Assembly: GCF_003334785.1 (NCBI RefSeq)
Contig: NZ_QOWV01000001.1
Direction: 5' to 3' (one strand)
Source of the DNA: Escherichia coli
GTDB lineage: Bacteria; Pseudomonadota; Gammaproteobacteria; Enterobacterales; Enterobacteriaceae
DNA length: 64,000 bases
Part shown: positions 1-64,000 of the stretch, in pieces
How positions within the stretch are numbered: the first letter of the stretch is position 1
Layout: the number at the start of each line of letters is the position of its first letter
The notes under the pieces: generated by a model
Told to the model about the DNA's origin: nothing
The model's database searches: none
What the model saw: only the letters and a program-made list of their open reading frames with translations
Position numbers and translations under genes: made by a program

Positions 1-12283: not shown

Positions 12284-13084
12284 TTACAGGGCGGCTTCAC
12301 GGTGATGTAACAGGCTGGCAAGCCCGTTGAGTAACAGAGCATTAAACGTTTCGGGATCGGTCACGTTGCAGGCGTGTCCGCCATAGGGCATCACCATTTT
12401 CTGGCTATCGGGCAGGGCGGCATGAAGTTCACTGGAACATGCTGTTGGCACCAGCAGATCATCACTGGCGCAGATGATTTGCACCGGGCAGCGGATGCGA
12501 TCCGCATGGTGACTAAAGTCAGCGCGTTTGAGGGCGTTAAGTCGACGCAGTAAATTATTTTTGCCCTGAAAATGCGCCAGTGCCAGCGCGTCTTCTGCCT
12601 CCAGGCGAGGTGCGCGGGCCGCCATCCAGTCGGCGGGATAGAGGAACAACGGCTGCGCTTCCACCCATGCCTGCGCGCCGCCGCTATACAGTAATCGTTC
12701 GCGAACCTGAAAACAGCGGCGCGTATGGGCGTTTATTCGTAGCCAGCCGTTAACGCTGATCAGCACAGTTACCGACGCGGGATAATCCAGCGCCAGCTGC
12801 ATTCCCACCAGCGCACCGAGCGCATGGCCGACCACTGCGTAATGCTCAATCCCTGCGGCTACCAGCGCCTGATGCAGTTCCGCTGCCATCTGGGCGATAC
12901 TGTAATCTTCTGCCAGCGTGTCGGGATTATTGCCGGTGCCGCGCTGGTCGTAACAGACTACCTGATACTCCTGCTCCAGCACCGCCAGTTGCGGTAACCA
13001 GTAACTGCCGCTACCCCCAAGACCCGAAATCAACACCACTACGGGCGCATCAGCATAAGGGGGAGGTGAGAGTGAAAGTTTCAT
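12284..13084 (-). CDS. rutD: Aminoacrylate hydrolase RutD (alpha/beta hydrolase)
   Basis: 266 aa from [14 protein letters not shown]; GHALGA nucleophile-elbow motif. Confidence 0.9.
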
Positions 13085-13091
13085 CGCGGCC

Positions 13092-13478
13092 TCACTTGGC
13101 GATATGCGCAATTGTGGCGATTTCCACCAGCGCGTCAGGTTTTACCAGTCCGCACTGAATGCAGAATCGCGCCGGTTTATCACCCGGAAAAAACTCGGCG
13201 TAGATTTCGTTAATCGCGGCGTAATTTTTCCAGTCGGTAATAAAGATGCTGTTGAAGGTCACATCCGCCATCGTGCCACCCGCCGTCTCGATCACCTTGC
13301 GGATAGTTTCCAGAACGTGGCGGGTTTGCGCCTTTGGGTCATCGGCAAACAGCACGTTATTATGTTGATCAAAAGCCAGCGTACCGGAGACATACACCAC
13401 GCCATCAGCCAGCGTGCCGGGAACGAAGGGGGCCAGCGGTGCGCTGCTGCCAGCGGGAATAATTACGGATTTTGGCAT
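13092..13478 (-). CDS. rutC: Aminoacrylate peracid reductase RutC (RidA/YjgF family)
   Basis: 128-aa ORF. Confidence 0.9.
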
Positions 13479-13489
13479 CGTTAAACTCC

Positions 13490-15330
<1,841 letters not shown>

Positions 15331-15358
15331 ATCCTTTTCAGCCGCGTATTGGCTTGTT

Positions 15359-15374
15359 TGCAAAGCGGATGCCA
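15359..15374 (-). promoter_or_regulatory. Candidate sigma-54 promoter of rutA (TGGCAT-N4-TTTGCA on minus strand)
   Basis: Minus-strand TGGCATCCGCTTTGCA with canonical GG/GC spacing, about 30 bp upstream of rutA start. Confidence 0.65.
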
Positions 15375-15437
15375 GTTTTTAAAAAGTTAATGTTATTAAT
15401 CTGTTAACATTACGTTATCTAAAATATCTGGTAAAAA

Positions 15438-15454
15438 GTGGACTAAACGGTCAA
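15438..15454. promoter_or_regulatory. Candidate RutR operator in rutA-rutR divergent region
   Basis: Minus-strand TTGACCGTTTAGTCCAC resembles RutR box TTGACCAnnTGGTCAA. Confidence 0.55.
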
Positions 15455-15560
15455 AACAGTTGCACATAAAACATGCATCTGTGCGCGATGAGAGTGCAGA
15501 AGGTCGAGGCCGGGCGGGGGTTTTGCTATCCTGTTGCCAATCTACAAGAGGGGAGAGCGC

Positions 15561-16199
15561 ATGACGCAAGGCGCAGTGAAAACAACGGGTAAACGTTCGC
15601 GCGCAGTAAGCGCGAAGAAAAAAGCGATTCTTAGCGCAGCACTGGACACTTTTTCACAATTCGGTTTTCACGGCACAAGGCTGGAGCAGATCGCAGAGTT
15701 GGCGGGTGTTTCAAAAACCAATCTGCTGTATTACTTTCCGTCAAAAGAGGCGCTGTATATTGCCGTGCTGCGGCAGATTCTCGATATCTGGCTGGCACCG
15801 TTAAAAGCGTTTCGTGAAGATTTCGCCCCGCTGGCGGCGATCAAAGAGTACATCCGTCTGAAGCTGGAAGTCTCACGCGATTATCCGCAGGCTTCGCGCC
15901 TGTTCTGTATGGAGATGCTGGCAGGCGCGCCGCTGTTAATGGATGAACTGACGGGCGATTTGAAGGCATTAATTGATGAGAAATCGGCGCTGATTGCCGG
16001 TTGGGTCAAAAGCGGCAAACTCGCGCCGATTGATCCGCAGCATTTGATTTTTATGATTTGGGCTTCCACTCAACATTACGCCGATTTCGCCCCTCAGGTG
16101 GAGGCGGTGACAGGCGCGACGTTGCGCGATGAGGTATTTTTCAATCAAACGGTTGAAAACGTGCAGCGGATTATTATTGAGGGGATTCGACCACGTTAA
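15561..16199 (+). CDS. rutR: TetR-family regulator RutR
   Basis: 212 aa from MTQGAVKTTGKRSRA; TetR-type HTH. Confidence 0.92.
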   Translation: MTQGAVKTTGKRSRAVSAKKKAILSAALDTFSQFGFHGTRLEQIAELAGVSKTNLLYYFPSKEALYIAVLRQILDIWLAPLKAFREDFAPLAAIKEYIRLKLEVSRDYPQASRLFCMEMLAGAPLLMDELTGDLKALIDEKSALIAGWVKSGKLAPIDPQHLIFMIWASTQHYADFAPQVEAVTGATLRDEVFFNQTVENVQRIIIEGIRPR

Positions 16200-16204
16200 A
16201 GATG

Positions 16205-16230
16205 CCGGAGGAGGTTGTAACATCCTCCGG
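16205..16230. terminator. Bidirectional terminator between rutR and putA
   Basis: ccggaggagg-ttgtaa-catcctccgg hairpin. Confidence 0.7.
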
Positions 16231-16238
16231 CTACCTGT

Positions 16239-19200
16239 TTAACCTATAGTCATTAAGCTGGCGTTACCGCCAGCGGCAGCGGTATTCACACTCAGCGAAC
16301 GCTCGATATACAGCCGTTCCAGAAGGATATTGCTTTCGCCACGGGCAAAACCCTGCACCGAAACAATTGTGCCATCCCGCGCGGCAACTGCTTCACACAA
16401 TGCGCGAAGCTGATCCGAATCACCGTGGAAGATCACCGCATCAAACGGTTGAGCGGTTATATTTTCCGCTTTCGCCAGTTGAATACGTTCGCTGACTGCC
16501 GATGGCAATGCCTTCACTAACTGACGATGCAGCGCGTCATCCGGCCACAGTACCTGGCTGCCCACCGCCAGCACGGCGGCGAGCTGAGTCAGCGCATCCT
16601 GCTCATCATCGGCAATACACAACACGCGCTCACGCGGCAGCAGCGTCCAGGTGTTGCGTTCACCCGTCGGCCCCGGCAGCAATCGTTGTGTTCCTGCCTG
16701 CGCCAGCTCGCCATATTGCGTACATAACGCCTGCAATTCTGGACGATTTGCTGCCCATTCCCGCAGTGCATTTAGCGGCTGAGTCAATGCGGCTTTCAAC
16801 TGCGCATCGACCGGATACTTTGCATCCTGACGCGCGAGCGTCACTGCCAGCGCACTTTCCGGGCGATTCGCCAGCAGACGGTAGAGATAGAGCGGACCGC
16901 CTGCTTTCGGCCCGGTACCGGACAACCCTTCGCCGCCGAACGGCTGCACACCAACCACTGCGCCCACCATATTACGGTTAACATACAGGTTACCAACATG
17001 GGCCGAGCCAGTGACCTGGGCGATGGTTTCATCAATGCGCGTATGGACGCCAAGCGTCAGACCATAACCGGAAGCGTTAATCTGCTCGATCAGCTCTGGT
17101 AGCTGGTTACGGTTGTAACGCACCACATGCAGCACCGGACCAAAGACCTCTTTTTGCAATTCGGCAAAGTCATCCAGTTCGATCAGCGTCGGGGCGACAA
17201 AGGTGCCGCTTTGCCATTCACGGGCATCTTCGCTGTTTTCCCGCACCGCCTGGAACACCGGACGGCCTTTGCTACGCATGGTCTGAATATGGCGCTCAAT
17301 ATTGGCTTTCGCTTCGCTATCAATCACTGGACCGATATCGGTGGTCAGGCGACCCGGATTACCTATCCGGCATTCGGCCATTGCGCCGCGCAGCATTTTC
17401 AACGTGTGGTCGGCAATCTCATCTTGCAGGCACAGCACGCGCAGCGCCGAACAACGCTGCCCCGCACTGTCGAACGCCGAGGCCAGTACATCCACGACGA
17501 CCTGTTCGGTCAGTGCTGAAGAATCGACAATCATCGCGTTCATGCCGCCGGTTTCAGCGATGAGCGGAATAGGGCGACCCTGAGCGTCCAGGCGGCTGGC
17601 GATATTGCGCTGCAGTAACGTAGCGACTTCGGTTGAACCGGTAAACATCACCCCGCGCACGCGATCATCACCCGTCAGTTGCGCGCCCACGGTTTCACCC
17701 CGACCTGGCAGCAATTGCACCACGCCTGGCGGTACACCCGCTTCCAGCAAAATGGCGATCCCTTGCGCGGCAATCAGCGGCGTTTGTTCTGCCGGTTTTG
17801 CCAGCACGCTGTTACCTGCCGCCAGTGCGGCGGCGATCTGCCCGGTGAAAATAGCCAGCGGGAAGTTCCACGGACTGATACACACCACAGGCCCTAATGG
17901 ACGGTGGGTTTCGTTAGCGAAATCATCCCGCACCTGTCCGGCGTAGTAGTGGAGAAAATCGACCGCTTCGCGCACTTCGGCAATGGCGTTACTGAAGGTT
18001 TTTCCGGCCTCACGCACCAGAATACCAATCAGTTGCTGCATCTGGCTTTCCATCAGCACGGCAGCGCGGTGCAAAATCGCTGCGCGTTCAGCCGGAGGCG
18101 TGGCAAACCAGATTGGCGCGTTATTAACCGCACTTTCCAGCGCCTGTTCTACTTCACGCGGCGTGGCTTCACGCACATAGCCCACAATATCTTTCGGTTC
18201 CGCAGGGTTAATAACGGGCGACATCTCACCTGCCGCTACCGGTTGTTCCAGCATTGGCAAGGCCTGCCATTTTTGCAGTGCACTATTGAGCAGGGCAGAG
18301 GAGAGCGAGGCCAGGCGGTGTTCGTTAGCGAGATCCAGCCCTGCCGAGTTGTCGCGCCCGTGACCGTAAAGATCGCGCGGCAGGGGAATTTTCGGATGCG
18401 GTAATCCAGTTTGCCCTTCCTGTTGCGCCAGTTTTTCTACAGCAGTGACCGGATCGGCGACCAGTTCATCCAGTGGCAAAGAGGTGTCGGCAATACGGTT
18501 AACAAACGAGGTGTTAGCACCGTTTTCCAGCAGGCGACGCACCAGATACGCCAACAGCGTTTCATGTGTGCCAACCGGAGCATAAATACGACACGGACGG
18601 TTAAGTTTGCCGTCGGCAACTTTCCCGGTGACCTGCTCATACAGTGGCTCGCCCATACCATGCAGGCACTGGAACTCGTACTGACCCGGGTAGTAGTTCT
18701 GCCCCGCCAGTTGATAAATCGCCGCCAGCGTATGGGCGTTGTGCGTCGCGAACTGCGGGTAGATTAGATTCGGCACCGCCAGCAGCTTTTTCGCACAGGC
18801 GAGATAAGAAACGTCGGTATACACCTTGCGGGTATAAACCGGATAACCTTCAAGGCCGTCCATCTGCGCACGCTTAATTTCACTATCCCAGTACGCGCCT
18901 TTCACCAGGCGAATCATCAGACGGCGACGGCTGCGGGTGGCGAGATCAATCAGGTAATCGATCACCAACGGGCAGCGTTTTTGATAAGCCTGAATAACAA
19001 AACCGATGCCGTTCCAGCCTGCCAGTTCCGGCTCGAAACAGAGTTTTTCCAGCAGATCGAGGGAGATCTCCAGGCGATCGGACTCTTCGGCGTCAATGTT
19101 GATACCAATATCGTACTGACGCGCCAGCAGGGTGAGTGATTTCAGACGCGGGTAAAGCTCTTCCATTACCCGGTCATACTGGGCGCGGCTATAACGCGGA

Positions 19201-20201
19201 TGCAGCGCCGACAGTTTGATTGAAATGCCCGGCCCTTCATAGATGCCACGACCGTTAGACGCTTTACCGATGGCGTGAATCGCCTGCTGATAGGAAACCA
19301 TATACGCCTGTGCATCTGCGGCGGTCAGCGCGGCTTCGCCCAGCATATCGTAAGAGTAACGGAAACCTTTCTCTTCCAGCTTGCGGGCATTGGCTAACGC
19401 TTCCGCGATGGTTTCGCCAGTGACGAACTGCTCACCCATCAGGCGCATCGCCATATCCACACCTTTGCGGATCAGCGGTTCACCGCTTTTACCGATAATG
19501 CGGTTCAGCGAGCGGGAGAGGCTGGCTTCGTTATGGGTGGAAACCAGTTTGCCAGTAAACAGCAGCCCCCAGGTGGCGGCATTAACAAACAGTGACGGGC
19601 TACGACCAATGTGTGACTGCCAGTTACCGTTGCTGATTTTGTCGCGAATTAACGCGTCGCGGGTGGCTTTGTCGGGAATACGCAACAACGCTTCCGCCAG
19701 ACACATCAGCGCCACGCCTTCCTGCGATGACAGCGAAAACTCCTGCAATAACCCCTGGACCATACCTGCGCGACCACTGGCATTTTTTTGATTACGCAGT
19801 TTATCGGCCAGCTGATACGCCAGTTTGTGCGCCTGTTCAGCAACTGGCTGCGGCAGGCGGGCTTGTTCCAGCAGCATAGAAACCGCTTCGGTTTCCGGGC
19901 GGCGATAGGCCGCGGTGATCGCGGCGCGGGAAACCGACTGGGGCAATATTTGCTCGGCAAAGTCGAGGAATGGCTGGTGTGGTTCCTCTGCCGGAGTCGG
20001 TGCTTCATCGCTCTCATTGGCCGCGCCAGAAAGCAGCGCAGGTAGCTCCGGCAGAGTATCGCTGTTTTCCAGTTGTTCGAGATAAGAAAAAATCGCCTGC
20101 TTAATTAACCAGTGTGGTGTGCGATCGATACGTGTCGCGGCAGACTTAATACGCTCACGCGTCGCGTCGTCCAGCTTAACCCCCATGGTGGTGGTTCCCA
20201 T
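16239..20201 (-). CDS. putA: Bifunctional proline dehydrogenase / P5C dehydrogenase and transcriptional repressor PutA
   Basis: 1320 aa from MGTTTMGVKLDDATRERIK. Confidence 0.95.
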   Translation of the reverse strand: MGTTTMGVKLDDATRERIKSAATRIDRTPHWLIKQAIFSYLEQLENSDTLPELPALLSGAANESDEAPTPAEEPHQPFLDFAEQILPQSVSRAAITAAYRRPETEAVSMLLEQARLPQPVAEQAHKLAYQLADKLRNQKNASGRAGMVQGLLQEFSLSSQEGVALMCLAEALLRIPDKATRDALIRDKISNGNWQSHIGRSPSLFVNAATWGLLFTGKLVSTHNEASLSRSLNRIIGKSGEPLIRKGVDMAMRLMGEQFVTGETIAEALANARKLEEKGFRYSYDMLGEAALTAADAQAYMVSYQQAIHAIGKASNGRGIYEGPGISIKLSALHPRYSRAQYDRVMEELYPRLKSLTLLARQYDIGINIDAEESDRLEISLDLLEKLCFEPELAGWNGIGFVIQAYQKRCPLVIDYLIDLATRSRRRLMIRLVKGAYWDSEIKRAQMDGLEGYPVYTRKVYTDVSYLACAKKLLAVPNLIYPQFATHNAHTLAAIYQLAGQNYYPGQYEFQCLHGMGEPLYEQVTGKVADGKLNRPCRIYAPVGTHETLLAYLVRRLLENGANTSFVNRIADTSLPLDELVADPVTAVEKLAQQEGQTGLPHPKIPLPRDLYGHGRDNSAGLDLANEHRLASLSSALLNSALQKWQALPMLEQPVAAGEMSPVINPAEPKDIVGYVREATPREVEQALESAVNNAPIWFATPPAERAAILHRAAVLMESQMQQLIGILVREAGKTFSNAIAEVREAVDFLHYYAGQVRDDFANETHRPLGPVVCISPWNFPLAIFTGQIAAALAAGNSVLAKPAEQTPLIAAQGIAILLEAGVPPGVVQLLPGRGETVGAQLTGDDRVRGVMFTGSTEVATLLQRNIASRLDAQGRPIPLIAETGGMNAMIVDSSALTEQVVVDVLASAFDSAGQRCSALRVLCLQDEIADHTLKMLRGAMAECRIGNPGRLTTDIGPVIDSEAKANIERHIQTMRSKGRPVFQAVRENSEDAREWQSGTFVAPTLIELDDFAELQKEVFGPVLHVVRYNRNQLPELIEQINASGYGLTLGVHTRIDETIAQVTGSAHVGNLYVNRNMVGAVVGVQPFGGEGLSGTGPKAGGPLYLYRLLANRPESALAVTLARQDAKYPVDAQLKAALTQPLNALREWAANRPELQALCTQYGELAQAGTQRLLPGPTGERNTWTLLPRERVLCIADDEQDALTQLAAVLAVGSQVLWPDDALHRQLVKALPSAVSERIQLAKAENITAQPFDAVIFHGDSDQLRALCEAVAARDGTIVSVQGFARGESNILLERLYIERSLSVNTAAAGGNASLMTIG

Positions 20202-20224
20202 GCCATTACTCCTGTTGTTCAGAA

Positions 20225-20440
20225 AGGTGCAACTTAACGTTATCGTGAAATATCCATGATGTTGCAACTTTGTGCAACCATGTTAAATGTGACATGCGTA
20301 GCAAGCTTAAAAATGAATGAAATGTTAATAAAAGAAATCGATATGACAGGGATTAAAAAAATAACTCAGACTTTTTCTCTGCGGCAGTTAACATTTTTGA
20401 AAGGTGCAACCGCAAAAAATGTGAGAGAGTGCAACCTGAT
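20225..20440. promoter_or_regulatory. put control region with PutA operators (GTTGCA-type motifs) and divergent putA/putP promoters
   Basis: ggtgcaac, gttgcaactttgtgcaacc, ggtgcaacc and agtgcaacc motifs in putA-putP intergenic DNA. Confidence 0.8.
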
Positions 20441-20623
20441 GAAAAATAGTGTCGCTGAGCACTAAAATTTAATGTAAATGGTGTGTTAAATCGATTGTGA
20501 ATAACCAGCGCTTCCGGCAGGATACGGTCGCCCTGGTAAAACATAAACTCTGTTACCCCGTTCCGGTGGCAGATATAACGGCAAGTTTCGACATTGCCGA
20601 TAATAATTTTTTGGAGACTTTAG

Positions 20624-22132
<1,509 letters not shown>

Positions 22133-22424
22133 GGGACTTAGCCTGCGGCGGTTTTGTTTGGCTTCAGCAGCGGGTTGCGCTCCCTTAATGTGCCTCGCCA
22201 TATAAATTGAATGGTGCAGGGAGCGCGCAGGGGGCGGCCAATCGCCGCCGCCCCCTGCTGTCCCGGCCTTCGGGGAACGCTTCAGCGATTTTGACGCCAC
22301 CAACACCCGAGCTGTTATTATGTTCCGGGCAAAAAGTTAGATTTGATAATCGCGGATGGACGAAATTGCTTGATACACCCGCTTATCAGTTTTACATGGA
22401 AGCTCTGATGCATTGAGTCTGGAC

Positions 22425-22465
22425 AGTTTTGTCGGCTGGATACGGCGTTTACGCGGCATCCGGCA
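22425..22465. repeat. REP element
   Basis: ggatacggcgtttacgcggcatccggc. Confidence 0.6.
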
Positions 22466-22598
22466 AGAACACATGGTTCTTTGCAAACAATCCCATCTTT
22501 CTACCCTGGAATAATCGTTTATATCCCTTGGCATTACCTCTCTTTGTTTACATTCCAACATCATTTTATAAACATTCCGCTTGTGTTTTTCTTTGCCG

Positions 22599-22620
22599 TA
22601 ATGATAATCGCTATCACTGC
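22599..22620. promoter_or_regulatory. Candidate Fur box upstream of efeU
   Basis: taatgataatcgctatcactgc resembles GATAATGATAATCATTATC. Confidence 0.6.
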
Positions 22621-22674
22621 GATTTACTTTTCTTTGCATAGATTGACTCAGAAAAACGTTTAAGGGTGGGTGGC

Positions 22675-23505
22675 ATGTTTGTTCCGTTTCTCATTATGTT
22701 GCGCGAAGGACTTGAAGCCGCGCTGATTGTCAGTTTGATTGCCAGCTATCTTAAGCGTACCCAGCGAGGCCGATGGATTGGTGTGATGTGGATTGGCGTG
22801 TTGCTTGCCGCTGCGTTGTGCCTGGGCTTGGGTATCTTCATTAACGAAACCACCGGCGAATTTCCGCAAAAAGAACAGGAACTGTTTGAAGGTATCGTGG
22901 CGGTGATCGCCGTGGTGATCCTTACCTGGATGGTTTTCTGGATGCGCAAAGTGTCGCGCAACGTCAAAGTGCAACTGGAACAGGCAGTCGATAGCGCATT
23001 GCAGCGTGGAAATCATCATGGCTGGGCGCTGGTGATGATGGTCTTTTTTGCCGTTGCAAGGGAAGGGCTGGAGTCGGTCTTTTTCCTGCTGGCGGCATTT
23101 CAACAAGATGTCGGGATCTGGCCGCCGCTGGGTGCAATGCTCGGTCTTGCTACTGCCGTGGTGCTAGGCTTCCTGCTCTACTGGGGCGGTATTCGCCTCA
23201 ATCTTGGTGCATTTTTTAAATGGACCAGCCTGTTTATTCTCTTCGTCGCCGCAGGGCTGGCAGCTGGTGCCATTCGCGCATTTCATGAAGCCGGATTGTG
23301 GAACCACTTTCAGGAAATCGCCTTCGATATGAGTGCGGTGCTCTCAACTCACTCGCTGTTTGGCACGCTGATGGAAGGGATTTTTGGCTATCAGGAAGCG
23401 CCGAGCGTCAGCGAAGTCGCCGTCTGGTTTATTTATCTCATCCCGGCGCTGGTGGCATTTGCTCTGCCACCACGCGCAGGGGCGACAGCGTCTCGCTCCG
23501 CGTAA
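22675..23505 (+). CDS. efeU: Ferrous iron permease EfeU (FTR1 family), apparently intact
   Basis: Uninterrupted 276-codon frame from MFVPFLIMLREGLE; two REGLE motifs. Confidence 0.9.
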   Translation: MFVPFLIMLREGLEAALIVSLIASYLKRTQRGRWIGVMWIGVLLAAALCLGLGIFINETTGEFPQKEQELFEGIVAVIAVVILTWMVFWMRKVSRNVKVQLEQAVDSALQRGNHHGWALVMMVFFAVAREGLESVFFLLAAFQQDVGIWPPLGAMLGLATAVVLGFLLYWGGIRLNLGAFFKWTSLFILFVAAGLAAGAIRAFHEAGLWNHFQEIAFDMSAVLSTHSLFGTLMEGIFGYQEAPSVSEVAVWFIYLIPALVAFALPPRAGATASRSA

Positions 23506-23562
23506 CAAATACGACGCAAACTCTTGCTTAGTTACAACATACTTTAAAGGGATAGTCTCGTC

Positions 23563-24690
23563 ATGACCATTAACTTCCGCCGTAACGCATTGCAGTTGAG
23601 CGTGGCTGCGCTGTTTTCTTCTGCTTTTATGGCTAACGCCGCTGATGTGCCGCAGGTCAAAGTGACCGTGACGGATAAGCAGTGCGAACCGATGACCATT
23701 ACGGTTAACGCCGGGAAAACACAGTTCATTATTCAGAACCACAGCCAGAAGGCGCTGGAGTGGGAGATCCTCAAAGGCGTGATGGTGGTGGAAGAGCGGG
23801 AAAATATCGCCCCTGGCTTTAGCCAGAAAATGACGGCGAATTTACAGCCTGGCGAATACGATATGACCTGCGGTCTGCTGACTAACCCGAAAGGGAAGTT
23901 GATCGTCAAAGGTGAGGCAACGGCGGATGCGGCGCAAAGTGATGCGCTGTTAAGTCTTGGTGGTGCAATTACTGCATATAAAGCGTATGTCATGGCGGAA
24001 ACCACGCAGCTGGTGACCGACACCAAAGCCTTTACCGACGCGATTAAAGCAGGCGATATCGAAAAAGCGAAAGCACTGTATGCACCGACGCGCCAGCACT
24101 ATGAGCGTATTGAACCGATTGCTGAACTGTTCTCCGATCTGGATGGCAGCATTGACGCCCGTGAAGATGATTACGAGCAAAAAGCCGCCGACCCAAAATT
24201 CACTGGTTTCCACCGTCTGGAAAAAGCATTGTTTGGCGACAACACCACCAAAGGGATGGATCAGTACGCTGAGCAGCTTTATACCGATGTGGTCGATTTG
24301 CAAAAACGCATCAGTGAACTGGCTTTCCCACCTTCAAAAGTGGTCGGCGGCGCAGCCGGACTGATTGAGGAAGTGGCAGCCAGCAAAATTAGCGGTGAAG
24401 AAGATCGCTACAGCCACACCGATCTGTGGGATTTCCAGGCTAACGTTGAAGGCTCGCAGAAAATTGTCGATTTGCTGCGTCCACAACTGCAAAAAGCCAA
24501 CCCGGAACTGCTGGCAAAAGTCGATGCCAACTTTAAAAAGGTCGATACCATTCTGGCGAAATACCGTACTAAAGACGGTTTTGAAACCTACGACAAATTG
24601 ACCGATGCCGACCGGAATGCACTGAAAGGACCGATTACTGCGCTGGCGGAAGATCTGGCGCAACTTCGCGGTGTGCTGGGACTGGATTAA
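23563..24690 (+). CDS. efeO: Periplasmic iron-binding protein EfeO (cupredoxin plus M75 peptidase-like)
   Basis: 375-aa ORF with signal peptide. Confidence 0.93.
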
Positions 24691-24695
24691 GCGTT

Positions 24696-25967
24696 ATGCA
24701 GTATAAAGATGAAAACGGCGTGAATGAACCGTCACGCCGACGTTTACTGAAAGTGATAGGTGCACTGGCGCTGGCGGGAAGTTGTCCGGTCGCTCATGCA
24801 CAAAAAACGCAAAGTGCGCCGGGTACGCTTTCACCGGATGCTCGCAATGAGAAACAGCCGTTTTATGGTGAGCATCAGGCAGGGATCCTGACGCCACAAC
24901 AGGCCGCAATGATGCTGGTGGCGTTTGATGTGCTTGCCAGCGATAAAGCCGATCTTGAGCGGTTGTTTCGCTTGTTGACTCAGCGTTTTGCTTTTCTGAC
25001 TCAGGGCGGAGCAGCACCAGAAACGCCAAATCCGCGCCTGCCACCACTCGATTCCGGCATTCTTGGCGGCTACATTGCGCCCGATAATCTCACCATCACG
25101 TTATCGGTGGGTCACTCATTGTTTGATGAGCGCTTTGGCCTTGCGCCACAGATGCCAAAAAAGCTGCAGAAGATGACGCGTTTCCCCAACGACTCGCTGG
25201 ATGCGGCGTTATGTCATGGTGATGTGTTGCTACAGATTTGCGCCAACACCCAGGACACGGTTATCCATGCGCTGCGCGATATCATCAAACACACGCCGGA
25301 TTTGCTCAGTGTGCGCTGGAAGCGGGAAGGGTTTATTTCCGATCACGCGGCGCGTAGTAAAGGCAAAGAGACGCCGATTAATTTGCTGGGTTTCAAAGAC
25401 GGCACTGCCAATCCCGATAGCCAGAATGATAAGTTGATGCAAAAAGTGGTGTGGGTAACGGCAGATCAGCAGGAGCCTGCGTGGACAATCGGTGGCAGCT
25501 ATCAGGCAGTACGCTTGATTCAGTTTCGAGTGGAATTTTGGGACAGAACGCCGCTGAAAGAACAGCAGACGATTTTTGGCCGTGATAAGCAAACCGGTGC
25601 GCCGCTGGGAATGCAGCATGAGCATGATGTGCCTGATTACGCCAGCGACCCGGAAGGGAAGGTGATCGCGCTGGACAGCCATATCCGGCTGGCGAATCCC
25701 CGCACGGCGGAGAGTGAGTCCAGCCTGATGCTGCGTCGTGGCTACAGTTATTCACTGGGCGTCACCAACTCCGGGCAACTGGATATGGGGTTGCTGTTTG
25801 TCTGCTACCAACACGATCTGGAAAAAGGCTTCCTGACAGTACAAAAAAGGCTCAATGGCGAAGCGCTGGAGGAATACGTTAAACCTATCGGCGGCGGTTA
25901 TTTTTTTGCGCTGCCGGGGGTGAAGGACGCGAACGATTATTTCGGAAGCGCGTTATTGCGGGTTTAA
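24696..25967 (+). CDS. efeB: Dye-decolorising (DyP-type) haem peroxidase EfeB, Tat-exported
   Basis: 423 aa; SRRRLLK twin-arginine signal. Confidence 0.93.
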
Positions 25968-25974
25968 TGTTTTT

Positions 25975-26130
25975 AGGCGGATAAGGCATTTGTGCGCAGA
26001 TGCCTGATGCGACGCTTGCGCGTCTTATCATGCCTACAATCAGTGCGGGTTTGGTAGGCTGGATAAGGCGTTCACGCCGCATCCGGCGATCGTGCACTGA
26101 TGCCTGATGCAAATCCTGCTGAAAGCACAC
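25975..26130. repeat. REP/BIME cluster
   Basis: Multiple gcctgatgcgacgcttgcgcgtcttatc and ggataaggcgttcacgccgcatccggc copies. Confidence 0.8.
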
Positions 26131-26144
26131 AGCTTTTTTCATCA

Positions 26145-26163
26145 CTGTCATCACTCTGTCATC
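26145..26163 (+). promoter_or_regulatory. Pho box (PhoB binding site) of phoH
   Basis: ctgtcatcactctgtcatc, direct repeat of CTGTCAT. Confidence 0.8.
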
Positions 26164-26311
26164 TTTCCAGTAGAAACTAATGTCACTGAAATGGTGTTTT
26201 ATAGTTAAATATAAGTAAATATATTGTTGCAATAAATGCGAGTTCTGTTGTACTTATTAAGTAGCAGCGGAAGTTCCCGGCAGTGATAGTCAGTCACTAT
26301 GGAGATCGCGG

Positions 26312-27376
26312 ATGGTAACGTCCTGTACTGGACATGTTTTAGATAATCAACGCGCCACCACTCGCGGAGTTTTCTCCTCCGGTAGTCATCTCGTCACTTT
26401 GCATTTTCAACCTCATCCTTTCTTTTCATGTGTTACCGACGCCGTAAACGGTGCGCGTAGCCGTTTTTCGGCATTTTATCCAAAAGCAAACTATGGCTTA
26501 CAAGGAAGCCAACCCTCTGATGTTCGTGCGCATAATCGCGCTGCCAACGGCGCGTGTGATGAATACAAACAACTCAAGGTGCTCTCCATGGGAAGACAAA
26601 AAGCAGTGATCAAAGCTCGTCGCGAGGCAAAACGTGTGCTGAGACGGGATTCGCGCAGCCATAAGCAGCGTGAAGAAGAATCGGTCACCTCGCTTGTGCA
26701 GATGGGCGGCGTAGAAGCCATTGGTATGGCCCGCGACAGTCGCGATACTTCGCCCATCCTCGCGCGAAATGAAGCGCAATTGCACTATCTGAAGGCTATT
26801 GAGAGTAAGCAGCTGATATTCGCCACGGGCGAAGCCGGGTGCGGAAAAACCTGGATCAGCGCAGCAAAAGCGGCAGAGGCCCTGATACATAAGGATGTCG
26901 ACAGGATTATCGTCACCCGTCCAGTTCTGCAAGCCGATGAAGATCTTGGCTTCTTACCTGGAGATATCGCAGAAAAGTTTGCTCCCTATTTTCGCCCGGT
27001 CTACGACGTGCTGGTCCGGCGCTTAGGGGCTTCCTTTATGCAGTACTGCCTGCGACCGGAAATAGGGAAGGTGGAAATTGCGCCGTTCGCCTATATGCGT
27101 GGACGTACCTTTGAAAATGCAGTCGTCATTCTTGACGAGGCGCAGAATGTGACTGCCGCGCAAATGAAAATGTTTTTAACCCGCCTCGGGGAGAACGTGA
27201 CGGTTATCGTCAACGGTGATATCACGCAATGCGATTTGCCTCGCGGCGTGTGCTCCGGATTAAGTGACGCGCTGGAACGTTTCGAAGAAGATGAAATGGT
27301 TGGGATCGTCCGGTTCGGTAAAGAGGACTGCGTACGTTCGGCACTTTGCCAACGTACGCTGCATGCCTACAGTTAA
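26312..27376 (+). CDS. phoH: Phosphate-starvation-inducible ATPase PhoH
   Basis: 354 aa; Walker A GEAGCGKT. Confidence 0.92.
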   Translation: MVTSCTGHVLDNQRATTRGVFSSGSHLVTLHFQPHPFFSCVTDAVNGARSRFSAFYPKANYGLQGSQPSDVRAHNRAANGACDEYKQLKVLSMGRQKAVIKARREAKRVLRRDSRSHKQREEESVTSLVQMGGVEAIGMARDSRDTSPILARNEAQLHYLKAIESKQLIFATGEAGCGKTWISAAKAAEALIHKDVDRIIVTRPVLQADEDLGFLPGDIAEKFAPYFRPVYDVLVRRLGASFMQYCLRPEIGKVEIAPFAYMRGRTFENAVVILDEAQNVTAAQMKMFLTRLGENVTVIVNGDITQCDLPRGVCSGLSDALERFEEDEMVGIVRFGKEDCVRSALCQRTLHAYS

Positions 27377-27394
27377 GTGTGTTATCGGTGCAGA

Positions 27395-27420
27395 GCCCGG
27401 GCGAACCGGGCTTTGTTTTG
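27395..27420. terminator. Bidirectional terminator between phoH and pgaD
   Basis: gcccgggcgaaccgggc hairpin followed by T-run. Confidence 0.7.
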
Positions 27421-27425
27421 GGTGT

Positions 27426-27839
27426 TTATGCCCGGACTAGCGCTTTTTCTGAAACAACCATTTTTATTTGCCCCTGGCTGGTGAAGTGTACGCTCATCCT
27501 GTGGCTTTTTTGTAGTTGCTGATAGAGCTCATCAGGTATTGCTAAGCTCTCTGCATATTCTTGCGGCGTATATTGGTAGGCTGCATGATGCTGCTGTTTT
27601 TGAAAACGCAGCTTATTGTACAGCGCCCAGACAATTAACACGACGGCATTCGCCACTGCCAGCAAAAAATAGAACTGAAGTCGGCTTCTGGCCTCGCTTT
27701 GCCAGTAATAACCCGTCAGCAGATCCATGGCGAATAAGAATATGAACAACGCAAATAATGTCCACAAGATGGTTGTGGCAACATAATCAACCAGTAAACG
27801 TACTGGTGATTGTCGGGTCGTAATAATTAAATTGTTCAT
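27426..27839 (-). CDS. pgaD: PGA synthase subunit PgaD
   Basis: 137-aa membrane ORF. Confidence 0.9.
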
Positions 27840-27840
27840 A

Positions 27841-29166
27841 TTAACCTCTCAGAATCCCGCGATCGGGACTTACCCAACGGGCGCGTTGCTTTTTAGGCAT
27901 CAACATGACTCGTGTAAATGATACCAATGTCGTTGCCAGGCTCAGCATCCAGAAAATAACCGGGAACCAAATAATCCAGAAAAGCGATGAAGTCAGATTA
28001 TGCTCATAGCGATTCTCGATCATCAGGCTGACAATAAATTGCAGTAAACATAACGTACACAATAATATTCCGGCAGTATGTGTCGCAGCGATATGTGTCA
28101 ATTCAATATTTAACGGTACACCGGCAAGTTGGACTGCGTAAATAATGAAACCGACCAGGCAGGTGAAGGCCCATATTGTCGTCAGGCAGTATTCAAAAAA
28201 CAGCGGCCACATTCGAAAGTTTTCTTTGCGCCACAACCTTGTCATATTTTTGAGGAATACTTCTGCACCGCCCTGAGCCCAGCGCAGGCGCTGTTTCCAC
28301 AGCCCTTTTAACGTTTCAGGCATTAATATCCAGCACAGTGCCCGTGGCTCGTAAAAAATCGTCCACTGATTCAACTGCAGCTTCCAGCTAATATCAATAT
28401 CTTCGGTGATCATATCGTCACTCCAGTAACCCACTTCTGCCAGGGCGCTGCGACGAAATGCGGCAATAACACCGGAAACGGTAAATACGTTTCCATAGAT
28501 ACGCTGGGTTCGCTTGATCAAACCAATAATTGAGGAATACTCGCCAACCTGAATTTTACCCACCAGGGTAGAACGTGTTCGAATACGAGGATTACCGGTT
28601 ACGGCACCCACACGCGGGTTGTACAACATCGGTTCCACAATATATGCCGCCGCATCGCGGTCTAATAACGCATCGCCATCAATGCACACCAGATATTCAC
28701 TTTTCGCCGCGGCAGCTCCGGTTTTAAGCGCAATGGCTTTCCCCTGGTTTTGCGCCAGATGAATGACCCGCAAATGGGGAATTTGTGCAGCCATGCGATC
28801 CAGGATGGCACGGGTTTTATCTGTTGAACCGTCATTTACGGCAATAACTTCAATGTTCTCATAACGCTGTGCTAAAGCGGCGTGTATGGTTTCCTCAACG
28901 TTTTTCTCCTCATTAAAACAGGGAATGATAATGGAGATAGACGGATTATCTTTCAACTGGGGAGCTGGTGCGTTTTCTCCCCACGGCCAGTGGCGTTCAC
29001 GATAGACCCAGAAATAGACGCCGCCAACAATCCACATAATGGACATAAAAAACGGCCAGAAGAAAACGAACCTCATCATCAGTTCACCAGAGTGAAAGTA
29101 CGCTACGCATAGGGGTATGCATAACACCAGACATAATATAAAAAACGATACGATGCGATTAATCAT
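27841..29166 (-). CDS. pgaC: Poly-beta-1,6-N-acetylglucosamine synthase PgaC (GT2)
   Basis: 441 aa. Confidence 0.93.
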
Positions 29167-31177
29167 TTTTCGGATACCAGGCTGTTGAAAACTCAGGACG
29201 AATAAGGTCTATTTCAGGTTGGTTATGCAGAAAATTGTCGGGATAATAACCATAGTTTTTCATTCCATTCAGTTGTAATAGGCTCATCCAGTGAGCGAGT
29301 TGTTGCGAAGAAATAGCCTGATGCTGACCATTTTTCTGCCAGTTTTGTGCCTGTAATTCTAAAATAGATTTGTCTTTAGCCTGAGGGATGTTTTTAATTT
29401 GATTGGTCAATTGTATTAACCATTGGTCAGCCGATTTTTCTGCGACACCTTCCAGATAAGGCATAGCCATAATAGCGGTCCAGTCATAGCTTTTTAGGAA
29501 ATCAGCATAATTCTGTGCAAACCAGGCTTCACTTTCAGGTTGTATTACCGGAAGTGCAAAAATATTTCGTGCAGTTTTAATATGTGGACCGCGAATGGCT
29601 TTTACGCGCGCACTAAGTTCTAAAGTGAAGTCAGTTAACGCACGACTTTTAAAGCGGGCCCACTGTTTAAATTGCTCCGGGTTTTGTCGAATTTCGCTCA
29701 GACTCCCGCTAAAGCCTGCTTGCTGATAAGCCGTGATAGCCGGTGCACTGGCATCTTCATAATCTGAAAGCAAAGCATCATCGTGGAACAATATGCCATC
29801 AAAAGCAGCATGTCCGGCAAGATCTTCATATAACATGCCAACTTGTGCTCTGACTCTGTCATCGAAAGGAGAGAGACGGTGATATTGTTCAGGATGAATT
29901 TGTGCTTTTTTCTCCCCTGTTGGTAAGTATTTTACTCGCGTTAATGTGGGATCTAAATCCCAGCTTAATACCGGCATCCACGCATAGATGTTTACACCTG
30001 AGCGGGTACGTAATTGCCAGGCAACCCGACTAAAAATATCTGCTTTCATTGGTAGCAAACGATTTGGAAACCAGACCTCTTTGACCAGCCCATCACCATC
30101 GGGATCAGCAAATGCCTGCAAATACACGGTTGATATTTGCATATCTTTCACCCGCTGAATTAGCACATCAATATTGCGATCCATTTGCTGGAGGTTTTCG
30201 TCATAAACGTAATCAAGATCGATATGCATTATCCGTTGTGGTGATTTTTCCTGTACGGTAATAATTTGCTGGGCAAACTCTTTTAATGAGGGATTATTGG
30301 CGATTAATACCCGCGGAATGGAATCCAATTGCGACGCATTTGCCAAACCTGATTCAAGGGTGAAGAACATGTCATAACCGAGTTTTTTTAATTCCTCTAT
30401 CGCTATGCCATTCGCTTCGCCATAAGGCCAAACAAAAACGTGTGGATTTACCTCAACCTTTGTACGCAGGTATTCCGTCATTTTTACAGCATCCAGACGA
30501 ATTCTTTCCCGGTATTCTGCTGCGGTTTCATACCGTGCGTGGTCAGTAAAATATGCACGATTTACATATACAGGCAATAAGCTGCCGGTGGCATTAGCCT
30601 GAATACCGTAGTGAGAATTCCATGTATGAGAAGCGAGCTCAACGAGCCGGGAACGCGCAACTTCTCGCACTTGTTGCCACGTGGCAAAATATTCTCGATC
30701 GACCAACTCATCGCCAAATTTTACTTGTTTATCCGCTGGCGTATCGACCCAACTGCCGACGGGGGCCCATACAGCAGGCCACTGGAAGGCCTGAAGAATT
30801 GGGAAGACGCGGGTATAAAAACTCTGGTAGCCGTCATCAAAAGTCAGCACTACAGCTTTTTCCGGTAGCGGTTTTCCTCCTCGATGTGCTTCACGAATTT
30901 GAGCAATACTGACCGGTTGATAACCGTTCTCGCGCAGCCAGGCAAATTGTTCACGCAGTGCTGATGTCCGCACTGACATAAAACGCTGGTCGGCAGCTTC
31001 GTCTTCAACGTTATGCCATGAAATCGCTACAAAACCATTATGCGGCCACGGTTGCTCGGCGAGTAAAGATTCGCGATCCTGTGGCGGTATAAATGATGTT
31101 CTTGACTGGCTAATGCACGCGGTGAGCATAATTATACTCACCAGCATCAGGAGATATTTATTTCCATTACGTAACAT
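29159..31177 (-). CDS. pgaB: PGA N-deacetylase / export lipoprotein PgaB
   Basis: 672 aa, lipobox LTAC; overlaps pgaC by 8 bp. Confidence 0.93.
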
Positions 31178-31185
31178 ATTTATCC

Positions 31186-33609
31186 TTAAAATCTGAATGT
31201 CATATCGAATTCAACGTATAAGTTGTGTTCTCTGTCACCGTCATAAGGTCGTTTTTCCCAGCGTAGCGTTGCGCCAGCATCAATCACGTCATTCCAACTA
31301 ATGCGTTGCCCGTAGCCGAGTTGGGTGACGACATCCGTGCCATAATGTTTTTGCCAGGAGGCACCAACACCTGCGCTGAATATTTGCTCCCAGCTATTTT
31401 CATAGCTTCGCCATAACAAATGGCTTGCCTCAAATGCCGGAACAATATCGAACGTTTTTATAGGGTTGTAGTATGGGGTATCGTGTTCTGTATTTTGTTC
31501 GTAATACAGACTGGGTAGGAAATCGACAATCAAATATGGTGAAGACCAGATGCGTTCCTGACCCTCAAGTGAGACTTCATGACGCTGGTTACTGTCGGAA
31601 AAATCAGTGAAAGCCCAGGAGACACCGTACTTACGCCGCTCATTTTGATACCAGCGAACATAAGCCTGAGCACTGTTGCCTGTAACACCATTTTTCATTG
31701 CCCGTAATGGAACGCGGTGAGAGAGGCGTTCCAGTTGCGAACCAATACGCCAGTTATCATTAAAATCATACCAGCCAGACAGGCGCGCGCCGGGTTTATG
31801 CTCATGATTGAAAACGCGTTCAGCGTACTCTGCCTCGAGCCAGATATTACGTGACCGCCACTCAACACCCGCAAGCCAGTCGCGAACAATCCCTTTTCCT
31901 TCGCTAAATTGTCCATCGGCATAACCGAATCCAGCAAAACCGCGCCAGTTATCCTTCAGCGGTGGTGAATAAACGATGGTGGTTAAGTCGACATCATGTT
32001 TACCACTATCCGGGCCTTCGGCATCAATTCCTGTTGAGCCAGCGATACGAAGCTCTGCAAGATTATGTACATCAACCGCACGTTTTAATCGTACAACGCC
32101 GGGATCTTGCGGTTCACGTTCGACAACATCGTGCGTTAAGACAGCTGCCTGCTGCCATTCTTGTAACGTTAATGCTGTCCAGGCTTGTTCAACCTCCAGA
32201 TTAATATTACGTGGCTCGATCACTTCTGCTTTTTTTAATTCATTTTCTGCTGCACGAGGCCAACCGCGGGCTTGTAACACACTCGCGTAATCAATGCGCA
32301 GTCCCTGATTTCCTGGTGCGTTATAAGCAAGCTCTCTGGCTGTCATTTCAGCCTGAGGAAGATCATTACTATATTTTGCTACGGTTGAGAGAAACGAATG
32401 CCCCTGTAACCAGGTATCATTCGGGATGCTCGTAGGCGTGCCCATTAACCGAAGGAAAGGCGGCGAAGTATTAATGGTATGTTGGGTGACAGTTAGCGCG
32501 CCCGGATAATTTTCACTCTCCAGGTGGCTGTAAAAGAGATCCGCAAGTTCTTCATCGGATAAATCCGGGGCAATGGTCTCCTTGTGATAAAAGAGCTCGG
32601 TCATTATTGACTGTGCTTTTTTCGGCTGATGATCTTTGAGATAAGCCGATGCAACCCAATATTGCCCCCAGGGCGGAATAATTTGCCCCGTCTTTTTTAA
32701 TCGCTGATAGTGAGAAATAACGTCTTTATAACGATCGCGAGTTAATAACGCGCCAAGATGATCAACCTGAATACGCTGGTACTGGGCAGTGCGGTCTGGG
32801 TTATCGTGCCACAGAATTTCTAATGCAGCGTATTGGGCGAGGGCGCGATCGGCAATGGCATAACGTTCACTTTCACTGCGCGTAGGCATAAACGACAGTC
32901 TGACCAGTTCGGCATGAATATCAGCGCGAATATCTGGCGTTAAATTGGCATCGTCAATCGCGGCAGCAAGTTGATTATTACGTAATGCCTGCACGTATTC
33001 TGTGGGATATTGTTGCGTAGATGCATTTTCAGGTAATGACTCTGTCATCGCCCGTAATTCATCCTGATGACGCCCCGCCAGTTTATAGATATAGGCTTCT
33101 GCGAGTAAATTGGCTTTGTCCGGTGCTCCAGAGTTAAGCTGCTTAAGTTTAACCAGCGCAGTATCATAGTGACCAGCATCTGCCAGGGTTAAAATTTGTC
33201 CCCGTTGATAATCCTTATTTTGCGGCTCCAGAGAGAGCGCCTTTTGCCACAGTGTAAGCGAGTTTTGCCATTGTTGCAGGTTACGATAAGCGACGGCGAC
33301 AGCTGCATAACCACGCGCTGGTAATTGCTGATGACGGTAGCGGTTGTAAACGGTAATAACCTGTTTATCTTGCCCGGCCCATAAGGCAATCTGTAACCAG
33401 TCAGCAATTTGGTTATTGCTGAGTGCTGATTTTAGTGCAAACCATGACAAAGCTGGCTGAGTATTACCCTTGCGAGCTTCAATAATCAATGCATCATAGG
33501 CGTTATTAACAGCACTCTTCGCCGCGGGACTCGCTGCTAAAAATGCGGCAGTAAGAAGTTTCAAAGCCCATTTGGTTTTCGGGCACCTTTTTCTGCTACT
33601 TGAATACAT
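31186..33609 (-). CDS. pgaA: PGA outer-membrane export porin PgaA (TPR plus beta-barrel)
   Basis: 807 aa. Confidence 0.93.
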   Translation of the reverse strand: MYSSSRKRCPKTKWALKLLTAAFLAASPAAKSAVNNAYDALIIEARKGNTQPALSWFALKSALSNNQIADWLQIALWAGQDKQVITVYNRYRHQQLPARGYAAVAVAYRNLQQWQNSLTLWQKALSLEPQNKDYQRGQILTLADAGHYDTALVKLKQLNSGAPDKANLLAEAYIYKLAGRHQDELRAMTESLPENASTQQYPTEYVQALRNNQLAAAIDDANLTPDIRADIHAELVRLSFMPTRSESERYAIADRALAQYAALEILWHDNPDRTAQYQRIQVDHLGALLTRDRYKDVISHYQRLKKTGQIIPPWGQYWVASAYLKDHQPKKAQSIMTELFYHKETIAPDLSDEELADLFYSHLESENYPGALTVTQHTINTSPPFLRLMGTPTSIPNDTWLQGHSFLSTVAKYSNDLPQAEMTARELAYNAPGNQGLRIDYASVLQARGWPRAAENELKKAEVIEPRNINLEVEQAWTALTLQEWQQAAVLTHDVVEREPQDPGVVRLKRAVDVHNLAELRIAGSTGIDAEGPDSGKHDVDLTTIVYSPPLKDNWRGFAGFGYADGQFSEGKGIVRDWLAGVEWRSRNIWLEAEYAERVFNHEHKPGARLSGWYDFNDNWRIGSQLERLSHRVPLRAMKNGVTGNSAQAYVRWYQNERRKYGVSWAFTDFSDSNQRHEVSLEGQERIWSSPYLIVDFLPSLYYEQNTEHDTPYYNPIKTFDIVPAFEASHLLWRSYENSWEQIFSAGVGASWQKHYGTDVVTQLGYGQRISWNDVIDAGATLRWEKRPYDGDREHNLYVEFDMTFRF

Positions 33610-33850
33610 CCTGTATTACTCCATGTATTGCCAAAATCTCTCTCTGTATCTAATTACAGGTAACTGAAAAGAAAGATATTTTTGCACCTCATAATCCGTT
33701 ATTAAACGCGGAAGAGAGACGTGAATTGTTGATGATGAGAAGAAGAAATGATGAGCAGAGTGTCCATATAAAATCCTTTTCTCGCCCGAAAATCCATTCC
33801 AATGATGAGGATCTTCAGGAATACGGCATAAATCCCAATGCCTTTTTCAA
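33610..33850 (-). promoter_or_regulatory. pgaA long 5' leader with multiple GGA (CsrA-type) motifs
   Basis: AT-rich untranslated leader; GGA motifs including one overlapping the SD (aGGAgtaatacaGGATG). Confidence 0.65.
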
Positions 33851-34195
33851 AATAAATTAGGATTAAAATAATTAAATCAGTAAATTCCGATGCATGATTT
33901 CGGATTTTTCGAAAGTCCTGATGAAAGGCTGCGCTACGGCACTCACGGATTTAATTGTTATTCCTAATGTATCTATGAATTAATGTTTTATAAGGATTTT
34001 CTATAACCATTTATAAGTATTTTCAAGCCTGGCTTGTTGCAAACAATGTATAAAGCACTTAGGCAATAATAATTACATTCAGCAACTATCATCATCGGTA
34101 TTGTTTGTGGGCGGAATTTCATATTGACAACAGTACAGTTCTTATATCTATTAATAATAGAAAGGGATCTACAACCTACAGATTGGTGTAGCTTT

Positions 34196-35554
34196 ATGGA
34201 AAAAGACTATTTGAGAATGAGTAGTACTGTATTAGTGAGCTTATTGTTTGGGCTTGCTTTGGTTTTGGTGAATAGTTGGTTTAATCAGCCAGGCGTTGAG
34301 GAAGTTGTTCCACGATCAACCTATCTGATGGTAATGATTGCTTTATTTTTTATCGATACTGTTGCATTTATTTTTATGCAGTTGTATTTCATTTATGACC
34401 GTAGGCAATTTTCAAACTGTGTACTTAGTTTGGCTTTTCTGAGTTGTTTGATTTACTTTGTTATAACCGTCATTATCATTCAGCAAATTATTGAGGAGCG
34501 TTTGACAAGCAGTGTTGTCCAAAATGACATTGCAATCTATTATTTGTTTCGTCAGATGAGTTTGTGCATATTAATATTTCTGGCATTGGTGAATAAAGTT
34601 AGTGAAAACACAAAACAGCGCAATTTATTTTCCAAAAAAATGACTTTGTGCATAAGTTTGTTTTTTGTTTTTGGGGGGCCGATAGTTGCTCACATACTTT
34701 CTAGTCATTATGAGAGCTACAATTTACACATTGCCGAGTTAACCAATGAAAATGGTCAGGTGGTTTGGAAAGCCTCATATGTTACCATAATGATTTTCAT
34801 GTGGTTAACCTTGCTTTCGGTTAATCTATACTTTAATGGTTTACGCTATGATATCTGGAATGGAGTGACGGTGATTGCTTTTTGTGCCGTACTGTACAAT
34901 ATCTCTCTGTTATTTATGAGCAGGTATAGCGTGTCCACTTGGTATATTAGTCGCACTATTGAAGTAGTCAGTAAGTTAACCGTTATGGTAATATTTATGT
35001 GCCATATATTCAGTGCGCTACGAGTAACAAAGAACATTGCACATCGCGATCCCTTAACCAATATATTTAACAGAAATTATTTTTTTAATGAACTGACAGT
35101 TCAATCAGCATCAGCCCAAAAAACGCCTTATTGCGTCATGATTATGGATATCGACCACTTCAAAAAAGTCAACGACACCTGGGGGCATCCGGTTGGCGAT
35201 CAGGTGATAAAAACAGTGGTGAATATCATTGGGAAAAGCATACGACCAGATGACCTTTTAGCGCGCGTCGGCGGCGAAGAGTTTGGCGTCTTGCTGACGG
35301 ACATCGATACTGAACGTGCGAAAGCTTTAGCGGAAAGGATTCGGGAAAATGTTGAGCGTTTAACTGGCGATAATCCTGAATACGCTATACCACAAAAAGT
35401 GACGATTAGTATTGGCGCTGTTGTGACTCAGGAAAATGCGTTAAACCCAAATGAGATCTATCGACTGGCTGATAACGCACTTTACGAGGCGAAAGAGACC
35501 GGGCGTAATAAGGTGGTTGTGAGGGATGTGGTGAATTTTTGTGAGTCACCATAA
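34196..35554 (+). CDS. dgcT: Diguanylate cyclase DgcT (YcdT), membrane-anchored GGDEF
   Basis: 452 aa from MEKDYLRMSS; GGEEF motif. Confidence 0.92.
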   Translation: MEKDYLRMSSTVLVSLLFGLALVLVNSWFNQPGVEEVVPRSTYLMVMIALFFIDTVAFIFMQLYFIYDRRQFSNCVLSLAFLSCLIYFVITVIIIQQIIEERLTSSVVQNDIAIYYLFRQMSLCILIFLALVNKVSENTKQRNLFSKKMTLCISLFFVFGGPIVAHILSSHYESYNLHIAELTNENGQVVWKASYVTIMIFMWLTLLSVNLYFNGLRYDIWNGVTVIAFCAVLYNISLLFMSRYSVSTWYISRTIEVVSKLTVMVIFMCHIFSALRVTKNIAHRDPLTNIFNRNYFFNELTVQSASAQKTPYCVMIMDIDHFKKVNDTWGHPVGDQVIKTVVNIIGKSIRPDDLLARVGGEEFGVLLTDIDTERAKALAERIRENVERLTGDNPEYAIPQKVTISIGAVVTQENALNPNEIYRLADNALYEAKETGRNKVVVRDVVNFCESP

Positions 35555-35594
35555 AGCGGCATTTTGATCCTACCCACGTAATATGGACACAGGC

Positions 35595-36461
35595 CTAAGC
35601 GAGGTTCTTGTTTTCAAATTGTTCCGGACTGAGGCCGCCACACCAACTGTGCCGCCGCCACCGATTGTAATCACATTCGATATAATTAAACACCGTTGCC
35701 CGCATTATTTCCCGGCTGATAAAGTGTTCTCCATGGATACATTCCACTTTCAGCGAATGAAAGAAGCTTTCCACGCAGGCATTATCGTAGCAGCAACCTT
35801 TTGCGCTCATACTTCCACGCAGATTATGCCGCTTCAGTTGCGCCTGATAATCTGCTGAACAGTACTGGCCTCCACGGTCCGTGTGAACGATAACGTTCCG
35901 GGGCCTCTTACGCCGCCACAGCGCCATCTGCAGGGCATCGCAGGCCAGTTGCGCCGTCATGCGTGGCGACATTGACCAGCCAATAACGGCACGTGACCAC
36001 AGGTCAATGACCACTGCCAGATACAGCCAGCCTTCATCTGTACGTAAGTACGTGATGTCTCCTGCCCACTTCTGGTTCGGGCCACTGGCGTAAAAATCCT
36101 GCTCCAACAGATTTTCTGACACAGGCAGGCCGTGTGCGCGGTAGCTGACCGGGCTGAACTTCCGGGAGGCCTTTGCCCTCAGTCCCTGACGGCGCAGGCT
36201 TGCCGCCACGGTTTTTACGTTAAAGGGGTAACCCTGAGCACGCAGTTCATCCGTCAGGCGTGGGGCACCGTAACGCTGTTTTGACCGGGTAAAAGCCGCG
36301 AGGACAACGCTGTCGCAGTGTTGGCGGAACTGCTGACGCGTGCTTATCCTTGTCCGCCGCTGACACCACGTATACCAGCCGCTGCGGGCCACCCGGAGCA
36401 CGCGGCACATTGCTTTGATGCTGAACTCAGCCTGATGTTTTTCAATAAAGACATACTTCAT
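35595..36461 (-). CDS. insF: IS3 transposase OrfB (InsF)
   Basis: 288 aa, DDE integrase-like. Confidence 0.93.
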
Positions 36462-36757
36462 TTCAGGCGCTTCGCGAAGTATGTCGCGGCCTTTTGGAGG
36501 ATAGCCAGCTCTTCATCCCGTTCTGCCAGCTGGCGTTTGAGACGTGCAATCTCGGTAGACATCTCCAGTTCACGTTCAGAAGACGTCTGCTGATTTTGCT
36601 GTTTACTGCGCCAGTTGTAGAGTTGTGATTCATACAGGCTGAGTTCACGGGCTGCGGCAGTAACACCGATGCGTTCAGCAAGCTTCAGGGCTTCACTGCG
36701 AAATTCAGGCGAATGCTGTTTACGGGGTTTTTTACTGGTTGATACTGTTTTTGTCAT
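36458..36757 (-). CDS. insE: IS3 transposase OrfA (InsE)
   Basis: 99 aa from [18 protein letters not shown]; overlaps insF in -1 frame arrangement. Confidence 0.92.
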
Positions 36758-36822
36758 GTGAGTCACCTCTGACTGAGAGTTTACTCACTTAGCCGCGTGT
36801 CCACTATTGCTGGGTAAGATCA

Positions 36823-37166
36823 GTGCCTGGCACACGCGTTTGATGGAAGACGGCGTTCAGGCAATGCGCGATTATCTTGCCGGACTGGATATCGCTTCGC
36901 CAGAGCATCAGGTTCTGATGAACGTAACAGCAAAAAGCGAGGTCGCTCCGTCAATTATCAAAGAAAATCTCTCATTACACTTAACTCATACGGTGAAATG
37001 GACTGAATCTCTCGATACATTTCTGAATATGCCAACCCCGGTAGCTTTCCTTGAAATAAGTAATAAGCCCTATTTGGGGAATATGTTAAATGATTTTGCT
37101 GGCGTGGATCAGCAACGAGTTATGCATTGTCGTAAAGCATTTAGTGATGCAAAGGTATTCAAATGA
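36823..37166 (+). pseudogene. ymdE: ymdE, C-terminal fragment of a FabD-like malonyl-CoA:ACP transacylase, truncated by IS3
   Basis: ORF-track frame starts inside the IS3 terminal repeat; no plausible own start. Confidence 0.75.
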
Positions 37167-38149
37167 TTCCTGATTATTTAACTTTTATTCGCTTTCAGGA
37201 TAAACGAAATCTGATATACATTTATGCTATTGGACTTATTCTGATAGGCTTTTATTGGAAGAATGCAGGGTTTACTTTTCCATCAGAGGATATTGGTGTA
37301 GTTAGTGGGATTCTGGCTCTGGTGCTGTATAATTTTATTTTTGATCTCAAGGCGTACTGGGCTTATAAATGCGTCACGAAGAATATCGATTTTTCGTGGT
37401 TTAAGAAAAAGCAGAACCACAAAATAGAATTATTTCTTACACAACCTCTGGTGGCAGGATTTCTGTCGTTAATCATGTTGAGTGCAATGAGTTGGGGGCT
37501 ATACCAGCTTCTACCCTCGTTATATGCGCTGTTCCTGATTTCGTTACTTGGGCCGTTGGTCATCTTTCTGCTGTTTCGGATGATCCGCACCAGTTATGTC
37601 AAGCAGGTCGCTATTTCAGTAGCGAAAAAAGTAAAATATAAAAGTCTGACTCGCTATGTGCTGCTTTCGGTGTGCATCTCAACGGTTGTTAACCTGCTTA
37701 CTATCAGCCCGTTGCGTAACAGTGATTCTTTTGTGACAGAGGGGCAGTGGTTAACGTTTAAATCGATAATTGCATTGCTCATTCTTTGTGGCGTAGTGTT
37801 GGCGATTAATCTGTTTTTTCTGCGCTTCTCCAAGCGGTACGCTTTTCTGGGCAGGCTTTTTTTGCAGGAAATCGATCTGTTTTTCTCCAGTGAAAATGCG
37901 TTGTCGACCTTTTTTGCCAAGCCGCTTTGGCTTCGGTTATTCATATTGCTGGTTATTGAAGTGATGTGGATTACGCTGGTGTCGGTATTGGCAACGCTTG
38001 TAGAATGGCGGATTTGGTTTGAAGCCTATTTTTTACTCTGCTATGTACCGTGCTTAATTTACTATTTTTTCTATTGTCGATTCCTCTGGCATAACGATTT
38101 TATGATGGCATGTGACATGTATTTCCGTTGGGGGCATTTTAATAAGTGA
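37163..38149 (+). CDS. ycdU: Uncharacterised polytopic inner-membrane protein YcdU
   Basis: 328-aa AT-rich ORF with multiple hydrophobic segments. Confidence 0.85.
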
Positions 38150-38280
38150 GGAAGTGATAGGAAGTGACCAGATAATACATATATGTTCTGTACTCTCTTG
38201 CGCATTTTGATTGTTGACTGAGTAACCAGACAGTTGATGTGCACGATTTCCCCTCGCCCTAACAGACGTGGGCGGGGGCA

Positions 38281-38903
38281 CCCGGTGTGTGCAATATACG
38301 AAAAAAAAGCCCGTACTTTCGTACGAGCTCTTCTTTAAATATGGCGGTGAGGGGGGGATTGACTCGCTTCGCTCGCCCTGCGGGCAGCCCGCTCACTGCG
38401 TTCACGGTCTGTCCAACTGGCTGTCGCCAGTTGTCGAACCCCGGTCGGGGCTTCTCATCCCCCCGGTGTGTGCAATATACGAAAAAAAAGCCCGTACTTT
38501 CGTACGAGCTCTTCTTTAAATATGGCGGTGAGGGGGGGATTGACTCGCTTCGCTCGCCCTGCGGGCAGCCCGCTCACTGCGTTCACGGTCTGTCCAACTG
38601 GCTGTCGCCAGTTGTCGAACCCCGGTCGGGGCTTCTCATCCCCCCGGTGTGTGCAATATACGAAAAAAAAGCCCGTACTTTCGTACGAGCTCTTCTTTAA
38701 ATATGGCGGTGAGGGGGGGATTGACTCGCTTCGCTCGCCCTGCGGGCAGCCCGCTCACTGCGTTCACGGTCTGTCCAACTGGCTGTCGCCAGTTGTCGAA
38801 CCCCGGTCGGGGCTTCTCATCCCCCCGGTGTGTGCAATATACGAAAAAAAAGCCCGTACTTTCGTACGAGCTCTTCTTTAAATATGGCGGTGAGGGGGGG
38901 ATT
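38281..38903. repeat. tRNA-linked tandem repeat array: four 181-bp direct repeats, each carrying the serX terminator and the last 19 nt of tRNA-Ser
   Basis: Unit starts at about 38284, 38465, 38646, 38827 (period 181); shared tggcggtgagggggggatt core; near-identical copies. Confidence 0.9.
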
Positions 38904-38972
38904 CGAACCCCCGATACGTTGCCGTATACACACTTTCCAGGCGTGCTCCTTCAGCCACTCGGACACCTCACC
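38885..38972 (-). tRNA. serX: tRNA-Ser (88 nt, long variable arm)
   Basis: Acceptor 5' GGTGAGGTG / 3' CACCGCCA, T-arm GGTTCGAATCC; followed on minus strand by hairpin plus T-run. Confidence 0.9.
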
Positions 38973-39166
38973 AAATTGTCGTTCCTGTCTTGCTGGAACG
39001 GGCGCTAATTTAGGGAAATCATGACCTGAGGTCAACAAACTTTTTGAAAAAATCGCGCGTTTATTCAAACTTCAATCAATGTGTGGTTTTAATAAGCGAA
39101 ATCTGCTTTTTTTGCCACCGACCACGGATTTGTTATGCTGGTGGCCTTTGTAGATCATAATGATAA

Positions 39167-40144
<978 letters not shown>

Positions 40145-40198
40145 TAAAGCATCAGGATTCCTGCTATCCTTGGCGGGAATTGAATACAGGAGAGAGTT

Positions 40199-40936
40199 AT
40201 GTATCCCGTCGACCTTCATATGCATACCGTTGCCAGCACACATGCATATAGCACATTAAGTGATTACATTGCCCAGGCCAAACAAAAGGGCATTAAACTT
40301 TTTGCGATCACCGATCATGGCCCGGATATGGAAGATGCGCCGCATCACTGGCACTTCATTAACATGCGTATCTGGCCGCGAGTGGTTGATGGGGTAGGGA
40401 TCCTGCGCGGCATCGAAGCTAACATTAAAAATGTTGATGGTGAAATTGACTGCAGCGGTAAAATGTTTGACTCGCTGGATCTAATTATTGCCGGTTTTCA
40501 TGAGCCGGTTTTTGCGCCACATGACAAAGCGACCAATACACAAGCGATGATCGCCACTATCGCCAGCGGCAATGTGCATATAATAAGCCATCCCGGAAAT
40601 CCCAAATATGAAATAGATGTGAAAGCCGTTGCTGAAGCAGCCGCGAAACATCAGGTGGCGCTGGAAATCAATAATTCCTCATTTTTACACTCACGTAAGG
40701 GCAGTGAAGACAAATGTCGTGAGGTAGCCGCAGCGGTACGTGATGCTGGAGGTTGGGTGGCATTAGGCTCGGATTCTCACACCGCGTTTACCATGGGGGA
40801 ATTTGAAGAGTGTCTTAAAATCCTCGACGCGGTAGATTTTCCGCCAGAGCGCATTTTGAATGTTTCTCCGCGCCGCTTACTGAACTTCCTTGAATCTCGC
40901 GGTATGGCACCGATTGCGGAATTTGCAGACCTTTAA
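40199..40936 (+). CDS. ycdX: PHP-family zinc phosphoesterase YcdX
   Basis: 245 aa, [14 protein letters not shown]-terminus. Confidence 0.9.
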
Positions 40937-40959
40937 TTACTAGTAATGGAAATATATTA

Positions 40960-41514
40960 ATGAACGAGTTTTCTATCCTCTGTCGTGTGCTGGGTTCGCT
41001 CTATTACCGCCAACCACAAGATCCTTTACTGGTGCCGCTGTTTACCCTGATTCGTGAGGGGAAACTGGCTGCGAACTGGCCACTGGAGCAGGATGAGTTG
41101 CTGACACGTTTGCAGAAAAGCTGTGATATGACGCAAGTCTCTGCCGATTACAATGCGTTGTTTATCGGCGATGAATGTGCTGTGCCGCCATATCGTAGCG
41201 CATGGGTTGAGGGCGCGACGGAAGCGGAAGTGCGCGCTTTTCTTTCTGAGCGAGGGATGCCATTAGCGGATACGCCAGCCGATCACATCGGCACATTGCT
41301 GCTCGCAGCTTCCTGGCTGGAAGATCAGTCAACGGAAGATGAGAGCGAAGCACTGGAAACACTGTTCAGTGAGTATCTGTTACCCTGGTGTGGTGCGTTC
41401 CTTGGCAAAGTGGAGGCCCATGCAACCACGCCTTTCTGGCGCACCATGGCACCGCTAACCCGCGATGCCATTAGTGCAATGTGGGACGAGCTGGAAGAAG
41501 ATTCTGAAGAATAA
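40960..41514 (+). CDS. ycdY: TorD/DmsD-family chaperone YcdY
   Basis: 184 aa. Confidence 0.88.
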   Translation: MNEFSILCRVLGSLYYRQPQDPLLVPLFTLIREGKLAANWPLEQDELLTRLQKSCDMTQVSADYNALFIGDECAVPPYRSAWVEGATEAEVRAFLSERGMPLADTPADHIGTLLLAASWLEDQSTEDESEALETLFSEYLLPWCGAFLGKVEAHATTPFWRTMAPLTRDAISAMWDELEEDSEE

Positions 41515-41615
41515 GTGTGATCTACGTCACTCATAACTGCAACGGATAATTTGTTGTTGCATAAAATGTGTGCTCGATCTCATTCATGGCCGCGTTTTCT
41601 GCTATCATGCGCGGC

Positions 41616-42107
41616 ATGAACATACTTCTCTCTATTGCAATCACAACAGGCATTCTCTCCGGTATCTGGGGATGGGTGGCTGTTTCCCTGGGCTTACTAA
41701 GCTGGGCGGGCTTCCTGGGCTGTACGGCCTACTTTGCCTGCCCGCAAGGTGGGCTGAAAGGGCTGGCGATCTCCGCTGCAACCCTGCTTAGTGGCGTGGT
41801 GTGGGCGATGGTCATTATTTACGGTAGTGCACTGGCACCACATCTGGAAATTCTCGGTTATGTCATAACCGGTATTGTCGCGTTTCTGATGTGTATTCAG
41901 GCCAAACAGCTGCTGCTTTCATTTGTTCCGGGGACGTTTATAGGCGCATGCGCGACGTTTGCCGGGCAGGGTGACTGGAAACTGGTGTTACCTTCGCTGG
42001 CGCTTGGGCTGATATTTGGTTACGCAATGAAAAACAGTGGCCTGTGGCTGGCGGCGCGTAGTGCAAAGACGGCGCACCGTGAGCAGGAAATCAAAAATAA
42101 AGCGTGA
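41616..42107 (+). CDS. ycdZ: Inner membrane protein YcdZ (DUF1097)
   Basis: 163 aa from MNILLSIAITTG. Confidence 0.85.
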   Translation: MNILLSIAITTGILSGIWGWVAVSLGLLSWAGFLGCTAYFACPQGGLKGLAISAATLLSGVVWAMVIIYGSALAPHLEILGYVITGIVAFLMCIQAKQLLLSFVPGTFIGACATFAGQGDWKLVLPSLALGLIFGYAMKNSGLWLAARSAKTAHREQEIKNKA

Positions 42108-42140
42108 GGGGCACTCACGCTTTCGCTTAAACAGTAAAAT

Positions 42141-42166
42141 GCCGGATGATAATTCCGGCTTTTTTA
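42141..42166. terminator. Bidirectional terminator between ycdZ and csgG
   Basis: gccggatgataattccggc hairpin plus T-run. Confidence 0.7.
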
Positions 42167-42170
42167 TCTG

Positions 42171-43004
42171 TCAGGATTCCGGTGGAACCGACATATGGCG
42201 GTATTTCACCAGAATGTCATTCTGCCGTTCTGCTTTATTTTGCAAATCCCACAGACCACGGTCGATACCATCATTAATCAGGAAAATGACCCCTGTTTCG
42301 ATAGCCGACATCAGGCACAGCATAACAGGTTCGTTCGAGGTGTAACCCACTTCCCCTTCAAGCAAGCGCTGGTAGTCAATAAAGCGGAAAACCCCGGCCT
42401 GAACTTCATAGGAAAGTATCGTCTTACTGGTGTTCACCGAAGAAAGGATCTCGCCGGTACTCACATTGACGACGCGCAGGTTCACGGCAATCTGATCGAG
42501 CTGGTATTGCGTGTCGGCACCGATGCCAAAATATCTTGCCCCAACCCCGCCAGATTTGACGTTGCTTTCATAACCGATAATCGAACCTTCAACCATGATA
42601 TTTGCCGCCGTTAAAGATTGCAGCGGGATTCGGTTATTAATGGCAACCGTGCCGTTTTCTTGTGCCGCACGAATAATCTTGCGCTCGTTAAGCAGGTTTT
42701 GTAAGCCCTGGCGCTCCAGCGGTATAAACCAGCGAGAATCTTTCAGTGCCGTGACCAGCATTGCCGTGGCGCTTTGCGGAACAGCAGTGGAGAAGTTACT
42801 TGCCGGGTAGGGTTTAAATTGCCCGGTTTCGTCCTGAATGTTGTATACCGAAACAAAGATTTTACCCGTCGGCGCTGGCAGATGGGTCAAATCTTTGTAG
42901 CTCTGAGCACGAGGCATTAATGTCGGTCTGGCGGCTTCTTTAGGCGGGGCGGTTAAGCATCCGCTCAGTAACATGACGGCAACCAAAAGAAATAAGCGCT
43001 GCAT
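42171..43004 (-). CDS. csgG: Curli secretion channel lipoprotein CsgG
   Basis: 277 aa, lipobox LSGC. Confidence 0.95.
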   Translation of the reverse strand: MQRLFLLVAVMLLSGCLTAPPKEAARPTLMPRAQSYKDLTHLPAPTGKIFVSVYNIQDETGQFKPYPASNFSTAVPQSATAMLVTALKDSRWFIPLERQGLQNLLNERKIIRAAQENGTVAINNRIPLQSLTAANIMVEGSIIGYESNVKSGGVGARYFGIGADTQYQLDQIAVNLRVVNVSTGEILSSVNTSKTILSYEVQAGVFRFIDYQRLLEGEVGYTSNEPVMLCLMSAIETGVIFLINDGIDRGLWDLQNKAERQNDILVKYRHMSVPPES

Positions 43005-43030
43005 GATTATTTTCCTTATGAAGCTGGGGC

Positions 43031-43447
43031 TTAAAAATCGGTTGAGTTATTTTGTAAACCCGAAACCTGGATGGTCGAGGTTTGTCCGGTTTTACGATCT
43101 GTCACGTTCAACTGCAATTGACCATCGCGGTTGGCAATATCGACAATATAATCGTTGGTCACCATGCGGCCCGGTTTACCGGTATTAATATTCGACAGTA
43201 GCCCACCTAAAATTTGTGACTGGATGGCCTGAGTAAAGTTATCTAACGCTGAGGGTGTTTCAATACCAAAGTCATCGTTATAGCTCGGATCTTTATAAGA
43301 GTTTTGGGCCTGAGCGCTATTTAATAAAAAAGCGCCATTATTTGGGTTACCACCAAAGTTTGGATTACGGAACTGGAAAGTCATGGTTCCAGCCCAACTT
43401 AATGGCGAAATAAGCATGAGTAGAACTACTGCATGTTTGACACGCAT
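43031..43447 (-). CDS. csgF: Curli assembly component CsgF
   Basis: 138 aa. Confidence 0.93.
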
Positions 43448-43471
43448 TGCAGCCTCCGAACAATTTTTTAT

Positions 43472-43861
43472 TTAGAATTCATCATGCGCCAAATCGCCCG
43501 TACTTAATAACGCCTGATTTATCTGGCGACGATTTAGTGCTTCTTCAGTTTGAATCAGTGCAAAGACGACAGTTTTCTCGAAGTCTCTTTTCAACGGAAA
43601 TAAAAAAGTCTGGAAAATAACGTCCTGATTGACCGTTATAGTGATCCAGCTTCCCCATCGTGCACTGGGCCTTTCATTAATCGTTAAGTTACCCGTATAG
43701 TCACTTTCCCATTTATCACTAAAGGCTCGGTAAAAATCATGGCCAATAGATGAAACAGTATGGTCAGTTAGCAATCCCGGGACTTCTACCTCAACGGCGT
43801 GAAGATTCCCTGCGGCGAACAGAAATTCTGCCGCCACAATCCAGCGTAAATAACGTTTCAT
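43472..43861 (-). CDS. csgE: Curli secretion specificity factor CsgE
   Basis: 129 aa. Confidence 0.93.
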
Positions 43862-43865
43862 GGCT

Positions 43866-44516
<651 letters not shown>

Positions 44517-45270
44517 GATGAAACCCCGCTTTTTTTATTGATCGCACACCTGACAGCTGCCTCTAAAATAGAAGCACCAGAAGTACTGACAGATGTTGCA
44601 CTGCTGTGTGTAGTAATAAATCAGCCCTAAATGGGTAAAATATAAAACTAATGGATTACATCTGATTTCAATCTAGCCATTACAAATCTTAAATCAAGTG
44701 TTAAACATGTAACTAAATGTAACTCGTTATATTAAAATGTTAACCTTAAGGTTTTATTAAGTTTAGAAATGATAGAAAAGTTGTACATTTGGTTTTTATT
44801 GCACAATTTTAAAAAATCATACAAATGGTGATAACTTACTAATAATGCATATAAAAAATATTTCGGTGTAGTCCTTTCGTCATGTAAAACGTTCTTGTTT
44901 TTTCTCCACACCTCCGTGGACAATTTTTTACTGCAAAAAGACGAGGTTTGTCACGGCTTGTGCGCAAGACATATCGCAGCAATCAGCGACGGGCAAGAAG
45001 AATGACTGTCTGGTGCTTTTTGATAGCGGAAAGCGGAGATTTAAAAGAAAACAAAATATTTTTTTGCGTAGATAACAGCGTATTTACGTGGGTTTTAATA
45101 CTTTGGTATGAACTAAAAAAGAAAAATACAACGCGCGGGTGAGTTATTAAAAATATTTCCGCAGACATACTTTCCATCGTAACGCAGCGTTAACAAAATA
45201 CAGGTTGCGTTAACAACCAAGTTGAAATGATTTAATTTCTTAAATGTACGACCAGGTCCAGGGTGACAAC
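44517..45270. promoter_or_regulatory. csgD-csgB divergent intergenic control region
   Basis: 754-bp AT-rich non-coding DNA between divergent csgDEFG and csgBAC operons. Confidence 0.8.
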
Positions 45271-45726
45271 ATGAAAAACAAATTGTTATTTATGATGTTA
45301 ACAATACTGGGTGCGCCTGGGATTGCAGCCGCAGCAGGTTATGATTTAGCTAATTCAGAATATAACTTCGCGGTAAATGAATTGAGTAAGTCTTCATTTA
45401 ATCAGGCAGCCATAATTGGTCAAGCTGGGACTAATAATAGTGCTCAGTTACGGCAGGGAGGCTCAAAACTTTTGGCGGTTGTTGCGCAAGAAGGTAGTAG
45501 CAACCGGGCAAAGATTGACCAGACAGGAGATTATAACCTTGCATATATTGATCAGGCGGGCAGTGCCAACGATGCCAGTATTTCGCAAGGTGCTTATGGT
45601 AATACTGCGATGATTATCCAGAAAGGTTCTGGTAATAAAGCAAATATTACACAGTATGGTACTCAAAAAACGGCAATTGTAGTGCAGAGACAGTCGCAAA
45701 TGGCTATTCGCGTGACACAACGTTAA
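45271..45726 (+). CDS. csgB: Curli nucleator subunit CsgB
   Basis: 151 aa from MKNKLLFMMLT. Confidence 0.95.
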   Translation: MKNKLLFMMLTILGAPGIAAAAGYDLANSEYNFAVNELSKSSFNQAAIIGQAGTNNSAQLRQGGSKLLAVVAQEGSSNRAKIDQTGDYNLAYIDQAGSANDASISQGAYGNTAMIIQKGSGNKANITQYGTQKTAIVVQRQSQMAIRVTQR

Positions 45727-45766
45727 TTTCCATTCGACTTTTAAATCAATCCGATGGGGGTTTTAC

Positions 45767-46222
45767 ATGAAACTTTTAAAAGTAGCAGCAATTGCAGCAA
45801 TCGTATTCTCCGGTAGCGCTCTGGCAGGTGTTGTTCCTCAGTACGGCGGCGGCGGTAACCACGGTGGTGGCGGTAATAATAGCGGCCCAAATTCTGAGCT
45901 GAACATTTACCAGTACGGTGGCGGTAACTCTGCACTTGCTCTGCAAACTGATGCCCGTAACTCTGACTTGACTATTACCCAGCATGGCGGCGGTAATGGT
46001 GCAGATGTTGGTCAGGGCTCAGATGACAGCTCAATCGATCTGACCCAACGTGGCTTCGGTAACAGCGCTACTCTTGATCAGTGGAACGGCAAAAATTCTG
46101 AAATGACGGTTAAACAGTTCGGTGGTGGCAACGGTGCTGCAGTTGACCAGACTGCATCTAACTCCTCCGTCAACGTGACTCAGGTTGGCTTTGGTAACAA
46201 CGCGACCGCTCATCAGTACTAA
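45767..46222 (+). CDS. csgA: Major curlin subunit CsgA
   Basis: 151 aa with Gly/Asn/Gln-rich imperfect repeats. Confidence 0.95.
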   Translation: MKLLKVAAIAAIVFSGSALAGVVPQYGGGGNHGGGGNNSGPNSELNIYQYGGGNSALALQTDARNSDLTITQHGGGNGADVGQGSDDSSIDLTQRGFGNSATLDQWNGKNSEMTVKQFGGGNGAAVDQTASNSSVNVTQVGFGNNATAHQY

Positions 46223-46244
46223 TACATCATTTGTATTACAGAAA

Positions 46245-46268
46245 CAGGGCGCAAGCCCTGTTTTTTTT
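46245..46268 (+). terminator. Rho-independent terminator after csgA
   Basis: cagggcgcaagccctg plus T8. Confidence 0.75.
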
Positions 46269-46280
46269 CGGGAGAAGAAT

Positions 46281-47045
<765 letters not shown>

Positions 47046-47139
47046 GTTTCTGAACAACTCACGTTGCTGAGCAGAAAAATGCGATTTAACCAAAAAGCCT
47101 GCTGTACACTTAAGAAACAAGAAGGTGTAAGGAGGCGTT

Positions 47140-47673
47140 ATGAAAACGCGTATTCATGTTGTGCAGGGTGATATTACCAAACTGGCCGTTGATGTGATTG
47201 TGAATGCGGCTAATCCGTCATTAATGGGAGGCGGCGGCGTCGATGGGGCCATTCATCGCGCAGCGGGTCCGGCCCTGCTGGATGCTTGTTTAAAAGTCAG
47301 GCAACAGCAGGGCGATTGCCCTACGGGGCATGCCGTTATTACGCTTGCAGGCGATCTTCCCGCTAAAGCCGTAGTGCACACCGTCGGGCCAGTCTGGCGT
47401 GGTGGTGAACAAAACGAAGACCAGCTTTTGCAGGATGCCTATCTCAATAGCCTACGACTGGTGGCGGCAAACAGCTATACGTCAGTGGCTTTTCCTGCAA
47501 TCAGTACTGGGGTTTATGGTTACCCTCGTGCGGCAGCGGCTGAAATCGCAGTAAAAACCGTTTCAGAATTTATTACCCGTCACGCTTTACCCGAACAGGT
47601 ATACTTTGTCTGTTATGATGAAGAAAACGCCCACCTCTACGAAAGACTCCTTACCCAACAAGGAGATGAATGA
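47140..47673 (+). CDS. ymdB: Macrodomain O-acetyl-ADP-ribose deacetylase YmdB
   Basis: 177 aa. Confidence 0.92.
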
Positions 47674-49096
47674 TTTGCCCCGGCTGGCGAGCGCGGTGCT
47701 GCCACTGTGTTCGCAACATCCCGGTCAGTGTGGCCTTTTTCCTCTGGAGAAAAGTCTGGATGCGTTTGCCGCCCGGTATCGTCTGGCCGAAATGGCAGAG
47801 CATACGCTCGATGTTCAGTATTACATCTGGCAGGACGATATGTCGGGTCGGTTACTGTTTTCCGCCCTGTTAGCCGCAGCAAAGCGTGGCGTTCGCGTCC
47901 GTTTGTTGCTGGACGACAACAATACGCCCGGACTTGACGACATTTTACGCTTGCTTGACAGTCATCCACGCATTGAAGTCCGGCTTTTTAATCCTTTCTC
48001 GTTTCGCTTGCTGCGTCCGCTTGGTTATATCACCGACTTTTCCCGTCTTAATCGCCGTATGCACAATAAAAGTTTCACTGTCGATGGCGTGGTGACCCTG
48101 GTGGGAGGACGAAATATTGGTGATGCCTATTTTGGAGCAGGGGAGGAGCCACTTTTTTCGGATTTAGATGTCATGGCAATAGGACCCGTGGTAGAGGACG
48201 TTGCCGATGATTTCGCCCGCTACTGGTATTGCAAATCGGTTTCACCCTTACAGCAGGTGCTGGATGTCCCGGAGGGTGAAATGGCGGATCGCATCGAGTT
48301 ACCCGCCTCCTGGCATAACGATGCCATGACGCATCGTTATTTACGCAAAATGGAATCCAGTCCATTTATAAATCATCTGGTTGATGGAACATTGCCGCTT
48401 ATCTGGGCGAAGACACGTTTATTAAGTGATGATCCGGCGAAAGGGGAGGGCAAGGCAAAACGGCATTCACTGTTACCGCAGCGCCTGTTCGATATCATGG
48501 GCTCACCCAGTGAACGCATCGATATTATCTCTTCCTATTTTGTACCGACACGCGCAGGTGTGGCGCAACTCTTACGGATGGTGAGAAAAGGGGTAAAGAT
48601 TGCGATCCTAACCAATTCTCTTGCCGCTAACGATGTTGCTGTCGTCCATGCCGGATACGCGCGCTGGCGCAAAAAATTGCTCCGCTATGGCGTGGAATTA
48701 TATGAACTCAAGCCGACGCGTGAACAAAGTAGTACGTTACACGATCGCGGCATAACCGGTAATTCCGGAGCCAGCCTGCATGCTAAAACCTTTAGCATCG
48801 ATGGTAAAACGGTGTTTATCGGCTCTTTCAATTTCGATCCGCGTTCAACATTGCTCAATACTGAAATGGGCTTCGTGATAGAGAGCGAAACGCTGGCACA
48901 GTTAATTGATAAACGCTTTATTCAGAGCCAGTATGATGCGGCCTGGCAGCTCCGTCTGGACAGGTGGGGACGGATCAACTGGGTTGATCGTCATGCAAAG
49001 AAAGAGATTATTCTCAAAAAAGAACCCGCCACCAGTTTCTGGAAGCGGGTTATGGTCAGACTGGCGTCGATATTGCCCGTGGAATGGTTATTGTAA
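47666..49096 (+). CDS. clsC: Cardiolipin synthase C (ClsC), phospholipase-D family
   Basis: Two HxK(x)4D motifs ([18 protein letters not shown]); start uncertain (ATG 47666 or TTG 47675), overlaps ymdB stop. Confidence 0.88.
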
Positions 49097-49103
49097 ATGT
49101 GGC

Positions 49104-50261
49104 TTAACGGGCTGGTGCTTTATCGTTCTCACGCTTAACAACCGGTTTACCAGAGAACAAAAACTTCAGTAACGGGATGCGCAAATGAATTTCATACAGA
49201 ATTATCGCAATCCCTACTACAAATATCAGGCCACAGAGAAAACCAAGCCAGTTGGAGGTGATGTGCGGTGTAATGTATGCGCCGAAAAACAGCGTTAACG
49301 GGTGGTGAACCAGATAGATAAACAGCGATGCGTTAACAAAATAAGTCACCCGCGCTGACTGGAAGTTAAGCAAACGGTGGCCAAAGGAGAAGACCACATT
49401 CACCATCCACAGACCGAGGACCATGGTGATCACCGACTCGGTTTCGTACATCCAGGCATCGCCACTGCCATAGCGCTGGTTGAGTAAATAAGCGACAAAC
49501 GCCAATGCTGCTGCAAGGGTACAGCCACGAGACGGCGTGGTAAACAAGGCTTTAAGATGAGGGAAAATGAAAGCCAGTGCGCCGAGGATAAAGAACGGCA
49601 AATAAAACAGCGTTTGCATGACAATAAAATTGAACATGCCATTACTCAGAATGGGCGGATACACAATAAAAATCGTTCTTCTTATTACCGCATAACCGAT
49701 GCCGAGGCATAAAAAAATCACCGATAGTTTTACCATCGAGAATTTTTTATTCGTTTTATCAGAATTTTCTAAATTATTTCTGATGCGCTTAAATATCCAT
49801 ACGCACAGCGTCGTCATGACCACTAACACCAGTAAAAACCACAGGTGTGATATTAATTCCCAGGCCAACGTATTATATTTGTCATACAATGACAGCCCAG
49901 GCCAACTTTCCGCTTTTCCTTTGACATATTGCAGCATAATAAATTGCGGTAATGTCAGTAGGGGGATGGCTGTTAACATCGGGATACCTACACGTTCGAC
50001 ACGTACTTTCCACCATTTTTTCAAGGGATAGCGTAAAAAAAGCATGTAGGAAAAGTAGCCGGATATAACGAAAAATACCTGCATGCGGAACGAGTGGATG
50101 AAGTCATTAAAAAGGGTCAGCCACAATGATGATTCGGCGCTATTCACATGCCATGTATGGCTCGAATAGATTAAAGAAATATGAAAAGGTATCCCTAACA
50201 ACATCAGCCAGGCGCGGATGGAGTCGAGGAAATATTCACGTTGCGCGGGTACTGGGTTCAT
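49104..50261 (-). CDS. opgC: OPG succinyltransferase OpgC (MdoC)
   Basis: 385-aa polytopic acyltransferase-3 family ORF. Confidence 0.92.
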
Positions 50262-50543
50262 ATATGGTTAACTAATCTCGGATTTTTCGTCTTATCCCTG
50301 TCGGGTTATGCCTTTAGGCTTGTTGCCATAGTGACACCGACCTGACCGCGCCAGGCGCAGGCTTCAAGGTTTTTATGCATAGCATCATCGCTACCACTAA
50401 CCAGAATGGAAGCGTCTGTAAGACGGTTGATAAATAAATTTGCTGGCAAACCCTACACGAAGTCGATGCTTCTGTCTTTAGGAGAAGCACGGAAAGTGAA
50501 AACGGTTGCAATCAGGTGCTTAATCCATGAGCCAGCGTGCTGA

Positions 50544-54726
<4,183 letters not shown>

Positions 54727-54734
54727 AAACGTAG

Positions 54735-54882
54735 TTGCCTGATGCGCTACGCTTATCAGGCCTACATCGTTCCTGCAATTTATTGATTTTGCAAGACTTT
54801 GTGGGTCGGATAAGGCGTTCACGCCGCATCCGGCAAAAACAACGAGCCAATAAAAATACCGGCGTTATGCCGGTATTTTTTT
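54735..54882. repeat. REP elements plus rho-independent terminator after opgH
   Basis: gcctgatgcgctacgcttatcaggcctac, ggataaggcgttcacgccgcatccggc; hairpin ataccggcgttatgccggtat plus T-run. Confidence 0.8.
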
Positions 54883-54898
54883 ACGAAAGAGGTATCAA

Positions 54899-55126
54899 AT
54901 GCGTTTAATTGTGGTGAGCATCATGGTGACCTTGCTGAGTGGCTGTGGCAGCATTATTAGTCGCACTATACCGGGGCAGGGGCATGGCAACCAATATTAT
55001 CCCGGTGTGCAATGGGATGTGCGTGACTCCGCCTGGCGTTATGTCACGATCCTTGATCTGCCATTCTCTCTGGTTTTTGATACTTTACTGCTGCCGATCG
55101 ACATTCATCATGGCCCGTATGAGTGA
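54899..55126 (+). CDS. yceK: Small lipoprotein YceK
   Basis: 75 aa, lipobox LLSGC. Confidence 0.85.
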   Translation: MRLIVVSIMVTLLSGCGSIISRTIPGQGHGNQYYPGVQWDVRDSAWRYVTILDLPFSLVFDTLLLPIDIHHGPYE

Positions 55127-55501
55127 TTAACGTTCATCCCACTCATCAGCTGCTGCGCGTCCTTCCTCGGTATCCAGCGGTGGCTCAAGCTGAAATTCCC
55201 CCTCGTCCCATTCATGTAATGTATTCTCTTCCTGCCACTCCTGGCGTATCTCTATCTCATCATAGTCGCCATCAAAAACACTTTGCGCGGCTTCACCGCT
55301 AAGCATAGGTAAACATTCACCTTCTTCCCCTTCGTCGGCAAAAAACTCAACTTGCCACATGATGTCGCCGTCCTGCAAAACGTATTTTTGGGCATTGAAC
55401 TGTTGCACATTCGCATCTTCGGCGTCGATGCCGGGGTTGTCTGCAAGAAATTCTTCGCGTGCAGCGTCAATGGCTTCTTCAAGCGTTGCGTACATGGTCA
55501 T
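55127..55501 (-). CDS. msyB: Acidic protein MsyB
   Basis: 124 aa, highly acidic (many D/E). Confidence 0.88.
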   Translation of the reverse strand: MTMYATLEEAIDAAREEFLADNPGIDAEDANVQQFNAQKYVLQDGDIMWQVEFFADEGEEGECLPMLSGEAAQSVFDGDYDEIEIRQEWQEENTLHEWDEGEFQLEPPLDTEEGRAAADEWDER

Positions 55502-55583
55502 CACGATTCTCCCTTTGAGTTGATGAGGTTTCAGGGAAAAGGATAGCTGATTCTCCGCTTTTGCAAGTATGAAAGGCGAAAAA

Positions 55584-64000: not shown

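Follow-up and report, generated by a model that had tools for sequence, protein, structure and literature searches.

The window analysed here, a 64,000-nucleotide stretch of Escherichia coli DNA, carries an intact efeU gene, as the initial annotation had read from the letters: an uninterrupted frame of 276 codons opens with MFVPFL and is followed by efeO and then by efeB. The source of the window is very probably a natural E. coli strain, very closely related to K-12 yet distinct from it, in which efeUOB would have kept its ancestral, uninterrupted form. The loss of one G from the GG of codon 36, by which efeU became a pseudogene, would then be derived and limited to the laboratory lineage of K-12. 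The gene and the dinucleotide in question are located as follows.

22675..23505, plus strand: efeU, 276 codons plus stop, the Ftr1-type inner-membrane iron permease of EfeUOB (open reading frame listing and NCBIfam models).
22779..22780, plus strand: GG dinucleotide in codon 36 (GGT, Gly36), a single G in K-12 (alignment).

A single open frame spans 22666..23505 on the plus strand, and the ATG at 22675 is the annotated-type start that yields the 276-aa product. The K-12 reference for this locus was the MG1655 pseudogene b4490 (efeU_1/efeU_2; NC_000913.3 1081356..1082185), which is 830 nt long against 831 nt for the window copy. In a base-by-base alignment with 22675..23505, all 830 nt of b4490 match the window, and the sole difference is one additional G in the window at 22779/22780. 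The surrounding sequence reads ...GGATTGGTGTG... in the window and ...GGATT-GTGTG... in MG1655, or, at codon 36, ATT-GGT-GTG versus ATT-GTG-TG. The extra G holds the frame open, whereas frame 0 of the MG1655 gene terminates as ...RGRWIV followed by a stop after 36 residues, the remaining EfeU sequence lying in frame +2. The initial annotation had stated that efeU carries a single-base frameshift in K-12 and had proposed alignment to MG1655 as the test of that statement; the two loci are not identical, and the frameshift stands.

In an NCBIfam profile search the whole protein encoded by this frame scores 331.2 bits against the NF041756 equivalog model (cut-off 255) and 351.7 bits against TIGR00145 (cut-off 303.8), the latter match running end to end. 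The two REGLE motifs attributed to EfeU are indeed present, at residues 10-14 and 129-133, and the literature describes EfeU as a multi-pass inner-membrane permease of the Ftr1 family with two REGLE metal-binding motifs. Against the seven-helix inner-membrane topology of the family, a crude Kyte-Doolittle scan delineates six clear segments, at approximately residues 1-24, 32-60, 68-94, 146-173, 177-204 and 242-266. The first REGLE sits within a hydrophobic segment, and the other REGLE-bearing stretch (approximately 117-140) is of weaker hydropathy and falls under the threshold of the scan. The REXXE motifs of yeast Ftr1p and of bacterial Ftr1-family permeases (TIGR00145) are also found in the window EfeU, for which hydropathy likewise predicts a multi-pass membrane topology, although the partner of Ftr1p is the multicopper oxidase Fet3p and those of EfeU are EfeO and EfeB. 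A PDB sequence search with EfeU found no relative with a solved structure. Alignment with the O157 gene product, which had been suggested as a further check, reveals that the O157:H7 protein (WP_000497942.1) is identical to the window EfeU at 276 of 276 positions; the same accession is the annotated EfeU in strains LR-64-2 and NCTC9080.

The remaining genes of the operon are complete as well.

23563..24690, plus strand: efeO, periplasmic component, 375 aa (NF007697, 772 bits; NF041757, 479 bits).
24696..25967, plus strand: efeB, Tat-exported DyP-type haem peroxidase/deferrochelatase, 423 aa, with an RRRLLK twin-arginine signal (TIGR01412, 618 bits; cut-off 428).

EfeU, EfeO and EfeB each score above the curated cut-off of their equivalog model, and the three genes, which share one strand and are separated by gaps of 57 nt (efeU-efeO) and 5 nt (efeO-efeB), are therefore classed as an operon. 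Neither efeO nor efeB shows a single nucleotide difference from MG1655; compared with O157:H7, EfeO is identical at 374 of 375 residues and EfeB at 418 of 423. The EfeUOB (YcdNOB) systems of O157:H7 and Nissle 1917 (Grosse 2006; Cao 2007) have the same order, efeU-efeO-efeB, between putP and phoH, and no functional difference from the window is visible. The putP-efeU intergenic region, on the other hand, is shorter in the window than in O157:H7, where an extra hypothetical gene is present, and just ~160 nt upstream of efeU can be aligned between the two (96% identity). In O157:H7 strain PV15-279 this extra gene encodes a 447-aa hypothetical protein (1391..2734 of the PV15-279 locus, against 22133..22674 of the window), and it is absent from both the window and MG1655.

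Two candidate regulatory sites lie directly upstream of efeU.

22597..22615, plus strand: Fur-box-like site CGTAATGATAATCGCTATC, agreeing with the Fur consensus at 15 of 19 positions, 60 nt upstream of the efeU ATG.
22623..22637, minus strand: CpxR-box-like direct repeat, reverse complement GCAAAGAAAAGTAAA, with one mismatch to GTAAA-N5-GTAAA; a consensus match only.

A candidate Fur box had been placed at 22599..22620 in the initial annotation, and it overlaps the site found by our pattern scan, in which CGTAATGATAATCGCTATC agrees with the 19-bp consensus GATAATGATAATCATTATC. This putative site is a real match to the consensus: it is the single best one in the 64-kb window, where shuffled sequences lead to an expectation of 0.1 sites at four mismatches or fewer. 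The CpxR-like repeat lies directly downstream of it, and repeats of this kind with at most one mismatch number just 7 in the window, counting both strands. A simple sigma-70 scan detected no -35/-10 pair upstream of efeU. The candidate Fur box has the same sequence in MG1655, as does the entire 540-nt region upstream of efeU, which shows 0 differences. The literature names Fe-Fur, and CpxR at higher pH, as repressors of efeUOB, and CpxR regulation of the operon is mentioned in PMC3852070, citing Cao 2007. Upstream of efeU, the window carries putative boxes for Fur and CpxR such as published work describes in efeUOB regulation.

According to PMC2808357 (citing Grosse 2006), the MG1655 transporter is non-functional owing to the efeU frameshift, and PMC4361602 refers to EfeUOB as cryptic in K-12 but expressed by strains outside it. 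EfeUOB function is reported for serotype O157:H7, to judge from the Cao 2007 title given in PMC4746246 and PMC3852070. Given its 100% identity to the O157:H7 protein and the literature (PMC3852070, PMC2808357), the window EfeU would be expected to mediate Fe(II) uptake at low pH, and on published grounds transport activity and regulation of the same kind may be anticipated in the source strain. It is nonetheless conceivable that efeU is intact and that EfeUOB does not work as an iron importer here, either because it is silenced or because its main role is another one, such as the extraction of haem iron by EfeB. Alternative proposals do feature in the literature, where PMC3852070 brings up haem deferrochelation by EfeB and the idea that EfeO oxidises the iron, which is then transported as Fe3+. 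We consider this improbable for the source strain, however, since none of the three genes is truncated and each exceeds its equivalog cut-off, EfeU is identical to the protein of a serotype with reported function, the regulatory region is conserved and nothing in the sequence points to such a scenario.

The distribution of the two efeU alleles was surveyed in the 5426 complete E. coli genomes of RefSeq with short queries in which every 28-mer seed crosses the indel. Of these genomes, 5418 contain the efeU locus. The intact allele (41-mer) has an exact match in at least 3929 of them, O157:H7 and O145:H28 among them, versus 367 for the K-12 deletion allele (40-mer); the ~1100 genomes matching neither query presumably carry nearby SNPs. 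Sixty evenly sampled entries of the 367 are mostly named K-12 laboratory derivatives (among them MG1655, W3110, DH10B, MC4100, TOP10, XL1-Blue, JM83, Origami, NBRC 3301 and laboratory transconjugants), together with a few O16:H48 strains and a few unfamiliar isolate names, and all 60 are compatible with K-12 stock. From these counts it follows that an intact efeU is the rule, being the majority and normal state in E. coli, and, taking the sampled entries into account, that the deletion is a marker of the K-12 lineage.

The relationship of the window to K-12 extends well beyond this one base. The window is colinear with MG1655 1058682..1122680 throughout its 64 kb, from which it differs by 17 SNPs and two one-base indels, that is ~2.7 SNPs per 10 kb at 99.97% identity. 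One of the indels is the efeU G and the other lies in an A9/A8 run at 62544. K-12 laboratory derivatives would be essentially identical over a 64-kb span, with differences far below 2.7 SNPs per 10 kb. The window has neither the efeU deletion of the K-12 lineage nor the close agreement with MG1655, across tens of kilobases, that a member of that lineage would show. Several of the substitutions fall in genes, such as yccE (5617, 6379), rutE (12197) and putA (17364, 17460), among others. At 34219, codon 8 of dgcT is ATG in the window and ATT in MG1655 (Ile8Met in DgcT), and LR-64-2 has the window allele. The A9 run (62536..62544; A8 in MG1655) is located in the bssS-dinI intergenic region, where the additional A may be genuine or may stem from the assembly.

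Over 25 kb, the complete genome that matches the window best is LR-64-2, isolated from human faeces in Ecuador. In the 46.9 kb compared, this strain shares the window allele at 5617, 6379, 12197, 17364, 17460, 22780 (the efeU G), 34219, 39161 and 45033, and has the MG1655 allele at 26243, 29263, 38438, 38478 and 40714. The alleles held in common with LR-64-2, at least nine in number, argue that the non-K-12 alleles of the window are natural polymorphisms and not random laboratory mutations. Three of these last five, window-private alleles were searched as 40-mers in the 5426 complete genomes: the window allele at 26243 was found in one genome (NCTC9080), that at 29263 in 17 unrelated ones and that at 40714 in none. 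At these three SNPs, the source differs from all the genomes searched, in none of which the three alleles ever occur together. NCTC9080 itself was discarded as the source strain, as it lacks the pga-dgcT-IS3 segment. The 64 kb at hand suggest that the source is a close, phylogroup-A-type relative of K-12, both its phylogroup and its identity as a strain being deduced from this stretch.

These data bear directly on the two origins that had been put forward for the intact frame, namely that the source is not a standard K-12 derivative or that it is a K-12 strain with a restored efeU. The former is upheld by the 17 SNPs, the two indels and the alleles shared with LR-64-2. The latter would have the efeU frameshift reverted, or repaired by recombination or engineering, in a K-12 derivative that had thereby regained low-pH Fe(II) uptake. 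It could draw on how closely the window follows MG1655, at 99.97% identity and in unbroken colinear order, IS3 and a 181-bp repeat array included, and on the absence of any base difference from MG1655 in efeO, efeB and the promoter region. A reversion at a single site would nevertheless leave 17 SNPs and one further indel scattered along the whole 64 kb, and eight of those SNPs, plus the efeU G, are alleles of the wild strain LR-64-2. The intact allele is, moreover, simply the majority allele, and deletion-bearing genomes need not be invoked in order to explain it. The number of differences and the nine alleles common to LR-64-2 thus imply that the source is neither a K-12 derivative nor a revertant, and a restored K-12 efeU is effectively excluded.

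The apparent tension between an intact efeU and the K-12-like hallmarks noted elsewhere in the window does not hold up either, for the window differs from MG1655 and the IS3 insertion counted among these hallmarks is shared by a large fraction of E. coli.

35565..36822, minus strand: IS3 copy between dgcT and a truncated ymdE, colinear with MG1655 IS3D (1094245..1095502).

This insertion is present, as stated in the initial annotation, but it is not diagnostic. A 2.1-kb query across both junctions (35300..37400; at least 80% coverage) retrieved IS3 with both junctions from ~2182 of the 5426 complete genomes (~40%), including numerous wild strains from humans, animals and food. The insertion therefore provides no argument for K-12, and it is an old, widespread and lineage-wide feature. 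It truncates ymdE (annotated as an ACP S-malonyltransferase), the N-terminus of which is missing, and in several genomes the short dgcT-ymdE region harbors further insertion sequences (IS1, IS2, IS5 or ISVsa5). NCTC9080 has nothing of the pgaABCD-dgcT-IS3-ymdE-ycdU segment that separates phoH from serX in the window, and carries a DUF2726 gene in its place (20231..22289 of its locus, against 27400..38900 of the window), revealing that the phoH-serX interval is variable among E. coli strains.

That sequencing or assembly wrongly introduced the extra G into a K-12-like genome whose efeU is truly frameshifted is scarcely credible: single-base indels are common in assemblies, and a second one-base length difference does occur in the A8/A9 homopolymer at 62544, yet the efeU site is a GG dinucleotide and not a long homopolymer, its GG allele is the same as in at least 3929 independent complete genomes and the surrounding SNP pattern is that of a non-K-12 strain.

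With a natural, non-K-12 relative that has an intact operon as by far the best account of the window, annotation should list its efeUOB operon as presumably functional and should not class the stretch as K-12. Codon 36 of efeU, with GG in the one and a single G in the other, offers a one-base marker to tell very close wild relatives from K-12 derivatives. The significance of these results beyond annotation hygiene is small, given that the K-12 frameshift and the function of EfeUOB outside K-12 have been in the literature since 2006-2007; the presence of an intact efeUOB in non-K-12 E. coli is already published (Grosse 2006; Cao 2007, as related in PMC2808357, PMC4361602 and PMC3852070). More tentatively, the source could be among the closest wild relatives of K-12 and might then be used to sort out lineage-specific K-12 lesions. 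If so, it would lend support to an origin of the efeU deletion inside the K-12 stock, perhaps while this was being kept in laboratories, as opposed to inheritance from a wild ancestor.

A further difference between the window, MG1655 and LR-64-2 concerns a 181-bp tandem repeat located between ycdU and serX (38281..38903; 3.4 copies), the last copy of which enters the 3' end of the tRNA-Ser(GGA) gene (38885..38972, minus strand). The copies are mutually 100% identical in the window, whereas in MG1655 one copy carries two differences (38438 and 38478), and the LR-64-2 alignment breaks inside the array in a manner consistent with one unit fewer. On the basis of these two observations, the array seems to gain or lose units, and to become homogenised, even among strains as close as these.

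Follow-up and report, generated by a model that had tools for sequence, protein, structure and literature searches.

Positions 27426-35554 of the window (by which we mean the whole 64-kb stretch of DNA that was analysed) hold the pgaABCD operon on the minus strand and, head-to-head with it on the plus strand, the diguanylate cyclase gene dgcT (ycdT), exactly where an earlier note on this DNA had placed them. The window is K-12-like, with 99.97% identity to MG1655 (NC_000913.3, about 1,058,681-1,122,680) and 19 differences in 64 kb, and the block is the same locus as pgaABCD (b1021-b1024) and dgcT/ycdT (b1025) of that strain. Gene order, gene sizes, a 586-bp spacer, a 234-nt GGA-rich leader and an IS3D insertion are common to both, and within 27426-35554 there are only two SNPs, at 29263 (pgaB) and 34219 (dgcT). 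As a whole the window sequence does differ from MG1655, for example in having an intact efeU. The operon and its divergent cyclase gene are already known as ordinary, published E. coli K-12 biology and their functional reading is established; that K-12 identity, this function and a history as an acquired cassette together best explain the locus is in our view quite probable.

The pga reading frames are tightly packed from 33609 down to 27426 and all run in the same direction. The first, pgaA (31186-33609, minus strand), encodes an outer-membrane export porin with TPR and beta-barrel parts (NF007468, 1455 bits, cut-off 1043). It is followed by pgaB (29159-31177, minus strand), encoding the PGA N-deacetylase lipoprotein (NF011177, 1351.6 bits, cut-off 923), which overlaps by 8 bp the GT2 poly-beta-1,6-GlcNAc synthase gene pgaC (27841-29166, minus strand; TIGR03937 PgaC_IcaA, 648 bits, cut-off 422). 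The last gene, pgaD (27426-27839, minus strand; also annotated as such in RefSeq), encodes the small inner-membrane partner of PgaC (NF011180, 295.6 bits, cut-off 191), and all four products lie above curated NCBIfam equivalog cut-offs. Production of poly-beta-1,6-GlcNAc by the pga locus is credited to Wang 2004 and Itoh 2008 where these are cited in PMC4287979 and PMC8461298. It is established in the literature that UDP-GlcNAc is polymerised by PgaC with PgaD and that the polymer is partly deacetylated by PgaB and exported by PgaA; c-di-GMP binds both PgaC and PgaD, by which the complex is stabilised and activated (reviewed in PMC8461298).

The divergent gene, dgcT (34196-35554, plus strand), encodes a membrane diguanylate cyclase; the annotated start is the ATG at 34196, and the mechanical open reading frame opens at a TTG at 34124. 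An N-terminal MASE4 domain (Pfam PF17158, 7.7e-68, residues 41-274, 234 of 239 model positions covered) places the protein with the MASE4-domain signalling proteins DgcT, DgcX and CdgI, and is followed by a GGDEF domain (PF00990, 8.1e-51, residues 282-439). The A-site reads GGEEF, within a stretch (RVGGEEFGV) that is invariant in three alleles, and the I-site is intact (R350-P-D-D353, then LLARV, then GGEEF, so that RxxD stands five residues before the A-site). Residue 8 is Met in the window and Ile in MG1655, as a result of the SNP at 34219. DgcT is an active cyclase according to PMC5635695 and PMC4287979, both of which also describe ycdT as divergent from pga and repressed by CsrA.

The control region and the pgaA leader

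The two transcription units are separated by 586 bp of DNA (33610-34195). A GC content of 34.0% puts this spacer near the bottom of the window's 28 intergenic regions, in good agreement with the very AT-rich spacer of about 590 bp that had been described. Both promoters, that of pgaA and that of dgcT, lie in it, as does the dgcT leader. Transcription of pgaABCD is established in the literature to start from a promoter at about 33843, giving a 234-nt leader (33610-33843, minus strand). A consensus promoter and terminator scan of the block returned counts equal to chance and missed the known NhaR-dependent promoter of pgaA.

Eight GGA motifs were found on the pgaA mRNA strand between -234 and +3, at -226, -191, -186, -167, -156, -88, -13 and -2 (first G at window positions 33835, 33800, 33795, 33776, 33765, 33697, 33622 and 33611). 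That at -13 overlaps the Shine-Dalgarno sequence (AUGGAGU), as the earlier note had seen, and that at -2 overlaps the start codon (CAGGAUG); these translational-repression sites both lie in 33607-33624 (minus strand). The leader thus shows what is looked for in a CsrA target, namely several GGA motifs of which at least one overlaps the Shine-Dalgarno sequence or start codon. Its GGA count tops those of all 59 gene upstream regions in the window and lies in the top 0.8% of all 237-nt windows when both strands are counted. Compared with shuffles of the leader that preserve its dinucleotides, the enrichment is only modest (5.5 +/- 1.5 GGA expected vs 8, P = 0.09). These statistics alone are suggestive, and the CsrA function of the leader rests on published binding data: CsrA control, proposed from the motifs, is borne out by six CsrA sites, which like the 234-nt length go back to Wang 2005 (cited in PMC4052769), and by a CsrA- and Rho-dependent attenuator in the leader (PMC4052769).

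The attenuator hairpin (33737-33783, or +61..+107, minus strand) carries two GGA CsrA sites in its left arm and a C/U-rich rut site for Rho in its right arm; CsrA bound at the two left-arm sites opens the hairpin and exposes rut, with early Rho termination as the consequence. We recovered this hairpin in both the minimum-free-energy and the centroid fold. The folding energy of the whole leader was the same as that of shuffles (z = -0.07); of the folding results, the local hairpin at +61..+107 alone is informative. A 5' hairpin (+2..+19) presents GGGA in its loop and its stem is kept in diverged alleles; other GGA sites fall within stems. The GGA layout is kept in alleles that are 64-82% identical, the positions being conserved in locus L013 and in the type-2 allele (that of a divergent Escherichia lineage, described below). 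The Shine-Dalgarno and AUG sites are the same in K-12 and the type-2 allele, and the AUG site is conserved in L013 and L019 too.

Base composition and what it can say of ancestry

The whole block had been described as AT-rich, and for this reason among others as possibly sharing the horizontal origin of the adjoining IS3/serX island. The description is accurate: the block has 43.9% GC against 49.6% for the window (dgcT 38.6%, pgaA-D 44-47%; gene z-scores from -1.1 to -3.2), and since the flanking core genes stand at 51-54% (phoH 52.2%, efeB 53.8%, ghrA 51.2%), a composition like theirs, named beforehand as the result that would count against the idea, was not what we found. Two further measures said less. 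GC skew followed gene orientation only and is uninformative on origin. Codon-usage deviation (Karlin B) was high for the pooled block (0.298) but was exceeded by that of the csg gene sets.

The csgDEFG/csgBAC curli locus (42171-46613) is an instructive comparison. Like the pga-dgcT block it consists of divergent biofilm operons with a long control region of about 34% GC (34.6% for the csg intergenic region) and AT-rich genes (several of 42-43% GC), and it lies in the same neighbourhood. It differs in having no cyclase in cis and in its constancy: in the window and at every E. coli locus examined it sits beside ghrA-ycdZ, with no presence/absence dimorphism among them. Because the csg gene sets are equally atypical, composition alone cannot decide the ancestry of the block, nor does a high AT content identify DNA as foreign. 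It is conceivable, although we lean against it, that function accounts for the composition, tightly silenced and weakly expressed biofilm or envelope genes with long regulatory regions being AT-rich whatever their ancestry. In addition to the csg comparison, GC1 and GC2 of dgcT are lowered by the many Ile, Phe, Leu and Asn residues in the membrane domain of its product. What this explanation leaves unaccounted for is the sharply bounded presence/absence polymorphism and the chromosomal positions of pga in other genera, to which we now turn.

The phoH-serX interval in Escherichia

As had been reported, the block lies between phoH (26312-27376) on one side and IS3D, ymdE', ycdU and serX on the other. 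Next to phoH is its terminator hairpin (27389-27419, plus strand), and homology with pga-less genomes stops at 27419. On the other side IS3D (35565-36822, minus strand) is inserted 10 bp past the dgcT stop codon, without a 3-bp target duplication (its flanks are TTT and GTG). Beyond it are ymdE', a 5'-truncated pseudogene, and ycdU (36864-38149, plus strand, 40% GC), which belong to the K-12-type cassette, and 3.4 tandem 181-bp units of RtT-like repeats (38281-38903, minus strand). The repeats lie 3' of serX, a tRNA-Ser(GGA) gene (38885-38972, minus strand) whose 3' end faces the block, with ycdU and the repeats in between.

We surveyed 5,426 complete E. coli genomes and found the pga-dgcT block in 4,412 (about 81%). 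A phoH-pgaD junction, denoting the state pga-dgcT(-ymdE-ycdU), is present in 4,374; another 1,045 (19%) have instead a 1.24-kb cassette with a single DUF2726 gene next to phoH. The two states are mutually exclusive and together make up all 5,419 genomes with phoH. The breakpoints are sharp and common among genomes: the left one is at 27419, the right one where the RtT-like repeats begin, a boundary that both cassette types have. The whole interval 27420-38280 is swapped as a unit. An empty site, with phoH joined to serX-ghrA in one query, was seen in only 1 genome, in which it is an IS1 deletion; given that this state is nearly absent, the pga-less state is a replacement and not a gap. We conclude that the phoH-serX block is a swappable accessory cassette, and this clean two-state polymorphism is the point that our comparisons add.

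Within the E. coli genomes, 7 places of the block were on records labelled as plasmids. Plasmid carriage was considered and rejected: these and 11 'plasmid' matches to the block are on records of 0.16-4.9 Mb, ten of them non-mobilizable, and are 97-100% identical to chromosomal DNA, and we take these records to be mislabelled or misassembled pieces of chromosome.

A divergent Escherichia lineage, with about 90% identity to K-12 in the flanks, has the order phoH-pgaDCBA-dgcT-RtT-serX and lacks ymdE, ycdU and IS3. Some E. coli strains (type 2) have the allele of this lineage, and in these too pga-dgcT abuts RtT-serX without the three elements. A pga-dgcT copy with 82% identity looked at first sight like a paralogue; this was rejected, as NT1N25 and the divergent Escherichia genome both have it at this same place between phoH and serX. 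A type-2 copy at ileX is carried as the flank of an island; one of its limits falls 14 nt inside the serX 3' end, the other at an IS1.

These arrangements bear on the proposal, implied by the earlier note, that pgaD through dgcT, IS3, ymdE and ycdU entered at serX in one horizontal event. The idea has its attractions: the serX 3' end faces the block, the interval is replaced as a unit in the 1,045 genomes, pga-dgcT and ycdU are both AT-rich, and integrase-bearing elements do enter serX in other strains. A genome island between efeB/phoH and ghrA is, moreover, already in print (PMC4951805, PMC5635171), with pgaD-ycdU termed an apparent genome island by Goldstone 2016 (PMC4951805). The block also resembles the integrase-bearing tRNA islands (at serX in 95-3322 and at ileX in SL124) in its place at a tRNA 3' end, its AT-rich composition and its variable presence, but differs from them in having neither an integrase nor att repeats. 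The sole recombinase between phoH and serX is the IS3 transposase, and no integrase was found there. The 19-nt serX 3' end, searched with up to 3 mismatches, occurs only at 38342, 38523, 38704 and 38885, that is within the tandem repeats and not on the phoH side, and a search for direct repeats at the boundaries of the block found none. IS3 itself has 55% GC, is multicopy and shows no target duplication at this site; the complete K-12 arrangement, IS3 included, is present in 2,294 of the 5,426 genomes, under half. Since the divergent lineage has pga-dgcT without ymdE-ycdU or IS3, what was called the IS3/serX island arose in separate, later events, and entry in a single event is highly improbable. 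The broader part of the claim, a horizontal origin, fares better: not all E. coli genomes have the block, its boundaries are sharp, it alternates with the DUF2726 cassette, and elsewhere the pga operon is found at different loci.

Origin of the cassette and the place of DgcT in it

The distribution of the linkage between pga and its cyclase gene had been suggested as a check. In other genera pga occupies different loci, and in some cases a MASE4-GGDEF gene in another orientation goes with it. This comparison across genera covers few loci (one per genus plus two metagenome contigs); a scan of genome contigs with the DgcT alignment, which used two very specific membrane-domain peptides, gave one true relative (L010). 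Enterobacter (fabI-sapF), Citrobacter and one Salmonella genome (gabP/csiR-dcm) each have the pga genes elsewhere in the chromosome. The Enterobacter locus unites all five protein families and has 10 GGA motifs within the 234 nt that precede pgaA, but its cyclase gene is downstream of pgaD and co-directional with it, and the site is fabI-sapF, not phoH-serX; identity to the K-12 proteins is 71% for PgaC and 44% for the cyclase. In a related genome the cyclase gene is at fabI-sapF without pga.

In Salmonella the order is putA-putP-phoH-DUF2726, and identity to E. coli (82% at the nucleotide level for phoH, 79% for DUF2726) reflects ordinary interspecies divergence. The DUF2726 cassette of E. 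coli would be orthologous to the Salmonella arrangement, and 27420 to about 38280 would be one of two mutually exclusive cassettes, of which DUF2726 is the alternative. Given that Salmonella shares phoH-DUF2726, pga-dgcT is most likely an acquired, derived state at phoH-serX, a direction that we read from one outgroup genus. The acquisition would be old, as the block is syntenic already in the divergent Escherichia lineage, and would not have come about through an integrase island at serX. On the K-12-type haplotype, ymdE-ycdU would have been added later, and IS3 after them.

There is a published argument to the contrary. Echeverz et al. 2017 found Pga trees to be roughly congruent with those of phoH and the species and argued that the operon was inherited vertically and lost in Salmonella; pgaABCD, with dgcT, would then be ancestral beside phoH, and its absence from Salmonella and from 19% of E. 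coli would go back to independent losses. Synteny in a second Escherichia lineage accords with this, as does a dN/dS of 0.06-0.15, indicative of long-term purifying selection. (dS is raised in pgaA, pgaB and dgcT, for which low codon bias may partly account.) We nevertheless regard a purely vertical history as unlikely. The same DUF2726 gene lies downstream of phoH in Salmonella and in pga-less E. coli, with the divergence of ordinary orthologues, so that the vertical model needs two identical replacements. Furthermore, pga is at non-homologous loci in Enterobacter, in Citrobacter and in the Salmonella genome named above, PgaC identity to E. coli does not drop with taxonomic distance (it is flat at 64-70% from Citrobacter through Pseudomonas), and the block is compositionally atypical.

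If acquisition is accepted, one can speculate further, and we do so tentatively, that pgaABCD and a MASE4-type cyclase form a self-contained, transferable 'sensor-to-matrix' cassette that was acquired at phoH-serX and is still exchanged. The cyclase would be a dedicated local source of c-di-GMP for PgaCD, responding to a membrane signal. Escherichia would have gained the pair in place of an ancestral DUF2726 gene, and Salmonella would never have had it at this site. The allele of the divergent lineage may have reached the native locus of E. coli through homologous replacement and may also have hitch-hiked with a serX-integrated element into the ileX island, where the copy would restore pga-dgcT to strains with DUF2726 at the native site.

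We infer that DgcT supplies c-di-GMP specifically to PgaCD because the two are divergently co-located, share CsrA control, are present or absent together in E. coli and are recurrently linked elsewhere. A dedicated link must be put in these terms given that, in K-12 under laboratory conditions, DgcT is below detection and makes no contribution to the cellular c-di-GMP pool (PMC5635695) and that control of PgaD levels has been demonstrated for another cyclase, YdeH/DgcZ (PMC8461298).

For the biology of E. coli biofilms the locus is important, but it is textbook material: the operon, its CsrA/Rho leader, the activation of PgaCD by c-di-GMP, the CsrA-repressed divergent dgcT and the suggestion of a pgaD-ycdU island are all published. 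Our additions are modest. Beyond the two-state polymorphism (81% pga-dgcT vs 19% DUF2726), a Salmonella-like ancestral state would call into question, for this locus, the narrative that Salmonella lost pga, and the repeated, rearranged linkage of pga with a MASE4 cyclase offers a genomic argument for DgcT, silent in laboratory K-12, as the cyclase of PGA.

Among known systems, hmsHFRS of Yersinia is a homologous four-gene system for PNAG synthesis and export that needs c-di-GMP from a membrane GGDEF protein. The Yersinia cyclase gene hmsT is not known to be linked to the hmsHFRS operon, whereas dgcT of Escherichia is divergent from pga at a distance of 586 bp. HmsT is cited beside ycdT in PMC4951805.

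Alternative occupants of the phoH-serX interval

In E. coli the interval between phoH and the tRNA-Ser(GGA) gene serX (38885-38972, minus strand) is occupied either by the pga-dgcT block (27426-35554) or by a short DUF2726 cassette, and the two are mutually exclusive alternatives. The block was matched in 4,412 of 5,426 complete E. coli genomes. Our reasoning on exclusivity is based on two probes: one of 650 bp across the phoH-pgaD junction was covered in 4,374 of the 5,419 genomes with phoH and one for the DUF2726 cassette in exactly 1,045 (19% of complete E. coli), and these counts sum to 5,419. A single genome, an IS1 deletion, has neither state. In the pga-less genomes sampled, homology ends at a single point, position 27419, just after the phoH terminator; a 1.24-kb cassette with one DUF2726 gene follows (8344-9578 in comparison locus L017; also in L018), and then the common RtT-like repeats and serX. 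From the breakpoint at 27419 and the repeats, the variable unit therefore runs from 27420 to about 38280, and its K-12 content is pgaDCBA, dgcT, IS3, the ymdE remnant and ycdU. This distribution agrees with published remarks that pgaD-ycdU is an apparent genome island with efeB/phoH and ghrA on its flanks (PMC4951805) and that some strains are without both pga and ycdT (PMC5635171); the island idea for the pga block has thus already been suggested in print.

The DUF2726 state looks ancestral at this site, and pga-dgcT derived, because Salmonella enterica, the one outgroup genus sampled, has the order putA-putP-phoH-DUF2726 (L023 and L025) at ordinary interspecies divergence from E. coli (phoH, 82% identity in DNA and 94% in protein; DUF2726 gene, 79% and 74%). 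A simple history in which Salmonella lost pga (PMC5464674) is hard to reconcile with phoH-DUF2726 in that genus.

The right boundary common to both cassette types is an array (38281-38903, minus strand) directly 3' of serX, in which a 181-bp unit is repeated 3.4 times in tandem; the first 19 nt of the serX 3' end recur in every unit. The architecture is the same as that of tyrT/rtT, the unit scores 46.3 bits against Rfam RtT (barely over the threshold of 45) and copy number varies from 1 to 4 among strains. Immediately downstream of pgaD and antisense to the phoH 3' end is a strong, full-length Rfam match (27178-27371, minus strand; 189 bits) to the Yersinia sRNA Ysr251, which may be a mere reflection of phoH conservation.

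Origin and exchange of the block

The earlier note described the block as AT-rich and proposed that it may share a horizontal origin with the adjoining IS3/serX segment. The composition is indeed distinct from that of the flanks: GC content is 43.9%, versus 49.6% for the window and 51.2%, 52.2% and 53.8% for ghrA, phoH and efeB, with dgcT at 38.6% and pgaA-D at 44-47%. Relative to 38 'core' genes of the window, the block genes have negative z-scores for both GC (-1.1 to -3.2) and GC3 (-0.7 to -2.4); GC skew was uninformative on the block. A foreign origin is not proven by composition alone, because the csg genes, found beside ghrA-ycdZ in the window and in every E. coli locus examined, are equally atypical and deviate more in codon usage than the pga block does. 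In the pga-less strain 2017.17.01CC an IS1 insertion splits csgD (L017, 14825-16252), so that both biofilm matrix systems of the neighbourhood are affected.

A common origin with the IS3/serX segment was not supported. There is no integrase gene between phoH and serX, and the 19-nt serX 3' end occurs at only four positions, all inside the tandem repeats, with none at the phoH boundary. Furthermore, a second haplotype (type 2; 82% nucleotide identity to K-12, 75% amino acid identity in DgcT) occupies the native phoH-serX position in strain NT1N25 without ymdE, ycdU or IS3. A genome labelled E. coli and assigned by GTDB to a species of its own has a syntenic locus to which type 2 is 98.7-99.4% identical; the ghrA flank in that genome matches K-12 at only about 90% identity. 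Given that this haplotype and the divergent lineage are without ymdE-ycdU, pga-dgcT predates ymdE-ycdU at the site. IS3 is the latest addition to the K-12-type interval, the complete arrangement of which is present in 2,294 genomes. The first base of IS3D (35565-36822) is 10 bp past the dgcT stop codon, the element has cut away the 5' part of ymdE (36864-37166) and its flanks, TTT and GTG, form no 3-bp target duplication, a pattern that points to a deletion associated with IS3 and not to insertion alone. What survives of the island proposal is that the block is an accessory, exchangeable cassette that was probably acquired.

Movement of the block is documented in other strains. In strains such as SL124, C3728 and EA7 a type-2 pgaABCD-GGDEF-RtT block (8944-17450 of L005, from SL124; also L009) lies within a composite island between nfeF and ileX (L006 and L007), together with type I restriction, Ag43, CbtA/YeeU, YfjI and integrase genes. 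One edge of the copy is an IS1 at the phoH stop codon; at the other edge the copy breaks off after 14 nt of the serX 3' end, where an integrase gene follows. These edges indicate that the whole phoH-serX interval hitch-hiked with an element integrated at serX. EA7 combines a native-site DUF2726 cassette with an island copy of pga-dgcT, and strain 14EC033 carries both pga-dgcT types.

Divergence within the block is uneven. Sliding identity between types 1 (K-12) and 2 is stepped: it falls abruptly from roughly 90% to roughly 75% near 29500 and does so a second time past 33500. Compared with the type-2 loci L008 and L010, pgaB, most of pgaA and dgcT (29500-32750 and 33500-35554) are 72-80% identical, and pgaC, pgaD, the pgaA 5' end and the flanking genes 88-95%. 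Between K-12 and the divergent lineage, dS is 0.84-1.33 for pgaA, pgaB and dgcT and 0.14-0.57 for pgaC, pgaD and the flanking genes. As dN/dS stays low (0.06-0.15) across the whole block while divergence jumps along it, the block is best read as a mosaic of functional alleles and not as a product of decay.

The pga genes, DgcT and the pgaA leader

The window is 99.97% identical to MG1655 (approximately 1,058,681-1,122,680), and with 19 differences in 64 kb it represents a K-12 relative rather than MG1655 itself. An extra G at 22780 leaves efeU (about 22676-23506) as an intact 276-aa reading frame; in MG1655 this gene is a frameshifted pseudogene. The coordinates and gene calls made from the sequence alone were exact, since the ORF listing, the RefSeq annotation of identical DNA and domain matches agree on them: pgaD (27426-27839), pgaC (27841-29166), pgaB (29159-31177) and pgaA (31186-33609) on the minus strand and dgcT (34196-35554) on the plus strand, where the annotated dgcT start is ATG at 34196 and that of the mechanical ORF is TTG at 34124. 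PgaA, PgaB, PgaC and PgaD each match their own NCBIfam equivalog above the curated cut-off. DgcT comprises MASE4 (residues 41-274) and GGDEF (282-439) domains with an intact GGEEF active site and an RPDD I-site five residues upstream.

The reading of these genes as a PGA operon facing a membrane GGDEF cyclase is correct and long established, and is borne out by both the domain matches and published work. Binding of c-di-GMP by PgaC and PgaD stabilises the active synthase, and PgaD levels are dependent on the cyclase YdeH/DgcZ (reviewed in PMC8461298). The dgcT (ycdT) gene is repressed by CsrA and transcribed divergently from pga (PMC4287979; PMC5635695); in laboratory K-12, DgcT is below detection and contributes nothing to the c-di-GMP pool (PMC5635695). 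From co-location, common CsrA control and comparative data we infer that DgcT would be the cyclase dedicated to Pga.

The head-to-head spacer, put at about 590 bp and very AT-rich in the earlier note, measures 586 bp (33610-34195) with 34.0% GC, one of the lowest values for the window's 28 intergenic regions. On the mRNA strand, the 234-nt pgaA leader plus AUG contains eight GGA motifs (at -226, -191, -186, -167, -156, -88, -13 and -2), one of them (-13) inside the Shine-Dalgarno sequence AUGGAGU, as had been noticed, and another (-2) overlapping the start codon in CAGGAUG. This count is the highest of 59 gene upstream regions in the window and in the top 0.8% of all stretches of equal length. 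Relative to shuffles of the leader itself that preserve dinucleotides, the enrichment is only weakly significant (8 versus 5.5 +/- 1.5 expected; P = 0.09), and thus the case for function rests on experiment. Six CsrA sites have been documented in the leader (Wang et al. 2005, as cited in PMC4052769). The CsrA control proposed for the leader corresponds to a published attenuator, in which CsrA occupies the left arm of a hairpin at +61 to +107, exposing a rut site and leading to Rho termination (Figueroa-Bossi et al. 2014; PMC4052769). This hairpin (33783-33737), whose left arm carries GGA motifs at +68 and +79, was present in both the minimum-free-energy and centroid folds; the fold of the whole leader was no more stable than those of shuffles. 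The GGA layout is kept in alleles with only 64-82% overall identity, and the unrelated-looking region upstream of Enterobacter pgaA has 10 GGA motifs.

pga loci and MASE4 cyclases in other genera

Identity among full-length DgcT relatives falls quickly, from 99% to 64% and then to 46% or less; across the range from Citrobacter to Pseudomonas, PgaC stays level at 64-70% identity to its E. coli counterpart. The pga genes are repeatedly linked to a MASE4 cyclase, in three different layouts; the percentages that follow are identities to the K-12 proteins. The cyclase is divergent from pgaA, with a CadC-like gene downstream, in metagenome contig L013 (DgcT 64%); downstream of pgaD and co-directional in Enterobacter (L022; PgaC 71%, cyclase 44%), between fabI and sapF; and downstream of pgaD and convergent, near phage-like genes, in metagenome contig L020 (PgaC 72%, cyclase 43%). 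A genome related to the Enterobacter one (L014) has the cyclase (44%) alone, without pga, in the same fabI-sapF region, and Citrobacter werkmanii (L021) has pga (PgaC 66%) at an unrelated locus with no cyclase within 10 kb. Adjacency to phoH together with the divergent layout was seen only in the Escherichia lineage. Salmonella is generally described as being without pga; one genome labelled Salmonella enterica (CP191473.1; L019) has an Escherichia-like pgaABCD (PgaC 87%), with no GGDEF neighbour, between gabP/csiR and a dcm-like methylase gene.

Follow-up and report, generated by a model that had tools for sequence, protein, structure and literature searches.

IS3 beside truncated ymdE in Escherichia coli stands in the place of an O-island 47-type segment

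Genes and the IS3 element between dgcT and serX

We analysed a 64,000-nucleotide stretch of the E. coli contig NZ_QOWV01000001.1 (hereafter, the window). The gene order around one IS3 copy in the window is pgaA-dgcT-IS3-ymdE-ycdU-serX-ghrA, and the 4.3 kb around this IS3 are 100% identical to many K-12-like genomes. The locus is the same as that of IS3D (insEF-4) and the pseudogene ymdE in K-12 MG1655 (dgcT(ycdT)-IS3-ymdE-ycdU-serX-ghrA), where IS3D occupies 1,094,245-1,095,502 and the pseudogene comes next (PMC5635171). In the literature, ymdE is called 'foreshortened by an IS3 element', and homologues of 945 bp occur outside phylogroup A (PMC4951805). The features of the window are listed in Table 1, in which positions of the corresponding intact locus refer to the O157-like strain CV261 (L003).

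Table 1 Features around the IS3 copy in the window
Feature	Position	Strand	Remarks
dgcT (ycdT)	34196..35554	plus	diguanylate cyclase gene; from the ORF list; RefSeq gives a 1359-nt dgcT in identical loci
Left flank 'ttt'	35562..35564		left deletion breakpoint 35564/35565 = L003 1785
Complete IS3	35565..36822	minus (transposase strand)	1258 bp, without target-site duplication
IRR (right inverted repeat, downstream of orfB)	35565..35603		adjoins the dgcT side; fixed junction
IS3 orfB	35595..36461	minus	DDE/rve catalytic domain; Pfam rve (1.3e-27), rve_2, HTH_21
IS3 orfA	36458..36766	minus	HTH_Tnp_1 (Pfam 7.8e-10), DNA-binding part; annotated ATG at 36757
IRL (left inverted repeat, upstream of orfA)	36784..36822		adjoins ymdE'; neighbours differ between lineages
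Right flank 'gtg'	36823..36825		bases next to IRL
ymdE'	36823..37166	plus	344 nt; what remains of the 3' part of a gene for a FabD-like ACP S-malonyltransferase (residues about 201-313 of 313)
ycdU	37163..38149	plus	closes the long operon of the island; its ATG and the ymdE stop overlap (ATGA)
3.4 tandem 181-bp RtT-type repeats	38281..38903	minus	downstream of serX
serX, tRNA-Ser (GGA)	38885..38972	minus	right-hand landmark of the variable interval

The preliminary description of this DNA had placed the IS3 ends at 35565 and 36822, and these ends were confirmed. The tips are of the 5'-TG...CA-3' type (TGATCC... at 35565 and ...AAGATCA at 36822), and the terminal inverted repeats, 39 nt each, are 72% complementary. 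Both the length and the inverted repeats are those of the IS3 group. orfA and orfB overlap at 36458-36461, as in the two-frame organization of the IS3 family, in which a programmed -1 frameshift links the frames, and RefSeq labels identical loci as 'IS3-like element IS3 family transposase, programmed frameshift'. The boundaries are not arbitrary, because the span 35565-36822 is exactly the one matched by unrelated copies of IS3 from plasmids and other chromosomes.

Simple insertion of IS3 creates a 3-bp direct duplication of the target. At the window copy, the 3 bp at the two ends differ (ttt vs gtg), as had also been described, and there is no duplication. Alternative boundaries and a longer duplication were considered as well; no shift of either end gives a repeat. 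As a control, we inspected four unrelated copies of IS3 whose ends are the same, and three of the four have perfect 3-bp duplications (atc, ctg and ctt). Therefore, the missing duplication at the window copy is meaningful. It is a property of the insertion event and not of the element: it marks a secondary rearrangement and leaves the membership in IS3 unaffected. The fourth control copy, on plasmid pTHO-015-3 (L013), is without a clean 3-bp duplication (…gatatc/IS3/catatc…). Judged by this copy, IS3 elements that lack a duplication are evidently not rare.

dgcT is intact; 10 nt separate its stop codon from the left breakpoint, and in the RefSeq annotation of identical loci the gene ends 11 nt ahead of IS3. 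The right breakpoint falls 598 nt into the 942-nt ymdE, so that ymdE' consists of the last 113 codons of a 313-aa gene. Upstream, the TTG at 36807 is the only start, and it lies within the terminal repeat of IS3. The ORF that begins there (36807-37166) is 96% identical to residues 196-313 of the 313-aa ACP S-malonyltransferase-like protein, and non-IS DNA supplies it only from residue about 201 (the sixth codon) on. The earlier view of ymdE as a C-terminal fragment without a start of its own thus holds, and no ymdE start was found outside the IS.

The full-length YmdE encoded by intact islands shows the Acyl_transf_1 fold of Pfam (1.8e-24); among NCBIfam families, fabD matches it best (TIGR00128; 1.8e-52). 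With 178.7 bits, it does not reach the equivalog cut-off of fabD (260.9). The window fragment, with a score of 38.3 against the same cut-off, keeps only profile positions 196-264 of 290. Full-length ymdE is a FabD paralogue in a secondary-metabolite-like operon and does not encode the housekeeping enzyme. The full-length protein contains ...GSCGHSVGEY... near residue 95 (the GHSxG nucleophile elbow). Because the region of the GHSxG serine is absent from ymdE', the remnant can have no transacylase activity.

ycdU is an orphaned last gene, severed from the upstream genes and the promoter of its operon. We considered whether a new promoter out of IS3 drives ymdE' and ycdU. A simple promoter scan of 35300-37400 gave no plus-strand promoter-like site, and its total count did not surpass that in shuffles; this candidate was rejected.

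The RtT-type repeats in the window are perfectly identical, and the 3' end of tRNA-Ser is copied at the start of each. Matches to Rfam RtT (RF00391) lie on the minus strand at 38342-38478, 38523-38659 and 38704-38840. Elsewhere, the repeat core is present twice in LB19b, once each in STEC306 and E110019, and is absent from AVS0747 and CV261; EC0880B has no annotated RtT.

The island missing from the window

The preliminary description had recommended a comparison with genomes lacking IS3 at this site. By this comparison, the ancestral-type dgcT-serX interval could be reconstructed and the lost genes named. The loci of CV261 (L003) and of the porcine strain ETEC6335 (L015) both contain an intact island. 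Flank alignment places window position 35564 at L003 1785 and window position 36823 at L003 33527. IS3 takes the place of 31,741 bp (CV261) or 31,737 bp (ETEC6335) between the flanks; as in adjacent deletions, the flanks are not contiguous in the unrearranged genome. The islands share 97.8% identity, and both are free of IS3.

An IS3-associated deletion or rearrangement had been suggested to have removed the 5' part of ymdE and possibly additional island genes. The first part of this suggestion is borne out by the loss of the first 598 nt of ymdE and by the distance of 31.7 kb between the flanks in intact genomes. The second part was an understatement: about 26 further island genes are gone. 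These include pdeT/vmpA (encoding an EAL-domain protein), grvA (a ToxR-like winged-helix regulator), an SDR oxidoreductase gene, a chaperone-usher fimbrial operon and a filamentous-haemagglutinin/ShlB two-partner secretion pair. The island also carries a long fatty-acid/polyketide-like operon. This operon contains acpS, SDR, FabZ-like, ACP and aminomethyltransferase-like genes, two ketosynthase genes, and ABC transporter, LolA-like and hypothetical genes, and ends with full-length ymdE and ycdU. The window keeps only the last 1.3 kb of the island (ymdE codons about 201-313 and ycdU, at 98.6% identity). It holds a remnant and not an OI-47-type island.

O-island 47 (OI-47) of the O157:H7 strain EDL933 comprises 31,727 bp and 27 ORFs (z1528-z1556), including grvA and vmpA/pdeT (PMC8565820; PMC4287979). 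Its size resembles that of the gap in the window (31,727 bp vs 31,741 bp), and its gene content matches the CV261 locus. The missing DNA is OI-47 of EDL933. By definition, OI-47 is specific to O157 in comparison with K-12, and it is usually regarded as acquired DNA. In contrast, the K-12 state at this locus is a deletion scar, and an OI-47-type island is intact outside O157 too, for example in ETEC6335.

Several strains carry a second island, which bears an integrase, after ycdU (from L003 35220, L004 8773 and L010 5529 onward); it stands in place of the plain serX-ghrA arrangement. Thus, the dgcT-ghrA interval holds two independent variable segments.

A deletion with a constant left junction and nested right junctions

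We surveyed 5,426 complete E. coli genomes for the junctions of this locus. The left junction between dgcT and IS3 was found in 2,293 genomes (about 42%), and 2,149 genomes have the whole dgcT-IS3-ymdE'-ycdU arrangement. An intact island was detected in 388 genomes at the left junction and in 390 genomes across ymdE; these are mostly O157:H7 and O55:H7, with a few others. In a further arrangement (1,397 genomes), dgcT lies directly beside serX and there is no island. The scar is old and widespread and is no peculiarity of K-12.

The last 12 or so codons of dgcT in the no-island genomes differ completely from those in island and scar genomes. The divergence begins at window position 35518 (35518-35554 compared with L002 16453 onward). 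Therefore, the variable segment has its left boundary within the coding region of dgcT, and the C-terminus of DgcT differs between the two classes of genomes.

The left junction (…gcggcattt/TGATCC) is identical in all loci read. At the other end, the IRL tip of a complete IS3 abuts at least three nested natural endpoints, and each joint is at the terminal A of IS3. The first endpoint, ggcggttaaagg, corresponds to L003 33342; 185 bp more of ymdE are kept, and 715 genomes have this junction. The window has the second endpoint, gtgcctgg (L003 33527), which occurs in about 1,400 genomes, a number obtained by difference (2,149 minus 715). At the third endpoint (115 genomes), IS3 is joined to tgactcgc in the RtT repeat by serX, and ymdE and ycdU are both gone. 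The genomes with this RtT endpoint include E. coli B (BL21(DE3) and REL606) plus wild isolates, and the endpoint falls in one RtT unit of the window, at 38360, 38541 or 38722. Thus, one junction is constant and the other is variable, with the joints at the IS terminus, as in adjacent deletions.

Further deletions involve the same end. In E110019 (L004 6001-6720), IS3 is cut after nt 714 and is joined, within 1 nt of the position of the IRL tip, to ymdE at the 33342-type position. This locus derives from the 33342 type via a further deletion from IS3 nt 714 to the IRL tip. The same truncation is probably present in about a dozen genomes (727 half-matches vs 715 full junctions). In addition, a lab-evolved MG1655 clone carries a 26,518-bp 'IS3-mediated' deletion from ymdE to pyrC (PMC8611074). 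By our own arithmetic, the start of this deletion, 1,094,727, equals 1,095,503 minus the 776-bp deletion of the ancestor, where 1,095,503 is the first base after IS3D according to the coordinates in PMC5635171. In total, at least four or five independent deletions start exactly at the IRL end, and all of them run in the same direction.

The right flank of the window (36823-38149) was compared with those of L004, L005, L007, L008 and L010. The 33342 and 33527 types each occur on two right-flank haplotypes. Because all four combinations of type and haplotype are present, the flank SNPs give no order of the junction types. The first SNP that distinguishes the haplotypes is only 164 nt from the joint. 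The left- and right-flank haplotypes across IS3 also occur in all four combinations and are freely reassorted. Therefore, recombination is the likelier cause of the mixing of junctions and haplotypes, and recurrent deletion at an identical nucleotide is less likely than recombination.

Origin of the scar

The scar probably arose by an IS-mediated adjacent deletion that started from the IRL end of an IS3 copy beside dgcT and removed the OI-47-type island. We propose the following course of events from the comparison of the loci. An ancestor of the K-12-like lineages possessed an island of the OI-47 type, about 31.7 kb long, in the interval from dgcT to serX. IS3 would have sat just downstream of dgcT, with its original insertion site on the dgcT side. 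The IRL end, the putative active end of this copy, would then have been joined to a site in ymdE with loss of the intervening DNA, that is, by intramolecular transposition from one IS end. The same IRL end would later have given the further rightward deletions. In this scheme, the joints would have been made by transposase rather than by homologous recombination. IS3-family elements transpose by a copy-out/paste-in mechanism, as established for IS911 and IS3. The route may have been an intramolecular attack by the active end, a circle junction or a tandem dimer.

We favour adjacent deletion because the junction on the dgcT side is fixed, the nested joints lie at the exact IRL tip, the IS is intact and the duplication is missing. 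Taken together, these features are the classical signature of an adjacent deletion. The 3-bp duplication would be missing because the two flanks of IS3 never were neighbours. Adjacent deletions that lack a duplication have been documented in the IS3 family for IS150 in evolving E. coli B (PMC11708052). The window resembles the adjacent deletions mediated by IS1, IS10 and IS903, and by IS150 in the Lenski lines, in that the IS is complete, no duplication is present, one junction is conserved and flanking DNA is lost on one side (PMC11708052). Unlike those cases, the deletion at the dgcT locus is natural, old and fixed in a large part of the species, and its successive endpoints are preserved across lineages. 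Moreover, the mechanism is deduced from comparative anatomy rather than observed.

Another possible, although less probable, origin is homologous recombination between two IS3 copies. In this case, IS3 would have inserted twice in the same orientation, after dgcT and in ymdE, and each insertion would have duplicated 3 bp; RecA-dependent recombination would then have excised the island and left a hybrid IS3 with ttt and gtg flanks. This yields exactly the observed product. Furthermore, K-12-like genomes hold several IS3 copies (a median of 3-4 places per genome), and the free reassortment of flank haplotypes on both sides of IS3 indicates that recombination is active at the locus. However, three natural right endpoints and the lab deletion to pyrC are known, and a separate same-orientation insertion followed by recombination would be needed for each. 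To our knowledge, no IS3 copy is present near pyrC in MG1655; therefore, the lab deletion was probably not a crossover between pre-existing IS3 copies.

Recombination between two copies also requires an intermediate with both of them, and no such intermediate was found in the 5,426 genomes or in metagenome contigs, the latter scanned without a positive control. With chimeric probes, 0 of the 5,426 genomes had an IS3 at the dgcT site that was followed by the island interior, and the probe for IS3 at the ymdE breakpoint of the window with upstream ymdE kept gave no true intermediate in the same genomes. Two genomes were covered by the latter probe, and they contain the E110019-type truncated IS3. 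An insertion at 33342 with both sides retained was also rejected, since the probe had a single place in every genome. An island between two IS3 copies was present neither among the about 390 intact-island genomes nor in the rest of the 5,426, and a simple IS3 insertion with a ttt duplication in an intact island was not found in these genomes. Two scans of metagenome contigs, both without a positive control, gave no matches to either intermediate junction.

Within the preferred explanation by adjacent deletion, the IRL end may be regarded as a long-lived, one-directional deletion generator that has a site preference and is still active. We consider this extension doubtful. It would mean that one and the same shortening of the ymdE remnant, by 185 bp, took place independently at the identical nucleotide on two flank haplotypes, and that the 26.5-kb lab deletion reflects the present-day activity of the IRL end. 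If it were true, intramolecular IS3 events would involve target selection, and the locus would be a natural model of how copy-out/paste-in elements erode adjacent islands.

The two remaining explanations are far weaker. It is very improbable that K-12 never had the island, that is, that OI-47 entered the O157 lineage by insertion and IS3 merely hit a ymdE that was natively short. pdeT/vmpA has been described as 'inserted' downstream of ycdT in EDL933 (PMC4287979), and genomes with dgcT directly beside serX are numerous (1,397). However, the window retains the right end of the island as well as a dgcT 3' end of the island type, distinct from 35518 onward from that of the no-island genomes, and a gene fragment that starts mid-codon at the IS tip is a remnant and not a native gene. 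For the scar lineages, this explanation is refuted. The chance that a simple IS3 insertion lost its duplication by point mutation, or that its boundaries were misread, is negligible: nothing beyond general possibility speaks for it, and it is refuted by the 31.7 kb between the flanks in intact genomes and by boundaries that equal those of unrelated IS3 copies with duplications.

It was already known that ymdE is a pseudogene cut by IS3 and that OI-47 is missing from K-12, the latter by definition. In the searchable literature, we found only partial statements and no explicit one that IS3D marks the OI-47 deletion; the missing duplication, the identity of the gap with OI-47 and the nested endpoints in about 42% of genomes were not found stated there. 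These parts are routine comparative inferences on a known locus and a known event type, and the locus is a textbook IS scar.

The deletion accounts for the absence of PdeT/VmpA (a c-di-GMP phosphodiesterase) and GrvA from K-12, from E. coli B and from about 40% of the E. coli genomes sequenced. The same explanation applies to the absence of the fimbrial operon and of the lipid or polyketide-like pathway, which are present in O157:H7. In the scar lineages, the island genes were lost next to IS3 and not gained by O157. Caution is also needed with ymdE and ycdU, which have been read as a 'mastitis core' gene pair. Because ymdE is a catalytically headless remnant and ycdU is the orphan of a deleted operon, the two should not be taken for an intact functional unit.

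The product of ycdU is a multi-pass membrane protein that belongs to no NCBIfam family. In intact islands, translation of ycdU is coupled to that of the FabD-like gene, and the pair closes the ACP/ketosynthase/ABC-transporter operon. This arrangement hints at a role of YcdU in making or exporting the lipid product of the pathway.

Follow-up and report, generated by a model that had tools for sequence, protein, structure and literature searches.

The closest described counterpart of the ymdE-ycdU locus is OI-47 (z1528-z1556) of E. coli O157:H7 EDL933, an island with a published size of 31,727 bp (PMC8565820) that has been labelled "adhesin and fatty-acid biosynthesis". OI-47 was defined by subtraction from K-12, and so the 3' part of ymdE and ycdU were counted as backbone. 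The lipid genes next to them share an enzyme set with the cyl operon of group B Streptococcus (granadaene polyene lipid). The aryl-polyene (APE) clusters of Enterobacteria combine type-II FAS-like lipid genes with LolA-like export components for outer-membrane localization. Adjacent deletion by intramolecular transposition is known for IS1 and IS3. Our analysis indicates, with high probability, that the K-12 segment 36823-38280 is the distal stump of a 15-gene lipid operon cut by IS3-adjacent deletions and that ycdU is most likely a relic in K-12.

The window, the whole 64,000-nucleotide stretch of E. coli DNA that was analysed, contains the segment between the IS3 element, which ends at 36822, and the serX-linked 181-bp repeat, which starts at 38281. 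The earlier note had placed it between the IS3 and the tRNA-linked repeats, and these coordinates are exact. The left neighbour is dgcT (ycdT; 34196-35554, plus strand; ORF and RefSeq annotation), followed by the 1,258-bp IS3 (35565-36822, transposase on the minus strand) between the flanks gcggcattt and gtgcctggc. The segment consists of the C-terminal 114 codons of ymdE (36823-37166, plus strand, delimited by comparison with the full-length O157:H7 gene), the intact ycdU (37163-38149, plus strand), encoding a 328-aa inner-membrane protein with eight predicted TM helices, and a non-coding spacer to the repeat array (38150-38280), conserved in O157:H7. The ymdE fragment is in frame (36825-37166), and its stop overlaps the ycdU start as ATGA. 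The 181-bp tandem units (3.4 perfect copies at 38281-38884, minus strand; TRF, 100% matches) lie downstream of serX, tRNA-Ser(GGA), at 38885-38972 on the minus strand. The variable segment, as seen across strains, already includes the last ~37 nt of dgcT (from 35518) on the left and ends at 38280, the right end of the spacer. Two kinds of candidate genes were rejected, a 119-aa ORF at 36807-37166, whose TTG start sits in the IS3 terminal repeat, and the 137-aa ORFs inside the repeat array, which are artefacts.

The dgcT and ymdE junctions of K-12 stand 31.7 kb apart in O157:H7. K-12 aligns with the O157:H7 sequence (L003) to position 9475 and resumes at 41211, with IS3 in place of the intervening 31,735 bp, a length in agreement with the published size of OI-47; the K-12 sequence resumes exactly where OI-47 ends, inside ymdE. 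By this alignment, we identified the ymdE 3' part and ycdU as the two genes that close the OI-47 operon. The operon (15 genes, 14.8 kb) makes up the right-hand portion of the ~33 kb of accessory DNA that lies between dgcT and serX and comprises OI-47, the ymdE 3' part and ycdU. Its genes encode, in order, AcpS, KR, DH, ACP, a GcvT-like aminomethyltransferase, a fused KS-KS, KS, three orphan proteins, a MacB-type ABC ATPase and permease, a LolA-like protein, a probable outer-membrane barrel, the trans-AT/FabD-like YmdE and YcdU. The intergenic gaps are -17 to +73 bp, and ymdE and ycdU overlap by ATGA. Signal peptides were detected in hyp218, the LolA-like protein and hyp462, and the hyp462 C-terminus reads ...GFKYYL. 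The three orphan proteins gave no family match in Pfam/NCBIfam, and we found no characterization of the operon in the literature on OI-47 locus tags or on cyl-like clusters in Enterobacteria.

The full-length ymdE of O157:H7 (L003 40613-41554) encodes a 313-aa FabD/trans-AT-like malonyl-CoA:ACP transacylase, in which both GHSVG (Ser97) and AWH(202) are present. It matches the TIGR00128 profile (E=1.8e-52), scores 178.7 bits against the fabD equivalog, under the cut-off of 260.9 bits, and is similar to PksC/DisD (E~1e-32). The K-12 fragment corresponds to residues 200-313 and is a pseudogene, because it starts at residue 200 and is without the GHSVG Ser97; judged from its sequence, it is catalytically dead. 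The pseudogene fragment proposed in the earlier note is therefore confirmed, with 114 codons remaining and the active-site serine absent.

The similarity of the E. coli cluster to cyl is one of domain content (RefSeq annotation, NCBIfam/Pfam domain matches) and covers a dedicated ACP, KR, DH, a large KS, the GcvT-like (CylF-like) aminomethyltransferase, malonyl transferase, PPTase and an ABC exporter. In contrast to cyl, no CylE-like N-acyltransferase or glycosyltransferase was recognized in the E. coli cluster, which has additional components for a Gram-negative envelope (MacB-type permease, LolA-like protein, probable barrel); YcdU has no counterpart in cyl. The APE clusters are likewise type-II FAS-like with a LolA-like part, but the E. 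coli cluster differs from them in its KS architecture, includes a GcvT-like gene, carries an ABC exporter in place of an MMPL one, and lacks genes for adenylation and for methyltransferases.

Topology and structure prediction, proposed for YcdU by the earlier note, supports its description as a polytopic membrane protein: the ORF is intact, with ~8 hydrophobic helices, and the AF2 model (pLDDT 88.5, pTM 0.85) has eight TM helices. The absence of an assigned function is also correct, since YcdU gave no family match in Pfam, NCBIfam, PADLOC or PHROGs. A Pfam Ycf12 match of 25 residues was rejected as spurious. The family exists as an NCBI name only, with no Pfam entry. The search for structural relatives found no solved or annotated one, and no motif or structural relative of known function was found. 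The family members are 8-TM proteins of ~330 aa with the motifs MIPDY..., KAYWAY, KRYxFLG and WHxDF..CDMY, encoded after a FabD-like gene. The conserved motifs of YcdU, at the N-terminus, in loops 62-70 and 224-238 and at the C-terminus (309-323), are all on the K/R-rich face.

A search with an alignment of 22 closer sequences detected only 19 YcdU loci among the representative genomes of 100,044 species. The homologues in other Enterobacterales (20-73% identity) are always encoded at the very end of this cluster, and at 18 loci of other species with usable flanks they immediately follow the FabD-like gene. The same order was found in K. aerogenes and a second Mixta, and four remote homologues (20-27% identity) are also encoded directly after a FabD-like gene in the same cluster. 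In other genera, these clusters occupy different chromosomal sites, mostly non-tRNA.

In the intact system, YcdU would be an inner-membrane protein dedicated to a type-II FAS/PKS-like lipid pathway, with its conserved polar motifs probably facing the cytoplasm, the site of the ACP and AT machinery. Its most likely role would be to take the ACP-bound acyl product, or to anchor its transfer, at the membrane, and it would then hand the acyl product to the ABC/LolA-like/barrel export route; this biochemical role is purely what we infer. A broader proposal, made tentatively and in our view rather unlikely, is that YcdU is the founder of an undescribed membrane-protein fold family and the obligatory inner-membrane part of a cyl-like type-II PKS/FAS lipid cluster with its own trans-envelope export (MacB-type ABC, periplasmic protein, LolA-like carrier, outer-membrane barrel). 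Beyond its occurrence in Enterobacterales, this cluster would, judged by structure, extend to Xenorhabdus, Providencia, Pseudomonas, Paraburkholderia and Desulfobacterota. If that were true, the orphan ycdU (~40% of E. coli) could counter the lipid from cluster-positive neighbours, as an immunity-like or acceptor protein.

The segment is present in 2,603 of the 5,426 complete E. coli genomes, and with the 19 loci in 100,044 species ycdU is not universally conserved, in agreement with the accessory character claimed in the earlier note. The operon is kept in 381 of these 5,426 genomes, while about 2,195 have the IS3-truncated stump only, a count that takes in a longer-fragment allele, nearby pieces being joined. 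An empty junction, with dgcT joined almost directly to serX, was found in 1,398. The B2 "empty-site" allele departs from K-12 at 35517/35518, resulting in an alternative C-terminus for dgcT.

The earlier note had called this DNA a decayed integrative island, and serX (minus strand) does place the segment on its 3' side, 0.6-2 kb past the 3' end with the RtT array between. A classical tRNA-targeted island that entered the serX 3' end by site-specific recombination and then decayed, with the tRNA 3'-end cores as att scars, would fit this variable interval, as serX itself is a proven integrase target. The literature agrees on serX as an island insertion site, for OI-48/SpLE1 and SRL-PAI (PMC3064760), the 1,398 genomes with the dgcT-serX junction are without the segment, and some strains lack the phoH-serX interval entirely (PMC5635171), which fits layered accretion at a tRNA. 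However, we detected no integrase gene in 33.6-38.3 kb of the window or in the O157:H7 segment dgcT-ycdU with its 29 annotated genes, and OI-48, the integrase-bearing island, is inserted beyond ycdU on the serX side. Searched with up to 2 mismatches, the serX core TGGCGGTGAGGGGG is absent at the dgcT-side boundary of the O157:H7 segment and occurs in L003 only at the OI-48 junction; a search for direct repeats flanking the 33-kb parent segment found none. The right boundary coincides with the beginning of the array, 63 nt past the end of the tRNA, and the same cluster is found at non-tRNA sites in most other genera.

The repeats themselves also argue against att scars. The last 19 nt of serX occur four times exactly (0 expected by chance), and each 181-bp unit consists of the serX trailer, these 19 nt and an RtT-like element. 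The units are 100% identical in tandem, unlike short att cores, and score as RtT (Rfam RF00391) three times at 46.3 bits, which barely exceeds the gathering threshold of 45; they likewise contain the tRNA 3' end, as in the tyrT-rtT tandem repeats. The RtT-like units lie outside the ymdE-ycdU segment. The "reiterated tRNA 3'-end cores" taken earlier as an island sign belong to an RtT-type tandem duplication and are not relics of att sites. What stands of that reading is that the segment is a remnant of accessory DNA, in a variable region 3' of serX; with neither an integrase nor att repeats present, integration at serX is unproven, and we consider an island of the classical kind unlikely.

The base composition was the other argument for an island. 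The GC content of 36823-38280 is 41.9% vs the window mean of 49.6%, at the 8th percentile of same-size sliding windows and ~1.5 sd low, so that "strongly AT-rich" was right in direction and overstated in degree. The deficit sits in codon positions 1 and 2 of ycdU (GC1 0.42, GC2 0.32), which encodes a Leu/Phe/Ile-rich membrane protein. The ycdU GC3 of 0.48 is ordinary vs the flanking core genes ghrA (0.476) and ycdX (0.463), its synonymous codon usage ranks 10 of 43 genes (<0.5 sd from the mean), and the parent operon has 49.4% GC, leaving the compositional argument weak. As a caution, moderate AT-richness in a membrane-protein gene is no evidence of foreign origin.

The E. coli-like operon GC and ycdU codon usage could also suggest that the dgcT-to-ycdU segment is ancestral Escherichia DNA and the B2-type "empty site" a secondary deletion, and the empty-site allele, in which an RtT unit is truncated and the 3' end of dgcT altered, looks like a deletion scar. 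We regard this as quite unlikely: YcdU had no match in the GTDB representatives of other Escherichia, Salmonella and Citrobacter, its 19 loci are few for the species searched, and the cluster locus differs in each genus. The empty-site allele is old, because it is diverse (in 1,082 genomes, the identity to the M1/5 junction is 90-95%) and paired with a dgcT only 91% identical to K-12 dgcT.

The stump is explained by the IS3. Its flanks (ttt / gtg) have no 3-bp target duplication, and we detected three alleles with an identical left IS3 junction and different right junctions. The right junction is at L003 41211 in the K-12 type (about 1,479 genomes, an approximate number obtained by subtraction), at L003 41027 in the longer-fragment allele (716 genomes; JNEC-KY208), and at window position 38360, inside the first RtT unit, in strain H1827/12. 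IS-mediated adjacent deletion is expected to leave the same picture, one IS end fixed, a nested series on the other flank and the target duplication lost. From the allele structure, we infer that the IS3 insertion preceded the deletions: IS3 would have inserted first just downstream of dgcT, one-sided IS3-adjacent deletions in succession would then have taken out 31.55 kb, with another 184 bp lost in the K-12 lineage. The outcome is a dead ymdE fragment and an intact orphan ycdU without an evident promoter of its own. The same IS3 copy caused a 26.5-kb rightward deletion in laboratory evolution (PMC8611074). Elsewhere, we found an independent IS1-mediated truncation and an IS1 inserted within ycdU. 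What eroded the locus was deletion by IS3 rather than the slow decay of an integrated element.

The about 2,195 stump genomes, vs 381 with the operon, raise the question of whether selection retains ycdU, alone or together with the ymdE fragment, for a stand-alone function, either self-protection from a membrane-active lipid of cluster-positive competitors or fitness in the bovine udder. The ORF is intact in the remnant genomes examined, the pairwise pN/pS is 0.1-0.25, and mastitis isolates are reported to retain ymdE-ycdU, as belonging to the phylogroup A core genome specific to mastitis (PMC4951805). However, the stump counts reflect one or two old deletions inherited by descent, not independent retention, and the 5 substitutions between the two remnant alleles are too few to show constraint after the deletion. 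ycdU was lost or IS1-disrupted in other lineages and was deleted in laboratory evolution without apparent cost (PMC8611074). Its RNA is very low in K-12 (53 and 64 counts; PMC10294691), and no promoter-like sites above chance were detected between IS3 and ycdU. We therefore consider such selection very unlikely, and some residual ycdU function may be present in remnant genomes. In K-12, ycdU most likely has no function and persists as a relic by inheritance.

Taken together, the K-12 annotation of a ymdE pseudogene and a y-gene of unknown function can be read as the tail of the OI-47 lipid operon, severed by IS3D. This gives ycdU a testable context outside K-12, in strains that still carry all 15 genes of the operon (O157:H7, Enterobacter, Kosakonia, Mixta). 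The current view of genomic islands and of serX is unchanged; the segment is a known, annotated relic and largely ordinary. Compared with the known IS-mediated adjacent deletions, the locus shows nothing unusual; it is an example of a single IS copy eroding an island stepwise across the species, and what our analysis adds is the population-scale view of the allele series.

The gene content of the window around the segment is E. coli K-12-like. The pgaA (31186-33609, minus strand) and dgcT/ycdT (34196-35554, plus strand) genes are followed by an IS3 copy (35565-36822, transposase on the minus strand), a 114-codon ymdE fragment ending at 37166, ycdU (37163-38149, plus strand, 328 aa), a 131-bp spacer, 3.4 perfect 181-bp tandem repeat units (38281-38903), serX, encoding tRNA-Ser(GGA) (38885-38972, minus strand), and ghrA. 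The bounds given to the ymdE-ycdU segment in the earlier note, 36823-38280, run exactly from the IS3 end to the first repeat. The mechanical 119-aa ORF at 36807-37166 was rejected as a gene, because its TTG start is inside the IS3 terminal repeat and the product is a hybrid with the ymdE fragment.

Colinearity of K-12 with O157:H7 EC4115 (locus L003) ends 10 nt beyond the dgcT stop (L003 9475) and returns at L003 41211, inside the gene of a 313-aa 'ACP S-malonyltransferase'; K-12 has IS3 in place of the intervening 31,735 bp. The replaced DNA matches the published O-island 47 (OI-47; z1528-z1556, 31,727 bp), which the literature labels 'adhesin and fatty-acid biosynthesis' (PMC8565820; PMC5567499). 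OI-47 begins with the genes of the EAL phosphodiesterase VmpA/PdeT and the regulator GrvA; a fimbrial operon, the genes of a two-partner secretion pair and a 15-gene operon follow in that order. The operon is tightly packed (gaps between genes of -17 to +73 bp) and starts with acpS, an SDR ketoreductase, a FabZ-like dehydratase, ACP, a GcvT-like aminomethyltransferase, an 852-aa double ketosynthase and a 407-aa ketosynthase (genes 1 to 7). These are followed by a 317-aa orphan protein (gene 8, L003 34795-35748), an ABC ATPase (gene 9), a 218-aa orphan protein with a signal peptide (gene 10, L003 36450-37106), a MacB/FtsX-type permease (gene 11), a LolA-like protein (PF17131, gene 12), a 462-aa orphan protein with a signal peptide and the C-terminal end ...GFKYYL (gene 13, L003 39211-40599), which is probably an outer-membrane barrel, the malonyl transferase, which is the full-length ymdE product (gene 14), and YcdU (gene 15). 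The 317-, 218- and 462-aa proteins have no family match in Pfam, NCBIfam, PADLOC or PHROG. The ymdE stop and the ycdU start are joined by an ATGA overlap. Full-length YmdE has a GHSVG active site (Ser97), and among solved structures it is closest to PksC and DisD, which are trans-acting PKS acyltransferases (E ~1e-32). The K-12 fragment begins at residue 200 without the active-site serine and is therefore dead, in agreement with its description in the earlier note as a pseudogene fragment.

The IS3 copy is flanked by ttt and gtg, with no 3-bp target duplication. The dgcT-side junction, aaagcggcattt/TGATCC, is identical in three alleles, while the right-hand junctions differ: the K-12 junction is at L003 41211, the JNEC-KY208 junction at L003 41027, leaving 184 bp more of ymdE, and in strain H1827/12 IS3 adjoins the first RtT unit and ycdU is lost. 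A fixed left and varying right junction without target duplication is the hallmark of an IS that repeatedly deletes adjacent DNA on one side, and such deletions would have produced the K-12 remnant. In laboratory evolution the same IS3 copy made a 26.5-kb deletion from ymdE to pyrC (PMC8611074). Another lineage has an IS1-mediated deletion leaving the 462-aa protein gene, intact ymdE and ycdU, and a further one has IS1 inserted within ycdU.

Among 5,426 complete E. coli genomes, the ymdE fragment/ycdU stretch is present in 2,603 and the upstream 13.3 kb of the operon in 381, mostly O157:H7/O55:H7. An IS3 end is within joining distance of the K-12 breakpoint in 2,195 genomes, 716 of them with the longer-fragment junction and approximately 1,479, by subtraction, with the K-12-type junction. 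The 'empty' allele (1,398 genomes) has dgcT with a different 16-residue tail, 48 bp, a truncated RtT unit and then serX. It is diverse, with only 90-95% identity to the M1/5 junction in 1,082 genomes, and is also found with a dgcT 91% identical to that of K-12, and is therefore old. The dgcT 3' end comes in two versions (window 35518-35554; locus L004 4819-4866), with the C-terminal end ...VVVRDVVNFCESP in K-12 and O157 and ...VVVKEAEILINRKDDE in B2-type strains. The switch from one version to the other falls at the left edge of the variable segment, so either the island or its loss rewrote the diguanylate cyclase C-terminus.

The interval 3' of serX is a variable region across strains, and the earlier note viewed it as a decayed integrative island at a known insertion site. 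That serX is such a site is correct: OI-48, a P4-type integrase island, is at serX in O157:H7 (PMC3064760). It is inserted between ycdU and serX and bounded by the 14-bp core TGGCGGTGAGGGGG, so ycdU is outside the true integrase-type island. We observed the O157:H7 tyrosine-integrase (OI-48-like) island at the serX core at L001 10694-11896 and L003 42730-42743. The 29 genes annotated in the O157:H7 dgcT-to-ycdU segment include no integrase; the segment has no serX core copy at its far end and no flanking direct repeats, and its right edge is 63 nt past the tRNA end. The same operon occupies unrelated sites in other genera, adjoining cyo/ampG in K. aerogenes and a siderophore cluster in one remote relative. 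It has tRNA neighbours only in Mixta (tRNA-Cys, tRNA-Leu), with none within 10 kb in Enterobacter, Kosakonia, Klebsiella, Leclercia, Silvania and Serratia. In Mixta (L008, L009, L025, L031, about 11370-11650) the operon ends ~0.4-0.5 kb before the tRNA-Cys/tRNA-Leu pair.

The reiterated tRNA 3'-end cores, taken earlier as a sign of an island, are real as repeats: the last 19 nt of serX, contained in each unit, occur in four exact copies, with none expected by chance. Each 181-bp unit consists of the 63-nt serX trailer, these 19 nt and ~99 nt scoring as RtT (46.3 bits for the unit vs the Rfam gathering score of 45), and copy number varies from a truncated unit in B2 strain M1/5 to one in JNEC-KY208 and three in K-12. 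The units are a perfect RtT-type tandem duplication, not att scars; the 137-aa ORFs crossing them were rejected as repeat artefacts. With the integration hallmarks absent and the repeats so explained, a decayed accessory island is therefore supported and integration at serX is not. The decay is due to IS3 deletion, with no sign of tRNA-targeted integration.

The segment is AT-richer than average (41.9% vs 49.6% GC for the window), but not strongly so, as the earlier note had it, being at the 8th percentile among same-size windows; dgcT, at 38.6% GC, is far more extreme. The ycdU GC deficit is at codon positions 1 and 2 (0.42 and 0.32), because the protein is rich in Leu (17%), Phe (10%) and Ile (9%). 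Its GC3 of 0.48 is at the level of the adjoining ghrA and ycdX, and in synonymous codon usage the gene is 10th among 43, <0.5 standard deviation off the mean. Composition by itself is little evidence for foreign origin, and the case rests on the comparison with other genomes. Elsewhere in the window, the most compositionally deviant gene, far beyond ycdU, is a 418-aa ORF (5355-6611, 34% GC, GC3 0.31). Another AT-rich stretch (43201-46158, 34-42% GC) covers a divergent intergenic region and flanking genes, with a 216-aa ORF (43866-44516, minus strand) and 160- and 151-aa ORFs (plus strand).

The YcdU family is small. HMMER against 1.84 billion representative proteins detected 47 matches at E<=1e-3, about a dozen full-length, and a word-indexed search of 5.8 billion clusters detected YcdU in Enterobacterales only (Enterobacter, Kosakonia, Mixta, Klebsiella oxytoca, K. 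aerogenes, Izhakiella, Silvania, Pantoea). A scan of 100,044 species, one genome each, gave 19 loci, one being a contaminated MAG scaffold. That scaffold (L013, QFQM01000612.1, 1,615 bp), binned as 'Flavobacterium psychrophilum', has a ycdU with 100% identity to the E. coli gene, almost certainly bin contamination. We analyzed gene context in 18 genome loci, in four remote homologues (20-27% identity) and in two further contigs, from Klebsiella and Mixta. Wherever the context is informative, the homologue directly follows the FabD-like gene and closes the same cluster; on one short contig only the FabD-like neighbour is visible. The AlphaFold2 model (30-sequence alignment, pLDDT 88.5, pTM 0.85) is confident and has about eight transmembrane helices, in line with the earlier description of a polytopic membrane protein. 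By charge distribution, both termini and loops 63-87, 141-165 and 221-254 are cytoplasmic, and the conserved motifs MIPDY..R..Q (N-terminus), KAYWAYK (62-68), KRYxFLGRLFxxEID (224-238) and WHxDFxxxCDMYxR (309-322) are all predicted on the cytoplasmic face.

In K-12, ycdU is orphaned. No promoter-like site was found between IS3 and the ycdU start, ycdU RNA is very low (normalised counts of 53 in the wild type and 64 in a phoB deletion mutant; PMC10294691), and the gene is dispensable in the laboratory, the region having been lost in an evolution experiment (PMC8611074). Pairwise pN/pS of ycdU is 0.1-0.25, mostly a record of the period that preceded the deletion; between the two remnant alleles there are just 3 synonymous and 2 non-synonymous changes, too few to judge constraint. 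The association of ymdE-ycdU with phylogroup A mastitis isolates (PMC4951805) possibly indicates residual ycdU function and is explained equally by clonal inheritance. With all elements annotated and the parent island published, the locus is already known in kind; our analysis adds modest detail, namely the YcdU operon membership, the nested-deletion allele series with frequencies and the orphan fold. The literature searched gave no characterisation of the OI-47 operon or YcdU, and this uncharacterised lipid cluster is the one thread worth pursuing, in strains still carrying it.

Taken together, YcdU is dedicated to, co-inherited with and translationally coupled within a type-II FAS/PKS-like cluster whose genes also include a complete export set for crossing the envelope. 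On the cluster ACP, the cytoplasmic enzymes would build an acyl or polyene chain; YcdU, its conserved polar face turned to the cytoplasm, would accept the product at the inner membrane or anchor off-loading to a membrane acceptor; and the MacB-type ABC, periplasmic and LolA-like proteins and the barrel would transport it outward. The YcdU step would be important, since the cluster has no recognisable thioesterase or acyltransferase. That YcdU is needed in some way for cluster function is quite probable, and the accepting or anchoring role is a tentative suggestion that we would put at somewhat below even chances.

The cyl operon of group B Streptococcus, for the polyene lipid granadaene, encodes ACP, CylG, CylZ, CylI, the GcvT-like CylF, CylD, a PPTase and the CylAB exporter (PMC6985545; PMC4315905). 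The OI-47 cluster resembles it in enzyme set, a likeness of domain content only, and unlike cyl has no recognised CylE-like acyltransferase. In combining a lipid pathway with a LolA-like export protein, the OI-47 cluster also recalls aryl-polyene clusters.

Follow-up and report, generated by a model that had tools for sequence, protein, structure and literature searches.

The ycdX-ycdY pair of Escherichia coli: a PHP-family zinc phosphoesterase encoded beside a DmsD-related chaperone

DmsD, the Tat proofreading chaperone of DMSO reductase that has been solved from E. coli (PDB 3efp, 3cw0 and 3u41) and Salmonella (1s9u), binds the twin-arginine leader of DmsA, YnfE and YnfF. TorD, the chaperone of the TMAO reductase TorA, is encoded in the torCAD operon beside its Tat-signal molybdoenzyme, the leader of which contains the sequence SRRRFLAQL. 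YcdY has been placed in the same NarJ superfamily with its common all-helical fold (PMC10609526). A chaperone relationship between YcdY and YcdX that involves zinc has been known since 2011 (Redelberger et al., J Bacteriol 193:6512, as cited in PMC4464133, PMC6239281 and PMC13184987). [quoted passage not shown] The term atypical is used in the literature because no molybdoenzyme client with a Tat leader is encoded beside ycdY. A crystal structure of YcdY is available from Enterobacter cloacae (9m26, released 2025-06-18); this orthologue from another genus is 84-85% identical to the protein discussed here, the title of the entry names it a 'member of the redox enzyme maturation protein family', and the entry contains no complex with YcdX. 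With respect to the putative client, hydrolysis of pNPP by YcdX has been reported (PMC10816263), a phosphatase activity on free phosphothreonine is attributed to Zhang 2017 by PMC9700786, and a role in DNA repair was, according to PMC7046640, proposed when the crystal structure was described. The pair, the structure of YcdX (2003), the chaperone-client link (2011), the origin of YcdY from DmsD (2015) and the crystal structure of a YcdY (2025) have all been published, and the E. coli ycdX-ycdY pair described below is already known and already characterised.

The window, that is the whole stretch of 64,000 nucleotides of E. coli DNA that was analysed, contains the pair as two open reading frames on the plus strand, both with an ATG start: ycdX at 40199..40936 (245 amino acids) and ycdY at 40960..41514 (184 amino acids). 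In the E. coli record NZ_CP051001.1, which is 100% identical here, the RefSeq coding sequences match these bounds base for base (40199-40936 and 40960-41514), with the products 'zinc-binding phosphatase' for ycdX and 'molecular chaperone YcdY' for ycdY. They are the same genes as those of E. coli K-12 (YcdX, b1034, PDB 1m65, 1m68 and 1pb0; YcdY, b1035), and the order and neighbours of the genes are those that PMC5635171 gives for K-12. The sole difference from the K-12 pair is the exchange N172K in YcdX: codon 172 (40712-40714) specifies lysine in this strain and asparagine in the K-12 protein crystallised as 1m65, and the residue is no metal ligand and lies apart from those that are.

Both genes are part of the cluster ghrA-ycdX-ycdY-ycdZ, which is flanked by serX and csgG. 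The first cluster gene, ghrA (ycdW; 39206..40144, plus strand), encodes glyoxylate/hydroxypyruvate reductase A according to RefSeq and to a score of 688.7 bits on NCBIfam NF012013 (cut-off 403). The last one, ycdZ (41616..42107, plus strand), encodes a DUF1097 inner-membrane protein of 163 amino acids according to RefSeq and had no match among the NCBIfam models. A megablast search with this 3.1-kb stretch (39100-42200) found it in 5412 of 5426 complete E. coli genomes, many at 100% identity, and in 5381 of the 5426 at a coverage of at least 80%. The window is thus E. coli chromosome, 40199-41514 is the ycdX-ycdY pair of the core genome, and ycdX and ycdY are genuine conserved genes rather than chance reading frames. 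Three antisense or overlapping reading frames on the minus strand (40481-40651, 41162-41362 and 41325-41534) are short (56-69 amino acids), lack a RefSeq annotation and were taken as chance. Five of the 5442 places that match the ghrA-ycdXYZ stretch are on plasmids and not on the chromosome, and some genomes have two copies.

The genes of the cluster are closely spaced, with 54 bp between the stop of ghrA and the start of ycdX, 23 bp between ycdX and ycdY and 101 bp between ycdY and ycdZ. A Shine-Dalgarno-like sequence, AGGAGAGAG (40188..40196, plus strand), can be read just 5' of the ycdX ATG. In a consensus scan no terminator-like hairpin was present in the 54-bp gap between ghrA and ycdX, and no promoter-like site was present between the genes of the cluster. 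Within the cluster the scan gave a single terminator-like match, a hairpin in ycdY (41351-41371) that is weak, having only three G-C pairs, and it revealed no strong terminator-like site, i.e. a G+C-rich stem plus a T-run, in the cluster before 42141. Beyond the cluster, the hairpin GCCGGATGATAATTCCGGC (42141..42159, readable on both strands) between the convergent genes ycdZ and csgG is the first terminator-like site that has a T-run; this region is named REP96 in K-12 (PMC5635171). Upstream of ghrA, a sigma-70-like match (TTGCCA-16-TATGCT with TG; 39112..39139, plus strand) is a weakly supported candidate for the promoter of the ghrA-ycdXYZ cluster, as the site counts of the consensus scan are not much above those of shuffles, and promoter-like sites are no more frequent in the region (4) than in shuffles (4.4). 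The wording 'ycdWXYZ operon' is used in PMC7046640, and ycdX and ycdY are probably co-transcribed with ghrA and ycdZ, although promoter and terminator signals speak for a single operon only at the consensus level.

The serX flank of the cluster contains a perfect tandem repeat of 181 bp in 3.4 copies (38281-38903) directly 3' of the tRNA-Ser(GGA) gene serX (38885-38972, minus strand), each unit of which repeats the last ≈19 nucleotides of the tRNA and its terminator hairpin. Rfam assigns three RtT RNAs (RF00391) to it on the minus strand (38342-38478, 38523-38659 and 38704-38840), each with 46.3 bits at a gathering score of 45. In other E. coli, the RefSeq annotation of the serX locus has between one and three copies of 'RtT sRNA', and the copy number is variable, as the matched length differs between strains. 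The repeat seemed unusual at first sight but corresponds to the known RtT element.

YcdX is identical in 244 of 245 residues to the protein deposited as 'hypothetical protein YcdX' in 1m65, 1m68 and 1pb0 (E 9e-167), and by this identity to the solved 1m65 it has the distorted (alpha/beta)7 barrel of the PHP superfamily. The protein matches the Pfam PHP family (PF02811) at 1.2e-8 and, over its full length, NCBIfam PRK09248 with 421 bits (cut-off 264). The three-zinc site is complete, with H7, H9, H15, H40, E73, H101, H131, D192 and H194, the nine ligands of the three-metal site of 1m65 (Teplyakov 2003). The supporting residue E156 is also kept; the roles of H9, H40, H131, D192 and E156 in the zinc cluster of 1m65 have been described (PMC2665239). 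The original prediction for this region, which was made from the DNA letters, had named YcdX a PHP-family phosphoesterase with a zinc site, and the near-complete identity to 1m65 and the nine conserved ligands bear this out. It had also called the physiological substrate of YcdX poorly defined, and all literature that we found agrees.

Apart from its own structures, the closest solved relatives of YcdX are PHP domains in PolX from Thermus thermophilus (3au2 and 3b0x; E 6e-9), with which it shares the barrel and the three-metal site of nine residues (PMC2665239). In PolX this domain is joined to a polymerase core and works on DNA 3' ends; YcdX is a stand-alone protein of 27 kDa. Bacterial PolX PHP domains act as 3'-5' exonuclease, AP-endonuclease and 3'-phosphatase by means of the same nine ligands (PMC2665239, PMC6616362). 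This relationship, together with the DNA-repair role suggested with the crystal structure in the rendering of PMC7046640, would be compatible with YcdX being a DNA-repair nuclease that acts on 3'-phosphates or AP sites in the manner of endonuclease IV, and not a small-molecule phosphatase. However, the isolated PHP domain of PolX, deprived of the DNA-binding polymerase core, had no nuclease activity (PMC2665239). The substrates reported for YcdX in the literature cited above are pNPP and free phosphothreonine, the phenotype reported there is one of swarming and not of repair, and the adjacent genes, ghrA and ycdZ, have to do with metabolism and the membrane. We therefore regard a repair nuclease as quite unlikely and presume that YcdX is a phosphatase.

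Residues 38-147 of YcdY match Pfam PF02613 (Nitrate_red_del, the NarJ/TorD/DmsD family) with an i-E of 5.5e-15, and the same domain is present in 120 of 120 listed YcdY homologues. An exhaustive representative search with YcdY yielded 308 clusters at E ≤0.001, from which an alignment of 57 sequences was prepared (A1). YcdY carries the motifs YNALF at positions 64-68 and PADH at 106-109, the counterparts of which are WQRLF and PEDH in DmsD and FCGLF and PADH in TorD; L67, F68 and D108 are conserved in at least 90% of the 57 aligned sequences. The AlphaFold model of YcdY (mean pLDDT 95.9, pTM 0.91) consists of nine helices. In a Foldseek comparison with the PDB the model superimposed on 9m26 with a TM score of 0.94-0.96 and an rmsd of 1.2-1.4 Å, and on DmsD of E. 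coli and Salmonella with a TM score of 0.82-0.84 and an rmsd of 2.3-2.6 Å. Weaker matches were AF0173, TtrD, NarJ and TorD, the low TM score to the latter being explained by the TorD structure, which is a domain-swapped dimer. On the basis of the aromatic-xxLF and (E/x)PxDH motifs, the profile match and the modelled fold, YcdY can be assigned to the NarJ/TorD/DmsD superfamily. Structural comparison of YcdY with the TorD/DmsD family was one of the checks that had been suggested beforehand; its outcome, with TM scores of up to 0.96 for 9m26 and as given above for DmsD, supports the assignment, and a lack of fold similarity was not seen. The other suggestion was to compare metal loading of YcdX in the presence and absence of YcdY; earlier work already covers most of both, through the 9m26 structure of 2025 and the zinc-related chaperone study of 2011.

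Within the superfamily the two well-described chaperones are not equally close. Among solved structures, the YcdY sequence is matched best by 9m26 (E 6.5e-107); next come four entries for DmsD (E ≈2e-18, residues 2-175). YcdY and DmsD are 28-29% identical over almost the full length (E 2e-18), have the xxLF and PxDH motifs in common and adopt the same all-helical fold, with YcdY being ≈20 residues shorter. TorD shares the Pfam superfamily with YcdY but is far more distant: with the TorD of the window only 60 residues around the conserved motifs could be aligned (35% identity, E 1e-6). This torD gene (3118-3717) directly follows torA (575..3121), and its product obtains 265.9 bits with the TorD equivalog model of NCBIfam (NF003442, cut-off 132). 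YcdY reaches 38.6 bits on the same model and 89.9 bits on the DmsD equivalog model (NF008632, cut-off 162), in both cases below the cut-off. DmsD and not TorD is therefore the nearest characterised relative of YcdY, and YcdY is an equivalog of neither. YcdY is a DmsD-derived paralogue but not DmsD itself, in agreement with PMC4464133. The original prediction had put YcdY into the chaperone family of TorD, with TorD encoded at 3118..3717. The position and identity of TorD were correct, and common membership of the superfamily stands on PF02613 and the fold, with the refinement that DmsD is the closer of the two, as the score on the DmsD model is the higher one.

Could YcdY then act in Tat proofreading as DmsD does, for a molybdoenzyme whose gene is elsewhere in the genome, with the adjacency to ycdX being incidental? 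Its best characterised relatives are indeed the DmsD proteins, by sequence as well as by fold, it partially matches both the DmsD and the TorD equivalog models, and several proteins of the YcdY clade have no PHP neighbour. However, YcdY remains far under both equivalog cut-offs, and ycdY is located only 23 bp from ycdX in an arrangement that is kept as far as Edwardsiella. DmsD recognises a twin-arginine leader, whereas the neighbour of YcdY has none: the N-terminus of YcdX lacks a twin-arginine (RR) motif, while TorA of the same window has RRRFL. Neither a molybdopterin enzyme nor a client with a Tat leader is found among the neighbours of ycdY, which are ghrA, ycdX (PHP) and ycdZ (DUF1097). 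It had been pointed out before that YcdY is paired with a PHP phosphoesterase rather than with a molybdoenzyme, and the leaderless YcdX next to it is in line with this. We consider Tat proofreading by YcdY highly improbable and presume that YcdY serves YcdX.

The gene contexts of YcdY-clade relatives in other bacteria were inspected for seven divergent representatives with ≈4 kb of flank per side; the seventh (P0155, locus L010) is on a contig of 1.6 kb, which is too short for a context. Edwardsiella tarda has a 2-hydroxyacid dehydrogenase, a GGDEF protein, a PHP gene (69% identity to YcdX by tblastn) and YcdY (61%) together, and in a poorly assembled genome (L008) fragments of a PHP gene lie upstream of the YcdY-clade gene. 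In Plesiomonas shigelloides (L003 3287-4588 and L004 3142-4443) a YcdY-like gene with 45% identity is located 36 bp 3' of a gene for an alpha/beta-hydrolase of 225 amino acids with a GHSLGG nucleophile elbow, and no PHP gene is present within the ≈4 kb inspected on either side. The Plesiomonas protein has AGGH in place of the otherwise nearly invariant PxDH motif, and this exchange and the pairing with a hydrolase could indicate a change of client or a functional decay. A pairing of YcdY with an alpha/beta-hydrolase was not found described in PMC4464133. The YcdY-clade gene of Arsenophonus nasoniae (L005 4001-4546) is alone, next to yceB (DUF1439), an MFS gene, an acetyltransferase gene and murJ and with no PHP neighbour; in one metagenomic lineage the YcdY-clade gene is likewise alone. 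In Pasteurella multocida (L006 and L007) the order is Band_7-NfeD-Flavodoxin_2 (MdaB)-YcdY-like, again with no PHP neighbour, which is the 'YcdYb' context of PMC4464133. No gene is called for MdaB at 3395-4001 of L006, and two fragments are present in L007; the MdaB gene may be degenerate in some strains.

These contexts suggest that the client can differ, and a YcdY clade of helpers that are generalists or can be re-assigned, with clients that vary between lineages and with YcdX as one of several clients in E. coli, is a conceivable explanation. The clade may consist of former molybdoenzyme chaperones that were repeatedly re-assigned to unrelated cytoplasmic clients, possibly to the PHP zinc phosphatase (Enterobacteriaceae and Edwardsiella), to an alpha/beta-hydrolase (Plesiomonas) and to a MdaB/Band_7-NfeD module (Pasteurella), and the E. 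coli YcdY could have clients beyond YcdX. The hydrolase neighbour in Plesiomonas, the YcdYb arrangement in Pasteurella and the solitary gene in Arsenophonus point in this direction. On the other hand, adjacency alone does not demonstrate a client relationship, the Plesiomonas protein that lacks PxDH may be decaying or changed in function, and with ≈4 kb inspected per side a PHP gene may be elsewhere in those genomes. Furthermore, proteobacterial ycdY genes that lack a partner in cis usually still have ycdX in trans (PMC4464133). We put forward repeated re-assignment as a tentative and rather doubtful idea; if it were true, further clients of YcdY might explain why swarming has no established link to a defined YcdX substrate. 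The observation itself, YcdY-clade genes beside other partners or none, is a mild new point, and all these genes are outside the window analysed here. Pairing of ycdY with a PHP gene is accordingly not clade-wide, as no PHP gene adjoins the YcdY-clade genes of Plesiomonas, Arsenophonus and Pasteurella.

For E. coli we favour the reading of ycdX-ycdY as an enzyme-plus-helper module, in which YcdY aids the zinc-dependent activation of YcdX, phosphomonoesters are the substrates of YcdX and normal swarming depends on both genes, and we assign it a probability of about 0.88. The identity of the genes, the folds, the metal ligands, the missing Tat signal, the adjacency and the conservation come from the present analysis; maturation, zinc dependence and swarming are taken from the literature as related by the citing papers. 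YcdX, which has no signal, would be made as a cytoplasmic apo-barrel. YcdY, built on a helical scaffold of the DmsD type, would bind to the mature YcdX domain instead of a Tat leader, as we infer from YcdX having no leader. According to the literature, in the form in which it is cited, YcdY would promote acquisition of the three-zinc centre by YcdX, or a conformation competent for it. Holo-YcdX could then hydrolyse one or more phosphomonoesters, and ycdX and ycdY would, according to the same citing papers, both contribute to swarming. The pair represents a textbook example of a family of cofactor-insertion chaperones that is re-used for a non-redox zinc enzyme.
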